A stretch of DNA of 64,000 nucleotides from Candidatus Cloacimonadales bacterium. Lineage in GTDB: Bacteria > Cloacimonadota > Cloacimonadia > Cloacimonadales > JAFGVF01. The notes under the pieces were generated by a model that was not told the DNA's origin, searched no databases, and saw nothing but the letters and a program-made list of their open reading frames with translations. The position numbers and the translations under genes were made by a program. Every line of letters begins with the position of its first letter. The first letter of the stretch is position 1. Shown piece after piece: positions 1-64,000 of the stretch. Location: positions 608,001 to 672,000 of the forward strand of contig CAXXOU010000001.1 in the NCBI GenBank assembly GCA_963677495.2, in the 5' to 3' direction.

Positions 1-383
1 CTACGACCATAAACCTTATCAATGAGCTTCACAGGAATAAGACTAAAGGCAAGCATCCCCATCGCAATTAGCACAGAGAACCCTTCGTTCAATCCCACAG
101 CCGTTCCAATTATATATCCAAGTATCATAAAAAGCACCGGTACAAGGAACACAAACAGGGCTGAGAGCACTTTTGAACCACTAATCAACTCAATTCTCAC
201 CTTGTCATTAACCTTCACTTTATCGGATGCTTTTGCACTGAATTTAATGTTCTTTTTTGTAGAACCACAAACCAGACTCATTGAGCATGAGGAACAACCT
301 CCACCGGCTATCACCTCAACTTCTGCGATTCCTTTCTTTATAGACCGTACAATCCCTACGCTATCAGCGGATTCAGTACTCAT
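1..383 (-). CDS. RseC/MucC-family (SoxR-reducing system) membrane protein, 3' end beyond the window edge
   Basis: Not in the ORF track. Manual translation from ATG at 383: MSTESADSVGIVRSIKKGIAEVEVIAGGGCSSCSMSLVCG..., a CxxCxxxxxC motif followed by two hydrophobic helices. Confidence 0.75.
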   Translation of the reverse strand, partial: MSTESADSVGIVRSIKKGIAEVEVIAGGGCSSCSMSLVCGSTKKNIKFSAKASDKVKVNDKVRIELISGSKVLSALFVFLVPVLFMILGYIIGTAVGLNEGFSVLIAMGMLAFSLIPVKLIDKVYGR

Positions 384-500
384 TATTTACGTCCTTTTAT
401 AACTTTCTGTTTCCAACAAAAATTGGTTCCAGCAATAAATCAAGTTATTTCATAGTAAATTGATATATGTAATTGAATTTGTGATATTTGCAATGTATCT

Positions 501-580
501 TTTGGAGTGCATCAACTGCGTAGATGCGTCTTGTCACGAAAATAAAACCTTCGTAATGGTCCCTAGACCTTCCGAATGGT
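501..580. repeat. Two REP-like palindromic modules (501-527 and 547-580)
   Basis: Reverse-complement copies at 3364-3390 (25/27 identical) and 3461-3494. Confidence 0.7.
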
Positions 581-663
581 TGCCCCACTAAGAAACTAAC
601 TCGGACTTGCACCAGTCTTCGTTTAAAAAACTACACCCGGCTGGTCGCAAAGAAGTGTTTCGG

Positions 664-803
664 ATATCAGCACCTTGTGTGCTGAACAACAATAGCTATG
701 GGTGCAACCCATTATGAATTGTGTTCCTATATCAGCACCTTGTGTGCTGAACATGAATAGCTATGGGTGCAAACCCATAGAATCCCCAGCCCAATATGGG
801 CTG
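664..803 (+). repeat. Tandem double-hairpin REP-like units, 65-bp period
   Basis: TCAGCAC-cttgt-GTGCTGA...aatagCTATGGGT-gcaa-(A)CCCAT at 667 and 732; third hairpin CAGCCCA-ata-TGGGCTG at 787-803. Confidence 0.8.
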
Positions 804-897
804 AATTATCTCCCCTCAACCCCTAAATATCTTATCATTATGATATTGAAGAAACTCAAAGTAAGAATTATATCAACAATAATTTAAACTCAATATG

Positions 898-2025
898 CTA
901 TATAGTTGCAATGAAGTCATCAAAACTTCCAAGCTTAGCAAAGTTGATTTCATATGAACCATCTTCTAGTTTATCAATTCTAACCGAATCAACACCAACT
1001 CTCTGCAAAATATCATTTGTAACTAAAGTTCCTTCAGATAGTCTAAGAACATCTCTTAATATCCATTCACCTAACTCTCTGTTGCTATATGACATCAATG
1101 CCTTTCCTCCATCCTGACAAACTTTCGCTTGCAAATCATTACCGGTTGGAAGTTTCAACTGAAAAGGGGTATTCCTATCTGGAAAGAAGTTTGGAACTTT
1201 TCTTCTAACAACAATTGGGATTGGAATATATACCTCATTGGGGTGTCTTTTTCTACCCTTGGCATTCCATTGATTAAGACCACTTCTTTCTTCAACATTA
1301 CCCCTACTTCCATATAACGGCAAATAAACAGTTTGTATAATCTTTGCAGAGTGTTGTCCGTTTTCATTAATACTACCCAACAATGCCCTTAATACTTCTA
1401 ATGGATCATCAAGAATTGCTATTGGTATCTGCTCAATGATATTATCTGTTGTAAACCTTTTAAACAAAGTACTCTTGGAGTGGAGGAATTTGTACTCATG
1501 AATACCATCATTAAACATTATAGATTTAGAATTATCAGAAGTGATATCTATATCACCAAGCATAATTGAATCCATGCTTTCTTCATATATATTATAAACA
1601 CCTTCATCTCTGACAACACAATGATACATTAAGCTATCCAATGAGAACAAATTAGAAGTAAAATCTAATCTTGCATTCCTTAAATCAGATATTTTTTGAA
1701 TTTTTTTTAGAGTAGAAAGGTCTCGGTAGCTAATTATGTCTTTGTTAAATTCAGCAATTTTTTGAAAACTATTTTCACTTTTTGGAGCAAAAGTTTTTAA
1801 TCCTATACCTAATTGACCCATCTGTGCATCAACAGACACATCACCTCTCGAAAGGTCCCTAGCAGTAAATGCTTTGCAAAAAATCTTTTCAGCTAACCTA
1901 TAATACAAGTAGGGAGTTTTTGATTCAGAGAACATATTAGATAATGCTCCAACAATTTTCAAAAGTTCACGATATTCTCTTTTGTTGTATTCAGGCTGAT
2001 TTGAAAAGAACAATCTATTCTCCAA
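898..2025 (-). CDS. Type II restriction endonuclease, probably NgoFVII family
   Basis: Directly downstream of and overlapping a C5 methyltransferase; D-x8-GLKTF (PD-D/ExK-like) and SGLNQWNAKGRKRHPNEVYIPIP motifs. Confidence 0.8.
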   Translation of the reverse strand: MENRLFFSNQPEYNKREYRELLKIVGALSNMFSESKTPYLYYRLAEKIFCKAFTARDLSRGDVSVDAQMGQLGIGLKTFAPKSENSFQKIAEFNKDIISYRDLSTLKKIQKISDLRNARLDFTSNLFSLDSLMYHCVVRDEGVYNIYEESMDSIMLGDIDITSDNSKSIMFNDGIHEYKFLHSKSTLFKRFTTDNIIEQIPIAILDDPLEVLRALLGSINENGQHSAKIIQTVYLPLYGSRGNVEERSGLNQWNAKGRKRHPNEVYIPIPIVVRRKVPNFFPDRNTPFQLKLPTGNDLQAKVCQDGGKALMSYSNRELGEWILRDVLRLSEGTLVTNDILQRVGVDSVRIDKLEDGSYEINFAKLGSFDDFIATI

Positions 2026-2971
2026 GTGCTATCATGATTTTTTTAGCTATACGTTCAATAACTGGTATTGAAACTGAATTACCAAACTGTTTGTACAAGT
2101 GAGAGTCAGCAATACTAGGTAGCTTATAATCGTTAGGAAAACCTTGAAAGTTTGCACATTCTCGTGGAGTTAACTTTCTTATCCCCTTAGAATCCTTTAT
2201 AATTGGAACATTATGACCGCCTGTACCCATGTTCGCAGTCAACGTTGGACACACACCAGCTTTATTCTCTCTAACATATTTCCTACGCCACTGGTATATT
2301 TTATTTGAATCAATAACGTCGTTCTTAATTCTTTCGAAAAGAGGTTTGTCATTATAATAATACTTTGACTCTACGTCACTTTCAAGACAATCATGAATCG
2401 TTTTAGTAAGCTTTATTTTTGCTGGGAAACGAAATCTATTATACTCATTTTCATCTAAAAATCCGACTATATAAATTCTTTCTCTGTTTTGAGGTAGGTC
2501 TCCGTATTCCATTGTATTCATTACCTTATCAGTAACATAATAACCTAACCTTTTCAACTCCTGATAGATGACTTTAATTGTATGCCCCTTATCATGTGTT
2601 TTGAGGTTTTTCACGTTTTCTAGCAGAATTGCTCTTGGACGTCTTCTCTCAAGTATTCTAACTATGTCAAAAAAGAGATTACCTCGTCCATCTTTATCCT
2701 GAAATCCTTCACGATAACCTGCAATAGAAAATGGTTGGCAAGGGAATCCGCCTGTTAAAATTTCAAACTCAGGTAATATATGCTCATCTATCTGGGATAT
2801 ATCACCAAGATATAACTCAGTAGAATACTCAAAATCTTTAGCGAAATTGCTATCAAATGTCAATTTACAATGCTTATCTATATCATTGGAGAAAACACAA
2901 GAAAATCCAGCATTTTCAAACCCAATCTTTACTCCGCCTATACCTGCAAATAAATCAATAAATCTAATCAT
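2015..2971 (-). CDS. DNA (cytosine-5)-methyltransferase
   Basis: Motifs FAGIGG, GFPCQPFS, ENVKNL, QNRERIY, LTPREC, QFGNSV. Confidence 0.97.
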   Translation of the reverse strand: MIRFIDLFAGIGGVKIGFENAGFSCVFSNDIDKHCKLTFDSNFAKDFEYSTELYLGDISQIDEHILPEFEILTGGFPCQPFSIAGYREGFQDKDGRGNLFFDIVRILERRRPRAILLENVKNLKTHDKGHTIKVIYQELKRLGYYVTDKVMNTMEYGDLPQNRERIYIVGFLDENEYNRFRFPAKIKLTKTIHDCLESDVESKYYYNDKPLFERIKNDVIDSNKIYQWRRKYVRENKAGVCPTLTANMGTGGHNVPIIKDSKGIRKLTPRECANFQGFPNDYKLPSIADSHLYKQFGNSVSIPVIERIAKKIMIALGE

Positions 2972-3097
2972 GTTTAATTAATTTATACTATCCACATAAT
3001 GTCAAGCATTAAGTATTACTTAACAGTAGATTTAACCTTGCTGAGTGTAATTATTGCTTCGTAACACACTTCAATGCACATAACATCCTATTGATTC

Positions 3098-3663
3098 TTC
3101 TCTTTTACTACTCACCCGTTCCCCGTTAGCTTCCCGTTAGCTCCCCGTTAGAAACTCGTTACGGGGGATGGGAATTGGATTTGGAATAGATTGGAAGTTG
3201 ATGTAATCAGGGAATATAGTAAGAAAGTACATAATAATTTGAATTTGGGTTAGGGATGTCTGACTTCTTGCAGAGACAAACGAAGTTTTTTTAGATTGTT
3301 ATAAGAGCGTCATTCTGATTGTCTAGGACCAGAAGGTAGATATTGGATGATTAGTTACTAAGTGCATCTACACAGTTGATGCAGTCCAAATGGAAAGAAC
3401 CTTGAGGAAAACACCCCACCGTAAACGGCACCCCTCTGTAAGAGGGGAATCAATAAGAGCACCATTGAGAAGGTCTAAGGTCCATCCGCAAGGTGCTAAT
3501 GAACCTTCATTGCGCTGTCATAATAAATAGGCAAAACTAATAACTTTCCGGGTAGTCTCTTGGGGCTCTCCTATTAAAATCAATAAGAGACTACTAGGAA
3601 AATGACAGGATACAGATAGCTGAGGGATGTGAATTATGAGAGAGCAATGAGACTGCCAAGATA
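3098..3663 (+). repeat. Composite non-coding element, copy A (family 2)
   Basis: Collinear blocks match the reverse complement of 49340-49725; 11-bp-phased CCCGTT and GAT arrays at 3122-3202. Confidence 0.8.
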
Positions 3664-3676
3664 TGGGTGACTCATT

Positions 3677-3694
3677 GCGGACAGGGATGTCCGC
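3677..3694 (+). repeat. REP-like palindrome GCGGACAGGGATGTCCGC
   Basis: Reverse-complement copy at 62378-62395. Confidence 0.7.
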
Positions 3695-3706
3695 GTACCC
3701 GGTAAT

Positions 3707-3735
3707 AAAAAAAGGGCTCAAGAAATTGAGCCCTT
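3707..3735 (-). terminator. Intrinsic terminator of the rpmH...jag operon
   Basis: AAGGGCTCAA-gaaa-TTGAGCCCTT hairpin with a U-tract on the minus strand. Confidence 0.85.
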
Positions 3736-3757
3736 ACAATAGTTAAATATTTAGTTC

Positions 3758-4204
3758 TTAGATTTCTGAGCTATAGTTTTGTCCTGTTATCATCTTCTTC
3801 ACGAGAGGAATAACACCCTTATCGGACTTATCAATCTCAGCTTCAGCTTCTTTGACTGCTTGTTGCCAGTAGGTTGTGAAACCACGCTCCTTCTCAAAGA
3901 GAATTTCAAGTGCACGGTTATACACCATTAGGTTCCTAAGTTCTGAGCGGGATGGTTTTGTCTGCCAGGTTTTCACAGTAGTTTGAAGGTTTAGGTTAAC
4001 CTCTTTTAACTGCTCAAGTTCTTTAGACAAAGCATTATTACCTTTCGCATTAATCTCCATCTGCGTGTTTAGAAACTCTTTAAGCTTCTTCATCTCACGC
4101 TTGTAAGAACCTACTTTAAATAGTGCGTTTAACCAAACAATTATAACCACAACCAAGCCAATTAAAAGGCCTTGAACGAATGGATTCATTATAAGATCTT
4201 TCAT
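3758..4204 (-). CDS. Hypothetical membrane-anchored coiled-coil protein
   Basis: 148 aa, N-terminal TM helix, GAGG RBS. Confidence 0.8.
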   Translation of the reverse strand: MKDLIMNPFVQGLLIGLVVVIIVWLNALFKVGSYKREMKKLKEFLNTQMEINAKGNNALSKELEQLKEVNLNLQTTVKTWQTKPSRSELRNLMVYNRALEILFEKERGFTTYWQQAVKEAEAEIDKSDKGVIPLVKKMITGQNYSSEI

Positions 4205-4215
4205 AGATACCTCAC

Positions 4216-4986
4216 TTACTTAGACCACAACTCCGGGTCATGACTGAAATAGATTGTGTATCCTTTTTTCAGGATATACTCTTTAGCTTTGAATGAATCT
4301 TTTCTTGAAATATCATACGCAGAAATAATCGGTGGAATCAGATGATGCTGAGTAGGAATGATGTCTCCGGCCCAAATCGCTTGAATATCCTCATTGTCTA
4401 TTTCAACAATCTGGAAGCCTTCAGTGTGGCCACCAACCTTAATTACTCTTATGCCGTCAAACAGTTCGGAATCACCTTTAACAAGGCTCATCTTTCCTTT
4501 CTCTTCGAGAAGTGAAAGATCACGTTCGAAGTCATATGCGGCTTTATTAAGCGCATCAGGGTTTCGTGCTATAAGCCACTCTGCTTCCTGAGTCCAATGT
4601 GTTGCATTTGGAAAGGTAAGTTGCTCTTTCCCATCAATTACAGAAACAACTCCACCTGCATGGTCAAAATGCAGATGTGTAAGAATTACATCAGTGATAT
4701 CTTCTCTGGAATATCCTGCATCCTTTAGCGAGTGGAACATCTCATAATCGGAATAAGCGTAGATCTTCTTGAGCTTCTCAGGAAGCTTGTTTCCTATTCC
4801 TGTATCGATTATAACTTTATGATTAGGAGTGACAATCAACAACAAGTTGATTCTGATTCTCTGTCTGTGTTTTGCATCTACCTCTATTGATTTCTCCCAG
4901 AGCGCACGTGGCATAACACCCATTGATGCACCTGCGTCAGTTGAGTAGTAGCCGGCACAGATAGGAATCAGTTTGATATTACTCAC
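4216..4986 (-). CDS. MBL-fold metallo-hydrolase (YtnP-like)
   Basis: THLHFDHAGG motif, DAGASMGVMPRALW; probable GTG start at 4986 overlapping the jag stop. Confidence 0.9.
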   Translation of the reverse strand: MSNIKLIPICAGYYSTDAGASMGVMPRALWEKSIEVDAKHRQRIRINLLLIVTPNHKVIIDTGIGNKLPEKLKKIYAYSDYEMFHSLKDAGYSREDITDVILTHLHFDHAGGVVSVIDGKEQLTFPNATHWTQEAEWLIARNPDALNKAAYDFERDLSLLEEKGKMSLVKGDSELFDGIRVIKVGGHTEGFQIVEIDNEDIQAIWAGDIIPTQHHLIPPIISAYDISRKDSFKAKEYILKKGYTIYFSHDPELWSK

Positions 4987-5893
4987 TCTTTTCCTGTCTT
5001 CTGTTACTGTTGTGATTGCTATGATTGCTGTTATTGTTTCTTCTAGGACGGTAGTTACTGCTTTTTCTTCTACGGTTGTCACTTGAAGGTCTGTTTCTAT
5101 CACGATTTCTATCGTTTCTTTCAGGTCTCTCACCCCTATCAGATCTTTCCTTACGTTCACCACGGTCATGACGATCATTACGGTCGTTAGGACGTCTACC
5201 ATTAGTTGGTTTTCTACGTGGTCTACGCTTATCGCGATAGGTCATATGTTTGAAATCTTCTTCAGAAGCCTGATCTTTGTTGAAGACAACCACATTCTTT
5301 AATTTTCCGTCACCAATAGTAAGTGTCGATAAGCCTGAAATCTTCTCAACCTCACGATGTACAATACGTCTGCTGCCAGCATCAAGGCTGAAGATAGTTA
5401 TATACTTCTTTTCCATAGACTGGAAATTAGCGATCTGCTTGGCTATACGCTGCCTAAACTGCTCTTTCTGTCTCTCCCTGTAGTTATCGACATCAAGCAG
5501 GATTTTACCAACAGTTTTATGCTCTTCAAAAACTCTGTTTAATAGATATTGAAGCTGGTCGATAAAGCGACCATCTTTTCCAACAAGTAAACCCACATCA
5601 GAGCGTGGATAGATTCTTACGTAGAATGCTTTGTCCTCAATACTCATCTCTATGTTTGGCTTTTCGATCTGCATCTTTTCGAAAAGTTCAACTAAGAAAC
5701 TCTCAACCATCTCATCCGGATCTTGTAGTTTAAATTTTACAACTGCCTGTTTATTTCCAAAGATTCCTAAAAATCCCTTCGCTGCTTCCTGTTTAATTTC
5801 ATAACTGAAGTCGCGTTTTGAAAGACCTTTCTCTTTCATAAATTCATTGATAACTTCCTCTACGGAGTTACCTTTCATCGTAATTGTTTTCAT
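4979..5893 (-). CDS. jag: Jag/EloR (KhpB) RNA-binding protein
   Basis: Jag_N (KGFLGIFG), KH and R3H (RRIVH) domains, R/D/N-rich tail, position after yidC. Confidence 0.92.
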   Translation of the reverse strand: MKTITMKGNSVEEVINEFMKEKGLSKRDFSYEIKQEAAKGFLGIFGNKQAVVKFKLQDPDEMVESFLVELFEKMQIEKPNIEMSIEDKAFYVRIYPRSDVGLLVGKDGRFIDQLQYLLNRVFEEHKTVGKILLDVDNYRERQKEQFRQRIAKQIANFQSMEKKYITIFSLDAGSRRIVHREVEKISGLSTLTIGDGKLKNVVVFNKDQASEEDFKHMTYRDKRRPRRKPTNGRRPNDRNDRHDRGERKERSDRGERPERNDRNRDRNRPSSDNRRRKSSNYRPRRNNNSNHSNHNSNRRQEKSE

Positions 5894-5899
5894 ATATTG

Positions 5900-7516
5900 C
5901 TATCCCTGTAATCTTTTTTTAATGTAGAATTGTTGAACAATTGAGAGTATGTTCATTGTAGTCCAATAGAGAACCAAGCCAGCAGGCATATTGCGGAAAA
6001 TGAAGAACATCATTACCGGCATAACATAGAGCATCATCTTCTGAGACTGCATCATAGCTGCTTGTTTCTCATCCACCTCACCTTTTTCATTAGTCATAGG
6101 TTTTGGTGTCATCATCTTCTGTTGAAGGAACATCATTACTGCCATAATAATAGGCAGAATGAATAATTTGTCAGGCTCTGAAAGATCGGTAATATAACCT
6201 ACGAAACCTGCCTGACGCATATCAAGGGAATAGCGAAGTACATTATAAAGGGCGATGAAAATCGGCATTTGTAATAGTAAAGGTAAGCAACCACCAAATG
6301 GAGACACCCCGTGTTCCTTATAGACCTTTTGAAGCTCTTCCTGCATTCTTTTAGGGTCGCTTTTGTAACGGGCTTGAACATCCTTAATCAGAGGTTGAAC
6401 CTTTTGCATTTTCTGTCCGGATTCAAAACTCTTATGAGTTAACGGATAAAGAACAGCTTTAAGTAAAATAGCGAGAATAATTAACACGATACCATAGTTA
6501 GGGATATATTTGTGTAGCCACTTGAGGAAAGCAGCAAAAACACCTGCTAATGGTTTAAGCCATTTGTATCCTCTTTCTACAACTGAATCAATACCCACAT
6601 TGAACTTTTTGAGTTCATCAACATCAGATGGTCCAAAATATAGTCTGTAATTATCTGCTAAGCTTCTGCTGTAATCAACATTGCGGACTTTTAAAACAAA
6701 AGCCGGACTCTCGTTTTCACGGAATGCAGTAATCTGGTTTGACTGAATCGCTTTGTCAGGAATGATTCCTAAAAGGAAGTATTTAGATCTTGTTACAGCC
6801 CAATCAGTTTTACCGGAAAACTCTTTAATAGCTTTGATCTTGCTGAGAGTAAGGGACTCAACAGCATTGTTAATCTGAGCTATGAATTTGTAGTCCATAC
6901 GTTTGTTTTTAACATAGTTTTCTGTGTCATTGATACCACAACCGAAATCGATGTCATAACCCTGAACAGCAGCCATACCATTCATGTCAACGGTCATACC
7001 AAGTGCATAGTTATCCATGATTGTGAATGTTTTCTCAAAAACACGTGTATTCTCACTCTCCAAATAGAATGTAACAGAGTTGCCACGCTCAGCAACAGAA
7101 TGCTTGAATACCATTTCCGAAAGAGGAGTTACGTCCTTTTCATCAATCAGTGTAAGTCCACCCAGTTCAGAATTCTCAGGAATAAGCTGAACAGGACTAT
7201 CATCACTCATATGGAAGTCGGTAAGGTAAACTTTGTGTACTGTGGCTCCTTTATTGGAGAAGTAGATTTTCATTTTATCATTAGCGATATAAATGTCGCT
7301 AGTAACTGCTATATCATTATTAACATCTAATGTTAGGTTCTCAGTATTAACAACAACAGGTTTCTCTGTTGCTTTTGGTGCAGCTTCAACTTCTGCTGCA
7401 ACTGTTTGAGTATCTACAGCCTTTGGCTGCTCAGTTTTGTTTTTCCAAATAAACTGTGTGCTCACAAAATAGATCGCTACCATAATAATGACAGCTAATA
7501 GGGTTCTTCTATCCAA
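5900..7516 (-). CDS. yidC: Membrane protein insertase YidC
   Basis: GGCLPLLLQMPIFIALY, PAGLVLYW; conserved synteny. Confidence 0.97.
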   Translation of the reverse strand: MDRRTLLAVIIMVAIYFVSTQFIWKNKTEQPKAVDTQTVAAEVEAAPKATEKPVVVNTENLTLDVNNDIAVTSDIYIANDKMKIYFSNKGATVHKVYLTDFHMSDDSPVQLIPENSELGGLTLIDEKDVTPLSEMVFKHSVAERGNSVTFYLESENTRVFEKTFTIMDNYALGMTVDMNGMAAVQGYDIDFGCGINDTENYVKNKRMDYKFIAQINNAVESLTLSKIKAIKEFSGKTDWAVTRSKYFLLGIIPDKAIQSNQITAFRENESPAFVLKVRNVDYSRSLADNYRLYFGPSDVDELKKFNVGIDSVVERGYKWLKPLAGVFAAFLKWLHKYIPNYGIVLIILAILLKAVLYPLTHKSFESGQKMQKVQPLIKDVQARYKSDPKRMQEELQKVYKEHGVSPFGGCLPLLLQMPIFIALYNVLRYSLDMRQAGFVGYITDLSEPDKLFILPIIMAVMMFLQQKMMTPKPMTNEKGEVDEKQAAMMQSQKMMLYVMPVMMFFIFRNMPAGLVLYWTTMNILSIVQQFYIKKRLQG

Positions 7517-7537
7517 AATTATACTCCTGAAAAATAT

Positions 7538-7756
7538 TTAGGGTAACGGGTCAAATCCGCCCGGATGAAATGGATGACACTTAAGAATGCGTCTGATTGA
7601 TAAATAAAGTGCCTTAAAGAAGTTATACTTCTTGAAAGCTTGCATTGAATAGGTGCTACATGTTGGTGTAAATCTGCATGAAGGGGGAAGTATTGGGGAG
7701 ATGAAACGTTTATAAATGGTTATAAGAAAGATGAACAGGTTATTGAAAATTCTCAT
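7538..7756 (-). CDS. yidD: Membrane protein insertion efficiency factor
   Basis: [27 protein letters not shown]. Confidence 0.97.
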
Positions 7757-7760
7757 TCAT

Positions 7761-8087
7761 TCACCTGGGTTCTAAACGCTTAAACAGCTTTTCCAAATCT
7801 TCATAGAGATTCTTCCAACTAGCTTTACTAACTCTGTTGAGAGCAATTATGTTTACTGCTGTATTACCGGGAAAAGATCTTTTCGTCTCCCGCAGCCAAG
7901 CCTTAACTCTTCTTTTAATAAGGTTTCTTGTAACTGCGTTTCCTACCTTTTTGCTTACAGTTATTCCCAGTGAAAATTCAGATTGCTCCCGATTTTCTAA
8001 AATTGCTACAATAAAGAATTGGGAACGAATAGTCTTTCTACAATCGTGAAACAGAAGATATTCGCTCCTCTTCTTTAAAAAAAGCAT
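7761..8087 (-). CDS. rnpA: RNase P protein component
   Basis: GITVSKKVGNAVTRNLIKRR motif. Confidence 0.95.
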   Translation of the reverse strand: MLFLKKRSEYLLFHDCRKTIRSQFFIVAILENREQSEFSLGITVSKKVGNAVTRNLIKRRVKAWLRETKRSFPGNTAVNIIALNRVSKASWKNLYEDLEKLFKRLEPR

Positions 8088-8097
8088 TAATTAAAAG

Positions 8098-8232
8098 CTA
8101 TACAGTAAGAGTTTTTCTACCTTTAGCACGTCTTCTACTTAAGACTTTGCGTCCGGCAGCTGTACTCATTCTTTCACGGAATCCGTGTTTGTTTTTTCTT
8201 TTTCTGTTGTGTGGTTGGTATGTTCTTTTCAT
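8098..8232 (-). CDS. rpmH: 50S ribosomal protein L34
   Basis: Below the ORF-track cutoff; [44 protein letters not shown] with AGGAG RBS. Confidence 0.98.
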
Positions 8233-8343
8233 TTATAACTCCTTAAAAATAATCATGTTTTATAGAGATTGTACAAATTCCGTTACTTAGAACAGGTGTC
8301 AAGTAAAAAATAATAACTTTAACTACTACAATCATTTACACTT

Positions 8344-8898
8344 CTATAGTGTTTTACCTATCCGAAGGGCTTCTTCCATCAGCTCTTCGTTATTCTGAGC
8401 ATCATCAGGATTTATCATTGAGCCTACAAGCATTGAACTGCTTTTTTCCATCTTGAAGAAACGGCTTAACCATGATTGTAAGAACTCTTCAACTGATCTG
8501 TATGTCTCATTGGGAGCACCGGATGTTACTACAGTTATAAACTTCTTTCCCGGAAGAAATCGTACTGTGTAATCCTTTCTACCAAAAGTGTAAAACCTAT
8601 CAATTAACGTTTTCATGGGCCCGGTCACATGTCCAATATAGATTGGAGAGCCTAAAATTATTACATCTGCTTCTACAATCTTAGGATAAATATCCTGAAG
8701 TCCATCTTTTATAACGCAGAAGTTAACCTTCTCATCCTTACATGCTTTACAAGCGATACAGCCTTTTAGCTCCAAGTCATAGACATGTACCATCTCAACT
8801 TCATGACCGTTACTTTTGGCTCCATCCAATATCTTCTGCATTAATGATGCTGTATTCCCTCTTTTACGTGGGCTTCCGTTTAAAGCTAATACTTTCAT
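8344..8898 (-). CDS. Iron-sulfur flavoprotein / NADPH-dependent FMN reductase family
   Basis: NGSPRKRGNT, CIACKAC...C, GSPIY. Confidence 0.9.
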   Translation of the reverse strand: MKVLALNGSPRKRGNTASLMQKILDGAKSNGHEVEMVHVYDLELKGCIACKACKDEKVNFCVIKDGLQDIYPKIVEADVIILGSPIYIGHVTGPMKTLIDRFYTFGRKDYTVRFLPGKKFITVVTSGAPNETYRSVEEFLQSWLSRFFKMEKSSSMLVGSMINPDDAQNNEELMEEALRIGKTL

Positions 8899-9614
8899 TA
8901 TCTTCCTCCTAATAACAACGGTACTACTACTGTAACAACCAAAGCTGACATAATATACAATGTGTCAACAAGCTTCCATTTCACCTCTAACAAAAAGGTC
9001 TTATCCTGATTCAATCCTCTTGAAGAAAGACTCAAACCAGCTTGTGATGAATACCTTCCAGCACTCACTAACAATGGAAAGATAAGCTTTATTGACTTAG
9101 TTTTCTTCCCAAACCTTTGTTTATTAATTAGCCTAATTCTCTTATACTCATCCTTAAGATGATAGAATGCATTAAAAGCCGCTAGCAACGAATATCCTAT
9201 ATGTGTATGAAGCTTAAAATTCTGCATCAATGAAACAACCAGCTTGTTGTACTGTATTGATGTAACATAAGTCAGTGATATCATAGACATGCAGAAACTT
9301 CTAACTGTCAATCTAATTGCATTTTCCCAAGCTGCAGTATATATTACAATATTTCCAAGCCTATAAAGCACTTGAGTTTGCTCTTTATCTGCAGTATTAA
9401 CTAAAGCCGTTACAAAAACTGATAATGTCGGTATCAGCAAAAATGCAAGCAACTTTAACAACAAAGGATTAATTGGATTCCTATGAACAAGCAAGAAAAG
9501 CAATGCTAACGCTAACATTGTCATAAACAATACACTTGAATTTCCAAACAACACAGGTGTAATGAACACAAAGGCAGCTATAAGGACACTTGCTTCGTTC
9601 AATCTTAACTTCAT
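8898..9614 (-). CDS. ECF transporter transmembrane T component (CbiQ/YkoC-like)
   Basis: Multi-TM protein with LVVSLMQNFKL..IGYS and two Arg motifs (QRFG, SSRG). Confidence 0.75.
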   Translation of the reverse strand: MKLRLNEASVLIAAFVFITPVLFGNSSVLFMTMLALALLFLLVHRNPINPLLLKLLAFLLIPTLSVFVTALVNTADKEQTQVLYRLGNIVIYTAAWENAIRLTVRSFCMSMISLTYVTSIQYNKLVVSLMQNFKLHTHIGYSLLAAFNAFYHLKDEYKRIRLINKQRFGKKTKSIKLIFPLLVSAGRYSSQAGLSLSSRGLNQDKTFLLEVKWKLVDTLYIMSALVVTVVVPLLLGGR

Positions 9615-10219
9615 TAGATAGTTAAAGTAGCCTCTGATGTTAATTCTGATGCGATATCATACATGTTAGATACTTTACCTACTTTAAGCTTCTCCGCAAT
9701 TCCGAAGAAATTCAGGCATGTACCACAAACAAGAAGTTCAACACCCTTGCTTTCTAGCATCTTAAGATTATCTAATGTTTCTGCCCCTTCAACACAAAGC
9801 TTAACTGCTGAGTTCATAAATAAGATGGACTTAGGCATGTTATCTACTTCATTCAATGAATAGATAAATGCTTTCATTAGGTTACCACCTAGCTCATCAT
9901 CTCCTCGTCCGATGCAGTTACTGTTAATGAAGACAGCTTTACCTTTACTGGCAGGCAAATCGCATTTGTAATCAGATGCATTAATTGGCTTCACTTCCAC
10001 ATCTGCTGACACTGCAATCTCTATTTCAAACTTATCACCCTTCTCAGTAACACTATTTATGGCACAACCCTGTTTTTCTGCAAATCTACTTACGTTATCT
10101 CTTGCAGCTGGATTATCAACAATCACAATCAAAGTCTCAATGTTCTCACCTAAAGCTTCTTTTGTCATAAGTACGGGTTTCGGACAAGCAAGCCCGGATG
10201 TATCAATTGTCTTCTTCAT
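9614..10219 (-). CDS. yedF: Selenium metabolism protein YedF (TusA + DsrE-like)
   Basis: DTSGLACPKPV, VCGTCLNFF, VSNMYDI; start at the second Met. Confidence 0.9.
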   Translation of the reverse strand: MKKTIDTSGLACPKPVLMTKEALGENIETLIVIVDNPAARDNVSRFAEKQGCAINSVTEKGDKFEIEIAVSADVEVKPINASDYKCDLPASKGKAVFINSNCIGRGDDELGGNLMKAFIYSLNEVDNMPKSILFMNSAVKLCVEGAETLDNLKMLESKGVELLVCGTCLNFFGIAEKLKVGKVSNMYDIASELTSEATLTI

Positions 10220-10457
10220 ATCTCTTCTTTTCTCCATCTTCTATCACTTTGTAGATGTGACTAAACTTCAACTCATTCTCATTGAAGAAATCTCTCACTT
10301 CACCAATACCAGCATTATGTACAAGAATCGTGAACCCACACTCTTTACTTATTTCCCTCGGAGTTGGAATTATCTCACCTGATAACTCGCTTGCTTGTAC
10401 AATCTTCTTTGCTTTCATCGCATGGTGAGTCGATTGAAATGTCACAACAATGTTCAT
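10203..10457 (-). CDS. DUF3343-type putative Se/S carrier
   Basis: F.STH.AMK, IPTPREISKECG; lies between selD and yedF. Confidence 0.85.
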   Translation of the reverse strand: MNIVVTFQSTHHAMKAKKIVQASELSGEIIPTPREISKECGFTILVHNAGIGEVRDFFNENELKFSHIYKVIEDGEKKRYEEDN

Positions 10458-11491
10458 TAAACTATTTTCATTCCTTTAAAACTATTAGTGCAATAGCCAA
10501 CTTTGAAAGCATCAATATTACTATTTTTTAATGCTTCCAGCAATTTATCTTCTTCATCTGCAGGAATCGCAAATATCAAACCACCTGATGTCTGTGGATC
10601 AAACACGATGTCCAAATACTCAGCTTTAGTATCCTCGAAATCAATAACCATCTCTTTTCGATACTCTTTGTTGCGATAAGTTCCACCGGGAACCATCCCC
10701 ATCTCTGCCATATCTAAGACTTCGGGCAGTAGATGAAGTGAATTAAACATAATCTCAACGCCCAAATCGCTTTCATCAAGCATTTCGCAGATATGTCCAC
10801 CTAATCCAAAGCCTGTTACATCTGTGCAGGCATGGATCGTAAAGTCTGCTGCTACTTCAGATGCTACTTTGTTTAACTGACACATATACTTCTCAGCAAT
10901 AGAGATAGTTTCTGAGCTAATCATATCACCTTTCATTGCTGTATTGAGTATACCATTCCCAATCGGTTTTGTTAGGATAAGCACATCACCTTCAGATAGT
11001 GAGTTATTTAGCTTTATCTTATCAGGATGTACAGTACCCGTAACAGCTAAACCATACTTGACTTCTTCATCAGTGATACTATGACCGCCAACTAATGCAA
11101 CCCCGGCTTCTACCAGTTTTGATAATCCACCTGCATTAATCTGTCTTAAGACTTCAATATCCATTTTCTTATCAGGAAAAGCTACAATGCTCATCGCAGT
11201 TATTGGCTTTCCCCCCATCGCATAGATATCAGACAGGGCATTCGCTGCAGCTATCTGTCCAAATGTGTAGGGATCATCCACAATAGGTGGAAAGAAATCC
11301 ACGGTTTGAACTAAAGCAGTTTCATCATTAATCTTATATACACCTGCATCATCAGAGTGCTTATAATCTACAAGTAGGTTTTCATATTCAGGTTGTTTCA
11401 AACCACATAAAGCTTTGCTAAGGACCCCCGGTCCCAACTTAGCTCCTCAACCGGCAGCAGTTGTTTGTTTAGTAAGAAATACTTTTTCCAA
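10457..11491 (-). CDS. selD: Selenide, water dikinase, selenocysteine-containing (Sec15)
   Basis: GGAG RBS and TTG at 11491 give MEKVFLTKQTTAAG-U(TGA 11447-11449)-GAKLGPG; DDAGV, TVDFFPP, ALSDIYAMGG, DPQTSGG. Confidence 0.96.
11417..11449 (-). promoter_or_regulatory. Bacterial SECIS hairpin just after the Sec UGA
   Basis: UGA GGA GCUAA-GUUG-GGACC-GGG-GGUCC-UUAGC stem-loop with a G-containing apical loop. Confidence 0.75.
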
Positions 11492-11492
11492 A

Positions 11493-12632
11493 TCAACTCC
11501 TTATATATCTTTCAATAATTTCAAGTGTCTTTGTTATTTCAGTCTCTGTTGTGAAAGGTCCCGGACTTAAGCGTACCGTTCCTCCACCACTGAATGTTTT
11601 CATAGTTTTATGTGCTGATGGGGCACAATGCAATCCCATTCTAACTGCTATATCATTTCTATCAAGATAAGATGTCAAATCAGCTATTGTACCTTTATCA
11701 GGAACTATTGAGATAATCCCAAGGTTTTCTTCCGGCTTAGTTGAATAAATCCTTATCCCATCAATTGCTTCAATGCCATTGTAGAGCAGTTTCATTAACT
11801 TTAATTTCTTCTCTCTAATTGAATCTATTCCTTCACTAAGAAGAAATTCAGTTGCTCTCTTCAAACCGGCTATTCCATGGATATTATGAGTACCACTCTC
11901 TAATAAGTCTGGATAGAAATCAGGCTGCAATTCGTCATCTGACACACTACCGGTTCCACCAAATAGTATTGGTCTTAACTCCGTATTAGGAGAGACATAG
12001 ATAGCTCCGGTGCCGGTAGGTCCTAATAACCCTTTATGCCCCGGGAAGCAGAAAACATCTGCACCAAGCTCATCTACACTGATGGGGATATGCCCTACAG
12101 CTTGTGCTCCATCGACAATAACTCTACATCTAATAGATTTTGCTTTAGATATAATAATATCAAGTGGCATTATGTTACCAATTACATTTGACCCGGCAGT
12201 CACGACAAGAAGGTCAGGTTTTGATTCAATAGCCTTGTCAAAGCTATTCCAATCAGGTTGGAAATTGTTATCAAGATCAAAGATATCAAGTTCAATGTTT
12301 CCTCTTTGCTCGTAATCTCTGAGAATTCTCATCACCGAATTATGCTCAATCGGAGATGTTAGAACACGCATTCCACGCTCAACAGTACCTTGGATAGCCA
12401 TATTCAAAGCCATTGTACAGTTCAACGTAAAAGCTATTCTATCCTCATATTTAATACCTAACAAATCTGCAAGAAACTCTCTGGTTTCAAGCAATAACAT
12501 AGTCGTGTTTATGGCAGCTTGGTGAGAAGACCTATTAGCATTACCATATGCAGAATTAAGTGTTTCTAGCACAGCCTTATTAACTCCCGGTGCTTTCGGA
12601 AATGATGTTGCAGCATTATCTAAATATATCAT
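11493..12632 (-). CDS. Cysteine desulfurase / selenocysteine lyase family (class V aminotransferase)
   Basis: YLDNAATS, FPGHKGLLGP, RMGLHCAP; first gene of the selenium operon. Confidence 0.92.
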   Translation of the reverse strand: MIYLDNAATSFPKAPGVNKAVLETLNSAYGNANRSSHQAAINTTMLLLETREFLADLLGIKYEDRIAFTLNCTMALNMAIQGTVERGMRVLTSPIEHNSVMRILRDYEQRGNIELDIFDLDNNFQPDWNSFDKAIESKPDLLVVTAGSNVIGNIMPLDIIISKAKSIRCRVIVDGAQAVGHIPISVDELGADVFCFPGHKGLLGPTGTGAIYVSPNTELRPILFGGTGSVSDDELQPDFYPDLLESGTHNIHGIAGLKRATEFLLSEGIDSIREKKLKLMKLLYNGIEAIDGIRIYSTKPEENLGIISIVPDKGTIADLTSYLDRNDIAVRMGLHCAPSAHKTMKTFSGGGTVRLSPGPFTTETEITKTLEIIERYIRS

Positions 12633-12774
12633 TTTTCTCCTTACAAAATCCACCTATGGTAATAATAAGAACTGTTTTCGCATGTCAATAGTTATTCTTT
12701 GCCTCTGGATTGGTTCGAAATGAGTTGACGAGTTGAGATGGTAATGATGAATTCCTACTAAACTACTGTCTTAC

Positions 12775-15183
12775 TTATTTGACTACCATCATCTTTCCTA
12801 CAGCTTTGATATCATCACAACTAACCTTATAGAAATATATTCCTGATGCTACTGATTTACGATAGTTGTCTTTGCAATCCCAAACCTGAGAATAATATTC
12901 TCCTGTTTGCTTTTCATCTGAGGATAAACCTGCACTGCGAATAAGTTGCGAGAAGCTTCGGTTAATCTTTAAATCTCTTACTTTTTGACCGTTGATATTG
13001 AAGATCTCCAGGCTTGGATTATCTTTCGTTTCTTTGGGGAGTGTAAACTCAATCAATGCAACCCTTCCCCTACTACCATTAGGTGTTATAGGGTTGGGAT
13101 AGTGTGAAACAGCTATTTTATTCGGTGGAGTTGGAACTGTCTCATCACAACTTTCAACTGTGGGATTGTATTCATGAGCTCCGATATCAATAATTCCATC
13201 CCACACTCTATCGTTACCAGTTATATCCAACGTGGGTAAATTCATTCCTAATGTATCTGGAGTTCCAGCATCTATACATGGAGAGTTTGCCGATAACTGT
13301 ACCCATCTTGGGTCATCTATTGGTATATCACCATTAATATCTCCTCGAAACAATGGGTTTTCATTTATGTTATGTATTCCCCAGTTAATAATATCATTAT
13401 CATTAATATAGACAGTTTCATCAGTTAAACCATTATTAACATTACAGAAATCAATATCGATAACAGTAGCAGTTTCTGGATAAAATATACTATAAGTAGT
13501 GCCAATTTCTTGTTGTAACTCTGTATTAAAGAAAATACTATTGCGAATGCTTAGTGACCCATTCACATCCAAACAAGTACCAGGGCTTGAATTATTAGCT
13601 ATTGTCATGTTTGATAAATAACCTTGATTGTAACGATTATCTATCAACATTAAATTTGAAGACTCTGAAACATTGTTGTAAATTAGGGCATTCCTGATCT
13701 CTAGATTCCCGTTTATGGATTCAGTATTATAATTCTTATAGGTGAGTAATTCATGATCATAACAAACACTATTGTTTGTAATTATAAGATTGTTCAAATT
13801 AACATCACTATGTATCAGTGAAATCATGTCCTCGCATACATTTCCTCCACCAGGTGGTGGGAAGTTGTTTATGATATTATTCGCAATCAAGTTGTTAAAC
13901 TGGATATTATCACTAAAAGAGAGTAATACTACTGAAAAATCTTCCTCATTTCTAGCTATATCAGAGAAATCTACACTCTCAATTAAAGTATTGTTTGTCC
14001 AGTCGATCACCAAACCTGGATAGTCACAATCATTCTCACTAAATGAAACATCATGAATGTAAATATCTGTACAACAATATGTTCGAAAAGTATTCCCACT
14101 TGATGAGTTGTTACGTTTTATAGTAAAATTACCAATATCAATACCTTCAACCCCAGTTAAGTTAACGGAATTTTCACCCCAATCCCCACCCAGAATCGTT
14201 TGATCTGGTCCAGCTCCCAGCATATTGGTATAGGACTGGAGAGAGATTGGAAATCTTTGATTACTAGAAACCTCACTGTATATTCCGGGTAATATGTGTA
14301 CAGTATTGGGGTTAGAACTATTTGATAGTATCTTTCGATTTGCTAATGCAATGGATCTTAAAGCTGTATCTTCAGTTAAACCATCGTTATTATCATCACC
14401 GAACGGAGAAACATATAAATCAGAGTCAATTTGATCTATGAACCCATTTTGGGCTGTAACAGTTGTACTAGTCACATTTCCTGGTCTAAGAAATGAAACG
14501 AAGTATCCATCAGGTTGAGGAGTTACTACACTAAGTGTATCTAGTACTATATCATTACTTGAAGAGAATTTTAAGCATATATCTTGAATAACACCTAAAT
14601 TATTGTGGACACTATTTAAACTTACCGGATCAAACCAAAGATGTCCCGTAAAAGTGTCAATTCCACCACCCCGCATATAACCAACATTATTTCTTATTAC
14701 ATTCCCCGATAGATTCAAGAAACTATGGCTACTACACCAAATTCCTCCACCTTTGGCTGCGAAGTTGCCTTCAATTATACAGTTTGAAACTGTAAAAGTG
14801 CTATACCCTCTTTGGATAATACCACCACCAAAGCCTGAGTTTCCATTTGTAAGAGTAATTCCATCAAGATATGCGTTATCTTCATATTGAAAAATAGAAA
14901 CACAACTACCTTGCTCATTTCCATCTATAATAGTCGATTCAACAACACTCCAATCAGGATTTGTTAAATATTCACTGCAAATGGTTATGCTTTTACCTGA
15001 ATAATTAATATTTTCAAAATATGTTCCGGGATGAACAAGTATAGTATCACCATCATTTGAAACATCAATAGCTGATTGGATAGTTGTATAAGGATGCGAA
15101 CCATCAAGTGATACTTCATGAAGAAGAGACTCCAATGCACACAGCATGAAGAACACTGAGAATAATAGAATTAACCTTTTCAT
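12775..15183 (-). CDS. Secreted beta-helix / DUF1565-type protein with FlgD/Por-type CTD
   Basis: Signal peptide, TIQSAID..GDTILVHPGTY, YVSPFGDDNNDGLT, SPCIDAG, YPNP...SGIYFYK...KMMVVK. Confidence 0.88.
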   Translation of the reverse strand: MKRLILLFSVFFMLCALESLLHEVSLDGSHPYTTIQSAIDVSNDGDTILVHPGTYFENINYSGKSITICSEYLTNPDWSVVESTIIDGNEQGSCVSIFQYEDNAYLDGITLTNGNSGFGGGIIQRGYSTFTVSNCIIEGNFAAKGGGIWCSSHSFLNLSGNVIRNNVGYMRGGGIDTFTGHLWFDPVSLNSVHNNLGVIQDICLKFSSSNDIVLDTLSVVTPQPDGYFVSFLRPGNVTSTTVTAQNGFIDQIDSDLYVSPFGDDNNDGLTEDTALRSIALANRKILSNSSNPNTVHILPGIYSEVSSNQRFPISLQSYTNMLGAGPDQTILGGDWGENSVNLTGVEGIDIGNFTIKRNNSSSGNTFRTYCCTDIYIHDVSFSENDCDYPGLVIDWTNNTLIESVDFSDIARNEEDFSVVLLSFSDNIQFNNLIANNIINNFPPPGGGNVCEDMISLIHSDVNLNNLIITNNSVCYDHELLTYKNYNTESINGNLEIRNALIYNNVSESSNLMLIDNRYNQGYLSNMTIANNSSPGTCLDVNGSLSIRNSIFFNTELQQEIGTTYSIFYPETATVIDIDFCNVNNGLTDETVYINDNDIINWGIHNINENPLFRGDINGDIPIDDPRWVQLSANSPCIDAGTPDTLGMNLPTLDITGNDRVWDGIIDIGAHEYNPTVESCDETVPTPPNKIAVSHYPNPITPNGSRGRVALIEFTLPKETKDNPSLEIFNINGQKVRDLKINRSFSQLIRSAGLSSDEKQTGEYYSQVWDCKDNYRKSVASGIYFYKVSCDDIKAVGKMMVVK

Positions 15184-15385
15184 TGCTCCTACCTTTGTTA
15201 GGACTCAATATTTGGAAGCTTCAATCAGATTCGAAATATTGGGTCTTTATATTCTAAAAAAAGGTTAGGGACTAGATTTGAACATGTCAAGAACTAAATA
15301 CCATTAATAACAGCCTTCATGTAAAGTTAATGTACATATTACCTTTTCCTGCATCCAGCACTTAGCATTTAGCCAACTCTATACC

Positions 15386-15541
15386 TTCTCTTTATCTAAT
15401 TGCATCAAGAACATCTTTGCACCCTCAAATAAGTTATGCACATGATGTGGATAACTTTAGGGGTTCATAGGGAGGGTCTAGGGAGGCTAAAGGGTGGGAC
15501 AAGCGAGATTCAAGGTTTTTGATGAGATTAGATAAAGAGAA
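15386..15541 (+). repeat. Family 1 inverted-repeat-bounded element, copy 1 (DnaA-box pair + G-tract array)
   Basis: Arms TTCTCTTTATCTAATTGCATCAAGAAC / GTTTTTGATGAGATTAGATAAAGAGAA (24/27); near-identical core at 26902 and 62160. Confidence 0.92.
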
Positions 15542-15779
15542 CCAGTTAACAGAATTGTATTGGGAGGTTATATATTTAAGAGATGAAAAAGTCTAAACAA
15601 AACTTTACAAGCCTGTGATTCTATAATGAAAAGTAAGAATCAAGCTTGATGAGAGCTCGCAGATCAGAAGAAACAATCTAAGACATTCTGAAAGATGAAA
15701 AAGTAAAGAGCCCCACCCCAAAAAACAAAGCCCGATTTGAAATCGGGCGATGAGCTTATTGGTGAGTAGTTTGGGGTAA

Positions 15780-17159
15780 CTACTTCATTAGGAGCATTCT
15801 TTGAGCCTGAGAAACTGTAGGTGTTGTAAGTCTATAGAAATAAACACCTGATGCTACAGGATTACCTTTTTGATCATTACCATTCCATACAACGTTATGA
15901 CTGCCTTCGTTAAGTTCTTCGGATACAAGTTTATTTATTGATTGCCCTCTCATATTGAAGATTTCAAGTGTTGCATTCTCTCTCTGCTTGAGTGAGAAAG
16001 AGATAGTAGTTGTAGGATTAAATGGGTTTGGATAGTTACTTAAATTAACAACATAAGCAGGGTTTACATCATCCGCATTAGGTGTATATAAACCTTGAAG
16101 AGCTATAGATTCTGTGTCTGAATCAGATCCAAGATCATTATAAACTTCTACTCTTAATACAAAATTATCATTATCATCCCATTCTTGCATTGAGATAGGA
16201 CCAACAATAGCATTATCTGAAGTTGATGAGCCTGTGAAGTGGAAAGGTCCACCTGAGCAAATCATTTCATCAGTAGCATTGTTATAAACGTTAATGTAGC
16301 AATCCTGTGCTCTAACTACATCTCTTAAGCTTGGATTCTGGGCATCAACATCAACCATTAAGTTAAGTGATTCATAATATCCATCTTCGTTAGCATCAAT
16401 TCCGTTACTTACGTATGAGTTATAGATACTTGGTGAACCATAAACATCCGGATTGATATAGTTTCTTGTAAGGTTTACATTATCAATATAAGCACCTTGA
16501 GCTGTATTAGAAACATCACTTGTGAAAGCAAAAGCAATCCACACATTGTTTAAACCTGTTACATCGCCAATTTCATATACGTCTGTTAGGTCGAATGAGT
16601 GTGATTCCCAGCCATTACTTTGACCATCATAATGAAGTCCCCAGTATGCCTGACCATCTGTTGATGCATACACTTTAAAGTAATCATAATTAGATTCTGT
16701 ATCGTACCAAACATTATAATTTAGCTCAGCATCACTACAATCAGCAAGACTGAAAGGTCCATAAACCATCCAAGTGTTCATATTGTTTTGATAACCGTTC
16801 TCAACATTATCAGCACCACCATCAGCACAATGGCCACTCCAGCTACCTTCGTAAGCCATGTCATTGCAATCAGACCAATATGCATCAACGTCTGTGTTAG
16901 AATAGCAATTCCAATCATTTGGCCATGCACCTTCAAAAGATTCTTCTTTTAAAGATATCCAATCTTTTGCTTGAGGTAAGCTATCATTGTTGATTTCTTT
17001 TCCGGTTTCAGTAGTACTGCTTACAAGTTGAAGCTGTGATTGATTAAAAACGCTTCCACCCTGAGCGACTTTACCTTTGTTGAATTGACCTTTAACAGGG
17101 TTTGCAATAAGCAACCCTAAGGATACTAAAATTGTAACTACAGATAACAATTTCTTCAT
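15780..17159 (-). CDS. Secreted protein (MAM/adhesin-like beta-sandwich) with FlgD/Por-type CTD
   Basis: Signal peptide, WYDTESNYDY, AYIDNV, NYPNPFNPTTTISF...SGVYFYRL...MLLMK. Confidence 0.88.
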   Translation of the reverse strand: MKKLLSVVTILVSLGLLIANPVKGQFNKGKVAQGGSVFNQSQLQLVSSTTETGKEINNDSLPQAKDWISLKEESFEGAWPNDWNCYSNTDVDAYWSDCNDMAYEGSWSGHCADGGADNVENGYQNNMNTWMVYGPFSLADCSDAELNYNVWYDTESNYDYFKVYASTDGQAYWGLHYDGQSNGWESHSFDLTDVYEIGDVTGLNNVWIAFAFTSDVSNTAQGAYIDNVNLTRNYINPDVYGSPSIYNSYVSNGIDANEDGYYESLNLMVDVDAQNPSLRDVVRAQDCYINVYNNATDEMICSGGPFHFTGSSTSDNAIVGPISMQEWDDNDNFVLRVEVYNDLGSDSDTESIALQGLYTPNADDVNPAYVVNLSNYPNPFNPTTTISFSLKQRENATLEIFNMRGQSINKLVSEELNEGSHNVVWNGNDQKGNPVASGVYFYRLTTPTVSQAQRMLLMK

Positions 17160-17249
17160 TCTGTTTTCTCCTAATGTATATTTGTTTTAATTACATTTAT
17201 ATATATACAAATTAGTGTTCCAAAATAAATGAATATCCAGCCAATTTTG

Positions 17250-17262
17250 TAAGTTATTGATA
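17250..17262 (-). promoter_or_regulatory. IHF-consensus site between the divergent CTD gene and the sigma54 activator
   Basis: TATCAATAACTTA matches WATCAANNNNTTR. Confidence 0.4.
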
Positions 17263-17427
17263 ATTATATGAATAAAAAATTCGCATATTGAGGTTAACTA
17301 AAGCTAAACAAAAGTAATTTTCGATGATGGTATAATGATATCAAAATTAATTGCGATTTCGAAAAAAATTAACTTGAACTCTAAATCCGATTTTATTTCT
17401 TAGTCATAGCTTATTGAGGAGTAATTC

Positions 17428-19770
17428 ATGTTTAATTTTACTAGATTTGACACAAAATTAAAAGAGCTATCCAAGTTGGATAGAATAAAAGCAATTGCGG
17501 AAGAAGCATTGATAATGGGAAAGGTAGATTTCAAGGCTACTTCTAACTACTTAGATATAGCAATCGGTTATTACAATGAATTTTTGAAATATGAGAAGAA
17601 TCCTAATGCTGAAATAAAAGATGCTATTTCAAGATGTTATTGTGGTAAAATACAGCTAATATATAGAAATCCAAAAGATAGAAACAAAAAGGAACTTGAT
17701 AATTACATCAAATTTATCAACCAAAATGGAGCGACAAGTACAGTTGCTTTAATGGAGTATTTACTCTGTATAAAGCACTTAGCTTTAGGGAACAATCAGG
17801 CATCTGTTGATTCAGGATTAAGAGCTGCAGAATTGGTTGAAAACATAGAATTGACTGAAGAGATGAAGTTCCTCTATTCTAATTTAGGGCTTGCTCTTCA
17901 GAGAGCAAATAGACCGGAAGATTCAGAGAAATTTTTACTGATGGGATTATCAATTAATAATAAAGTAGACATTGTAGTTGAAGGAAAGCTTCTTTTACAC
18001 TTGGGTAATCTTTATTCCTCACAATCAAAAGTTGATAAGGCTCTTGATTGCTATATGAGAGCAAAAGAGTTTACCTCTGAATCGGATATCTCAGGTGAAA
18101 TTATTATTAATATGAATATCGCTATAATGTATAATAAACTCCAAAGACCTACTGATGCAAAGAAATACTTTAGTATGAATGCTGATATAGAGATGTGGAA
18201 ATCAATTGATAGCTTTGGTCTAATCTGCTTAACTAACTCCCTTTCTGCTTTGATAATTCTCAATCTGTATGAGCGAAACATTGAGGAGATGGAGAGATTA
18301 GTCAAAAAACTAAAAACAATTAGTAATCATTTTAAGGATCCACAATCAATAACTTTGTATTATCAGAGAAAAGCGAATTTATGCCAAATGAAGGGTGATA
18401 CACCAGGAGCTGAAGAAAGCTATCTTGATGCTTTAGAATATATCAATAAACATGGTAACAATGACCAAATTTTTCAGATATCTAATGAAGTTGCCGACTT
18501 TTTTATGAGCTTAGAGAAAATGGATGTAGCAGAAGATATTTTAAAGGAAAACATTGAAAGATTTAAAGATGATACCGCTTCATTCTATGTTAAGGAAACA
18601 TATCAGATATATTTGAAATTTCTTAAAGCTCAATCCCGTTTTGAAGAAGCTCTGGATATACTTGAAAAAATGAATGAGATCAACACAAAACAACAAAAAT
18701 CGAAGCTTGAGAATAAAGTAAGAGCACTCGAAACAGAGATGGCAAATGATAAAAGAAAACTGAATGAACGAGACAGAAGAATCTCTTTAATAAACAGGAA
18801 GTTAAGAGATACAACTGAATCAGGATTTATTGGGGTTAGCCAGAAAATAAAAAGTGTTCTTAGCAAAGTCGAAATGGCATCACAACATCCTGATATTAGT
18901 GTGTTAATCCTTGGTGAAAGTGGCACAGGAAAACAAATTATTGCCGATATGATTCATAAGAATAGTAAGCGAAAAGCAGGTTCTTTATGCGAAGTTAACT
19001 GTTCAGCAATACCTGATGGAATGGCTGAGAGCGAATTCTTTGGGTACAAAAAAGGTGCCTTTACAGGAGCAGTTAAAGATAATCCCGGTTTTTTAAAAGA
19101 AGCAGACACCGGAACGCTTTTTCTGGATGAAGTTGGTGATATGCCAATGTCGTTACAGGCAAAACTGTTGAAAGTTATTGAAGGTAAAAACTTCACACCT
19201 TTGGGTTCCAACAAACCACAGACAACAAACTTCAGGCTTATATGTGCAACACATCGAAATTTGGAGGACTTGATTAAAACAGGTGACTTCCGACTAGACT
19301 TCTTCAATAGAATCAATACATTCATTATTGAGATACCACCACTTCGTGAACGTCCTGCAGATATTGGAGTTATTGCAGAATACTATCTTAACAAATACTG
19401 TCAGAAAATGGGGGTACTAACTCCACAAATAACTCCTGAAGCCATGGATATGATTAAATCATATTCATATCCGGGTAATGTACGTGAACTGAGAAATATT
19501 ATTGAAAGAACTACGCTTTTTCTTAGAAATGGTTTGAATCTTTTAGATGCTCTCAATAGCTCAGGATTAAATGACCAAGTTCCTTTCGAAACTGCTGAAT
19601 CTGATAAGTCAAGTTTGCTTAGTACAAATACACTAAATCTTGAGAAAATTGAGTTATTAGCAATCAATAAAGCCTTAGAACTAGCTGGGTATAAAAAGAG
19701 TAAAGCTGCAGCCTTGTTAGGAATTACTCCAAGTGCTATGACCAGAAGACTACAAAAGTATAAACTCTAA
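17428..19770 (+). CDS. Sigma54-dependent enhancer-binding protein with N-terminal TPR region
   Basis: GESGTGKQ, ESEFFGYKKGAFTGA, FLDEVG, PGNVRELRN, C-terminal Fis-type HTH. Confidence 0.93.
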   Translation: MFNFTRFDTKLKELSKLDRIKAIAEEALIMGKVDFKATSNYLDIAIGYYNEFLKYEKNPNAEIKDAISRCYCGKIQLIYRNPKDRNKKELDNYIKFINQNGATSTVALMEYLLCIKHLALGNNQASVDSGLRAAELVENIELTEEMKFLYSNLGLALQRANRPEDSEKFLLMGLSINNKVDIVVEGKLLLHLGNLYSSQSKVDKALDCYMRAKEFTSESDISGEIIINMNIAIMYNKLQRPTDAKKYFSMNADIEMWKSIDSFGLICLTNSLSALIILNLYERNIEEMERLVKKLKTISNHFKDPQSITLYYQRKANLCQMKGDTPGAEESYLDALEYINKHGNNDQIFQISNEVADFFMSLEKMDVAEDILKENIERFKDDTASFYVKETYQIYLKFLKAQSRFEEALDILEKMNEINTKQQKSKLENKVRALETEMANDKRKLNERDRRISLINRKLRDTTESGFIGVSQKIKSVLSKVEMASQHPDISVLILGESGTGKQIIADMIHKNSKRKAGSLCEVNCSAIPDGMAESEFFGYKKGAFTGAVKDNPGFLKEADTGTLFLDEVGDMPMSLQAKLLKVIEGKNFTPLGSNKPQTTNFRLICATHRNLEDLIKTGDFRLDFFNRINTFIIEIPPLRERPADIGVIAEYYLNKYCQKMGVLTPQITPEAMDMIKSYSYPGNVRELRNIIERTTLFLRNGLNLLDALNSSGLNDQVPFETAESDKSSLLSTNTLNLEKIELLAINKALELAGYKKSKAAALLGITPSAMTRRLQKYKL

Positions 19771-19822
19771 AAATCAGTTTACAATTAACTGATAGATTTA
19801 TTTCTAGAGCTAAGGAGTTGTT

Positions 19823-20434
19823 ATGAAAAGAAAAGCTATGTTACTGATAATGGTAATTCTGATAGTATTAATAAGTGGTTGTTCAGTATTCTCTACAAGC
19901 AATTCTACTAGCAGAAGGGCATTAGAGAAAAACCTAACCTTATGGGACAGTTTCTCTATGCAGGGAATAGTTGAAATTAACTATAAAGCTTTAAGTTTTA
20001 GAAAGAACTTCACGATGCGTAAAGATGGCAATGAGTTTAACTTCAAAGTATTGAATGCCGGACTTATGGGACTCAACCCCAAACCTTTAGTTTCAATAAG
20101 CTATGCAGACTCCTTAACAATTGATGCAAGTGGATTTGCAGGTGGAGAAGGCTTTATCCCATCCAATATTGAGATTGGAAATCTAGGACATGATCTTTCC
20201 TTATCAAAGTACTTACTTCCAATTGCAGATGAGATTATTATGAACAGAACTATTAATCGAATGGAGCTTGATTTCAACTTCAATAAGAAGATGCAGCTTG
20301 TTTCCGTGGGAAAGTCAGATAAAGATAAGGTTACTTTTGAATATGACCTAAACAATAATCCGGAAAGGATTGCAATTGTTGTCGATGGGATAGAGTTTTT
20401 AATAATCAATATTGATAATTATAAAAAAAGATAA
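19823..20434 (+). CDS. Hypothetical lipoprotein
   Basis: Lipobox LISGC, AAGGAG RBS. Confidence 0.8.
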   Translation: MKRKAMLLIMVILIVLISGCSVFSTSNSTSRRALEKNLTLWDSFSMQGIVEINYKALSFRKNFTMRKDGNEFNFKVLNAGLMGLNPKPLVSISYADSLTIDASGFAGGEGFIPSNIEIGNLGHDLSLSKYLLPIADEIIMNRTINRMELDFNFNKKMQLVSVGKSDKDKVTFEYDLNNNPERIAIVVDGIEFLIINIDNYKKR

Positions 20435-20444
20435 AGGTAGAACA

Positions 20445-21740
20445 ATGATTAGTCGTTATACTCTCAAAGAAATGGGCGATATCTGGAGTCAGCAGAATCG
20501 TTACCAGTGTTGGTTGGATGTTGAAATCGCTGCTTGTAAAGCAATGAATAAGATGGGAATCGTTCCTGATGAGGATTTAAAGAATATCGTAGAGAAGGCA
20601 GACTTTGATGCACAGCGTGTTGATGAGATTGAGTTAGTTACAAAGCATGATATTATTGCTTTCCTTACTAATGTTGCTGAGTATGTAGGTCCTTCATCAA
20701 GATGGATTCATTATGGTATGACATCTTCAGACGTGCTTGATACTGCTTCTGCATTACAGATGAAGCAAGCTGCTGAGCTAATCTTGGTAGAAATGAAAGC
20801 ATTTGCTGAAGTACTCAAAAAGAAAGCTGCTGACTACAAAGATACTCTATGTATCGGACGTTCACATGGAATTCACGCAGAGCCAACATCATTTGGTCTT
20901 AAATTTGCACTCTGGTACGATGAGATGAATAGAAACATCAAGCGTATGGAAGCTGCTCTTGAGATAGTAAGTGTCGGTCAGATTTCAGGTGCAGTTGGTA
21001 ACTATGCTCATCTTTCTCCTGAAATAGAGGAGCTTGCTTGTGGTTTCTTAGGTCTTAAATCAGTAAATATCGCTACTCAGGTTATTCAGCGTGATAGGCA
21101 TGCAGAGTATATGAATGCAATCGCTCTTGCCGGTGCTACTATCGAGAAAGTTGCTGTTGAAATCAGACATCTTCAAAGAACTGAAGTACTTGAAGCTGAA
21201 GAGAACTTTTCTAAAGGACAAAAAGGTTCATCTGCAATGCCTCATAAAAAGAACCCAATTGTAAGTGAGCAGATGAGTGGGCTAGCTAGACTCCTGAGAA
21301 CAAATGCTCTTGCAGCTTTTGAGAATAATGCACTTTGGCACGAAAGAGATATAAGTCACAGTTCTGTTGAAAGAGTTATTCTTCCTGATTCAAGCATACT
21401 TATGCATTATATGTTGAAGAAAATGACTAGATTGATTGATAATCTTACTGTTTATCCTGAGCACATCAAACGTAATCTTGAATTAACAAATGGTTTGGTT
21501 TTCTCACAGGTTATCCTGCTTCACCTTGCTAACAAAGGTATTTCTCGTGAGCAGGCATATGCCATGGTTCAGAAGAATGCTCTGGTTTGCTGGCAGACAA
21601 AACAACAGTTCAAAGATCTTATCTTAGCAGATGAAAATATCTGTAATGTGCTTGATAAAGATGAGATTGACGAGATTTTCTGTTATGACAGATATCTGCA
21701 GAATATAGATTTCATTATGAAGAGATGCGGGATATTATAG
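20445..21740 (+). CDS. purB: Adenylosuccinate lyase
   Basis: MISRYT start, GSSAMPHKKNP signature. Confidence 0.98.
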   Translation: MISRYTLKEMGDIWSQQNRYQCWLDVEIAACKAMNKMGIVPDEDLKNIVEKADFDAQRVDEIELVTKHDIIAFLTNVAEYVGPSSRWIHYGMTSSDVLDTASALQMKQAAELILVEMKAFAEVLKKKAADYKDTLCIGRSHGIHAEPTSFGLKFALWYDEMNRNIKRMEAALEIVSVGQISGAVGNYAHLSPEIEELACGFLGLKSVNIATQVIQRDRHAEYMNAIALAGATIEKVAVEIRHLQRTEVLEAEENFSKGQKGSSAMPHKKNPIVSEQMSGLARLLRTNALAAFENNALWHERDISHSSVERVILPDSSILMHYMLKKMTRLIDNLTVYPEHIKRNLELTNGLVFSQVILLHLANKGISREQAYAMVQKNALVCWQTKQQFKDLILADENICNVLDKDEIDEIFCYDRYLQNIDFIMKRCGIL

Positions 21741-21761
21741 ATAAATAGCATACAATACATT

Positions 21762-21829
21762 AAGCCTATCGATTGTATCGATAGGCTTTTTTAGTTATTA
21801 AAAAAGGGGTAGATTCGAAATCTACCCCT
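21762..21829. terminator. Two back-to-back terminators (purB on +, LruC gene on -)
   Basis: AAGCCTATCGAT-tgt-ATCGATAGGCTT+T-tract; A-tract+AGGGGTAGATT-cga-AATCTACCCCT. Confidence 0.85.
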
Positions 21830-21844
21830 ATACTTATTTAAGTC

Positions 21845-23833
21845 TTATGGAATCATATAGATCTTAGTATTGTCTCTATATCCCGGTTCATCATCATACC
21901 AATCAGGGAATACAGCTCCTGAGCTTTCTGCCCAAGGTCTGAATTTAAGGTAAGCTTCAGTAACCTGCTTTCTCTCGTATGGATGATCCCAGCTTGATGC
22001 AACATTAATTGCCCATGGAAGGTTATTAACTGTTCTATAGTATCTACTTGAACTAACAACCGAGTTATCTTCTTCAGTAGCAAACAATGTGTAATCTGCT
22101 TGATTTGTTGGTGGCATATCAGGTAGATGTATCTCATGTGATCTATCAGTATTCACAAAGATAAATGGATTGAATGGTTCTTGCCACTGCCAACTACCGG
22201 AATTGGTTACAAGAGTGTTAAACTTAATATCAACTGCAAACTCTGCTGGAGTCACATAAGATGCACCATACTCAGTATTAATAAAGTCAGCTCCATTATA
22301 TGGCATCAAATCATTGGTGTTTTGTACAAATATAATTGTAGCTTTATTTCCATCTTCAAGTACCGGATTAAAGTTTACATCAGAAACTACTTCCGAATAA
22401 GTTAGAGTATCTGCCCCATCGATAATAGTGATAGATTCAATAATGTTGGAGCTGAATGGGAACTGAACAGCAAAACCATTCTGATATCTTGCTCCTACAG
22501 CCATTAGTTTGAACTCAGCAATTATATGTGAGATTTGGTTGCCTGGAAGTGTATGATAGAAGAAGTTATAATCAATAACCATATCGTTAAAGTCATAGTC
22601 TCCCATTCTTGGCCATAAGTCTTCAAATGCTAAAGTAGAGTAATTATGATCATTAGTTTCAAAGGTTCTATCAGGGTCATCCGGGAAGTCATCAAACACA
22701 TCTGACACATCGTCACCATCTCTATCATCAGGTTCATCAATAGGAGGGATGTCAATTATATCCACAGATTCTATCGGATTAGCTGTACAATAGAAGATTG
22801 CATCATTGTAATCATTATCTCCGTAAGGAACTTCTAAATCTTCAAAAGCGAACAGTAGTTTTTGATATTCTCCATCATATACAAGAATACTTTGCTGCTC
22901 TCCATTATGGTTCAAGTCAATATTTGAGTACCAAGTATCTTCCACAATATTTGCTTGTTCATTTCTCCAGCCATTACTCATTAGTACCCATGCAACAACG
23001 GTATCAGCATCGAACTGACCTAAATAGACTTTATCACCAGGGACTAATTCTCCACCACTTCCTTGCATAGAGACATTAGGGAAAACGATATTAATAGTAT
23101 CAATGTCGGCAGTTGATGTTGGAGGATTACCTACTTGGTAAGTGTAGTAACCCAAGCAGTTCTTATGTCCGGCTCCTTCATGAACAAATGTAACCCAAAG
23201 GTCTGCTGCTTGATCAATAAGCACTACATTCAGTTCATTATCAGGATCAAGATAATCTGGATGGTAGTCTTGAAGTGGCCTTCTTTCCGGAAGTGTTGCA
23301 TTAACTTTTTCTAAGAAGTTAGCTTCTAAAACATCAAACTCCATGCCGATTGGTGTACCATTATTATTGTAGGGAAGTACGTATTGCAAATCAGATTTTG
23401 GTGGCTTAACAGCAACTTTACTTATTGTTGCTTTTTCACCAAATGTATAACTAACAATACCAGACTCAATTGATAACTCCATCGATTCCATGTAACCTAC
23501 AGCAAAAACAGATGTCATCGCTGTTGGCAAAGTAACCAGAGTATGGAATCTTCCATCATCACCGGTAGCACCGGTGTAAAGTAATTTGCCCCCTTCATCA
23601 GGATCAGAAGTATAGAAATCAAAAACTATGTTTGCAATTCCCTCATCATTACCATTTAGTACTGTAATGTCAAATTCGACATCATGTAAGGTGGAGAAAT
23701 TAAAGTCATCAGCAACAGTCAAAGACTCAAAAGTTGTGTTTGTGCCGTTATCATTGTCATTATCATCATTTGAACATGAAATAGTGAACATTAATGATAG
23801 TGCTAAGAGCAATATAAAAAAACTTCTTCTCAT
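21845..23833 (-). CDS. LruC-domain lipoprotein
   Basis: Lipobox TISC; AFEDLWPRMGDYDFNDMVIDY, EIHLPDMPPT, LPWAIN. Confidence 0.88.
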   Translation of the reverse strand: MRRSFFILLLALSLMFTISCSNDDNDNDNGTNTTFESLTVADDFNFSTLHDVEFDITVLNGNDEGIANIVFDFYTSDPDEGGKLLYTGATGDDGRFHTLVTLPTAMTSVFAVGYMESMELSIESGIVSYTFGEKATISKVAVKPPKSDLQYVLPYNNNGTPIGMEFDVLEANFLEKVNATLPERRPLQDYHPDYLDPDNELNVVLIDQAADLWVTFVHEGAGHKNCLGYYTYQVGNPPTSTADIDTINIVFPNVSMQGSGGELVPGDKVYLGQFDADTVVAWVLMSNGWRNEQANIVEDTWYSNIDLNHNGEQQSILVYDGEYQKLLFAFEDLEVPYGDNDYNDAIFYCTANPIESVDIIDIPPIDEPDDRDGDDVSDVFDDFPDDPDRTFETNDHNYSTLAFEDLWPRMGDYDFNDMVIDYNFFYHTLPGNQISHIIAEFKLMAVGARYQNGFAVQFPFSSNIIESITIIDGADTLTYSEVVSDVNFNPVLEDGNKATIIFVQNTNDLMPYNGADFINTEYGASYVTPAEFAVDIKFNTLVTNSGSWQWQEPFNPFIFVNTDRSHEIHLPDMPPTNQADYTLFATEEDNSVVSSSRYYRTVNNLPWAINVASSWDHPYERKQVTEAYLKFRPWAESSGAVFPDWYDDEPGYRDNTKIYMIP

Positions 23834-24021
23834 ATTTACCTCCAGAAGTAGTTATTAGTTAACATATAAACATCTATAAATATAGATAGTCGTCTATTTT
23901 TGGCAATCTATTTTTTATTAAACTTGTTAACATCTATGACGATACATTTGATAAAAACACACATTCTTAAGTATGTCTACCTACATAAACGCTACTCGAT
24001 TACAATATATTGTGCTAAAGA

Positions 24022-24801
24022 TTAATCAGCTAGAGTCAGGTTTAAGCCTTTAATTAATAGATTTCTCAGCTCTTGCATAGCTATAAAATCTGCTTTGCCA
24101 CTCCATTCATCTATAAATGTTTTCTTAAACTCAATAGCTATTGCAATAGCTTTATCACCATATATATGATGTATCCATCTTGGGAAATGCCCACCCGGGA
24201 ACTTAACGTTAATCCTACAATCAATGTTTCTGTTTCTAAAGTCGATGGATGCTAAGTTGTCTCTTAATCTCTCCACGAAAGGAAGATTCTCTTCAGGCAT
24301 ATTGTTTGTACCAAGGATAATCTCAGGATTATATTTAGGGTCATCGTATTCTGCATCCGGACCAAGGCGATGATGATTATAAGAATGGATGTCTAGAACG
24401 ATAATACGACCATGTATTGCCATTATTTCATCAAGATGTATCTTAACCCTTCTATAGAAATCGTCATATTCAGCCATAGATCTTTCAATCTCATCTTCTG
24501 TGAGAGGTGCATCTCTCAAATCAAGTCCCCAACAATCTTCCGGCTTCTGATATACAGATCTAGATTTAGGTCTGTTTATATCAACTTCAAAGCGACTTGT
24601 ATCTACAATAATCCTGTTACAGTTAAACTCAGTGAAGAAACCTGTTAATGGATCCTCTTCGCGAAGTCTATCAGCTTCAGAAAGAGTCATGTTAGCTTCT
24701 ATCTCATCTCTAAGATAGTGGCCGTTATGTATTGCTGTACATACGAGGGGAGATGAGTAATCAAAGATAAAGGTTGCTTTATGCATTCTTACACTTCCCA
24801 T
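24022..24801 (-). CDS. N-formylglutamate amidohydrolase family
   Basis: AIHNGH, REEDP, SRFEVDINR, DIHSY; start may be Met at 24786. Confidence 0.88.
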   Translation of the reverse strand: MGSVRMHKATFIFDYSSPLVCTAIHNGHYLRDEIEANMTLSEADRLREEDPLTGFFTEFNCNRIIVDTSRFEVDINRPKSRSVYQKPEDCWGLDLRDAPLTEDEIERSMAEYDDFYRRVKIHLDEIMAIHGRIIVLDIHSYNHHRLGPDAEYDDPKYNPEIILGTNNMPEENLPFVERLRDNLASIDFRNRNIDCRINVKFPGGHFPRWIHHIYGDKAIAIAIEFKKTFIDEWSGKADFIAMQELRNLLIKGLNLTLAD

Positions 24802-25484
24802 TTCTCAATCAGATTCATCAGAAGTACCATCTGATTTATGTAGTTCTGGAAAAACTCGATCACCTTATCTCTTGGAAGCTTCTCAGTTCTTAGAGTAATA
24901 GCTTTTCTAAAGCTATCGAGCACAACCTTCGTGACTTCATCAGTCGTCTCAAGAAGTTCATACTCAGTGCGAGGAATCTCTTCGTCTTTAAGAATCAGTA
25001 CACCCTTGAATACAGGCATTAAAGCAAGCAAAGAAACTTGAATAAGTTCACTGATTACTTTCATATTACCTAAACTTTCAAGTAAGTATTGTCTTGTAAG
25101 CAGAACTTTACCTTTAACCTCTCTCTCCATCTGAAGTCTTAGATCAGAAGGCTTAAACTCAAGGTTTGCAAAGATATCTTCTTTCGAGTAGGTTGATTCA
25201 TAGTAGTATTTGATATTGAGAAACTCCAGTGGAAAGCTATCAAGTGATGTGAGTATATATTCACGACTCATAATCAGCGGAAAAGGCATCTTTTTCGCTT
25301 TAATTTTCTTAAGAATCGGACGTAATGTTGCAAGTGTAGATACATCATCTTTCTCTACAACCAGGAAAAAATGTCCCTGATCCAAATGTCTGTTATAGAT
25401 ACCTGCCTGAATCAGGTTTTCACCCAATACACTTTCGAATTCTTTTGATACAGCCAGCCAATACTGTTTATATTTCTCAATCAT
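24789..25484 (-). CDS. Hypothetical protein, degenerate nucleotidyltransferase-like
   Basis: SLDSFPLEFLNIK and LRLQMERE motifs. Confidence 0.7.
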   Translation of the reverse strand: MIEKYKQYWLAVSKEFESVLGENLIQAGIYNRHLDQGHFFLVVEKDDVSTLATLRPILKKIKAKKMPFPLIMSREYILTSLDSFPLEFLNIKYYYESTYSKEDIFANLEFKPSDLRLQMEREVKGKVLLTRQYLLESLGNMKVISELIQVSLLALMPVFKGVLILKDEEIPRTEYELLETTDEVTKVVLDSFRKAITLRTEKLPRDKVIEFFQNYINQMVLLMNLIEKWEV

Positions 25485-25489
25485 TTTAA

Positions 25490-26356
25490 CTACTCCTCTG
25501 AAGTCTCATACTTCTTTGTATACAGCTCTGCACAAAGCTTAGCCATAGTTCTGATTCTTCCAATATATGCAGCTCTCTCAGTTACACTTATCACACCTCT
25601 CGCATCAAGAAGATTGAATGTATGAGAGCATTTAAGCAAGTAGTCATAAGCCGGGTAAACTACATCCTCTTCAATCAGGAAATGACATTGCTTTTCATAA
25701 TCCTCAAATGTAGCGAAAAGAGATTTCACATCAGCAAGTTCAAAGTTAAACTTAGAGAACTCAACCTCTTTGTGATAGAAAATATCACTGTAAAGAGTAG
25801 TGTCATTCCATTTCAATTCTCGATAATCATCAACATTCTGAATATACATGGCAAGACGCTCAAGTCCATATGTAAGTTCTACAGCAATCGGTGAAACATC
25901 AACACCACCAACCTGTTGGAAATAAGTAAACTGTGATATCTCCATGCCATCAAGCCAAACTTCCCATCCGAGTCCCCAAGCACCGAGAGTTGGTGATTCC
26001 CAATCATCCTCTACAAAACGAATATCATGCTTCTCAACTTCCACACCAATTGCTTTTAAGCTCTCAATGTAAAGTTCCTGTATATTCTCAGGTGATGGTT
26101 TAATAACTGTCTGGAACTGGTAGTAATGCTGAAAACGGTTTGGGTTTTCACCATATCTTCCGTCTTTAGGTCGACGGCAAGGTTGGGCATAAGCCACAGC
26201 AGTTGGTTTTGAACCTAATGAACCAAAGAAAGTCGCCTGGTGAAAAGTACCGGCTCCCATCTCCATATCATAAGGCTGGATAATATTGCATCCCTGTTTA
26301 GCCCAGAAATTCTGTAATGTCAGGATTATATCTTGAAAGTTCATAAACTTCTCCAT
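25490..26356 (-). CDS. glyQ: Glycine-tRNA ligase alpha subunit
   Basis: [39 protein letters not shown]. Confidence 0.98.
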
Positions 26357-26609
26357 TATCTATCTGTATTGAATATTGATAATTTAAGGATTAAGTCAGT
26401 TGTCAATAAAAAAGAGTTGGTTGATAATTATAGGGACTTATGGCTATAAACAATTGGATATGTACTCAATTGGAGTTTTACTACAAATAGAGGGTATACT
26501 ATCAATATTGTTACCAAAGAATGAGGAAATAATCTCAAAAACACAGAGCCCAGAAAGAGCTTAAGAACCACAGAGAAAGGTACACGTCTGACTAAAATCA
26601 AGAAAATAA

Positions 26610-26860
26610 CAGATCCATGCAGATACCATTGTTAATTGATTAGTGTAATTATCAATTGAATCAGATTTAATAGTTGTACCCACATCTTCCATTAGTAGAG
26701 CAAAATCACTTGTATGTTATACAGTTTAGACTTATACATAACTACTAAAAATCCAAATTTTAAGTTATCAAGATTCTCAAAATACAATAGTTTTGCGTCT
26801 TTATACTGTTTAGATTTCAATTCTTTTGGAATATAGTTAACACAGTTATCCAGCCACGAT
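26610..26860 (-). pseudogene. Frameshifted fragment paralogous to the 62550-63359 protein
   Basis: PKELKSKQYKDAKLLYFENL...YKSKLYNI, 1-nt frameshift, SDFALLMEDVGTTIKSDSIDNYTN; aligns with PKELITKQYNGAHVFYMQNL...YNNKVYLLPLHLNHLMDDMGEIMNSNNIYNYTN. Confidence 0.8.
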
Positions 26861-26901
26861 CATTGTAATAATGATCATTATAAAAATATCAAATCAACTT
26901 C

Positions 26902-27056
26902 TTCTCTTTAGGATGTCGCATCAAGAACTTCTTTGCACCGTTAAGTAAGTTATGCACACGATGTGGATAACTTTAGGAGTTCATAGGGAGGGTCTAGGGA
27001 GGCTAAAGGGAGGGACTAGGGAAATTCTAGCGTTTTGATGGGATTAAGTAAAGAGA
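26902..27056 (+). repeat. Family 1 element, copy 2
   Basis: TTATGCACA 26950-26958, TGTGGATAA 26962-26970, same G-tract array. Confidence 0.92.
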
Positions 27057-27672
27057 TGAACCAGACTTGATAAGAATTGATAAGAATGGATTGGAAGGTT
27101 TTTGATAGTATGTTTTAATTTGATTGCAATTTTTTTTAAGCATTCAAATGGGAACCTATAATCCAAGTTAAGTACGAAATTATCAATTAATGTTGTGAGG
27201 TATTTCTCCTGATCATTGGGATAATAATATATAGAATTGAGCGAAAGTACTAGAAAAGAGCTACATGCTTGATAGATGAATTATAAATTATTAGTTACTT
27301 TGGTACTAATTATGCATAATTATAAATATAGTGTTAGGAAGTGAAGCTTTTCTTGAGAGCAAAGTTATGAGATCATTCATATTGAGAGCTTTGATAGTTA
27401 GGGAGTATTCTTGAGATGAACGAGAGAGAAGGCCTTTGTTTATGCCAGTTTAGCTCAATAAAGAAAAGATGGGTTTATTAAATAACGATTAAATCATTGT
27501 ATTATAATACGAATTAAATGTAGCTTTTAATCAGTGTAAACAAAGTTTACGCTTATGACAATTTGGTGTCAATACTGAAACCAGTTTAGTGGAATCTGGA
27601 TAGTTCCACTCTAAAGAAATCAATAATTTTAAAAAAATTAGGCACACTTTTTTATACGCATTGGAGGATATA

Positions 27673-29922
27673 ATGAAAAAAGTTATAATACCCGTAATTT
27701 TATTAGCTTTAACCTTTTCTATTTTTGCACAATTCATGCAACACTCACCTGTCGGCAAGATGTCTGACATCGGAAAAACAATCAAAAACACATCAAGACC
27801 AGTTACAAGAACTTCAAATTATGACTGGGATTTTGCATTTGATCCAATCATAGCAAATGGTTCAACTTACTATGACTATATGGTAGGAACATATCTGAGT
27901 AGTCCTTTCAATAAACAACCTGCTGATGCAGGCAATGGTTACTACTATTCATATATGGGAAGGGCAAATGTCTCAACACAGCCAAGAGCATATTATGGAT
28001 ATTTAGATCAAAACTATACTGTACAACATGATGCTACTTTTGCACTTCAGAACCGACTTGAATGGTTCCCGGACAGTGTCGTTGATAAGAACGGTAAAAT
28101 GCTTATAAGTTATCATTCAGATTCAGATAATGATGGAGATTATGAGCAACATTATGGATATGATCCATACTTCTCTAATATTCCCGGTATTCCATCAGCA
28201 GAATTTGATGTTTTTGATAATCCCATAACTTTTAATGGTGAGACAGATAATAAGTTTACATGGGCTCAGATAAGAGTTGGTGAATCTCCGTTAGGTAGTG
28301 AATATCAGAGAGTTTATATTTTAGGAAGAAACAGAGTATCACACTCAGTTGTAGATCCTGATACAGGCGCACCAAAGCCATGTGAAAATCCCTATATTGC
28401 CTTTGCTGATTATATGGCTGATGATTTAGACTTCGGTTTTGAGTTAAACTGGACATACACCTCAATTCCAACCCTAGATACCTGGAATGTTGATGAGAAT
28501 GAATGGCGAAGACCTTTCATGGGATTCTTTGTTGGTACAGGTGCTTTAGAAGGTAAGCTCTTCTACATGGGCTCAGTAGTTGGTGACTTAGCCGACGATG
28601 AAGATAACTTTTATGTATTCATGCATAACGATTATGGTAATACAGATACTGAGTGGACTCAGGTGACATTTAACACAGATGTTCCACTTGTAAATCCTCA
28701 AAACGTAAATGATGAGTATTACTTTGTTGATGAAGAGAATGGTAACCAACCCTATACATTGCATTGGGGTATAGTTAATACCGGTCACTTTAACATAAGT
28801 GTTGATAGAGACAACAATCTCCATATGCCAGCTACATACTGTATTAATGCAGAAGATGGCTCATATTTCTACTATTTCCATAATGTGAAAGATATTATCT
28901 TCAATACTTCATCAAATACACTTGAAGTAGTGGATGTTTTCCCACAAAGTAGCAATCCTAGTGCTTTATACAACCCTTGGGATGAAGATGGTGATGGAAA
29001 TGTAGATGAGTATTGGGATGATGGAACTTATGATGGAGTAGATGATGGTGTAACACCTGAAGAAGAGGGTTATGGCAACATTAGAACAAATACATTATGG
29101 CCATTCATGCATTGGGACAAAGACAGTCATGAGGAAGGGATGTTCTTCCATCTTAACCAGCTAAGACTTACAAATGCTAATACTCATGGAGTGATGGCTA
29201 TGGTATGGCATGATTCTAAGGCGGCTGTAGACTTCAATGTGAGTTCTTTGTCATATTGGGAACCTTATGCAGAGCAAAGCGAATTGTACATCGCTATTAG
29301 TGGTGATGACGGACACACTTGGCAACCACCAATTGCTTTAAGTAGTGTAGATGTTGCTGATGATTTCTGGTATATGGAAGATGGTAGCTTCCTTGGCTTT
29401 AGTGAAACACATGAATATGTTCCACAATGGGCAGACATGAGACCTCAATATGCAACTCCATGTCCTGATATTAAGTACATGTATTCAAATCCTGATGACT
29501 CAGAAGTTCATAGATTGTTATTCTACTTCTATGATGACCAAGTTTGGGGTTCTGCCGAGCATGGTGAAGGTACTTGGGAAGCAGGACAGATTGTAATTAA
29601 TGCAATTGATTTCACTATGGATGCAACAATCGGAAATGATGAGCATGTAAATACTGCTTCAATTGTAAATACAATATCTAACTACCCTAATCCATTTAAT
29701 CCACAAACAACTATTAATTATTCACTTAAAGACAATGCTGATGTTGAAATTGGAGTTTATAACCTTAAAGGTCAGAAGGTTGAGACTCTTGTCAACAACA
29801 GACAGCAAGCCGGTGAGCATAGTATTGTTTGGGATGCTGAAGGTCATGCCAGTGGTATCTATTTCTATAAGGTTCAAGCTGGAACTTACACAAAGACTAA
29901 GAAAATGATTCTAATGAAATAA
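27673..29922 (+). CDS. Acidic secreted protein with FlgD/Por-type CTD
   Basis: GGAGG RBS, signal peptide, DxDxDG motifs, NYPNPFNPQTTINY...SGIYFYK...KKMILMK. Confidence 0.9.
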   Translation: MKKVIIPVILLALTFSIFAQFMQHSPVGKMSDIGKTIKNTSRPVTRTSNYDWDFAFDPIIANGSTYYDYMVGTYLSSPFNKQPADAGNGYYYSYMGRANVSTQPRAYYGYLDQNYTVQHDATFALQNRLEWFPDSVVDKNGKMLISYHSDSDNDGDYEQHYGYDPYFSNIPGIPSAEFDVFDNPITFNGETDNKFTWAQIRVGESPLGSEYQRVYILGRNRVSHSVVDPDTGAPKPCENPYIAFADYMADDLDFGFELNWTYTSIPTLDTWNVDENEWRRPFMGFFVGTGALEGKLFYMGSVVGDLADDEDNFYVFMHNDYGNTDTEWTQVTFNTDVPLVNPQNVNDEYYFVDEENGNQPYTLHWGIVNTGHFNISVDRDNNLHMPATYCINAEDGSYFYYFHNVKDIIFNTSSNTLEVVDVFPQSSNPSALYNPWDEDGDGNVDEYWDDGTYDGVDDGVTPEEEGYGNIRTNTLWPFMHWDKDSHEEGMFFHLNQLRLTNANTHGVMAMVWHDSKAAVDFNVSSLSYWEPYAEQSELYIAISGDDGHTWQPPIALSSVDVADDFWYMEDGSFLGFSETHEYVPQWADMRPQYATPCPDIKYMYSNPDDSEVHRLLFYFYDDQVWGSAEHGEGTWEAGQIVINAIDFTMDATIGNDEHVNTASIVNTISNYPNPFNPQTTINYSLKDNADVEIGVYNLKGQKVETLVNNRQQAGEHSIVWDAEGHASGIYFYKVQAGTYTKTKKMILMK

Positions 29923-29952
29923 AACTTACACAACATAATTGCACTTAGAGAT

Positions 29953-29981
29953 AAAAAAGGCCCCTCGATTGAGGGGCTTTT
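29953..29981. terminator. Bidirectional terminator
   Basis: A-tract-GCCCCTC-gatt-GAGGGGC-T-tract between convergent genes. Confidence 0.85.
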
Positions 29982-29993
29982 CTATATATTTGT

Positions 29994-30545
29994 TTATAAA
30001 TCTTTCTTAAGTTTATCTAACAGCAATCCCGGTTGCCTTTCATCAAGCACATAGTAGTTGAGCTCATAATCCGCTTGTTTTAGGAGTTTTTCCACTTCCT
30101 GCACGAAAATACCTTTCCCGGGTATCTTTGTGGATTCTTTAAGCAGTTTTGCGTAGCTATCGACACTATTCACACCTTTCCAGTTCTCACATTTAGTGAC
30201 TTTGGTCAGTCCACAACTTGGGCTACCTTCCACAAAGATGATACCTTCAATATGATATCCGTTATTACGGTAGTCTTGAATCTGGTCTAAAACAGGTTTG
30301 AAGAGCTTACTACAGTGCTCACGGAAAGCAGGGAAATCGAACTGATCACGTACATGAGCCCATCTGCTTATGCCGAAATAGGTCATCTCAGGACAGGGGA
30401 GTTGAATGATTCCGTAATCCTTCTCAGCCAAGACTTGCATCAGCTCTTTATGAACTCCCGGGAAGGGACAAATCCCTTCCACTTTGGAGTTAACATTTAA
30501 AAGGCAATGTGAGACCAAAATGATCTTACGAGCTCTCTCAGGCAT
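29994..30545 (-). CDS. DUF523 / TudS-related Fe-S protein
   Basis: SHCLLN, QLPCPE, GSPSCG, GKGIF. Confidence 0.82.
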   Translation of the reverse strand: MPERARKIILVSHCLLNVNSKVEGICPFPGVHKELMQVLAEKDYGIIQLPCPEMTYFGISRWAHVRDQFDFPAFREHCSKLFKPVLDQIQDYRNNGYHIEGIIFVEGSPSCGLTKVTKCENWKGVNSVDSYAKLLKESTKIPGKGIFVQEVEKLLKQADYELNYYVLDERQPGLLLDKLKKDL

Positions 30546-32588
30546 TTACAGTTCTTCTCCATCAAGAGGTTTATTGAGCTCTTCAGTTCCAGGAACTGCA
30601 AATCTTCCCTCTCTGATTATATCAAGTTCTTCACCTTTAGGAGTTATCGCTGTGATGAATCCGAGTTCTTCATAAGGAAGTGTGATATCTGTATGTACCC
30701 CGGTATAAGCTTCTTGAGGATTATCTTTACGTTTGCATGACATCTCATTCTCACGTGCTGTAATCTCTTTGTTGTCGATAGGATTGAAGGTTGCAAAGTC
30801 CTCTTCCCAACTAAAGCAAGTATCACCGATAGCGAAATGTGGTCCCATCTTCTCGATGATAAGTACAGGAAGTACATCAAGGATATCAAACTTCTTAGCC
30901 ATAACATGAGCTAAAGTATTTGTACCAATAGCAAACTCACCAATAGGAAGTGTCTTATGTGGGAAAAGAAGGTTTTCTTCAATATACTTTCTGTTCTTCT
31001 CTTCATCATCATTGTTTGTGCAGCTGTAGTCAGAAACAAACCCATCTTTGAAAGTAAGTTTAAGGTTCTCGAACTTAAGACCATTAAGGAAAGTCTCTTT
31101 AATATGAAGCACACCATCAGTACCCGTAAGTTTAGGAGAAGTGAACACTTCACCCACAGGGATATTCACATCTGCTCCGCAGTTAACGAAGTTGGTGTGC
31201 TTACTTGGGTCTTCAAGCTTTTGCATCATAACCATGATGTCTGTTTCATTACCGGCAGTACCCTTAACATGCACCTTCTCAGCAAGGTCGAGTCTATCAA
31301 CGATCTTCTGTTGAATAGCTTCCCATTTCTCTGTATCAAGCATGTTTACTTCAGCTGTAGCTTCATAAATCTCCTCGAATTTTTCGCCAATCTCAGGAGT
31401 TGGGAAGCCGATTATACAGAAACTTGTCTCTTTTCTTGGAATATATTTCTGCATAATCTGACCTGATTTCACACGGTTCATCTGACTAAGCTTAGTCTGC
31501 TCCGGTGAGTACTTTAAGCATTCTGCTTTCTGCTCAGGGTTGAATGGTTTTTCTCCGAAGTTATCAAAGTAAACCGGACCACCATAAAGAGCAAGCAAAT
31601 CAGCATTAGCTTCACATCTCTTCTCATAGCGTTCGATGTTCTTTTCAACAAACTCTTTATCATAGAAGAAAGCTGAGCTGAATCTATGATCATAGTTATA
31701 CTGCTTGTTCACCTCAGTAGATGACACACGAGTAAAGAATGGTTTAAGGTCATACTTCTCAAGTTTAGCAGCAACTGCACGAGCAAGACGTTCCTGACCT
31801 ACGCTGTAGATAAGGTTATATGTCTTTTTCTTATTGAGGTCTTTCTTTGAGAGTGTATAACCACGAACAAATCCCTTTGCTGTGCAATCAGCAAGCTGTT
31901 GTAGTTTATCTTCAGGATAAGTTCTCATGAAGTCAGCGATTCTGAGCTCATTATCAGTAATATATTTACCATATTGGTAGAGGTACCTGTTGTCAGAGAG
32001 GTCAGCATCTTTGATGATTCTATAGTTTTTCCCATATTCAGGAGTCCACATGGAGCGGAAAGAAGCCATCTCCATCTCTTCATCAAAGTGGTTAATAGCA
32101 GTAAGAATATGTGATTTCAAAGTTTCGTAGTCGTTCTTACCATCTTGAAGAAGAGCATTGAAACTAATAAGATTCTGCATCCATTTAAGGTTCATGAAAG
32201 ATTTACCTGAAAAAACATAGCCTTTGAAGTTAAAGAATACGCTATAATAGAAAGACAACATCTGCCCCATTCCATCGCCAAATTCTTTCACTGCATAAGC
32301 CGGATTGAGGATGCTATAGTTATAGTTATCACCAACAATTTCTGAGAATATAGTCTGGTTCTTTTTACTTAGCTGTTCCAAAGTATGTGTTTTGTAGTAA
32401 TCCCAATCAAACTCAAGCTCTAGTTTTCTAGCTGCTAAAGCTTTCGTAGCACACTTATTTACAAACTGGATAAGCTTATCTTCTGATGATTTGTTCTCTA
32501 CTAGAATTTGTTCTATACGTTCCCAGGCACTATTGCATTCTTCTAATGTTTCCTGTTTTCTCTTATCAAAGAATTCTTGTAATTGCAT
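30546..32588 (-). CDS. Aminopeptidase, M29-like
   Basis: NIPVGEVFTSP, GEFAIGTN, EKMGPHFAIG, HTDI. Confidence 0.88.
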   Translation of the reverse strand: MQLQEFFDKRKQETLEECNSAWERIEQILVENKSSEDKLIQFVNKCATKALAARKLELEFDWDYYKTHTLEQLSKKNQTIFSEIVGDNYNYSILNPAYAVKEFGDGMGQMLSFYYSVFFNFKGYVFSGKSFMNLKWMQNLISFNALLQDGKNDYETLKSHILTAINHFDEEMEMASFRSMWTPEYGKNYRIIKDADLSDNRYLYQYGKYITDNELRIADFMRTYPEDKLQQLADCTAKGFVRGYTLSKKDLNKKKTYNLIYSVGQERLARAVAAKLEKYDLKPFFTRVSSTEVNKQYNYDHRFSSAFFYDKEFVEKNIERYEKRCEANADLLALYGGPVYFDNFGEKPFNPEQKAECLKYSPEQTKLSQMNRVKSGQIMQKYIPRKETSFCIIGFPTPEIGEKFEEIYEATAEVNMLDTEKWEAIQQKIVDRLDLAEKVHVKGTAGNETDIMVMMQKLEDPSKHTNFVNCGADVNIPVGEVFTSPKLTGTDGVLHIKETFLNGLKFENLKLTFKDGFVSDYSCTNNDDEEKNRKYIEENLLFPHKTLPIGEFAIGTNTLAHVMAKKFDILDVLPVLIIEKMGPHFAIGDTCFSWEEDFATFNPIDNKEITARENEMSCKRKDNPQEAYTGVHTDITLPYEELGFITAITPKGEELDIIREGRFAVPGTEELNKPLDGEEL

Positions 32589-32808
32589 AAAGTCTCCAAT
32601 TAGTCATTGTTAATTTATCCCATTCAAACTTATAGCCTTAGTTGTAAAGCTTTTTTCTTTAGTTTCACGTACATAGGTTGAAATCTTTTGCCTGGGATTC
32701 CTCGAAAAATCTATCATAATAATGCAAACCAAGACAGTTGCATGAAATACCTTGCCAAAATTAAATCTCAAAGTTTATTTGATGTAAAAGATATATATGG
32801 AGAGAACC

Positions 32809-34521
32809 ATGAAAAAGGTATTAATTATCACAGGAATAGTGATTGCAAGTATACTTCTCATTGTCATACTGGGAGGATATTTCACTGCGAACCGCTTCTT
32901 TAATGCTAAGAGCGGATTCTCTTTACGCACAACACTAACCGAATCTATCGGCAAAAAAGTCGACTATAAAGACCTTAAAGTCAAACTGGGTTTAGGCGTA
33001 AAAGTTGAGCTTAATGGCTTCACAATCATAGACCCTGACTATCCTAGCAAACCACTTATTCAAGCTGATAAAGTATACGCTGACATGAAACTACTACCAC
33101 TTCTCTCCAAGAAAATAGAAGTAGTAAAAATAACTATTGATAAACCTGGTATCTATTGGAACGACAAAATCAAGTTCGAAAGCAAAGAAAAGAAAACTCC
33201 AAAGAAAGAGAAGAAACCTAAGAAAGAGAAGAAAGAGAACGAGATGTTTACTCTTTCTATCCCTGAGATTGGTATAAACAAAGGTAGCTTCACTTTTGAA
33301 ACAGATACTGACACTCTTCTGGTTGAGAATATAAATCTTAACTTGCAAGTTAGCGTAAACAGTCTTGATAAAGGTAAAGAAGACTATTCCGGTACACTTG
33401 AAATTCGCAACATTGATGGTTCCTATGGTCCATACAACTGGCACAAAGCCACCGGTTCTATCTCTGTGAATCAGGATAAGCTTTCTTGTGATGAACTTCT
33501 CTTCGCTACATCTTTAGGTAAGTACTGGATGAATGTTGACTTGAAGGATTGGAGTCACTTTGGAGTTAAAGACGCAACTAAACCTCAGCTTGTGTTCCAT
33601 GTCATTTCACCATTGGCTGACTTTTCCAAACTACCTAAACAGGAGAAAACTGAAGCTCAACCTGACAGTCTTATCGCTGAAGCAGACATACAAGTTGAGC
33701 AGAAACCAAGCACTGCTAATGAACTTGAACTACCGTTGGATGTTCAAGGTATAATCGACTTCAAGAAAGTGAAGACTGAGGTTTTAGAGATTCAAAACCT
33801 TAAGACTCTTATCGGAGCTAAAGACGATAAAGTGTATTTGAATGTTGAAACCAAAGTTGCTGGTGGCAAGGTGAAACTTGAAACTACTCTTGTTAATGGT
33901 GAGACAAAGTCTCTTAAGGATCTTGGTTATCAGGGAGAGCTCAAAATTTTCAACCTGAAAGTAGAAGAGATTGCAAAACCTATTCTCAAAGATGATTTCC
34001 TCGAAGGTAATCTCAGTGCTTCATTTGATGTGCAGGGAACAGGATTTAGCTTACAAGATATCGTTAGCACAATGGAAGGATATGGAACTATATCACTTAA
34101 AGATGGCTATTATTACCTTCCGAAGAATGTTAAAGAGTTTGGTAAATATGCGAAGACACTCAAGCACGATAAAGTTGCTGTTAGTATTGAAAACACTTCC
34201 ACATATTCAAAAGGGATTCTTAAACTAGATAATCTGGTTGCTGAGTCAGAGATTGCTGATGCTAAGATTAGTGGGTATGTAAAACTTACCGGTTATGTTA
34301 ACGCAAGAGTTGTTGGTAGAGTTTCACGTCAGGTAAGTAAAGAGCTTAAAATACCTGCAAAGCAGATGTTCTATGATGCAGATAAGCGACTCGGTTTCAA
34401 AGTTACAGTGAAAGGTCCTTTTGATAAAACAGAGGTTAAGTTCCACTGGGCCAAGCTTACCGGACAGATCTGGAAGAATGTTAAACGTGGAGTTGGTAGC
34501 TTGATAAAAGGACTATTCTAA
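32809..34521 (+). CDS. AsmA-family protein
   Basis: N-terminal TM followed by AsmA-like beta-rich sequence (LLPLLSKKIEV; C-terminal VKGPFDKT). Confidence 0.75.
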   Translation: MKKVLIITGIVIASILLIVILGGYFTANRFFNAKSGFSLRTTLTESIGKKVDYKDLKVKLGLGVKVELNGFTIIDPDYPSKPLIQADKVYADMKLLPLLSKKIEVVKITIDKPGIYWNDKIKFESKEKKTPKKEKKPKKEKKENEMFTLSIPEIGINKGSFTFETDTDTLLVENINLNLQVSVNSLDKGKEDYSGTLEIRNIDGSYGPYNWHKATGSISVNQDKLSCDELLFATSLGKYWMNVDLKDWSHFGVKDATKPQLVFHVISPLADFSKLPKQEKTEAQPDSLIAEADIQVEQKPSTANELELPLDVQGIIDFKKVKTEVLEIQNLKTLIGAKDDKVYLNVETKVAGGKVKLETTLVNGETKSLKDLGYQGELKIFNLKVEEIAKPILKDDFLEGNLSASFDVQGTGFSLQDIVSTMEGYGTISLKDGYYYLPKNVKEFGKYAKTLKHDKVAVSIENTSTYSKGILKLDNLVAESEIADAKISGYVKLTGYVNARVVGRVSRQVSKELKIPAKQMFYDADKRLGFKVTVKGPFDKTEVKFHWAKLTGQIWKNVKRGVGSLIKGLF

Positions 34522-35862
34522 CTCACTTAAAACATAGTTATTAAGTAGGTATACCCTATCTGATACAGCTTTTACGAACGGCATGTCATGACTGATAATC
34601 AGGATGGCATGCCCTTTCATTTTTAGTTCCTCTATCATGAAGATAAGCTTCTTCTTATTCTCATAATCCTGTCCAAAGGTCGGTTCATCAAGCATTATCA
34701 AAGGTCTATCTAGGCTTTGCACAATTGCAAGGGATAACCTTCTTTTCTCACCTACCGAGAGTGTGAACGGGTTCTGATTCCCGTGTTCCTGTAGCCCGAT
34801 AGACTCAAGTAGTTCCTGCTTCCCTCCTACTTCCTCCATGACTGTTGGAAAGATGAAATGGTTTTCAGGGTTTTGGAAGAGGTAACCAATCTGTCTGAAC
34901 AGCTCATTTTGCTTCAGAGCTTTGAGATTCATATCATTGATTTCGATTCGTCCACTGTAACCCTTCACTAAACCTGAAATAATTTTAAACAAAGTACTCT
35001 TTCCTACCCCATTCTTGCCTGTTATTGAGATAGTTTCACCTTTATGAACAGATAGATTTAAACTTTTGTAGAGTTGCTTCTCTTTGAAGCTAAAGCTTAA
35101 ATCCTTTATACTCAGAATTGCGTTCAGCTTCTGTTGTTGGTGAAGATTTTTAAACTCCTGCTCCCATAGAACATTCTCGGGACTTTCTTCATGCAGGAAG
35201 CCGTTATCATCTATCGCAATCACCCTGTTAATGTATTCTTTAAAGTAGCTTAAATTATGCTCAACAATGATAACAGTTTTGTTCTTAACTTGATTCCTGA
35301 TAATAGCTAATAGTTCCTCTGCAGATGCGGGGTCAAGGAAAGCTGTAGGCTCATCTAAAAGAAGTATCTCAGGATCGGTTAGTAAGATTGACAGCAATGC
35401 CACTTTTTGCATCTCTCCACCGGAAAGAGTTAGCACATCTCTATCTAGAAGAGCTTCGATATTGTACTCTTTAGCAGCTTTCTCTATAGATTCACTTATC
35501 TCATTTGGTTGCACCTGAAGATTCTCAAGCCCAAATGCAAGTTCCTGCCTAACTGTTTTATGTATCATCTGGGCTGCAGGATTCTGAAACAGCAGACCGG
35601 AATCCATCTTGTCTCTCTCAGTTAGCTGGGATATCGCTCTACCTTTGTACTCGATTGCACCTTTCAATGTACCATTTATCTGTTCAGGTATTAATCCTTT
35701 TAAAGTATATAAAAGCGTTGTCTTACCTGATCCGGAGCTTCCTTTTAGAAGAATGAAATCACCCTTACATATCTCTAACCCACCTTTCCAGCTTATTCCT
35801 CTTTGCTGAAAGGGGTACTCAAAAGAAAAGTCCTTAACTCTGTAGATTACTTCTTTACTCAA
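34513..35862 (-). CDS. ECF-type ABC ATPase with two nucleotide-binding domains (YkoD-like)
   Basis: Two Walker A motifs, FQNP, LSGGE / LSVGE, LDEPTFGQD. Confidence 0.9.
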   Translation of the reverse strand: MSKEVIYRVKDFSFEYPFQQRGISWKGGLEICKGDFILLKGSSGSGKTTLLYTLKGLIPEQINGTLKGAIEYKGRAISQLTERDKMDSGLLFQNPAAQMIHKTVRQELAFGLENLQVQPNEISESIEKAAKEYNIEALLDRDVLTLSGGEMQKVALLSILLTDPEILLLDEPTAFLDPASAEELLAIIRNQVKNKTVIIVEHNLSYFKEYINRVIAIDDNGFLHEESPENVLWEQEFKNLHQQQKLNAILSIKDLSFSFKEKQLYKSLNLSVHKGETISITGKNGVGKSTLFKIISGLVKGYSGRIEINDMNLKALKQNELFRQIGYLFQNPENHFIFPTVMEEVGGKQELLESIGLQEHGNQNPFTLSVGEKRRLSLAIVQSLDRPLIMLDEPTFGQDYENKKKLIFMIEELKMKGHAILIISHDMPFVKAVSDRVYLLNNYVLSELE

Positions 35863-36769
35863 AATATCCTCTTACGTTCATTCCTTGGTACATTCCATGT
35901 GCATAAAGCTCTGATAACAGCTTATTCAACCATACTTTCTTCTCACCTGAGACATTACGTGCTATCTGATTCCTGTGCAGATTAGAAGTGAAGAATCGGC
36001 TGATGGTTTTCTCCACTGAGATTTCAGGTATAAGCTTCATAAGTAATTCGATATATTCGTCAATATTGATTAGATCTAAATCGCAGTCATACAATTTAGA
36101 ACCTTTAAATGCTACTAGATTGTGTAACTTAACATCTGTTATAATATCTTGTCTATTAGCATAATGGATTGTCTCAATCATATCTTCAAGAGATTCATCA
36201 GGAATACCGATTATCAGATGCACTCCCGCATGTAAACCATGATGTTTTATTCGTTCCAGAGCTAGCTTAGTATCCTGAAACGTATGGTTTCTACCAAGTA
36301 GTTCTAAGCTTTTATCATGAATTGTCTGCATTCCTAACTCAATATGTACGTTGTACTTCTTGCACAATTGTAGGTACTCATCATCACAGTAATCAGGTCT
36401 TGTAGAGGCAATAATTCCTTTAACTCTACTATCGGAACTAGCGATTTCAAAAGCATCTCTAAGTTTGTTAATTTTAATGGCACCGGTAGTTTCATCCTGG
36501 AAATATGCCAAATATACTAGTTCTCTTCCAACACCTTTTCTAATCTTTGCAATACCGATATCCAGTTGTTGCTGAATAGAATAATTGTTATTATCCTCAG
36601 TAAAGGTGGATGGTATGCAGAATATGCACCCACGCTTTGCCCTATTAGGACATTTCTCTCCAAGCGACAATCCGACTTTGAAGGCTTTACTTCCATAAAG
36701 CTTCTTCGCCTTGTCACTCCAGAGATTCAGTCTATATTCTAATCTTTTACCGGGTCCACTAGCTAGCAC
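35855..36769 (-). CDS. YhcC/TIGR01212-like radical SAM protein
   Basis: CPNRAKRGCIFC, AYFQ, STRPD, VKLHNL; GTG start at 36769 with GGAGG 8 nt upstream. Confidence 0.85.
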   Translation of the reverse strand: MLASGPGKRLEYRLNLWSDKAKKLYGSKAFKVGLSLGEKCPNRAKRGCIFCIPSTFTEDNNNYSIQQQLDIGIAKIRKGVGRELVYLAYFQDETTGAIKINKLRDAFEIASSDSRVKGIIASTRPDYCDDEYLQLCKKYNVHIELGMQTIHDKSLELLGRNHTFQDTKLALERIKHHGLHAGVHLIIGIPDESLEDMIETIHYANRQDIITDVKLHNLVAFKGSKLYDCDLDLINIDEYIELLMKLIPEISVEKTISRFFTSNLHRNQIARNVSGEKKVWLNKLLSELYAHGMYQGMNVRGYFE

Positions 36770-38405
36770 CGGCTGAACCTCCACCTGCTGCTCCGGCACC
36801 TGCACCGGTTGCACTCGCACCTGAGGAGGCAACAGTCGCAACAAAAGCACCATGAAAGGCATAGAAATCGTTTAGATTATCGAAATTGAGCTCTTTAAAA
36901 AGTTTCGGTATCTCAATTCCCTCTTTTTTGCAATACTTCATAAGTCTCTTTTCCTGACCTAAAATTGTGAAGTATGGGAATACTTCTCTAACGTATTCTT
37001 CATCAACAGCTAAGCTTTTATCTCTAAATGATGCTGAGATAAACTGTTTATATCCTTTCCAGGTTGCTTTTACATCTTTTCCTTCAGGAGAAAGTGTGTT
37101 GGTTACTGCAGAGAACATCAGCGCAAAGAAGGCAGTATCAAACATAAGGATTGGGATAATAAAACTCCACCCCATTCCTTTTTCATACATAATCAGAGCA
37201 GGTACTAAAAGAGCAATAGATAGGATTAAGAAAATAGCTGAAATCGTAGCTTTCTTTATAAGAGCTTTTGTCAGCTCTTCATAACCTAAACCTTCTTCAA
37301 AGAACTCTTCATGAAGAGCTTTACCAAGTGGATTCTTAGAGTTTTGCCCCATCAGCTTCACTGTTGCGATAAGAGGTTTACTTTTCTTCGCCTGCAATTC
37401 ACGTAACTCATGAATAAAATCTTCATCAACTCTGTTATCTAGGGTAACAGAGTCATCAATATGCCAGTTGTAATCCTTACTAAGTTTAGAACTGCTTCTG
37501 CCATCAATAACTATTACTTTCTTCCAGATAAGATTAAGAACAGCACCACCAAAATTATATGATCTGGAAGTAGGTGAGAAGATAGTCTTCCACATGAGTA
37601 ACGGGTGTATCTTTTCAGGGAGTTCTTGAGAGTTGTAAGGAAGTTTTTTATCCCTATAAACAGCCAAAGCAATTACGATAAACAAAACAACAAATATAAG
37701 CAACACAGACGCAATACCTAAAATTATGTAATGATTCTTGTACTCAGCCTGCTTCATTTCGATAATTGCAAACTCTGGTTGTGGTAGATGAACAACTTCT
37801 TGAGGCAAATCAAAACCAGTTAAGAAATGTTCTCCGGTTAGGTTACTGAAACTATAGATAATACTCTGACCATCTTCAGAGATAGTAGGTTTGATTAATT
37901 CTGAACTAATAACAGGGACTTTACTCTCTATTTGTGGTTTCTTAATGATTACAGCACCCTCTTTAATGAGAAAGTCATAATCAATCGGCAATGGAATCCA
38001 GCGAAACTGTACATCTTCTCCGATTATCTTATATGGCTTCTTTATAAGGTAACGCCAGTTCACAGTTGTCTGTCTATCATAATATCCCGGTAGTGTGACA
38101 TACATCTCAAGGTCTTCTCTGTCATTCACTTCGCATTGAGCAGGATTAGTAGGATCCAAGAAGCTGCCATCATGCATAATCTCAATAAACTGCAAGCCAT
38201 CACTATGTGAATCAGGTATCTCACGGAAGAGCTGATTAAAAGGCCCACCTTGCAAATTATAAGTCCACTCTTCATCCACAAGCAAATCCCCGTTTGGCTT
38301 GAGTTCTGCATTTATTCTCACTTCGTCAATGTAGTATGATTTTGCATTTATTGCTATTATTGTAAAAATCAAGCAAATTAGAATTACTGTTTTTTTCATA
38401 AACAC
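36759..38405 (-). CDS. DUF2207-family membrane protein
   Basis: Signal peptide, NGDLLVDEEWTY, TM helices, Gly/Ala-rich C-terminal tail. Confidence 0.82.
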   Translation of the reverse strand: MFMKKTVILICLIFTIIAINAKSYYIDEVRINAELKPNGDLLVDEEWTYNLQGGPFNQLFREIPDSHSDGLQFIEIMHDGSFLDPTNPAQCEVNDREDLEMYVTLPGYYDRQTTVNWRYLIKKPYKIIGEDVQFRWIPLPIDYDFLIKEGAVIIKKPQIESKVPVISSELIKPTISEDGQSIIYSFSNLTGEHFLTGFDLPQEVVHLPQPEFAIIEMKQAEYKNHYIILGIASVLLIFVVLFIVIALAVYRDKKLPYNSQELPEKIHPLLMWKTIFSPTSRSYNFGGAVLNLIWKKVIVIDGRSSSKLSKDYNWHIDDSVTLDNRVDEDFIHELRELQAKKSKPLIATVKLMGQNSKNPLGKALHEEFFEEGLGYEELTKALIKKATISAIFLILSIALLVPALIMYEKGMGWSFIIPILMFDTAFFALMFSAVTNTLSPEGKDVKATWKGYKQFISASFRDKSLAVDEEYVREVFPYFTILGQEKRLMKYCKKEGIEIPKLFKELNFDNLNDFYAFHGAFVATVASSGASATGAGAGAAGGGSAGAS

Positions 38406-38578
38406 CTCCTATATTCGCAATTGAGAATCGAGTTTCTTTAATGTCAAGGTCTAATAGCTAGCTAAATTCCCTCCACGCTAGGGATAGCTCAAATATATCT
38501 ATTACTTTTCAATGCATAACCTACTTATATGCTTTCACATATTTCCATCTAAAACAATAACTCAAGTGCACTCGCTAG

Positions 38579-38712
38579 TCTCAGCAGTAATTCTTTGTAA
38601 TTTGATAGCGATATCTTGGTAATAACTTAGAAATATCTTAGTAATTAGGCCAAGAATAGGCCAAGGGTTTGCCAAGGGTTTACCAAGTGTTGCTCAAGAA
38701 TTACTGCCGAGA
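38579..38712. repeat. Family 3 inverted-repeat-bounded element with inverted 11-bp arrays
   Basis: Arms TCTCAGCAGTAATTCTT / AAGAATTACTGCCGAGA (16/17); CTTRG at 38615/26/37; CAAG at 38651/62/73/84/95. Confidence 0.85.
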
Positions 38713-38951
38713 TATAAAGGAGTGTATAGTATAAAAACATTCTGCAAAAATAGTGAATGAAAGAGCAAGTTTAGTGTGCTCCAGCTTTCGCATCATGTTA
38801 CAAATAGTGAGAGTTCATCGTCCTATATAGGCAGTAGTGTTTTTGAAAAACTGAGAAGATAGGGGGATAACAAAGATTTCTCTCCTTCCCTATTCTCTGC
38901 TTAGCAGGATCCATTAGAGCGTTGTAAAGCAATTACGAAGATGTTAAGATT

Positions 38952-39707
38952 TTAATGCCTAAAGTCGAAATCACATGGTTTATAAATTATGTCATCAATA
39001 GATTCAACTTTGATAATTCCATGTACAGCATTTGTAAGGAATACGGATTCATATTCTGCCAATTTATTAAGTGATATTTGTGCTTCTAAGATCTTATAAT
39101 TATCAATCACTTTCCTTTCTAGTATCAACCTACGTGTAATACCGGGAAGAAGTTCTAAAGTAGATGCCGGTGTGTAGATATGTCTGTTCCTAACTAAGAA
39201 GATATTAGCAAAACAGGTTTCAAGGATATTGCCTTCTATATCATAGAAAAGCATGTCATCAAAACCCTTATCAAGTGCCTGCTGTTTATAATATAGTGGG
39301 AGCATATAGTTTGTGGTCTTATATTTATTGAGTGGATTGGCATGTCGTGGTTCTTTGCAAGTGACCAGTCTGAAGCTTCTGTTAACTGCTTGAAACTCAT
39401 CAGCTGTGATGATAACTGTTGTACTATCTAACGCTTTTCTAAGAAGAATTCTGATACGCAATCTATCCATGTTATTCATATCAGCAAGTTTATTCAGAAT
39501 ATGGGAGAACTCGAATTCTGGATAATGAATATTAAAACGTTTACATGCATCTTTTAAACGATCTGTATGCATTTTGAGATTATAAGCATTGTTCCGAGTA
39601 AACAAAAATGTTGTAAAAACTCCATAACCATGCAGGAAACCACTATTGTTTATATTTAACTCAACATTAACAGGCTCTCTATACACTCCATTAATATACC
39701 AGATCAT
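38952..39707 (-). CDS. pabC: Aminodeoxychorismate lyase (class IV aminotransferase)
   Basis: GYGVFTT, YKTTNY, ETCFANIF, LPGITR; follows pabAB. Confidence 0.8.
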   Translation of the reverse strand: MIWYINGVYREPVNVELNINNSGFLHGYGVFTTFLFTRNNAYNLKMHTDRLKDACKRFNIHYPEFEFSHILNKLADMNNMDRLRIRILLRKALDSTTVIITADEFQAVNRSFRLVTCKEPRHANPLNKYKTTNYMLPLYYKQQALDKGFDDMLFYDIEGNILETCFANIFLVRNRHIYTPASTLELLPGITRRLILERKVIDNYKILEAQISLNKLAEYESVFLTNAVHGIIKVESIDDIIYKPCDFDFRH

Positions 39708-41062
39708 TTGCTCTCCTTTCCACTAGAAATGAAATGAGTGACTTTCTGAATAATCTCATCATATTCCGATTCAGGATTTGAATCGATTGTTACTGCGCCA
39801 CCACTATTAAAGAATAGCTTTGTACAATCATCTGTCAAGGATTTAGCTACAATACCTGTCCTGATCACGATACTTGATTGTAGGAAATCCTTATTCATCA
39901 CAAAAATGGAACCTGTGTAAAGATTACGTCTGCTGTTTTCAAGCTCATCGATAATCTCCATAGATCTGACTTTTGGACAACCGGTTATTGAACCTCCGGG
40001 GAAAGCACCCTTAATGAGTTCGATGTAGTCCTCATCATCTTGAAGTTCACCTTTAACTATGGCAACCAGGTGCCAGACGTTTGTGTACTTCTCAAGTCGA
40101 TGAGGAGTAACAACTTCTACTGAACCTACTTGGCAGTTCTTAGACAAGTCATTACGAAGAAGGTCAACAATCATATGTAACTCAGCTTTGTCCTTTTCTG
40201 AGTTAAGAAGCCTTTCTTTAGATTCATTATCCTTTATTGGATCAATGTATCTAGCTGCAGTTCCCTTAATAGGTCTAGTCTCAATATAATTAGCTTCAGC
40301 TTTGATAAACTGTTCAGGAGAGAGAGACAAAATCTGGAAATCTGAGAAATTCATGTAAGCTGAGAAAGGTGCAGGATTCTTTCTGTATAGGTCATAAAAA
40401 CAATTGAAGGGGTTTCCATTGAATGGGGCTGAAAACTGCTGTGATAAGTTAACTTCATAAACATCACCAGAGTAGATGTAGTCTCTAACTTGATTGACCT
40501 TAGAACAATACTCCTCTTTGGAGAAATCCGGTTTTATCTTGCCGATAGTGTAATAATCAGGTTGTGCAATGTGATTGCTTTCAATGCATTTCATGTTATA
40601 TTCGATGTGAATCTTCCAGGCCTTACGACTGAGTTCATCGAAGTAGATGAAATCTGAGAAAACAGCATATAATGCATGTGGAATAGAATAATTACAATTA
40701 GTAGTGCTGGGTAACGTTTCAAGCGTATGATTGAGGTCATAGTTCCAATATCCGCATACGCCACATCTGTTGATTGGGAACTCATACTTTTCAAAGTTCA
40801 GCTGTGTAATTAGATCTCGTAAAACTTTCCATGGCTCAAAATTTAGGCTAGTGTTATCAATAGCTGTTTGAAGCTTACTTCCTTGGGGTGAAAGCTTAAA
40901 AGTAGCAACAGGATTATGACCTATTAAAGAAAACTTGGCTAAGTCTTTCTGCCCTTCTCCGGTGTACAAAATTGACTTAGATGCAGATATCTTGGTTTTA
41001 TAGTATTCAATTGGTTCTTGATAATCGATAACTTCAATTTCTGTAGATAGTATTTTTATCAT
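39704..41062 (-). CDS. pabB: Aminodeoxychorismate synthase component I
   Basis: TRPIKGT, MIVDLLRNDL, FPGGSITGCPK. Confidence 0.88.
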   Translation of the reverse strand: MIKILSTEIEVIDYQEPIEYYKTKISASKSILYTGEGQKDLAKFSLIGHNPVATFKLSPQGSKLQTAIDNTSLNFEPWKVLRDLITQLNFEKYEFPINRCGVCGYWNYDLNHTLETLPSTTNCNYSIPHALYAVFSDFIYFDELSRKAWKIHIEYNMKCIESNHIAQPDYYTIGKIKPDFSKEEYCSKVNQVRDYIYSGDVYEVNLSQQFSAPFNGNPFNCFYDLYRKNPAPFSAYMNFSDFQILSLSPEQFIKAEANYIETRPIKGTAARYIDPIKDNESKERLLNSEKDKAELHMIVDLLRNDLSKNCQVGSVEVVTPHRLEKYTNVWHLVAIVKGELQDDEDYIELIKGAFPGGSITGCPKVRSMEIIDELENSRRNLYTGSIFVMNKDFLQSSIVIRTGIVAKSLTDDCTKLFFNSGGAVTIDSNPESEYDEIIQKVTHFISSGKESK

Positions 41063-41628
41063 AGTAACTCTAGGAAGTTTCGAATAATCTGAGAACCATG
41101 TTCTGAAAGAAATGACTCAGGATGAAACTGTACAGCATAAGCTTTGTTATTGTGATCCTCGATTGCCATTGAGATACCACCAACTGTTTTGGCTGTTACT
41201 TTATAACATGACGGTATATCAATACATTGCAAAGAATGGTATCTGGCGATCTCGAAAGTTGATGGCGTACTCTTAAACAAGATGCTTTCTCTAGTTTCTA
41301 TGATAATTTTATTGCTTTTACCATGTACGGGATATGGTGCTTTAATAGTTTTACCACCCTTAAGTTCATTAAGGCATTGCATACCAAGGCAGACACCAAA
41401 AATGGGAAGTTTCCCAAAACATTGCTTCAGAAGATTCATAGTTGATGGAGTTGTATCAGGCCTTCCTGGTCCAGGAGAGATGACTATAGCTTCATAATTC
41501 GCTATATGTATGTCATCTAGCTCATTATTCCTGACAACATCTACTTCACCTGTATATCCACCCTTAATCAGATGAAGAAGATTGTAAGTAAATGAGTCAA
41601 AATTGTCGATTAAGAGGAGCTTATTCAT
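41059..41628 (-). CDS. pabA: Glutamine amidotransferase component II
   Basis: DNFDSFTYN, SPGPG, GVCLG, RYHSL, QFHPES. Confidence 0.88.
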   Translation of the reverse strand: MNKLLLIDNFDSFTYNLLHLIKGGYTGEVDVVRNNELDDIHIANYEAIVISPGPGRPDTTPSTMNLLKQCFGKLPIFGVCLGMQCLNELKGGKTIKAPYPVHGKSNKIIIETRESILFKSTPSTFEIARYHSLQCIDIPSCYKVTAKTVGGISMAIEDHNNKAYAVQFHPESFLSEHGSQIIRNFLELL

Positions 41629-41676
41629 GAAAAATAAGAATAGCGGGAAGCAGATACTTCCCGCATAATAATCTTT

Positions 41677-44301
41677 CTATTTTATTAGTTTAGGCATGTA
41701 GCCGATTATGCTCAAGTTATAACCTTTACTAGAGCTGACGATTTTTCCTTTCTTATCCAGCAAGAAGATGCATGGATAATCTGCAGCCTGGAACTCTTCA
41801 TGGATAATCTTCTTTGTCTTCGTGATAATCACACCATCTTTATCAAAAGCATCTAAATCATTATTGTCTCTATTTTCTGTGGCGATAATTACATTAGCTT
41901 TCTTCTTAAAGAAATCATTCTTCTTATTGAAGAGCTGTTCCACCATACGTTCTTGTGGCTCTGTTCCAAGTTTACCACGTACGAAAACAAGCGTGTATCT
42001 GTCTTCAGAATCGTTCTTCTTAAGCAGTTTCTGTAGAGCTTTCTTAGTCTTCTTACTCCATGATGCACTGAGATCAAACAGTGGTTTCGGAGTTTCAAGG
42101 TTAAGGACATACTCACTCTTATCTTCTGTAACACTGAGAACTCTTACATCAGAATCACCATTCTCATTTCTAATAAAACTTACAAGATAGAATGGTGTTT
42201 CTTCGTCAGTTTTAAACCATTTGATCTTTGCTTTGTCTCCAACAGCTTCACTATCGAAGTATGTATTACTAACATCTCCGTTTTCATGCATAGTCGCTAA
42301 AAGGAAGTTCTTAAACGGTTCAGCTTTTATCGGTGTGCCATCATGGATAATTTCAAGTGTAATCTCGACTTCTCTACGTTGAGTTGGAACTTTCTCTTCA
42401 TCTTCATCAGTTGATATGACTATTGGATTCCACTGCTCTCCATCAAAGTATTCCATAAACCCCTTCCATGAAAGAGGGATACCTGCAAGTCTGTAAACAG
42501 AATCATACAATACAGTTTTGTGATAGCCATTTATGTTACGTTTATTGAGAATCTCAACCGGGTTAAGAGAACCGGAATAGTAACTCATAGTTGTGGCAGT
42601 ATCAACAACTATTGATTTGGTAAGCCAGTCTGTTACATTATTATACGTAGTCTTAAGGTCATCAGTTAAGATTGGTTTCATCATCTTATAGAGTTCACCT
42701 TCCCAACCATTCTCAGGAACAATCTTACGTCCAAAAGCTGGAGTAATAACGTGTCTGTTCCATAATGAATCTGAGATTACTGATTTATATGCTACTTTAC
42801 GCTCATAATAAGCATTTACTGTTTCTAGAATTGCTGTTGTGTCCGGCATTTCAGCAAGGTCTTTCGAATCCCATAATGTAATGATGGAGCTCAGAACTCC
42901 TTTTCTTGATTCTGGATCAGGCATTGCTGAAAGTTTATCGTAAACGTATAAGAACGCTGAAGCATTATCACAAATATCGTTACTATTAGATAAGAATTTA
43001 TCTCTTCTCGCATTATACTTATCTAAGTCTTCATCATTTTCAGGCATAGGATAGTGTTTGATAAACTCTTCGCTTTTCTTGTTGCCCAAATAACGTTTCT
43101 GTCTTCTCAGATTAACAAGTTCTCTTCTTTCATGCAGTCTTTTTATCATCTCTTCATCTTTTGTGAAGTTGCGTTCTTTATGACCGGCAAGCGGGAAATG
43201 ATTTACAAAAGATTCGTTTATATAGTAGTTGTTAGAAAGAGTTATAGTTAGTTCATCATCACCTTTAACTGTAGATAATACACCTGTTCCAAACAAACTA
43301 TCCTTTCTTGCTGTTACCCATGTCGTAGTTCTACCAAGTTCAATTTTAGCTATACCGTTTTCATCTGTTTCTTCATGGTAGAAGCTGAACAATCCACCAA
43401 ATGTGGTCGCATACAAAATAATATTTACATCTTCAATAGGATTCCCATTTTCATCAACAGTCTTAACGGTTGTATGGATAGTTTCACCATAATTAGAAGT
43501 GATATTGAGTTTTGTAGCATGATTATCTATGCTTATTGTTTGAGCATGCTCCAAGTCTCCGAAGCATCTTGAAGTAACTATAGGAGCTCTTAATGCCGTA
43601 TCAGTCACCCAGTTTGTTTGTCCGTAAGCAAGAGGGTATCCCTCTTCAGTAACTTTCCATCCGTCTTCTGTCCATACTTCGACCCAAGCATGATTACTAT
43701 CAGTGAAGCTCCAATAAGGTGCAGAAACAGAACGAACAGGAATACCAACTGAGCGTCCGGCAGCCATAAATAGAATCATCATCTCTTCACAACGACCCCA
43801 ACTCCATTTTATACACGATAAAGGAGGCATATCTCTACCACTTGTTTGCTTGAAGTAGCATCCTTCATTATACCATAAATCTACTTCAAGGACAGCTTCT
43901 CTGATTGTTTTACAGTCCTTAACTCGGGGATATAGTGCATCATAGAAAACTTTTCTCCATTGCTCAAAAGGCTCCTGACTCATTCTTGGAGGAAGTACAT
44001 AATGAAGAAAAAGCTCTTCAGACACGTTTTTATTGAATGGTAGTTCTTTAGCTAAAATAGCATATTCAATGTTTTCATCAATAAAGTCAGGTGTAAGTAC
44101 AGCTAAATCACCATCAGAACTATTATCAAGTAAGAAGTTACAATAATCAGCTTTCTCACCGGATAGACTTTCTACATATTCAATTAGTTTTAAAGCATTC
44201 TTACCTGAATACTTTTCAATTCGTTGCACTGTTTTATCTGAAACAGCAAAAGCAGTTGTTAGTAAAAGCAAAAGGACAATCATCAAAGAAATCTTCTTCA
44301 T
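41677..44301 (-). CDS. Secreted transglutaminase-like protein
   Basis: Signal peptide, GRCEE, NHAWVEVW. Confidence 0.85.
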   Translation of the reverse strand: MKKISLMIVLLLLLTTAFAVSDKTVQRIEKYSGKNALKLIEYVESLSGEKADYCNFLLDNSSDGDLAVLTPDFIDENIEYAILAKELPFNKNVSEELFLHYVLPPRMSQEPFEQWRKVFYDALYPRVKDCKTIREAVLEVDLWYNEGCYFKQTSGRDMPPLSCIKWSWGRCEEMMILFMAAGRSVGIPVRSVSAPYWSFTDSNHAWVEVWTEDGWKVTEEGYPLAYGQTNWVTDTALRAPIVTSRCFGDLEHAQTISIDNHATKLNITSNYGETIHTTVKTVDENGNPIEDVNIILYATTFGGLFSFYHEETDENGIAKIELGRTTTWVTARKDSLFGTGVLSTVKGDDELTITLSNNYYINESFVNHFPLAGHKERNFTKDEEMIKRLHERRELVNLRRQKRYLGNKKSEEFIKHYPMPENDEDLDKYNARRDKFLSNSNDICDNASAFLYVYDKLSAMPDPESRKGVLSSIITLWDSKDLAEMPDTTAILETVNAYYERKVAYKSVISDSLWNRHVITPAFGRKIVPENGWEGELYKMMKPILTDDLKTTYNNVTDWLTKSIVVDTATTMSYYSGSLNPVEILNKRNINGYHKTVLYDSVYRLAGIPLSWKGFMEYFDGEQWNPIVISTDEDEEKVPTQRREVEITLEIIHDGTPIKAEPFKNFLLATMHENGDVSNTYFDSEAVGDKAKIKWFKTDEETPFYLVSFIRNENGDSDVRVLSVTEDKSEYVLNLETPKPLFDLSASWSKKTKKALQKLLKKNDSEDRYTLVFVRGKLGTEPQERMVEQLFNKKNDFFKKKANVIIATENRDNNDLDAFDKDGVIITKTKKIIHEEFQAADYPCIFLLDKKGKIVSSSKGYNLSIIGYMPKLIK

Positions 44302-44538
44302 TCTAAGTCTCCAATTAAGATGTTAGTCCAAAAATCGGATTCAATTCATTTTTGGCAATGAATAAAAAGAATTGAATTAATTCCAATATAATCAAGTGTC
44401 ATTTTATTGTTTTAACTTATTCTAGCTATAATGATAAGAATTCTCACTAAATACGATCGATTACTCTTAGTGCAATTTTAGATTGACAAATAATAGTAGT
44501 CCTACATATATATGTTTAGTAACTAGGGAGACCATATA

Positions 44539-44958
44539 ATGAGAAGAATAATTATGGGGAGTATGAATACGTCTACTTTAAAAATACTCATAGTTGAAGA
44601 CAATAAAATCAACATGAAATTAACAAAGAGCTACCTTAACGAATATGCTTCGTCAATAGACTGGGCTAAGAATGGACAGGAAGGTTGCGAGAAATACCAA
44701 CAGGATAAATATGATCTTATCTTTATGGATTTACAGATGCCTGTTATGGACGGTATTATGGCAACCATGAAGATTAGAGAGCTTGAAAAAGAACTCAATG
44801 TCTATACTCCTATTGTAGCTCTTACAGCTCAAGCTGAAAAGTATGATGAAGATAAATGTCTAGCAGTTGGTATGGACTATTATCTTACGAAACCATTGTA
44901 TAAAGAACAGCTGCATGATGCAATTACAGTTGTTTTAGATAGTTATAAGGCACGTTAA
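44539..44958 (+). CDS. Stand-alone response regulator receiver
   Basis: VEDN, MDLQMPVMDG, ALTA, KP; exact start uncertain. Confidence 0.9.
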   Translation: MRRIIMGSMNTSTLKILIVEDNKINMKLTKSYLNEYASSIDWAKNGQEGCEKYQQDKYDLIFMDLQMPVMDGIMATMKIRELEKELNVYTPIVALTAQAEKYDEDKCLAVGMDYYLTKPLYKEQLHDAITVVLDSYKAR

Positions 44959-45992
44959 TAACGTGCCTTTTTTAGTTCTATAATTTCTTCTGCTTTTAGA
45001 ATACCCATTTCAGTTATATAACCTGTAATATACTTTGCCGGAGTTACGTCAAATGCAGGATTAGCAGTTTTCACAGACTCAAAAGTTAGTTTTGCTTCTC
45101 CCACTTTATAAAGCTCAGCACTATCTCTCTCTTCTATTGGAATTTCATCTCCATGCCTAAGCGATAAATCAAATGTTGTTAAAGGAGCTGCAATATAGAA
45201 TGGAATATCATTTTCTTTTGCCAATACAGCTTTTGCGTATGTACCTATCTTGTTCGCTGCATCTCCATTGATAGCTATCCTATCTGCACCGGTGATAACT
45301 AATGAAATTTCACCTTTCCGCATAAAGTACCCGGCTGCATTATCAGCAATTAGCTTATAATCTATACCTTCCTGCTCCATTTCGAAAGCAGTTAGTCGAG
45401 CACCTTGGAGTCTTGGCCTTGTCTCATCTACATATACAAATATATCTTTACTCTCTCTATGAGCAATCCTCATAGGTGCTAAGGCAGTCCCAAAATCAAC
45501 TGTAGCTAATGCCCCTGCGTTGCAGTGAGTTAGAATTCTTTCACCGTTTTTGATAAGGCTGTTTCCATAGATACCAATCTGCTCACAGGCTTTAACACTA
45601 TCTTCTGCTATCTCATGAGCTTTTGTGGACAGCTGTTTTAGTGCTGTTTGATAATCATCGATTAACGCTATACTACTCATCGCACTATCCATGCAGTTCT
45701 TAAGGTCTACAGCTGTAGGTCTAGATTCCAAAAGAATACTATATGCTTCATTCAGATTTTCTTTCCAAAGATTAGGTTTAATGTCTTGTAAAGCAATAAC
45801 TAAACCCCAAGCTCCCGTCGCACCAATCGCTGGGGCACCACGAACTTGCATTACAGAGATAGCATGCACAACTTCTTCCAGTTTCGATAATTCAAGAAAC
45901 TCAATCTCAAAGGGAAGTTTGTTCTGGTTTATAAGAATCAACTTACCATCTTTGAAGTCTACCGTTCTTCTATTCTTTCCGTTTATCTTCAT
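44955..45992 (-). CDS. mtnA: Methylthioribose-1-phosphate isomerase
   Basis: VRGAPAIG, THCNAGALAT, ETRPRLQGARLT, NPAFDVTP. Confidence 0.96.
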   Translation of the reverse strand: MKINGKNRRTVDFKDGKLILINQNKLPFEIEFLELSKLEEVVHAISVMQVRGAPAIGATGAWGLVIALQDIKPNLWKENLNEAYSILLESRPTAVDLKNCMDSAMSSIALIDDYQTALKQLSTKAHEIAEDSVKACEQIGIYGNSLIKNGERILTHCNAGALATVDFGTALAPMRIAHRESKDIFVYVDETRPRLQGARLTAFEMEQEGIDYKLIADNAAGYFMRKGEISLVITGADRIAINGDAANKIGTYAKAVLAKENDIPFYIAAPLTTFDLSLRHGDEIPIEERDSAELYKVGEAKLTFESVKTANPAFDVTPAKYITGYITEMGILKAEEIIELKKARY

Positions 45993-46052
45993 GTTTTGTA
46001 TAAAAAAAAGACTGTTGAGTAAGTCAACAGTCTTTTATAAATTGAATAAAGT

Positions 46053-46757
46053 TTATTCCATTATTGATTCAGCAGCTTCTTTATCATTTGAGAATTCAAA
46101 GCTATCAATAACACTGTAACTATTCTGACTATCAACCACTCTAGGCCACATAATCCTAAGTGCATCGAGTTTATCATTAGCAAAGTCGAAAAGTGCAAGA
46201 ATCATTTTGATCTGGTTACAAGATAGCCAAGCATTTTTTGCCCCCATTTTCACGATTCTAAGCTGATCATCAGCAAAATCTTCACCGGCAATACGTCTTT
46301 TCCAATCCTGGAAGTCTATGTTGCTCATTTCAACACGTTCTCTTCCCATAGGTTTAGGTCTAGCCATTACTTGACCATTACCGGAATCAGAAACATTAAC
46401 ATTGATGCTAACATTTGCATCTGAAACTTGTGGATTATCTGAAGCAGAAGCATTAATTGTAACTGTGCCATCATCCGGAAGCATAGCGAGTTTCTCATAA
46501 ATGTCATTCATCAGTTTCTGTGCTTTTTTCTGGTCAAACTTGTTCAACTTCTTATGTAGTTTTTCTAATCTTTCAAGTTGCTTAACAATATCTTCGATCA
46601 TTGATTCAACAGATACTGATTTAGCGGTAATACTAGCACTTGCCCCATCTTCTGTTACTGTCATTGAGAATGAACCTTCTGGTGTATTAATTGAAAAGCC
46701 TTCAGCAAAAAGTAATCCCACAGATACCAACATTATTATCAATACAATCTTTTTCAT
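46053..46757 (-). CDS. Secreted DUF4476-like protein
   Basis: Signal peptide; C-terminal FADD...CNQI...FDFANDKL...VVD. Confidence 0.75.
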   Translation of the reverse strand: MKKIVLIIMLVSVGLLFAEGFSINTPEGSFSMTVTEDGASASITAKSVSVESMIEDIVKQLERLEKLHKKLNKFDQKKAQKLMNDIYEKLAMLPDDGTVTINASASDNPQVSDANVSINVNVSDSGNGQVMARPKPMGRERVEMSNIDFQDWKRRIAGEDFADDQLRIVKMGAKNAWLSCNQIKMILALFDFANDKLDALRIMWPRVVDSQNSYSVIDSFEFSNDKEAAESIME

Positions 46758-46906
46758 AATCTACCTCTCTTTGATTAATAAGTGACAATCAGTAAGTAAA
46801 TGTCAATATTTGGCAAGTTTTTTGTATTAATAATGTAGTTATCACTGGGAATGATAATAAAAAAAGACCCGATTGTAATCGAGTCTTATATAGTTTGTTT
46901 CTATGT

Positions 46907-47527
46907 TTAATAGTTTACCGTAATGTCTTCTACCTGAGGATACTTTTCAAGATGTTCTTCAATTTCTTCGACAACATTATCTCTATATGTATCAAACTTT
47001 GGAATGTCTAGATCAACTATTACCTTACCATCTTCAAAACCAATATATTTAACCATCTTTAAAGTAACTATATCCTCGCCAACTTGGGGATAGATTACTT
47101 TCTTAAGCTCATCTACAATTGTTTCTTTAGTAAACTCCGGTGCTTCGATGATTCCTTTCGCAATCTCATAGTTCTGAATTGCAGTTCTAAGTGTATCGAC
47201 TGCTAATACTGAACAGTGCATTTTAACCGGTGGAAGACCATCAAGAGCTTCAGCAGCTTCTTTCCATGTAATATCCTTTGCATCATCAAGACTCTTACCG
47301 ATTGCAAGGTCAGTAATGATTGAACCGGTTGCAATATTGGAGGCACAACCATAAGACTGGAACTTTATATCTTCAATCTCTTTAGTCTCTTCATTTACTT
47401 TCAAGTAAATAGTAACCTGATCACCACAAGCGGGACTTCCCTCTGTTGCTACTGCATCAGGATTCTCCATCTTACCCACGTTATGTGGATTCATAAAATG
47501 ATCAATCACCTTCTGTGAATATTGCAT
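46907..47527 (-). CDS. iscU: Fe-S scaffold IscU/NifU with a C-terminal DUF59-like domain
   Basis: YSQKVIDHFMNPHN, ACGD, YGCAS, KMHCS; then LKKVIYPQVGEDIVTL. Confidence 0.9.
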   Translation of the reverse strand: MQYSQKVIDHFMNPHNVGKMENPDAVATEGSPACGDQVTIYLKVNEETKEIEDIKFQSYGCASNIATGSIITDLAIGKSLDDAKDITWKEAAEALDGLPPVKMHCSVLAVDTLRTAIQNYEIAKGIIEAPEFTKETIVDELKKVIYPQVGEDIVTLKMVKYIGFEDGKVIVDLDIPKFDTYRDNVVEEIEEHLEKYPQVEDITVNY

Positions 47528-47535
47528 TATTACCT

Positions 47536-48726
47536 CTATTTATCGTTTATTTTTTCTAAATATAATGGACTTCGAGAACGAAGAGATTCAACTACCTCTT
47601 TCATCTTCTCTATCATATAGTCTAGTTCTTCGATAGTATTGTATCGACTAACAGTAAACTTAATTGATCCATGTGACTGTACATGTGTCTTACCCATTGC
47701 CATAAGCACATAATTTGCTTGCAATCCCTGAGATGCACACGCACTTCCAGTAGCCACCGTAACCCCATGTATATCAAGCATCATCGTTATCGCTTCTCCC
47801 TCAATGAAATCAAAGGATATATTCATATTATGTGGAGCTCTTCTTTCTCCCGGTGCTCCATTAATGGATGTATGAGTAATCTCTGATGTTATCTTGTCAT
47901 AAATATAATCTGTTAGTTTTCTAAGATATGCTTGATTAGTTTCAAAGTTCTCAAATGTGATCTCAATTGCTTTTACAAAGCCAGCTAATCCAGCAATGTT
48001 TATACCACCTGTATTCAGATTATCAACTCTCTTAACACCATGGATTGTTGGCGTCAATGGAGTTCCTTTTCTAACATATAAAGCTCCAACACCCTGTGGT
48101 CCATGTATCTTGTGTGCTGAGACTGACATTGTATCAAAAGCTAGATCCTGCATGTTTAAAGGAATCTTTCCGTATGCTTGACAAGCATCTGCGTGGAAGT
48201 ATATCTTATGATCTGCTTCCTTTAACACTTTAGAATATTCTACTATTGGTTGCAAGGTACCAACTACGTGGTTCGCTACTGATGTTAGAAACATAATTGT
48301 GTCAGGTCTTATTGCTTCCTTCAATTTGTCAGCACTAACAAAACCTTCATCATCAGCTTCAAGATAAGTAATTTCAAACCCACTGTTCTCAAAGAATGCT
48401 AGATTTGTCAGGATATCAGGATAGTCTACATTTGAAGCTATAACATGGGTACCTTTGGAAGCATTAGCCATAAGTATACCTTTAATAGCTATGTTATTAG
48501 CCAGTGTTCCACCTGATGTAAAATGTATCTCATCTTCTCTTGCAGCTATTGTTGATGCAAAAGTCTTAGAAAAATCTTTTATTGCAGAGGATATTTCCTC
48601 TGATGTACTGAAGAAGTTACCGGGAAACCAGTACTTTTCATCAGTATAAACCTTCATAGCTTCCAGAGCTTCCGGAGCTGGTTTAGTTGTTACACAATTG
48701 TCCAAATATACTCTTTTCAATTCCAT
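47536..48726 (-). CDS. iscS: Cysteine desulfurase IscS/NifS
   Basis: FTSGGT, SAHKIHGP, TGSACAS. Confidence 0.93.
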   Translation of the reverse strand: MELKRVYLDNCVTTKPAPEALEAMKVYTDEKYWFPGNFFSTSEEISSAIKDFSKTFASTIAAREDEIHFTSGGTLANNIAIKGILMANASKGTHVIASNVDYPDILTNLAFFENSGFEITYLEADDEGFVSADKLKEAIRPDTIMFLTSVANHVVGTLQPIVEYSKVLKEADHKIYFHADACQAYGKIPLNMQDLAFDTMSVSAHKIHGPQGVGALYVRKGTPLTPTIHGVKRVDNLNTGGINIAGLAGFVKAIEITFENFETNQAYLRKLTDYIYDKITSEITHTSINGAPGERRAPHNMNISFDFIEGEAITMMLDIHGVTVATGSACASQGLQANYVLMAMGKTHVQSHGSIKFTVSRYNTIEELDYMIEKMKEVVESLRSRSPLYLEKINDK

Positions 48727-49144
48727 CCTTATCTCCTGAAATTCTATCTAAAATATCACTTAATCTGATAGAATCCATATATTTACGTATGTTTTTATAA
48801 ATGTCTGTCCAAAGTGCTTCAATCACGCATGGATGACCTATACAAAACTCATGGTCTTTGCTCTTACGTTGACAATATACCATGTAAGGAGTCTCTTCAA
48901 CAGCAGTAATTATCTCATGTAAAGTAATCTCTGACGCATCTTTGGCCAATCTATAACCACCCTTTGAACCTGAAGAGCTAGTTACAATGTTGCTCTTCTT
49001 AAGCTCTCTGAAGAGATGTTCTAAATACTTAGGCGGTAATTTCTGGTTATCACTTATTGCTCTTATCGATAATGGGTTCCCATTATTGTTAGCAATCTCT
49101 ATCAATGCTCGTAATGAATACTCTGTTTTCGATGTTATCTGCAT
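48683..49144 (-). CDS. Rrf2/IscR-family regulator
   Basis: YLEHLF..LKK, GSKGGY, three C-terminal Cys; GGAGGA RBS before Met at 49144. Confidence 0.92.
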   Translation of the reverse strand: MQITSKTEYSLRALIEIANNNGNPLSIRAISDNQKLPPKYLEHLFRELKKSNIVTSSSGSKGGYRLAKDASEITLHEIITAVEETPYMVYCQRKSKDHEFCIGHPCVIEALWTDIYKNIRKYMDSIRLSDILDRISGDKDGIEKSIFGQLCNN

Positions 49145-49339
49145 ACTTCCTCCTGTAAATAACATAGTACTAAACTAGGAGATTGCAAATTGTGACAAGA
49201 TTTTTTTTGCAAAATCTCATTGATAGCGATTATAAGAGAAGAAAAGCACACTATACCTTTTAGCATAGTAGCTACATATCTTCCTTCAAAGCAAGAATAT
49301 GGCTATTTCTGACCAGCTAATATTCACAACGTCGACAAT

Positions 49340-49725
49340 TATCTTCAAAGTCTCATTGCACTCCCATAATTCCCATCTTTCAACAATCTAATACCGGTCT
49401 GTTTCTTATCACTCACTTGTCTTCCAGCCCCGGGGTTCCCCAAGAGACTCCCAGGAATCAGACAGTTTTCTATGCCTTATTATGATAGAGCAAAGAGGGG
49501 CGATTTCACCTTTATATTGTTCGAAGACCTTCTCAATGTACTTTTTAAAATTCCCCTCTCATAGATGGGATCTGTTTTGTCTGTCAAATATTCCACATAT
49601 GATTTCGAGTAATAATGCACTATCTTACCACGTTACCTGATAACATCAATTGCCCATCTATTCCGAATCCAATTCCTATCTGTTGTAACGGGAAGCAAAC
49701 GGGAAGCAGATGAGTAGTAAGATGG
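49340..49725 (-). repeat. Composite non-coding element, copy B (family 2)
   Basis: Collinear with 3098-3663 in the opposite orientation, lacking ~160 bp of the copy A interior. Confidence 0.8.
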
Positions 49726-49841
49726 CAAAATTGGCCATAGAAACAACTTCGTTCTTGGAGCTCAGGTATCCTATTCTTCCGCAAGTTTTTTAGCTAATAT
49801 CTGAGAAACTAAAGATTATAAATGCAAAAGTCTAGTTCTCA

Positions 49842-51023
49842 TTAATCAACAGCTAGCAACCGTTTCCCGAAGATCTGAATGAGTAACAAACCAACCGGAG
49901 CAGTAACCATTATAGCTAGAACAGCAATAGCAAGAATCATCTCTCCTTCAGCGACTCCCATCGCAAGTGGAACAGAGCCTAGTGCTGCTTGTACAGTCGC
50001 TTTAGGTAAATATGCTAGTACGCAGAATAGTTTTTCTTTCTTGTTTAGGTCTGAGAATGCTGTAGCGATAAGAACACCAATTGACCTGCATAGTAATCCA
50101 ATACTGATAATACCAAGTCCTTTGAATCCGGCTGAAACAATATACTTAGGGTCAACATTGATGCCAATAAGAACGAAGAGGATAATCTCTGCAATGAGCC
50201 ACCATTTACTCAACTTATTAGATAACTCTTTGGCAATCTCATTTTCGTATTCAAAGATTATAAATCCCGTAGTCATAGTACCAAGAAGTGCTGCAATATG
50301 AATCCAGTTTCCAAACTCCAGGAATAGGAATGAAAGTGCCATTAAAAGTATAACTCTCTCAGTTGATTGAATCTTCATTAAGCTATGCTTGAATATCTTA
50401 AGAATAAGGAAGCCAAGTATTACTCCACCTAAAACTCCAAGTACAATTGCATAGGGTATACTCAATAGGCTTTTGGTAATACTACTACCACCTGTTGTCA
50501 CAAACCCAAGAGATAAAGTGAAGAAAGTAAACGCTATAACATCATCTAATGAAGCACCGGCTAGAATCAAAGTCGGAACTTCTTTCTTCGCTCCATGCCC
50601 TAGTTCTTTTAAGTTTAGCATAGTAGGCACAACCACTGCCGGAGATACTGCAGCAAGCATAAAGGCTGTCAATGCTGATACACCATAACTCCAATCCATC
50701 AAGAACTTAAAAGCAAATGTAAGTCCGGTAGCTTCAACTAAACAAGGGATGAATCCCATCAACACAGCAGGTAAACCAATCTTATTCAGCATCTTTCGGT
50801 TAATCCCTAATCCTGCACGCAGTAGAATTACTATTAGTGCTAGCGACTTGAAGAAGGGGGTAACCTCATTAAGTGATGCCGGAATCTTATCTTTCCAAAG
50901 GGCAGAGATAACTAAACCCCAGATTAGCATGCCTAAGATATGTGGTAGTTTAATCTTTGTGAAGGCTTTACTGGAAAGCCAACCACCTAAAACGATGATT
51001 GTGATAATAAGGCTGAGACTCAT
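49842..51023 (-). CDS. Cation:proton antiporter (CPA; NHA2-like motifs)
   Basis: Very hydrophobic; AVSPAVVVP, ASLDDV, PKATVQAA. Confidence 0.92.
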   Translation of the reverse strand: MSLSLIITIIVLGGWLSSKAFTKIKLPHILGMLIWGLVISALWKDKIPASLNEVTPFFKSLALIVILLRAGLGINRKMLNKIGLPAVLMGFIPCLVEATGLTFAFKFLMDWSYGVSALTAFMLAAVSPAVVVPTMLNLKELGHGAKKEVPTLILAGASLDDVIAFTFFTLSLGFVTTGGSSITKSLLSIPYAIVLGVLGGVILGFLILKIFKHSLMKIQSTERVILLMALSFLFLEFGNWIHIAALLGTMTTGFIIFEYENEIAKELSNKLSKWWLIAEIILFVLIGINVDPKYIVSAGFKGLGIISIGLLCRSIGVLIATAFSDLNKKEKLFCVLAYLPKATVQAALGSVPLAMGVAEGEMILAIAVLAIMVTAPVGLLLIQIFGKRLLAVD

Positions 51024-51048
51024 ACAATTCTCCTATTAAAGATTATTA

Positions 51049-51095
51049 CTAGGAGTCATCAGCATATAGCGGTTAAAGGCGAACTCCATCACCTG
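51049..51095 (-). promoter_or_regulatory. Fluoride (crcB) riboswitch
   Basis: Minus strand GGTGATGGAGTTCGCCtttAACCGCtatatGCTGATGACTCCTA matches the crcB consensus; ~25 nt before the antiporter ATG. Confidence 0.93.
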
Positions 51096-51148
51096 AAAGC
51101 AAGTTTTACTATTGATTTATGTATGTCAATAGGATATTCTTATAAAAG

Positions 51149-51175
51149 AAAAAGCCTGCTGATTTCCAGCAGGCT
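51149..51175 (-). terminator. leuS terminator
   Basis: AGCCTGCTG-atttc-CAGCAGGCT hairpin plus U-tract. Confidence 0.85.
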
Positions 51176-51193
51176 GAATGTTTATCTTATCGT

Positions 51194-53677
51194 TTATTTT
51201 GCAACAACGATACTTACGATTTTCTTCTTAACGACGATTATCTTTTTAATTTCTTTTCCTTCCAGAGCTTGTTGCACTTTAGGGATAGCAAGAGCTACTT
51301 CTTTAATCGCTTCATCATCAGAGTCGGAAGATACATCAACTTTACCTCTGATTTTGCCGTTGATTTGAACAACAATAGTCATATTATTCTTCACAAGGAA
51401 CTTAGGATTATGAGCAGGAACACCGGCTTCATGAACGAAACCTTCGTTACCGGTCATCTTATAAAGTTCTTCAGAGATATGTGGAGCGAATGGGTAAAGC
51501 AATCTTACAATCATCATGCAAGCTTCAGCATAAACCATTTTTTCCTCATCACTGAGTGATTCAATCTCTTTAATTGAAGAAACCTTGTTAAGGTGCTCCA
51601 TAATTGCAGCAATTGCAGTGTTGAACTGCATTCTATTCTCAATATCATCACTCCAACGTTTCATCATTGTGTGAGTCGAGAATCTAAGCTCATCAATAGT
51701 TTTAGAGATCTTCACATCTTCTGCATAAGGTTTATTGAAAGCTTTAATAGTTTCAATATTACCTTCCACGAGACGCCATACTCTGTTCAAGAACCTGAAA
51801 GCTCCAACAACAGCATCATCGTTCCAATCAACATCTTTCTCCGGTGGTGATGCGAAGAGCATGAACACTCTGATTGTGTCAGAGCCATATCTATCAATGT
51901 ATTCCTGAGGGTCTACACCATTACCCTTTGACTTTGACATCTTGGAGCCTTGATTAAGAACCATACCTTGAGTAAGTAGTCTTGCAAACGGTTCATCACA
52001 GTTTACCATGCCAATATCTCTCAGGAACTTGTGGAAGAACCTTGCATAAATCAGATGCATACAAGCATGCTCGATACCACCGATATATTGGTCTACAGGC
52101 AACCATTGATTACCTCTCTCCTGTGAGAAAGGAAGACTTTCATTTTTAGGGTCAGCATAACGGGCAAAATACCAGGAACTATCTACGAAAGTATCCATAG
52201 TATCTGTCTCACGCTTAGCCGGTTCTCCACACTTTGGACATGTGCAGTTGACCCAATCTTCAACTGAAAGAAGCGGGTTATTTGTTGTTTTACCAACCTG
52301 TACGTTATCAGGAAGTCTAACCGGTAAATCTTCGTCCCGTACGAGTACTTCACCACATTTATCACAATAGATAACAGGGATTGGGTTACCCCAGTAACGC
52401 TGACGGGATACACCCCAGTCACGCAACCTGAATGTAACAGTTTCCTCTCCCATATCATTCTCTGCTATCCATGTTGAGATTGCTTTCTTAGATGCAACGC
52501 TGTCTTCATCATCGAACTTATCAGAATTCACAAGAACACCGGGTTCAATATATGCAGCTTCCATATCTTCCAGAACCAGTGATTTCTCGGGGTTCTGAAT
52601 AACCATCTTCATTGGAATTTCATACTTCTTTGCAAACTCAAAGTCTCTTTGATCATGAGCAGGAACTGCCATAACAGCACCGGTACCGTAGTCCATGAGA
52701 ACGTAGTTTGTCACCCAGATTTGTACTCTATCACCATTAACAGGATTTGTACAATAAAGACCGGTGAATACACCTTCTTTAGTTGTATCATCAGCACCAC
52801 GAGTAATCTTATCTTCGTTGAGTACCTTCTCGCAGAACTGAGCAAGTTTTGGGTCTACATTAGGGTCTCTAAGTAGAGCTCTTATTATATCATGTTCAGG
52901 TGGAAGTGCCATAAAGGTAACACCAAATATGGTATCTGGTCTGGTTGTGAAGACTTTCACTATCTCGTCAGAACCTTCCATTTTGAAGTTAATTTCTGTA
53001 CCGGTAGAGCGACCAATCCAGTTTTTCTGCATTGTCATCACTTTCTCAGGCCAATCAATCACTTTAGAGAAATCAAGAAGCTCTTCAGCATACTCAGTGA
53101 TTTTGAAGTACCACTGCTCCATCTCTTTCTGGCGAACAACACTACTACATCTCCAACATGATCCATCTTCTACCTGCTCGTTAGCGAGTACGGTTTGGCA
53201 ATCGTCACACCAGTTCACAAAAGATGACTTCTTATATACAAGTCCCTTTTCATAAAGACGTTTAAAAATCCACTGTCCCCATCTATAGTAATCAGGTGTA
53301 CAAGTAGCAACTTTTCTTTCCCAATCAAACCCGAATCCCATGGCAGTAAACTGACCTTGCATTATGTCCATGTTCTGCTCTGTTGTGATTCTTGGATGGG
53401 AGTTATGCTCAATCGCGAAGTTCTCAGCAGGCATACCGAAAGCATCGTATCCCATTGGCTGCATCACATTGAAACCTTGCATTAATTTATATCTTGATAT
53501 TGCATCACCGATTGAATAATTAGAAACATGTCCCATGTGTAATGCGCCTGACGGATAAGGGAACATTGATAAGACATAGTATTTGGGTTTTGTTGAATTA
53601 TCATCTGCGTTAAAAACTCGGTTCTCAATCCACTTATCTTGCCATTTCTTCTCAATGACTTCAAATGGGTATTCCAT
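51194..53677 (-). CDS. leuS: Leucine-tRNA ligase
   Basis: MFPYPSG.LHMGH, KMSKSKGN, CP1 editing domain. Confidence 0.99.
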   Translation of the reverse strand: MEYPFEVIEKKWQDKWIENRVFNADDNSTKPKYYVLSMFPYPSGALHMGHVSNYSIGDAISRYKLMQGFNVMQPMGYDAFGMPAENFAIEHNSHPRITTEQNMDIMQGQFTAMGFGFDWERKVATCTPDYYRWGQWIFKRLYEKGLVYKKSSFVNWCDDCQTVLANEQVEDGSCWRCSSVVRQKEMEQWYFKITEYAEELLDFSKVIDWPEKVMTMQKNWIGRSTGTEINFKMEGSDEIVKVFTTRPDTIFGVTFMALPPEHDIIRALLRDPNVDPKLAQFCEKVLNEDKITRGADDTTKEGVFTGLYCTNPVNGDRVQIWVTNYVLMDYGTGAVMAVPAHDQRDFEFAKKYEIPMKMVIQNPEKSLVLEDMEAAYIEPGVLVNSDKFDDEDSVASKKAISTWIAENDMGEETVTFRLRDWGVSRQRYWGNPIPVIYCDKCGEVLVRDEDLPVRLPDNVQVGKTTNNPLLSVEDWVNCTCPKCGEPAKRETDTMDTFVDSSWYFARYADPKNESLPFSQERGNQWLPVDQYIGGIEHACMHLIYARFFHKFLRDIGMVNCDEPFARLLTQGMVLNQGSKMSKSKGNGVDPQEYIDRYGSDTIRVFMLFASPPEKDVDWNDDAVVGAFRFLNRVWRLVEGNIETIKAFNKPYAEDVKISKTIDELRFSTHTMMKRWSDDIENRMQFNTAIAAIMEHLNKVSSIKEIESLSDEEKMVYAEACMMIVRLLYPFAPHISEELYKMTGNEGFVHEAGVPAHNPKFLVKNNMTIVVQINGKIRGKVDVSSDSDDEAIKEVALAIPKVQQALEGKEIKKIIVVKKKIVSIVVAK

Positions 53678-53976
53678 AATTCCTCCATCTGCTTTATATT
53701 CTTCTACAGTAATCCGTCTTCTGTAGAGAAAGCTTAATCAACTAAATACAATGAATAACTAACATTTAAGCATTAGAAATACAGTCAATTTCTTTTTCGA
53801 AGCTTACCCGGATATAGAGTTTGTCAAGACTGCATGTTCGATTATTATATACACATATCTCATAGTTGAGAGGAGATATGATTAACCGGATAGATGCTTC
53901 GGGATATTGTTAGATTGTTTGGTTTTGAATGGTGAAATTTCTTGATTAAACAATTGATTTAGAGCTATCCTAACCT

Positions 53977-54118
53977 CCTGAATTGTTTGCCTGCTCTGAA
54001 TCAGGTTTATCTCTCTATCCACAACTTAGAAATGTAAAGATATTGGCTAAGTCTAATATTAGGCTTAATCTACCTAATAATAAGAGTCCACTGATTTTGG
54101 GTCGGTGGACTCTTTTTT
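53977..54118 (+). ncRNA. Candidate orphan small RNA
   Basis: TTGATT-18-TATCCT promoter-like site at 53942-53971, internal hairpins, strong terminator at 54082-54118, no credible ORF. Confidence 0.35.
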
Positions 54119-54163
54119 ATATATGGATTAATAACAAGTCTTGCCTTAGCAGATCCCACAACA

Positions 54164-54372
54164 TTGTCACCCTGAGCGGAGTGAACGCAATGAAATGAGT
54201 GAACGCAGTCGAATGGGCCTTTCGGATACCTTTAGTGGATGTCGAATGGAGTATTGACTTATCTTCTTTTGTTTCCCTATAGGGAAAATGCTCTTTCTCA
54301 GATGGGAAACTAAAGTTATCGGAACGATACATTCGACTCCGTTCGCAAAACTCACTTCGTTCAGTATGACAA
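54164..54372. repeat. REP/MITE-like long inverted-repeat element
   Basis: Ends TTGTCACCCTGAGCGGAGTGA / TCACTTCGTTCAGTATGACAA; inner pair GTCGAATG / CATTCGAC. Confidence 0.75.
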
Positions 54373-54478
54373 CAAGTATGGTATTCGGATTTGCAGTAGC
54401 TAATCCCATATAATTGTCACATATCCATTTCGCTTCGCTCCACGCATTATTGCGATGAAAACAATAATGTATCATAAT

Positions 54479-54504
54479 AAAAAAAGGGCGGCCGGGAGGC
54501 CGCC
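54479..54504 (-). terminator. Strong terminator after the small ORF
   Basis: GGCGGCC-tccc-GGCCGCC-C-U7 on the minus strand. Confidence 0.85.
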
Positions 54505-54560
54505 AGTTTGGTAGTTAGGGAGATCCTTCTTGAGAGGTCTTTTCAAGAAAATTTTTATAT

Positions 54561-54623
54561 TTAATAGAAATATCGGATTAATAGCATTAAATCGTTTGTT
54601 TTCATAATCTCGGATACTTCCAT
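54561..54623 (-). CDS. Candidate 20-aa small protein / leader peptide MEVSEIMKTNDLMLLIRYFY
   Basis: AGGGGA RBS, TTGACA upstream (54674-54679), own terminator. Confidence 0.4.
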   Translation of the reverse strand: MEVSEIMKTNDLMLLIRYFY

Positions 54624-54747
54624 GTTTAATATTCCCCTTGAATATAACTGAAAATTATATGTTGGTTTAAACTTGTCAAGAACTTTTGTTACTCTTTTGC
54701 TTTTAATTAGTAACAATTACTGAAATGAATATTGATTCATACTCCTG

Positions 54748-55635
54748 CTAGCCCTCTACTTCTTTGGCTTTGAGCCTATATGTCCTTATATTTTCAATTG
54801 TGTAAATAATTACTGCGACCCAAATTAAACTGAAGCCAATTAGCTTACTCATTGGGAATGTCTCATCGTAAACAACTATCCCAATTAGCAATTGTAAAGT
54901 CGGGGCAATATATTGTAGAATCCCAAGCTGACTTAGACTGATCTTCTTTGCAGCAATTGAGAATAGAAGAAGTGGCAGACCGGTTACTGCTCCTGAACAA
55001 AAAAGCAGGAAAGTCATTGTTAAGTCATCAAAAGTAAAACTTCCTGCACCATTAAATCCGAGTATAATCAAGAATGCCAAAGCCGGTATAAACTGAAATC
55101 CGGTTTCAATAGCCATACCTTCTATACTAGGAAGCTTCACTCCCTTTTTAATTAAACCATAGAAACTAAAACTAAAGGCTAATATCAATCCCCTCCATGG
55201 CAATCTCCCAAACACAAATGTTAGATAAAGAACACCACAAACAGCCAGGACAATTGCTCCTAACTGAATCGGTTGTAGTTTCTCCTTCAATAAAATCACT
55301 CCCAGTGCAACAGCAACTAATGGATTGATAAAGTAACCTAAACTTGCTTCAACAACATGACCGTTTAAAACACAATAGATATATATAAACCAGTTAAAGG
55401 AGATGAAGGTAGCGCTTAAAGCATATCTCCAAAGCTGGTCGGGAGCCTTTTTTAGTTCTCTAAACACCTTCCAACTCTTTCTAAATGTGATCAAAGCTAA
55501 AAAGAATCCTAAAGACCAGACCATTCTATGTGCTAAAACTTCAATGGCAGGAAGCCCATCAAGCAGCTTCCAGAAGAGAGGTAACAACCCCCAAAGTATG
55601 TATGAGCTAAGTCCAATTAGTATTCCCGGATTCAT
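54748..55635 (-). CDS. rarD: RarD-family EamA transporter
   Basis: LAHRMVWS, EASLGYFINPL, QYIAPTLQ. Confidence 0.93.
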   Translation of the reverse strand: MNPGILIGLSSYILWGLLPLFWKLLDGLPAIEVLAHRMVWSLGFFLALITFRKSWKVFRELKKAPDQLWRYALSATFISFNWFIYIYCVLNGHVVEASLGYFINPLVAVALGVILLKEKLQPIQLGAIVLAVCGVLYLTFVFGRLPWRGLILAFSFSFYGLIKKGVKLPSIEGMAIETGFQFIPALAFLIILGFNGAGSFTFDDLTMTFLLFCSGAVTGLPLLLFSIAAKKISLSQLGILQYIAPTLQLLIGIVVYDETFPMSKLIGFSLIWVAVIIYTIENIRTYRLKAKEVEG

Positions 55636-55888
55636 CTTGCTACCTCTAAAATTTTATTATAAGTACACCTACTATTCAGAACATATACTGTCAACATGCA
55701 TATTGAAAACCAGAAAAACATGAAAATAGATATCCGTATAATCATTTATCTTCATCCGGTAAGACAGCTATTTTATATCTTGTAACTCTCAGCATTTGGA
55801 CTAATTACATATTATAGAATGCTTTTTTCATTGACCCTATCTATAGTTTCGAAATTAGTGAAAGAATAATAAATATGAAGGTGAATAA

Positions 55889-57226
55889 TTGACTATCATA
55901 AACTTACTGATATTTGGAATATCACTTGGTGTACTGGTTACAGTGCATGAATTTGGACATCTAATTGTTGCAAAGCTTTTTGGAGTGTATGTAGAGAAGT
56001 TTTCTATCGGATTTGGACCAAAGCTTATCGCATATAAAAGCAAAACTACTGAATACAGGCTTTCATTACTGCCACTAGGTGGATATGTTAAGATGAAAGG
56101 TGAGAACGCTGATGAGAAGAAGCCGGATGACGATTCTTTCTCGCAGATGGAGTGGTGGAAAAGAGCTCTTATCACACTGGGTGGTCCATTCTTTAATCTT
56201 ATTTTCGGATTCCTGCTTTTTGCCCTAATGTTTGGAATGGGAAAATCCTATGAAGACCATTTTCCGGTGATTGCAGAAGCTGATTCTCTATATGCAACTT
56301 ACTTCCAAGTTGATGATGAAATTCTAAGTGTAAATAATCATAGTATAAATGGTTTTAATCAGGTTCTTGAACATCTAAAATCAGATAATGAGAATAGATT
56401 TGAACTTGAAAGAGATGGGAATAAAATTGAGGTAGTTACTCAAGGTATCTCTCCAGAGAAGTGGGTAACATTCCTTAGACCTGAAATTCCACCTAAAGTG
56501 GGTGAAGTCTCTCCCGGGATGCCTGCTTACAGAGCCGGTTTGAAACCTGGTGATGAGATAATAGATGTTGATGGAAAGTCCGTATCAACCTGGTTGGAGA
56601 TGAGGAATGCTATTGTAAATAGTGATAAGACATCTCTTAACTTTAGGGTTAGAAGAGACAACATATTGCTTCAGAAAACTATCAACCTGGAAGAGAACGC
56701 CCTTTCAAATGGGCAGAAGATGATTGGTATAACTCAGTTCATGCCTGTGAAATATGAAGAGAGATACAATCCAATCGAGTGCATAGCTAATGCCGGAAAC
56801 ATGACAGCAAACTTTATTGTTGCTAACTATACCGGAATGTACTACCTGCTAAAGAATCCGCAAACCTTAAAATCAAGTGTTGGTGGACCTGTGATGATGT
56901 ACTCACTAGCACAACGCTCTACAAGTAAGGGATTAGACAACCTTATTGGGTTTGTAGCAGCTTTAAGTTTAATCTTGATGGTAATGAATCTATTACCAAT
57001 CCCGATATTAGATGGTGGTCAGTTCTTCTTCTATTTAATCGAAGGAATTACAGGCAAACCATTGTCAGTTAAAGTACAGATGTTCCTTCAACAAGTTGGA
57101 CTGTTTCTATTGTTATCGCTGATGGTTTTTGCTTTCTATAGTGATTTTAGTCAGATGTTTAAAAGAAACATGTCGATAAGATCAGACACAGCTAATGGCA
57201 AAGTGTCTACAGAGATAAAGGAGTAA
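55889..57226 (+). CDS. rseP: RIP metalloprotease RseP
   Basis: HEFGH, FSIGFGP, PDZ domains, NLLPIPILDGG. Confidence 0.96.
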   Translation: MTIINLLIFGISLGVLVTVHEFGHLIVAKLFGVYVEKFSIGFGPKLIAYKSKTTEYRLSLLPLGGYVKMKGENADEKKPDDDSFSQMEWWKRALITLGGPFFNLIFGFLLFALMFGMGKSYEDHFPVIAEADSLYATYFQVDDEILSVNNHSINGFNQVLEHLKSDNENRFELERDGNKIEVVTQGISPEKWVTFLRPEIPPKVGEVSPGMPAYRAGLKPGDEIIDVDGKSVSTWLEMRNAIVNSDKTSLNFRVRRDNILLQKTINLEENALSNGQKMIGITQFMPVKYEERYNPIECIANAGNMTANFIVANYTGMYYLLKNPQTLKSSVGGPVMMYSLAQRSTSKGLDNLIGFVAALSLILMVMNLLPIPILDGGQFFFYLIEGITGKPLSVKVQMFLQQVGLFLLLSLMVFAFYSDFSQMFKRNMSIRSDTANGKVSTEIKE

Positions 57227-58348
<1,122 letters not shown>

Positions 58349-58407
58349 ACTATTTCGATTATTATTTACTGTACAACAATGAATTATATATTGATTCGGG
58401 AGGAACT

Positions 58408-58884
58408 ATGATTAGAAAAGTTATGATTATATTGACTATGTTGTTAGCGATTCAACTCTTTGCTGAGAAACTCCCTATAGAAGTGTTTGAGCTTCCTAAA
58501 GATGCAGTCAGAATTGATGAGTTAAAAACTATAGATGGTAGAACTTTCTTGAATGATGAACCGTATACAGGCGTATCATATGATAGGTATGAGAACGACA
58601 AACTCAAAGAGGTAACTACTTACAAGAAGGGTATGCTTTGTGGACCTCAATATGAGTGGTATGAAACCGGAGAAAAGCTTCTCTCGACCAATTACAAGAT
58701 GGGTAAACTTAACGGAAGCTATACTGCTTGGTATCTAAATGGAGTATATATATATAATCTTGTTTTCCGTGACGGTAAGCTTAACTATGACACTCAGTTA
58801 AGTGAAGATGACAGCAGAGAAGAGACCGATGGTGACGAAGTAGAACTAGATACAGAAGCGGATAATGAAGTAAAGGGTAAATAG
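58408..58884 (+). CDS. Secreted MORN-variant repeat protein
   Basis: Signal peptide, YKKGMLCG..EWYETG / YKMGKLNG..AWYLNG repeats. Confidence 0.8.
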   Translation: MIRKVMIILTMLLAIQLFAEKLPIEVFELPKDAVRIDELKTIDGRTFLNDEPYTGVSYDRYENDKLKEVTTYKKGMLCGPQYEWYETGEKLLSTNYKMGKLNGSYTAWYLNGVYIYNLVFRDGKLNYDTQLSEDDSREETDGDEVELDTEADNEVKGK

Positions 58885-59697
58885 ATGTTAACAGTTAATG
58901 ATTTTCCAAAAATGAAAGCTAAAGGACAGCTGATTTCTTCTCTTACTGCTTATGACTACTCATCAGCAAAACTTGCTGAAGAAGCAGAAGTTGACTTTAT
59001 CTTAGTTGGTGACAGCCTGGGAATGGTTGTGTTAGGATATGAATCAACAATTCAAGTTACAATTGAAGACATTCTGCATCACACTAAAGCTGTTAGGCGC
59101 AGCACAAATAACACGTTCATTGTCGCTGACATGCCATATAAAAGCTATCATCTTTCTTTAGAGAAGACTAAAGAGAATGCTTTCAAGCTTATAGTTGAGG
59201 GTGGAGCTCATGCAGTTAAACTCGAAGGTGGTACAGAATCCCGCCTGGAAGCGATAAAAGCGATAGTTGATTGCGAGATTCCGGTTGTAGCACACTTAGG
59301 ACTCACCCCGCAGTCAGTTAACAAATTTGGGGGCTATAAAGTTCAGGGTAAAGGTGTCGCTCAATATGAGGAGATGGTTAAACAGGCTATCGAAGTGGAG
59401 AAAGCAGGAGCTTTCATGCTTGTGTTAGAAGGAATTCCTGAGAAACTTGGAAAAGAGATATCTGAAAAACTTACTATCCCAACTATTGGTATAGGTGCGG
59501 GAAGATATACTGATGGACAGATTTTAGTGTATCATGATATTCTCGGGTTGACAGATTTAGCTCCTAAGTTTTTAAAAAAGTATGCTGAGCTGGGCATCGA
59601 TATAAAATCAGCAATCATTAAGTACAATGAGGAAGTTAAAGATAGAAGCTTTCCTGAACAAAAGCATGTTTACTTCCCTATAGATAAAGAGGTTTAA
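58885..59697 (+). CDS. panB: 3-methyl-2-oxobutanoate hydroxymethyltransferase
   Basis: LTAYD, LVGDSLGM, VKLEGG, HLGLTPQ. Confidence 0.98.
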   Translation: MLTVNDFPKMKAKGQLISSLTAYDYSSAKLAEEAEVDFILVGDSLGMVVLGYESTIQVTIEDILHHTKAVRRSTNNTFIVADMPYKSYHLSLEKTKENAFKLIVEGGAHAVKLEGGTESRLEAIKAIVDCEIPVVAHLGLTPQSVNKFGGYKVQGKGVAQYEEMVKQAIEVEKAGAFMLVLEGIPEKLGKEISEKLTIPTIGIGAGRYTDGQILVYHDILGLTDLAPKFLKKYAELGIDIKSAIIKYNEEVKDRSFPEQKHVYFPIDKEV

Positions 59698-60324
59698 ATG
59701 GAAAATAAAGAGATATCAATGGAGATGACTCCACAAGAGAAGTTTGATTCAATCCACAATCTGAAGAAAACACTTGAAGAAAACTATCTAATGTTAGGTC
59801 AGATTCTCTCTGACGTGAAAAGAAAGGGTAGTTTCAAGATTAAGGGCTATAAATCTTTCAAAGAGTTTATCGAGAGTGAATACAATATGTCTTCAACTGT
59901 TGCTACAAAGCTTATTAATAACTATGAGCTTTTCGTAGAAGAGCTTGATATTGATGAAGAGACAGTTAAAGAGATTGGGCATGACCGTATGAATATGGTT
60001 AAGACCTTCGTTGACAAGGCTGAGAACTATGCTGAGCAGGAGGAATGGATCGAAACTGCCAAAGCTATGAATACAGCTGATTTGAAAGAGAAGATTAAAG
60101 AGATTAGGCAAACAGAAAAAGAGAATAAACGCTCATTCAAAGATCTACTCATTGAGCAATATTTAGAAAATATGGTTACCTACTTTAACTGCTCCCGTAA
60201 AGAACTTGATTTCAAACTTGCACTTTATTTCCAAGATGCAGATTTAGATGGCATTAAATCAATGATAAAAGAACGTCAGCGTCGCTTTGAAGATGAAGCT
60301 TCTCAAGGAGGTCAACCCCTTTAA
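59698..60324 (+). CDS. Hypothetical helical protein resembling DUF3102 / plasmid-partition (PF49-like) proteins
   Basis: LGQILSDVK...KGYKSFKEFIE..YNMS...A.KLI..Y pattern. Confidence 0.6.
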   Translation: MENKEISMEMTPQEKFDSIHNLKKTLEENYLMLGQILSDVKRKGSFKIKGYKSFKEFIESEYNMSSTVATKLINNYELFVEELDIDEETVKEIGHDRMNMVKTFVDKAENYAEQEEWIETAKAMNTADLKEKIKEIRQTEKENKRSFKDLLIEQYLENMVTYFNCSRKELDFKLALYFQDADLDGIKSMIKERQRRFEDEASQGGQPL

Positions 60325-60412
60325 TTTGTTCTGTTAGAATGTTTTTACCTTTATAAAGCTCAGGTCAGTTGAACCTGAAACTTACAATATTAATGATTAA
60401 AGGTAGGTATAT

Positions 60413-61969
60413 ATGCGAAATATGCGAATCCTATGGGTAGATGACGAAGTTCAATTTCTGAAACCTTTTGTTCTGTTTCTGGAGAAGAAGGGCTATGAAA
60501 CAATAACAGCATCAAACGGTACTGATGCGATAGATTTAGTGTTGAAAGAACGCTTTGATTTAGTTATTTTAGATGAAATGATGCCGGGACTTGATGGTTT
60601 GGCAACATTACAAGAGATAAAAAATATTAATGCCGGTTTACCAATAATCATGGTAACTAAGAGTGAAGAAGAGGGCTTAATGGATAAGGCAATTGCAAGC
60701 CAAATTGCTGATTACCTTATCAAACCAATTAATCCAAACCAGATTATCATGGCTATCAAGAAGATATTCCAGGCTGACGATATTAGACAGAACAAGATTG
60801 GTGAGGATTATGCTAAGTTTATGGGGAAGGTCAATGGAACCATAAACTCAATGCCAACATTTGAGGAGTGGTACAATATCTATAATCAATTTGTTGATTG
60901 GGATATGAAACTTGATGGAATTAGCGATCCTAGTATTAAGCAAACTCACTTTCTGGAGAAGCGTAATTGCAACTCTGAATTCTGTGTTTTTGTTGAAGAA
61001 AACTATAAGAAATGGTTACAATCTGATGACAGACCTAATCTTTCTTTTGATATTGTTAGTGAGTATGTAACACCTCTTCTCAAAACAGATAGACCAACTT
61101 ACTTTATTATCCTCGACTGCATGAGGTTCGACCAGTTCAGGGTGATGGAACCATATATCCAAAAATTGTTCAACACAGAGGTAAAGAGCTATTTCAGTAT
61201 CCTTCCTACTGCTACTCCATACTCCAGAAACTCAATCTTCAGTGGTCTGTTACCGGAAGATATAGCTAATAGATTCCCTGAGTATTGGGCAGACAGTAAT
61301 GATTTGGATAATAGTAGAAATAGAAACGAACATCAGCTTCTGGATGAGCTCTTGTATGACTTAGGACATAAAATAGATCCACCAAGTAAATATGTTAAGA
61401 TTTTCGATATGGAAGAGGGTAATTATGTCTTAAGGAAGATTAATACATGGGGTAAAGAGAAACTTGTTGTACTCGTATATAACTTCCTTGATTTGGTTGC
61501 ACATCACCGTTCTCAAGATACAATTCTTCAGGAAACCATTCCTGACGAAGAAGCGCTTCGTGCTTTCACAAAACATTGGTTCCTGCATTCATCATTGTAT
61601 GAAGCATTGAAACTGATGAAACAGCAAGGAGCTAATGTTGTGATAACAACTGACCACGGTTCTATTAAAGTAAATCGAGCAACTCAGATGGTTGGAGATA
61701 GAAGAGCATCAGTAACTCTCAGATATAAAGAGGGTAAAAACCTTACTTCTAACCCAAAACACTCATATTTCGTCAAAGATCCAAGGGATATGGGACTTCC
61801 GGCAAAGAGTATTGTAGACAACTTCTCATTCGCTAAGGATGACTACTATTTCGTCTATCCAAACCAGTTCCATCACTATCAACGCCAGTTTAATGGCACC
61901 TTCCAGCATGGTGGAATATCAATGGAAGAGATGATTCTCCCGGTTGCAATTCTAACCCCTAAAGATTAG
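60413..61969 (+). CDS. porX: PorX-like response regulator (receiver + PglZ/alkaline-phosphatase domain)
   Basis: ILWVDDE, VTKSEEE, YLIKPINPNQI, ILPTATPYSRNSIFSGL, TTDHG, FQHGGISMEE. Confidence 0.9.
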   Translation: MRNMRILWVDDEVQFLKPFVLFLEKKGYETITASNGTDAIDLVLKERFDLVILDEMMPGLDGLATLQEIKNINAGLPIIMVTKSEEEGLMDKAIASQIADYLIKPINPNQIIMAIKKIFQADDIRQNKIGEDYAKFMGKVNGTINSMPTFEEWYNIYNQFVDWDMKLDGISDPSIKQTHFLEKRNCNSEFCVFVEENYKKWLQSDDRPNLSFDIVSEYVTPLLKTDRPTYFIILDCMRFDQFRVMEPYIQKLFNTEVKSYFSILPTATPYSRNSIFSGLLPEDIANRFPEYWADSNDLDNSRNRNEHQLLDELLYDLGHKIDPPSKYVKIFDMEEGNYVLRKINTWGKEKLVVLVYNFLDLVAHHRSQDTILQETIPDEEALRAFTKHWFLHSSLYEALKLMKQQGANVVITTDHGSIKVNRATQMVGDRRASVTLRYKEGKNLTSNPKHSYFVKDPRDMGLPAKSIVDNFSFAKDDYYFVYPNQFHHYQRQFNGTFQHGGISMEEMILPVAILTPKD

Positions 61970-62159
61970 ATTATTCTTTAAATCATATATAGGCTGGTCA
62001 CTTATGTGTATCAGCCTTTTCCTTTGCTCCAATAATATCCTCCATTTCTACGATACTACTATAATACTATCATAAAGTCTATCGTGTTATTTTTCCATTT
62101 TGCATTTAGCATTTAGCATTTTGCATTTAGCAACTATCGTGCAACTTTATCTCTATCAC

Positions 62160-62313
62160 TTCTCTTTATCTAATCGCATCAAGAACCTCTTTGCACCGTT
62201 AAATAAGTTATGCACATGATGTGGATAACTTTAGGGGTTCATAGGGAGGGTCTAGGGAGGCTAAAGGGAGGGACAAGCGAGATTCTAGGTTTTTGAAGCG
62301 ATTAGGTTAAGGA
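62160..62313 (+). repeat. Family 1 element, copy 3
   Basis: TTATGCACA 62208-62216, TGTGGATAA 62220-62228, G-tract array; preceded by (GCATTTW)n 7-mers. Confidence 0.92.
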
Positions 62314-62549
62314 TCCCTAAAGACTCCAAGACTCCAAGAGATTCCAAAAGATTGCTGGATTTGCTTTACTTTGGAGCCCGGACATCCCTGTCCGGATTTG
62401 AATTTCTTTACTGGGAGCCAATTAGGTAAATAGCAAATGGATCTCCGCTTTCTAACATTATTAACAGAATAGTAATTTAGTTGACAAATATTATTTACCC
62501 CTGACAATATACATGTTTGGTTCAAACAAATCCTTTTGAAGGAGTTTCT

Positions 62550-63359
62550 ATGAAAAGAAAAGTATTAACAATATTGATTCTGATGATTTCTTTAGGTCTT
62601 ATGTCTTTAAGATACTCATCAAGTTATGATCTGGAAGGGAATGAGATTAGTGGGCGTTCAACAGACCCTCGTATTACTGAGATTGCACATGTGACTTCTA
62701 ATCCTGTATTAACATCAAATGAGCAACAAGCAAAGCTGTTATGGGATAGTCTTTTTGAAACACTTTGTACTAAAAACCTCTCTGAATATGAGCAAAACTT
62801 CATTTACACTACTGATGTAAATTACTGGAAAGAATTTACACCCAAGGAGTTAATAACTAAACAATACAATGGGGCTCATGTTTTTTATATGCAAAACCTA
62901 AGAACATTTCATGTGGCGAATTATATGTGTGCAACATATAACAATAAAGTTTATCTTTTACCCCTACATTTGAATCACTTAATGGATGATATGGGAGAAA
63001 TCATGAACAGTAATAACATTTATAACTACACTAACTTGTTTCTAAAACTATCAACTTCTTCTTCGATAACTGTATTAGATTCTACTATAGTGCTTTCTGA
63101 TTCAACTATGACTATGATAAACTATGATTTCGAGGAAGAAAGAAATGGTGCAGTTCACTCAAAGACATTCCTACTTTCACCATCTCAAGGTGTGATATCT
63201 GGTTTTTTGTGGGATTCCTGCTACTCTGAGTACAACAGTAATCATCGAAATACAATAAATGATACTGACCCAAGAAATTACGAGTTCTTTAAGAGTAATT
63301 TTTATCCAATTCAATGCCCTCTTTCTAACTCCCTAAATCCTGTTTTATATATCAACTAG
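62550..63359 (+). CDS. Hypothetical secreted protein, possibly 3'-truncated
   Basis: AAGGAG RBS, signal peptide; paralogous relic at 26610-26860. Confidence 0.75.
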   Translation: MKRKVLTILILMISLGLMSLRYSSSYDLEGNEISGRSTDPRITEIAHVTSNPVLTSNEQQAKLLWDSLFETLCTKNLSEYEQNFIYTTDVNYWKEFTPKELITKQYNGAHVFYMQNLRTFHVANYMCATYNNKVYLLPLHLNHLMDDMGEIMNSNNIYNYTNLFLKLSTSSSITVLDSTIVLSDSTMTMINYDFEEERNGAVHSKTFLLSPSQGVISGFLWDSCYSEYNSNHRNTINDTDPRNYEFFKSNFYPIQCPLSNSLNPVLYIN

Positions 63360-63577
63360 AATATCTACTTCGATTTGTAATACTCCTGCAGAGAAACTTT
63401 TTTTTTGATCGAACAGTCTGTTATTTCGAGACTATTCATAAAGATTCCACTCATAGAATCAAGTTTCTGATAAACTCATAAAAAATAGTGCAGACTTATT
63501 AAATCCATCTTATCTGACATTGGTTTACCTTTCATTATTCAGTCCACATAGGGCTGTAGCTATGGAGGTGTTTATTA

Positions 63578-63733
63578 CCCTAGGTCATTCGACCTAGGGC
63601 TATTCAGTTTAAGCCCTTAACGGGCTTTTGATACAGATAAGGAGATATAGTAATGCACTTACTCAAGTTGTACTGTTATGTACCTTATCCTGAAGGGATA
63701 ATCCAATGTTAGCCATGGTACTTTAGCCCATGG
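63578..63733. repeat. Two double-hairpin REP-like units in opposite orientation
   Basis: CCCTAGGTC-attc-GACCTAGGG + AAGCCC-ttaac-GGGCTT (-); TTATCC-tgaag-GGATAA + TAG-CCATGG...CCATGG (+). Confidence 0.65.
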
Positions 63734-63948
63734 AAATGAATAGATTGTCAACCCGACCCAGAAGAGATCATCCTAAATTAGTACGGCATGTTTGCTTCCA
63801 TAAGTCTGACACTCCGGCAAAGACAACATTTTTTCTGATGAACAGTCTGTCCATCTTAATGATTTTGGTAGAATATTTTCTTCTTGACTTATAAAATAAA
63901 GGAAAGTCTAATTCAGAGGTAAGTAGTTAAAGAAGAAGAGAGGTAACT

Positions 63949-64000
63949 ATGAAATACTTTATACTAGTTATTGGTTTATTAAGCATCACTTGCTTATCTA
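63949..64000 (+). CDS. 5' end of a probable secreted protein
   Basis: GAGAGG RBS, MKYFILVIGLLSITCLS signal-peptide-like; runs off the window. Confidence 0.7.
   Translation, partial: MKYFILVIGLLSITCLS

Follow-up and report, generated by a model that had tools for sequence, protein, structure and literature searches.

What does a short dispersed repeat gain from carrying two predicted sites for the replication initiator of its host? The question is raised by three copies of a non-coding repeat in the DNA analyzed here, a window of 64,000 nucleotides that corresponds to C1:608001-672000 of the genome G000 (3.41-Mb assembly, 37% G+C, four contigs). In the middle of each copy lie two predicted DnaA boxes in inverted orientation, and these are followed by an array of 11-nt units. 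An earlier note on this DNA had taken the repeat for a spreading module that titrates or recycles DnaA. The features of the three copies, in window positions, are as follows.

15386-15541, + strand: copy 1 of family F1, with the bounds of the first reading
15386-15412, + strand: left arm of copy 1, an imperfect inverted repeat of 15515-15541; the predicted fold pairs both arms
15413-15433, + strand: left spacer of copy 1; its 3' end, AAG, is able to lengthen the palindrome stem
15434-15442, + strand: left DnaA box of copy 1, TTATGCACA, which fits TTATNCACA with N = G
15443-15445, + strand: gap or loop of copy 1, TGA, 3 nt; the length is fixed across all families, the sequence is free
15446-15454, + strand: right DnaA box of copy 1, TGTGGATAA, equal to the perfect box TTATCCACA on the - strand
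15455-15467, + strand: 13-nt spacer of copy 1, its 5' half able to pair with the start of unit 1 as hairpin P3
15468-15522, + strand: five 11-nt units of copy 1, TAGGGAGGGTC, TAGGGAGGCTA, AAGGGTGGGAC, AAGCGAGATTC and AAGGTTTTTGA; degeneracy rises toward the 3' end
15515-15541, + strand: right arm of copy 1, which pairs with the left arm in the predicted fold
26902-27056, + strand: copy 2 of F1, with the box pair at 26950-26970, the spacer at 26971-26983 and the units at 26984-27038
62160-62313, + strand: copy 3 of F1, with the box pair at 62208-62228, the spacer at 62229-62241 and the units at 62242-62296

All three copies lie on the same strand and at the positions that had been given for them. 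The 21-nt pattern TTATNCACANNNTGTGNATAA matched the window at 15434, 26950 and 62208 and was absent from all of 100 dinucleotide-preserving shuffles of the window. Among the three copies the boxes are invariant and the arms drift, as in the first description, and the pairing of 15386-15412 with 15515-15541 bears out the imperfect inverted arms of about 27 bp. Beyond the bounds of copy 1, a weaker inverted similarity continued for about 20 nt more on each side. Similarity between copies also ran past the arms, which had been noticed before: ATTGGRAGGTT is common to copies 1 and 2 on the right, and GCATTTAGC heptamers occur in copies 1 and 3 on the left. Tandem heptamers (GCATTTA/GCATTTT) adjoin several F1 copies, for example at 62100-62135 and 15355-15372 of the window, and on the right side of F1 copies they appear as the complement. 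A period-11 array was detected at 15469-15494 in copy 1 (TRF). The 11-bp phase between box and units was found again: counted from 15446, where the perfect box begins, the units starting at 15468 and 15479 are offset by +22 and +33. The phase was right, but the units are unlike DnaA boxes, and the array of low-affinity DnaA sites that had been read from it was not retained.

BLAST searches revealed 36 strong F1 copies in the genome. Thus the earlier count of three copies holds within the window and not genome-wide. As the copies are only 85-94% identical, their spread was not recent. A regular expression for the box pair matched 59 sites in G000, all of them, judged by eye, inside repeats of three families. 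A relaxed scan, in which one exact box and a partner with at most two mismatches were allowed, gave 77 sites, and 76 of these are elements. They belong to at least four sequence families, with about 36 copies of F1, 23-24 of F2, 6 of F3 and about 11 of F4/F4b, counts that vary with the thresholds chosen. The families are cross-detected by nhmmer and are thus related. Elements are about 125-210 bp long, and all 67 copies defined by hidden Markov models (HMM) were intergenic on a crude ORF map of our own.

A common plan was observed throughout. Family-specific inverted arms enclose about 25 AT-rich nucleotides, the box pair TTATNCACA-N3-TGTGNATAA, exactly 13 nt and five purine-rich units of 11 nt. 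In all 76 copies, gap (3 nt), spacer (13 nt) and units (11 nt) follow one another in an ungapped register; despite this common register, arms and units are unalignable between families. The unit sequences by family are TAGGGAGGGTC, ACGAGAGGGTC, CTTGGTGGCTC, TCAAGAGAGTA and GTAAGAGAGAA. Across families, the units have only G-W-G (positions 5-7) in common, 3 nt off the GTG of the box. F4 carries the terminal inverted repeats CCCATTCAAT...ATTGAATGGG, the arms of F1-F3 are imperfect and 27-45 nt long, and F1 has two unrelated right-end types. In being short, non-coding, multi-copy, intergenic and bounded by terminal inverted repeats, the elements correspond to miniature transposable elements (MITEs). 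They make up a superfamily, restricted to one genus, of small non-coding repeats that are non-autonomous, MITE-like or REP-like, and presumably mobile. This supports the former view of a spreading module that is not a clean MITE.

Conservation was evaluated on HMM-defined members, which had not been picked by the motif. At the 16 specified box positions, 5 of 576 cells were changed in F1 and 0 of 368 in F2. The N positions were changed in 4 of 72 cells (5.6%) in F1 and in 4 of 46 (8.7%) in F2. For the 3-nt gap the values were 6.5% and 14.5%, for the 13-nt spacer 5.8% and 16%, and for units 1-3 about 5% in either family. The two arms were changed in 33% and 40% of cells in F1 and in 19% and 14% in F2. 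The difference between the boxes and the remaining core was supported by a Fisher p of ~1e-15 in F1 and also in F2. A comparison of the 9-mers with their flanks was the trial that the earlier note had set for itself; the boxes are far better conserved, so that this trial does not refute it. Variants present in at least two copies affected 0 cells at box positions versus 439 across the remaining 98 columns of the core. Singletons, which serve as a proxy for change after insertion, numbered 5 in the boxes versus 11.9 expected (p = 0.015). Thus the boxes are needed above all for leaving descendants, with a mild signal of selection on resident copies. Some selection of this kind is hinted at by the singleton deficit and would be compatible with a host role. 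F4 and one further element have kept one perfect box, and the partner has decayed.

The host DnaA and its presumptive sites were compared with the box pair. The dnaA gene lies at C1:868295-869629, at the GC-skew minimum. The likely oriC is located just downstream (C1:869630-869912) and contains TTATCCACA, TGTGGATAA, TGTGTATAA and TTATGCACA together with (TAC)4. Its box cluster spans C1:869670-869780, and (TAC)4 corresponds to GTA/TAG trinucleotides on the other strand. The three box variants of the elements recur in this origin-like cluster beside dnaA. The DnaA protein aligns along its length with solved DnaA structures, and its domain IV is canonical and aligns with Bacillus DnaA, with DHTTVIHA present. 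Bac_DnaA_C identified only DnaA; there were two matches at E <= 1, the second with 12 bits and an internal stop. Judged from sequence, DnaA most probably binds the box pair. The elements contain 89 of the 154 perfect boxes of the genome.

Other arrangements of perfect boxes were observed as well. One box lies in the dnaA promoter (C1:868190). Five occur within 214 bp between two - strand genes at C1:766199-766412, at a distance of about 100 kb from dnaA, and are candidates for a single-locus DnaA-box cluster or a DnaA-regulated promoter. A four-copy repeat with two opposed perfect boxes 19 nt apart is found at C4:1492840-1492876, C4:1496977-1497013, C2:339378 and C4:270458, and two of its copies adjoin IS21 copies.

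Besides the palindrome, the core contains a second hairpin, P3, in which the spacer's initial 5-7 nt find their complement in the spacer end and the start of unit 1. In a set of 59 different sequences drawn from four genomes, 78% of P3 cells were paired versus 41-56% in slid controls. Individual positions show several types of pair; one of them, for example, is GC in 22 cases, TA in 19 and AT in 9. The non-Watson-Crick pairs comprised 51 G-T pairs on the top strand and 5 A-C pairs; two fixed T positions account for 46 of the 51 G-T pairs. P3 is strong in the other families and weak in F1, where it is not predicted as DNA. For the F1 palindrome, the predicted DNA hairpin has -8.2 kcal/mol in the top strand, against -6.0 kcal/mol in the bottom strand (z ~ -5). 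The palindrome stem is invariant in sequence, without covariation, and contains a fixed G-G mismatch in F1.

The arms behave differently. Their sequences are confined to elements, those of F1 to F1 copies, and neither separate hairpin repeats nor IS ends made of them were found outside elements in the genome. No IS with matching ends was detected in the genome. Pairing of a copy's own arms was about equal to that of arms swapped between copies (10.5 vs 9.6 in F1, 13.2 vs 12.3 in F2). No copy-specific compensatory change was seen in the arms, and wobble pairs showed no strand bias (98 vs 81 in F1, 55 vs 95 in F2). Because of this confinement, the swap-equal pairing, the unbiased wobble and the two right ends of F1, we conclude that the arms behave as decaying family-level terminal repeats and not as a stem selected in each copy.

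The distribution of the box-pair pattern is narrow. It was found in 5 of 232 genomes of the phylum, with 58 matches in G000, 53 in G002, 2 in G003, 1 in G001 and 1 in G147; outside the four congeners, 227 of 228 phylum genomes were without it. Completeness is 83% for G002, 72% for G003 and 98% for G001, which is one contig. G002 possesses at least five families of its own, with the loops AAT, ACT or AAA and with A, G or C at N. Its units differ, yet the 3/13/11 geometry and P3 are the same. The single G001 copy is F3-like and precedes a gene for a PKD-domain protein; a position beside a recombinase gene was ruled out by the identity of this downstream gene. In metagenome contigs, the full plan was present at 5 of 117 extended-palindrome loci, all of G002-type families, and in viral contigs at 0 of 54 loci. 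In other phyla, an inverted pair with a 3-bp gap occurs singly among the matches listed. Further boxes were located within 250 bp at 66 of the 102 listed loci with such a pair, as expected for origins or dnaA promoters, and box arrays in 11-bp phase adjoin the pair at few loci (L179, L186, L228 and L274).

Arrays with a period of 11 nt also occur in the genome apart from box pairs. At a strict threshold 83 were counted, and at least 77 of them lie beside no catalogued box pair, so that DnaA is no requirement of the class of 11-nt arrays as such. The boxless families have core words such as CCACGG, CCAAG, CCCGAG, CACTG and CGTTAG. In those read by eye, the arms and a P3-like complement are kept and another sequence occupies the place of the box pair. 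The box-pair group is a branch of this 11-nt-phased class, the branch in which the hairpin position is fixed in sequence. Two arrays without a box pair were observed in the window, one of the CCCGTTAG type at about 3118-3161 and one of the GCCAAG type at about 38643-38692.

The elements are unevenly placed along the chromosome. Their density is 30/Mb around the origin and declines to about 10/Mb around the terminus. With the contig order inferred from GC skew, 8 elements were counted within 400 kb of the terminus versus 17.8 expected (p = 0.006), and on contig C4 alone 8 of 26 elements were near the terminus versus 13.8 expected (p = 0.029). With respect to genes, 19 of the 24 F2 copies precede a gene in the same orientation. 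F1 showed neither a gene-orientation bias (17 of 34) nor a replication-strand bias (19 vs 15). Genes that flank copies encode proteins with type IX secretion tails. An enrichment beside secreted-protein genes was tried and rejected, as 22 of 76 elements have such a neighbor versus 25% of all long intergenic gaps.

Several observations concern the surroundings of the elements and the window. At 15835-16044 of the window, within the ORF 15780-17159 (- strand), contig depth is raised about 10-fold, with loose ends; this segment encodes a type IX secretion C-terminal domain that is common to 187 of 2454 ORFs on our own map. A cyanobacterial origin, to which the heptamers might have pointed, was rejected, as a search of the genome gave no photosynthetic reaction-centre gene (Photo_RC) and flanking genes carry the type IX secretion tails. 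A fluoride riboswitch (crcB motif) was detected on the - strand at 51043-51102 of the window, with 53 bits against a gathering score of 34. The right flanks of two F4 copies, at C1:479545 and C3:269000, both continue with GGRGTTCGAACC, which is like a tRNA T-arm and may reflect insertion beside tRNA genes.

We also searched for traces of movement and for a mobilizing enzyme. At the fuzzy ends of the elements no direct repeat could be read as a target-site duplication, in agreement with the first reading. No empty sites were found in the congeners, whose genes are only about 76% identical and whose flanks are non-syntenic. Contigs from four runs of a single sample are interrupted at the repeats, and none of them skips an element. 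Since neither a target-site duplication nor an empty site was seen, mobility is inferred only. For no family did we find an autonomous IS, a transposase gene or a longer element that shares its ends, and F4 has no long partner. Y1 (IS200/RAYT-type) genes gave 14 matches, 13 of them over the cut-off. An element lies within about 1 kb of 1 of the 14 (a weak F4-type match of 21 bits at about 0.5 kb), which is about chance level. The C-terminal extensions of three Y1 proteins (226, 224 and 191 aa) had no Pfam match at E <= 1, and two other long Y1 proteins have little or no such extension. A fusion of a Y1 transposase to a DnaA-like domain was considered and is present in none of the Y1 genes of the genome. 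The idea that Y1 counts track element counts in the congeners was likewise dropped; there is no relation, and G001 has as many Y1 matches as G000. RepB-type (Rep_OBD) and IS91-type Y2 genes were absent from the genome at E <= 0.1. In one F1 copy, an IS21-family element (C3:196462-198955) is inserted in the palindrome and splits the copy, and a duplication of about 7 nt is suggested by eye. The IS21 family has 17 near-identical IstB-type matches in the genome.

We favor, tentatively and with somewhat less than even confidence, a superfamily in which the box pair is an obligatory cis site, host DnaA is a cofactor of propagation and titration is a by-product. New copies would arise only from lineages that retain the box pair. 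Host DnaA would bind the pair as duplex or as top-strand hairpin, and the bound DnaA might then act as a cofactor for propagation of the element. Precedents are the DnaA site in the ends of Tn5/IS50 and priming that depends on DnaA at a hairpin with a DnaA box. About 150 box-like sites would also raise the capacity of the cell to titrate DnaA. Titration as a side effect is therefore likely, and this part of the earlier proposal may stand. The datA/DARS-like host role that went with it would make the copies host-adaptive, acting jointly in titration or nucleotide switching, as datA, DARS and the Bacillus clusters do, or coupling promoters to the cell cycle. Such a role would fit the large share of perfect boxes within elements, the deficit of box singletons, the drop in density toward the terminus and the placement of F2 upstream of co-oriented genes, and the DARS core likewise has two opposed boxes (PMC6868365, in the part available). 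However, that core has a 5-bp gap and a third box, in contrast to the 3-bp gap and two boxes found here, and the DARS geometry is thus absent. Arms, P3 and units are conserved as well, though titration does not need them. Families and copy numbers vary between species, F1 has no gene-orientation bias, and the gradient from origin to terminus could reflect a higher target dosage near the origin. Conservation among propagating lineages, more than in resident copies, together with the single copy in the complete congener G001, favors a selfish cis site over a host-adaptive module. With the DARS geometry absent, conservation at the level of lineages, a single-copy congener and at least 77 boxless arrays, the host-adaptive role is unproven, and we consider it rather unlikely. 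A bolder proposal is that selfish elements hijack the initiator: in single-stranded DNA, DnaA at the top-strand hairpin with its DnaA box, beside the second hairpin and the phased array, would load helicase and primase in the manner of the ABC primosome or nucleate an oligomer, and the element would be copied or moved in step with initiation. We hold this to be possible but doubtful.

Other readings were weighed as well. The palindrome may be read by another protein, a mobilizing enzyme or a dimeric helix-turn-helix factor, its likeness to DnaA boxes being secondary and DnaA having no part in it. A 9+3+9 palindrome is a typical dimer operator, and the boxless arrays read by eye have another sequence at that place. 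Some REP-type Y1 transposases elsewhere carry a C-terminus like DnaA domain IV (available part of PMC6006769), so that box-like sites can belong to a transposase. In this genome, however, Bac_DnaA_C was confined to DnaA and the three Y1 extensions resembled no Pfam family; the boxes vary exactly at the position that the DnaA consensus leaves free, and the elements with a single perfect box fit a monomeric reader of 9-mers better than a strict dimer. A reader other than DnaA is conceivable, with the chances clearly against it. A structured RNA or transcribed RNA element would use the stem closed by the arms, the palindrome and P3 hairpins and the purine units as a platform for a protein or the ribosome. 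Copy 1 does fold better as RNA on the + strand (-56.9 kcal/mol, z -6.2) than on the - strand (-43.2 kcal/mol, z -4.9), P3 covaries, and its wobble pairs are mostly G-T on the top strand. Against this, almost all of these G-T pairs are due to the two fixed T positions, the palindrome stem does not covary and has its G-G mismatch, arm pairing survives swapping without wobble bias, and F1 orientation is random relative to genes. A search of Rfam gave nothing at gathering score and chance-level matches only up to E 10. An RNA function is therefore improbable. The least probable of these readings, and a very improbable one, is a miniature origin of replication or nicking, served by an HUH-type or iteron-binding initiator and either pMV158-like or with boxes and iterons as in theta plasmids. 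In pMV158, a hairpin with the nick site is accompanied by three tandem 11-bp repeats that bind RepB (PMC1851628, in the part available); here, a hairpin-forming palindrome precedes five 11-nt direct repeats with an AT-rich stretch alongside, and the genome has 13 Y1 HUH genes. Yet Rep_OBD and IS91-type Y2 genes are missing at the threshold given above, a nick site like that of pMV158 would not fit into a loop of 3 nt, at least 10 families would each require a unit-reading protein of their own, and F1 shows no replication-strand bias.

If DnaA binds the elements, two questions become testable, namely by what means an element that is non-autonomous puts the initiator to use in its spread, and how far a several-fold change in DnaA-titrating sites can be tolerated or exploited by the cell. 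Natural contrasts are at hand in sister species that have 1, at least 53 and 76 copies. If the initiator is indeed hijacked, some species of a single genus would have had their strong DnaA sites more than doubled by element bursts, and the initiator-titration model of replication control would thereby have been put to a natural experiment. One recognizable protein site would also give a first foothold in a larger unexplained class of 11-bp-phased repeats.

Parts of the arrangement have counterparts in known systems. The double-strand origin of pMV158 resembles it in combining a hairpin with tandem 11-bp direct repeats, as far as the available part of PMC1851628 describes it. In contrast to pMV158, the genome has no RepB-type gene, and the elements have no nick-site loop and five units, not three. 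The ABC primosome assembles at a DnaA-box hairpin in single-stranded DNA, the A-site (Masai et al. 1990, as cited in the available part of PMC6127211). The likeness would be the DnaA box in a hairpin stem, which here is the predicted top-strand DNA hairpin of the palindrome. The A-site, however, is a plasmid priming signal with one box, and the elements are known from sequence, their single-stranded stage being hypothetical. BOX, Correia and the BrickBuilt MITE of Porphyromonas gingivalis (PMC4596501) are, like the elements described here, short, non-coding, multi-copy and strictly intergenic. They also share inverted arms at the termini, a modular construction that includes a tandem array inside, and expansions specific to lineages. 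Unlike for MITEs, searches here revealed neither a cognate IS sharing the ends nor a target-site duplication, and the families have in common not their ends but an internal module, which includes a predicted host-initiator site. The REP, REPIN and BIME repeats with their RAYT (TnpA-REP) enzymes, including TIRYT, are similar in that they are dispersed and hairpin-forming, and 13 Y1 genes occur in this genome. BIMEs carry sites for host factors (IHF, gyrase). A RAYT subclass with a Bac_DnaA_C-like C-terminus exists (available part of PMC6006769). Unlike REP/RAYT systems, the elements lie near 1 of 14 Y1 genes, without a GTAG-type tag and without a DnaA-like domain on a Y1 protein.

Dispersed bacterial repeats with host-factor sites are thus already known, as is Tn5 with one DnaA box. 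In the literature, which was surveyed in outline, we found no report of DnaA boxes in MITEs or dispersed repeats, or of a repeat superfamily in which an inverted consensus pair is the most conserved, lineage-selected module. The outside and mosaic ends of Tn5/IS50 hold one DnaA site (Yin and Reznikoff 1987, as cited in the available part of PMC3347997). Tn5 is a mobile element with a DnaA box that the host initiator can occupy, by which transposition is coupled or modulated; this is the likeness to the elements. Its box is single, lies in a 19-bp end and is read together with the transposon's own transposase, whereas the elements, which are non-autonomous, have an inverted pair at their center. 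Like the elements, the datA locus and DARS1/DARS2 of E. coli and the Bacillus clusters have boxes outside the origin; in those systems the boxes bind DnaA and titrate or remodel it. In the part of PMC6868365 available, the DARS core has three boxes, of which I and II are opposed with a 5-bp gap and one has the full consensus. Those systems occupy single conserved loci, where 3-5 boxes with a 5-bp gap are accompanied by IHF/Fis sites; in this genome, in contrast, about 76 dispersed copies have a 3-bp gap and no third box, and their number ranges from 1 to 76 among four congeners.
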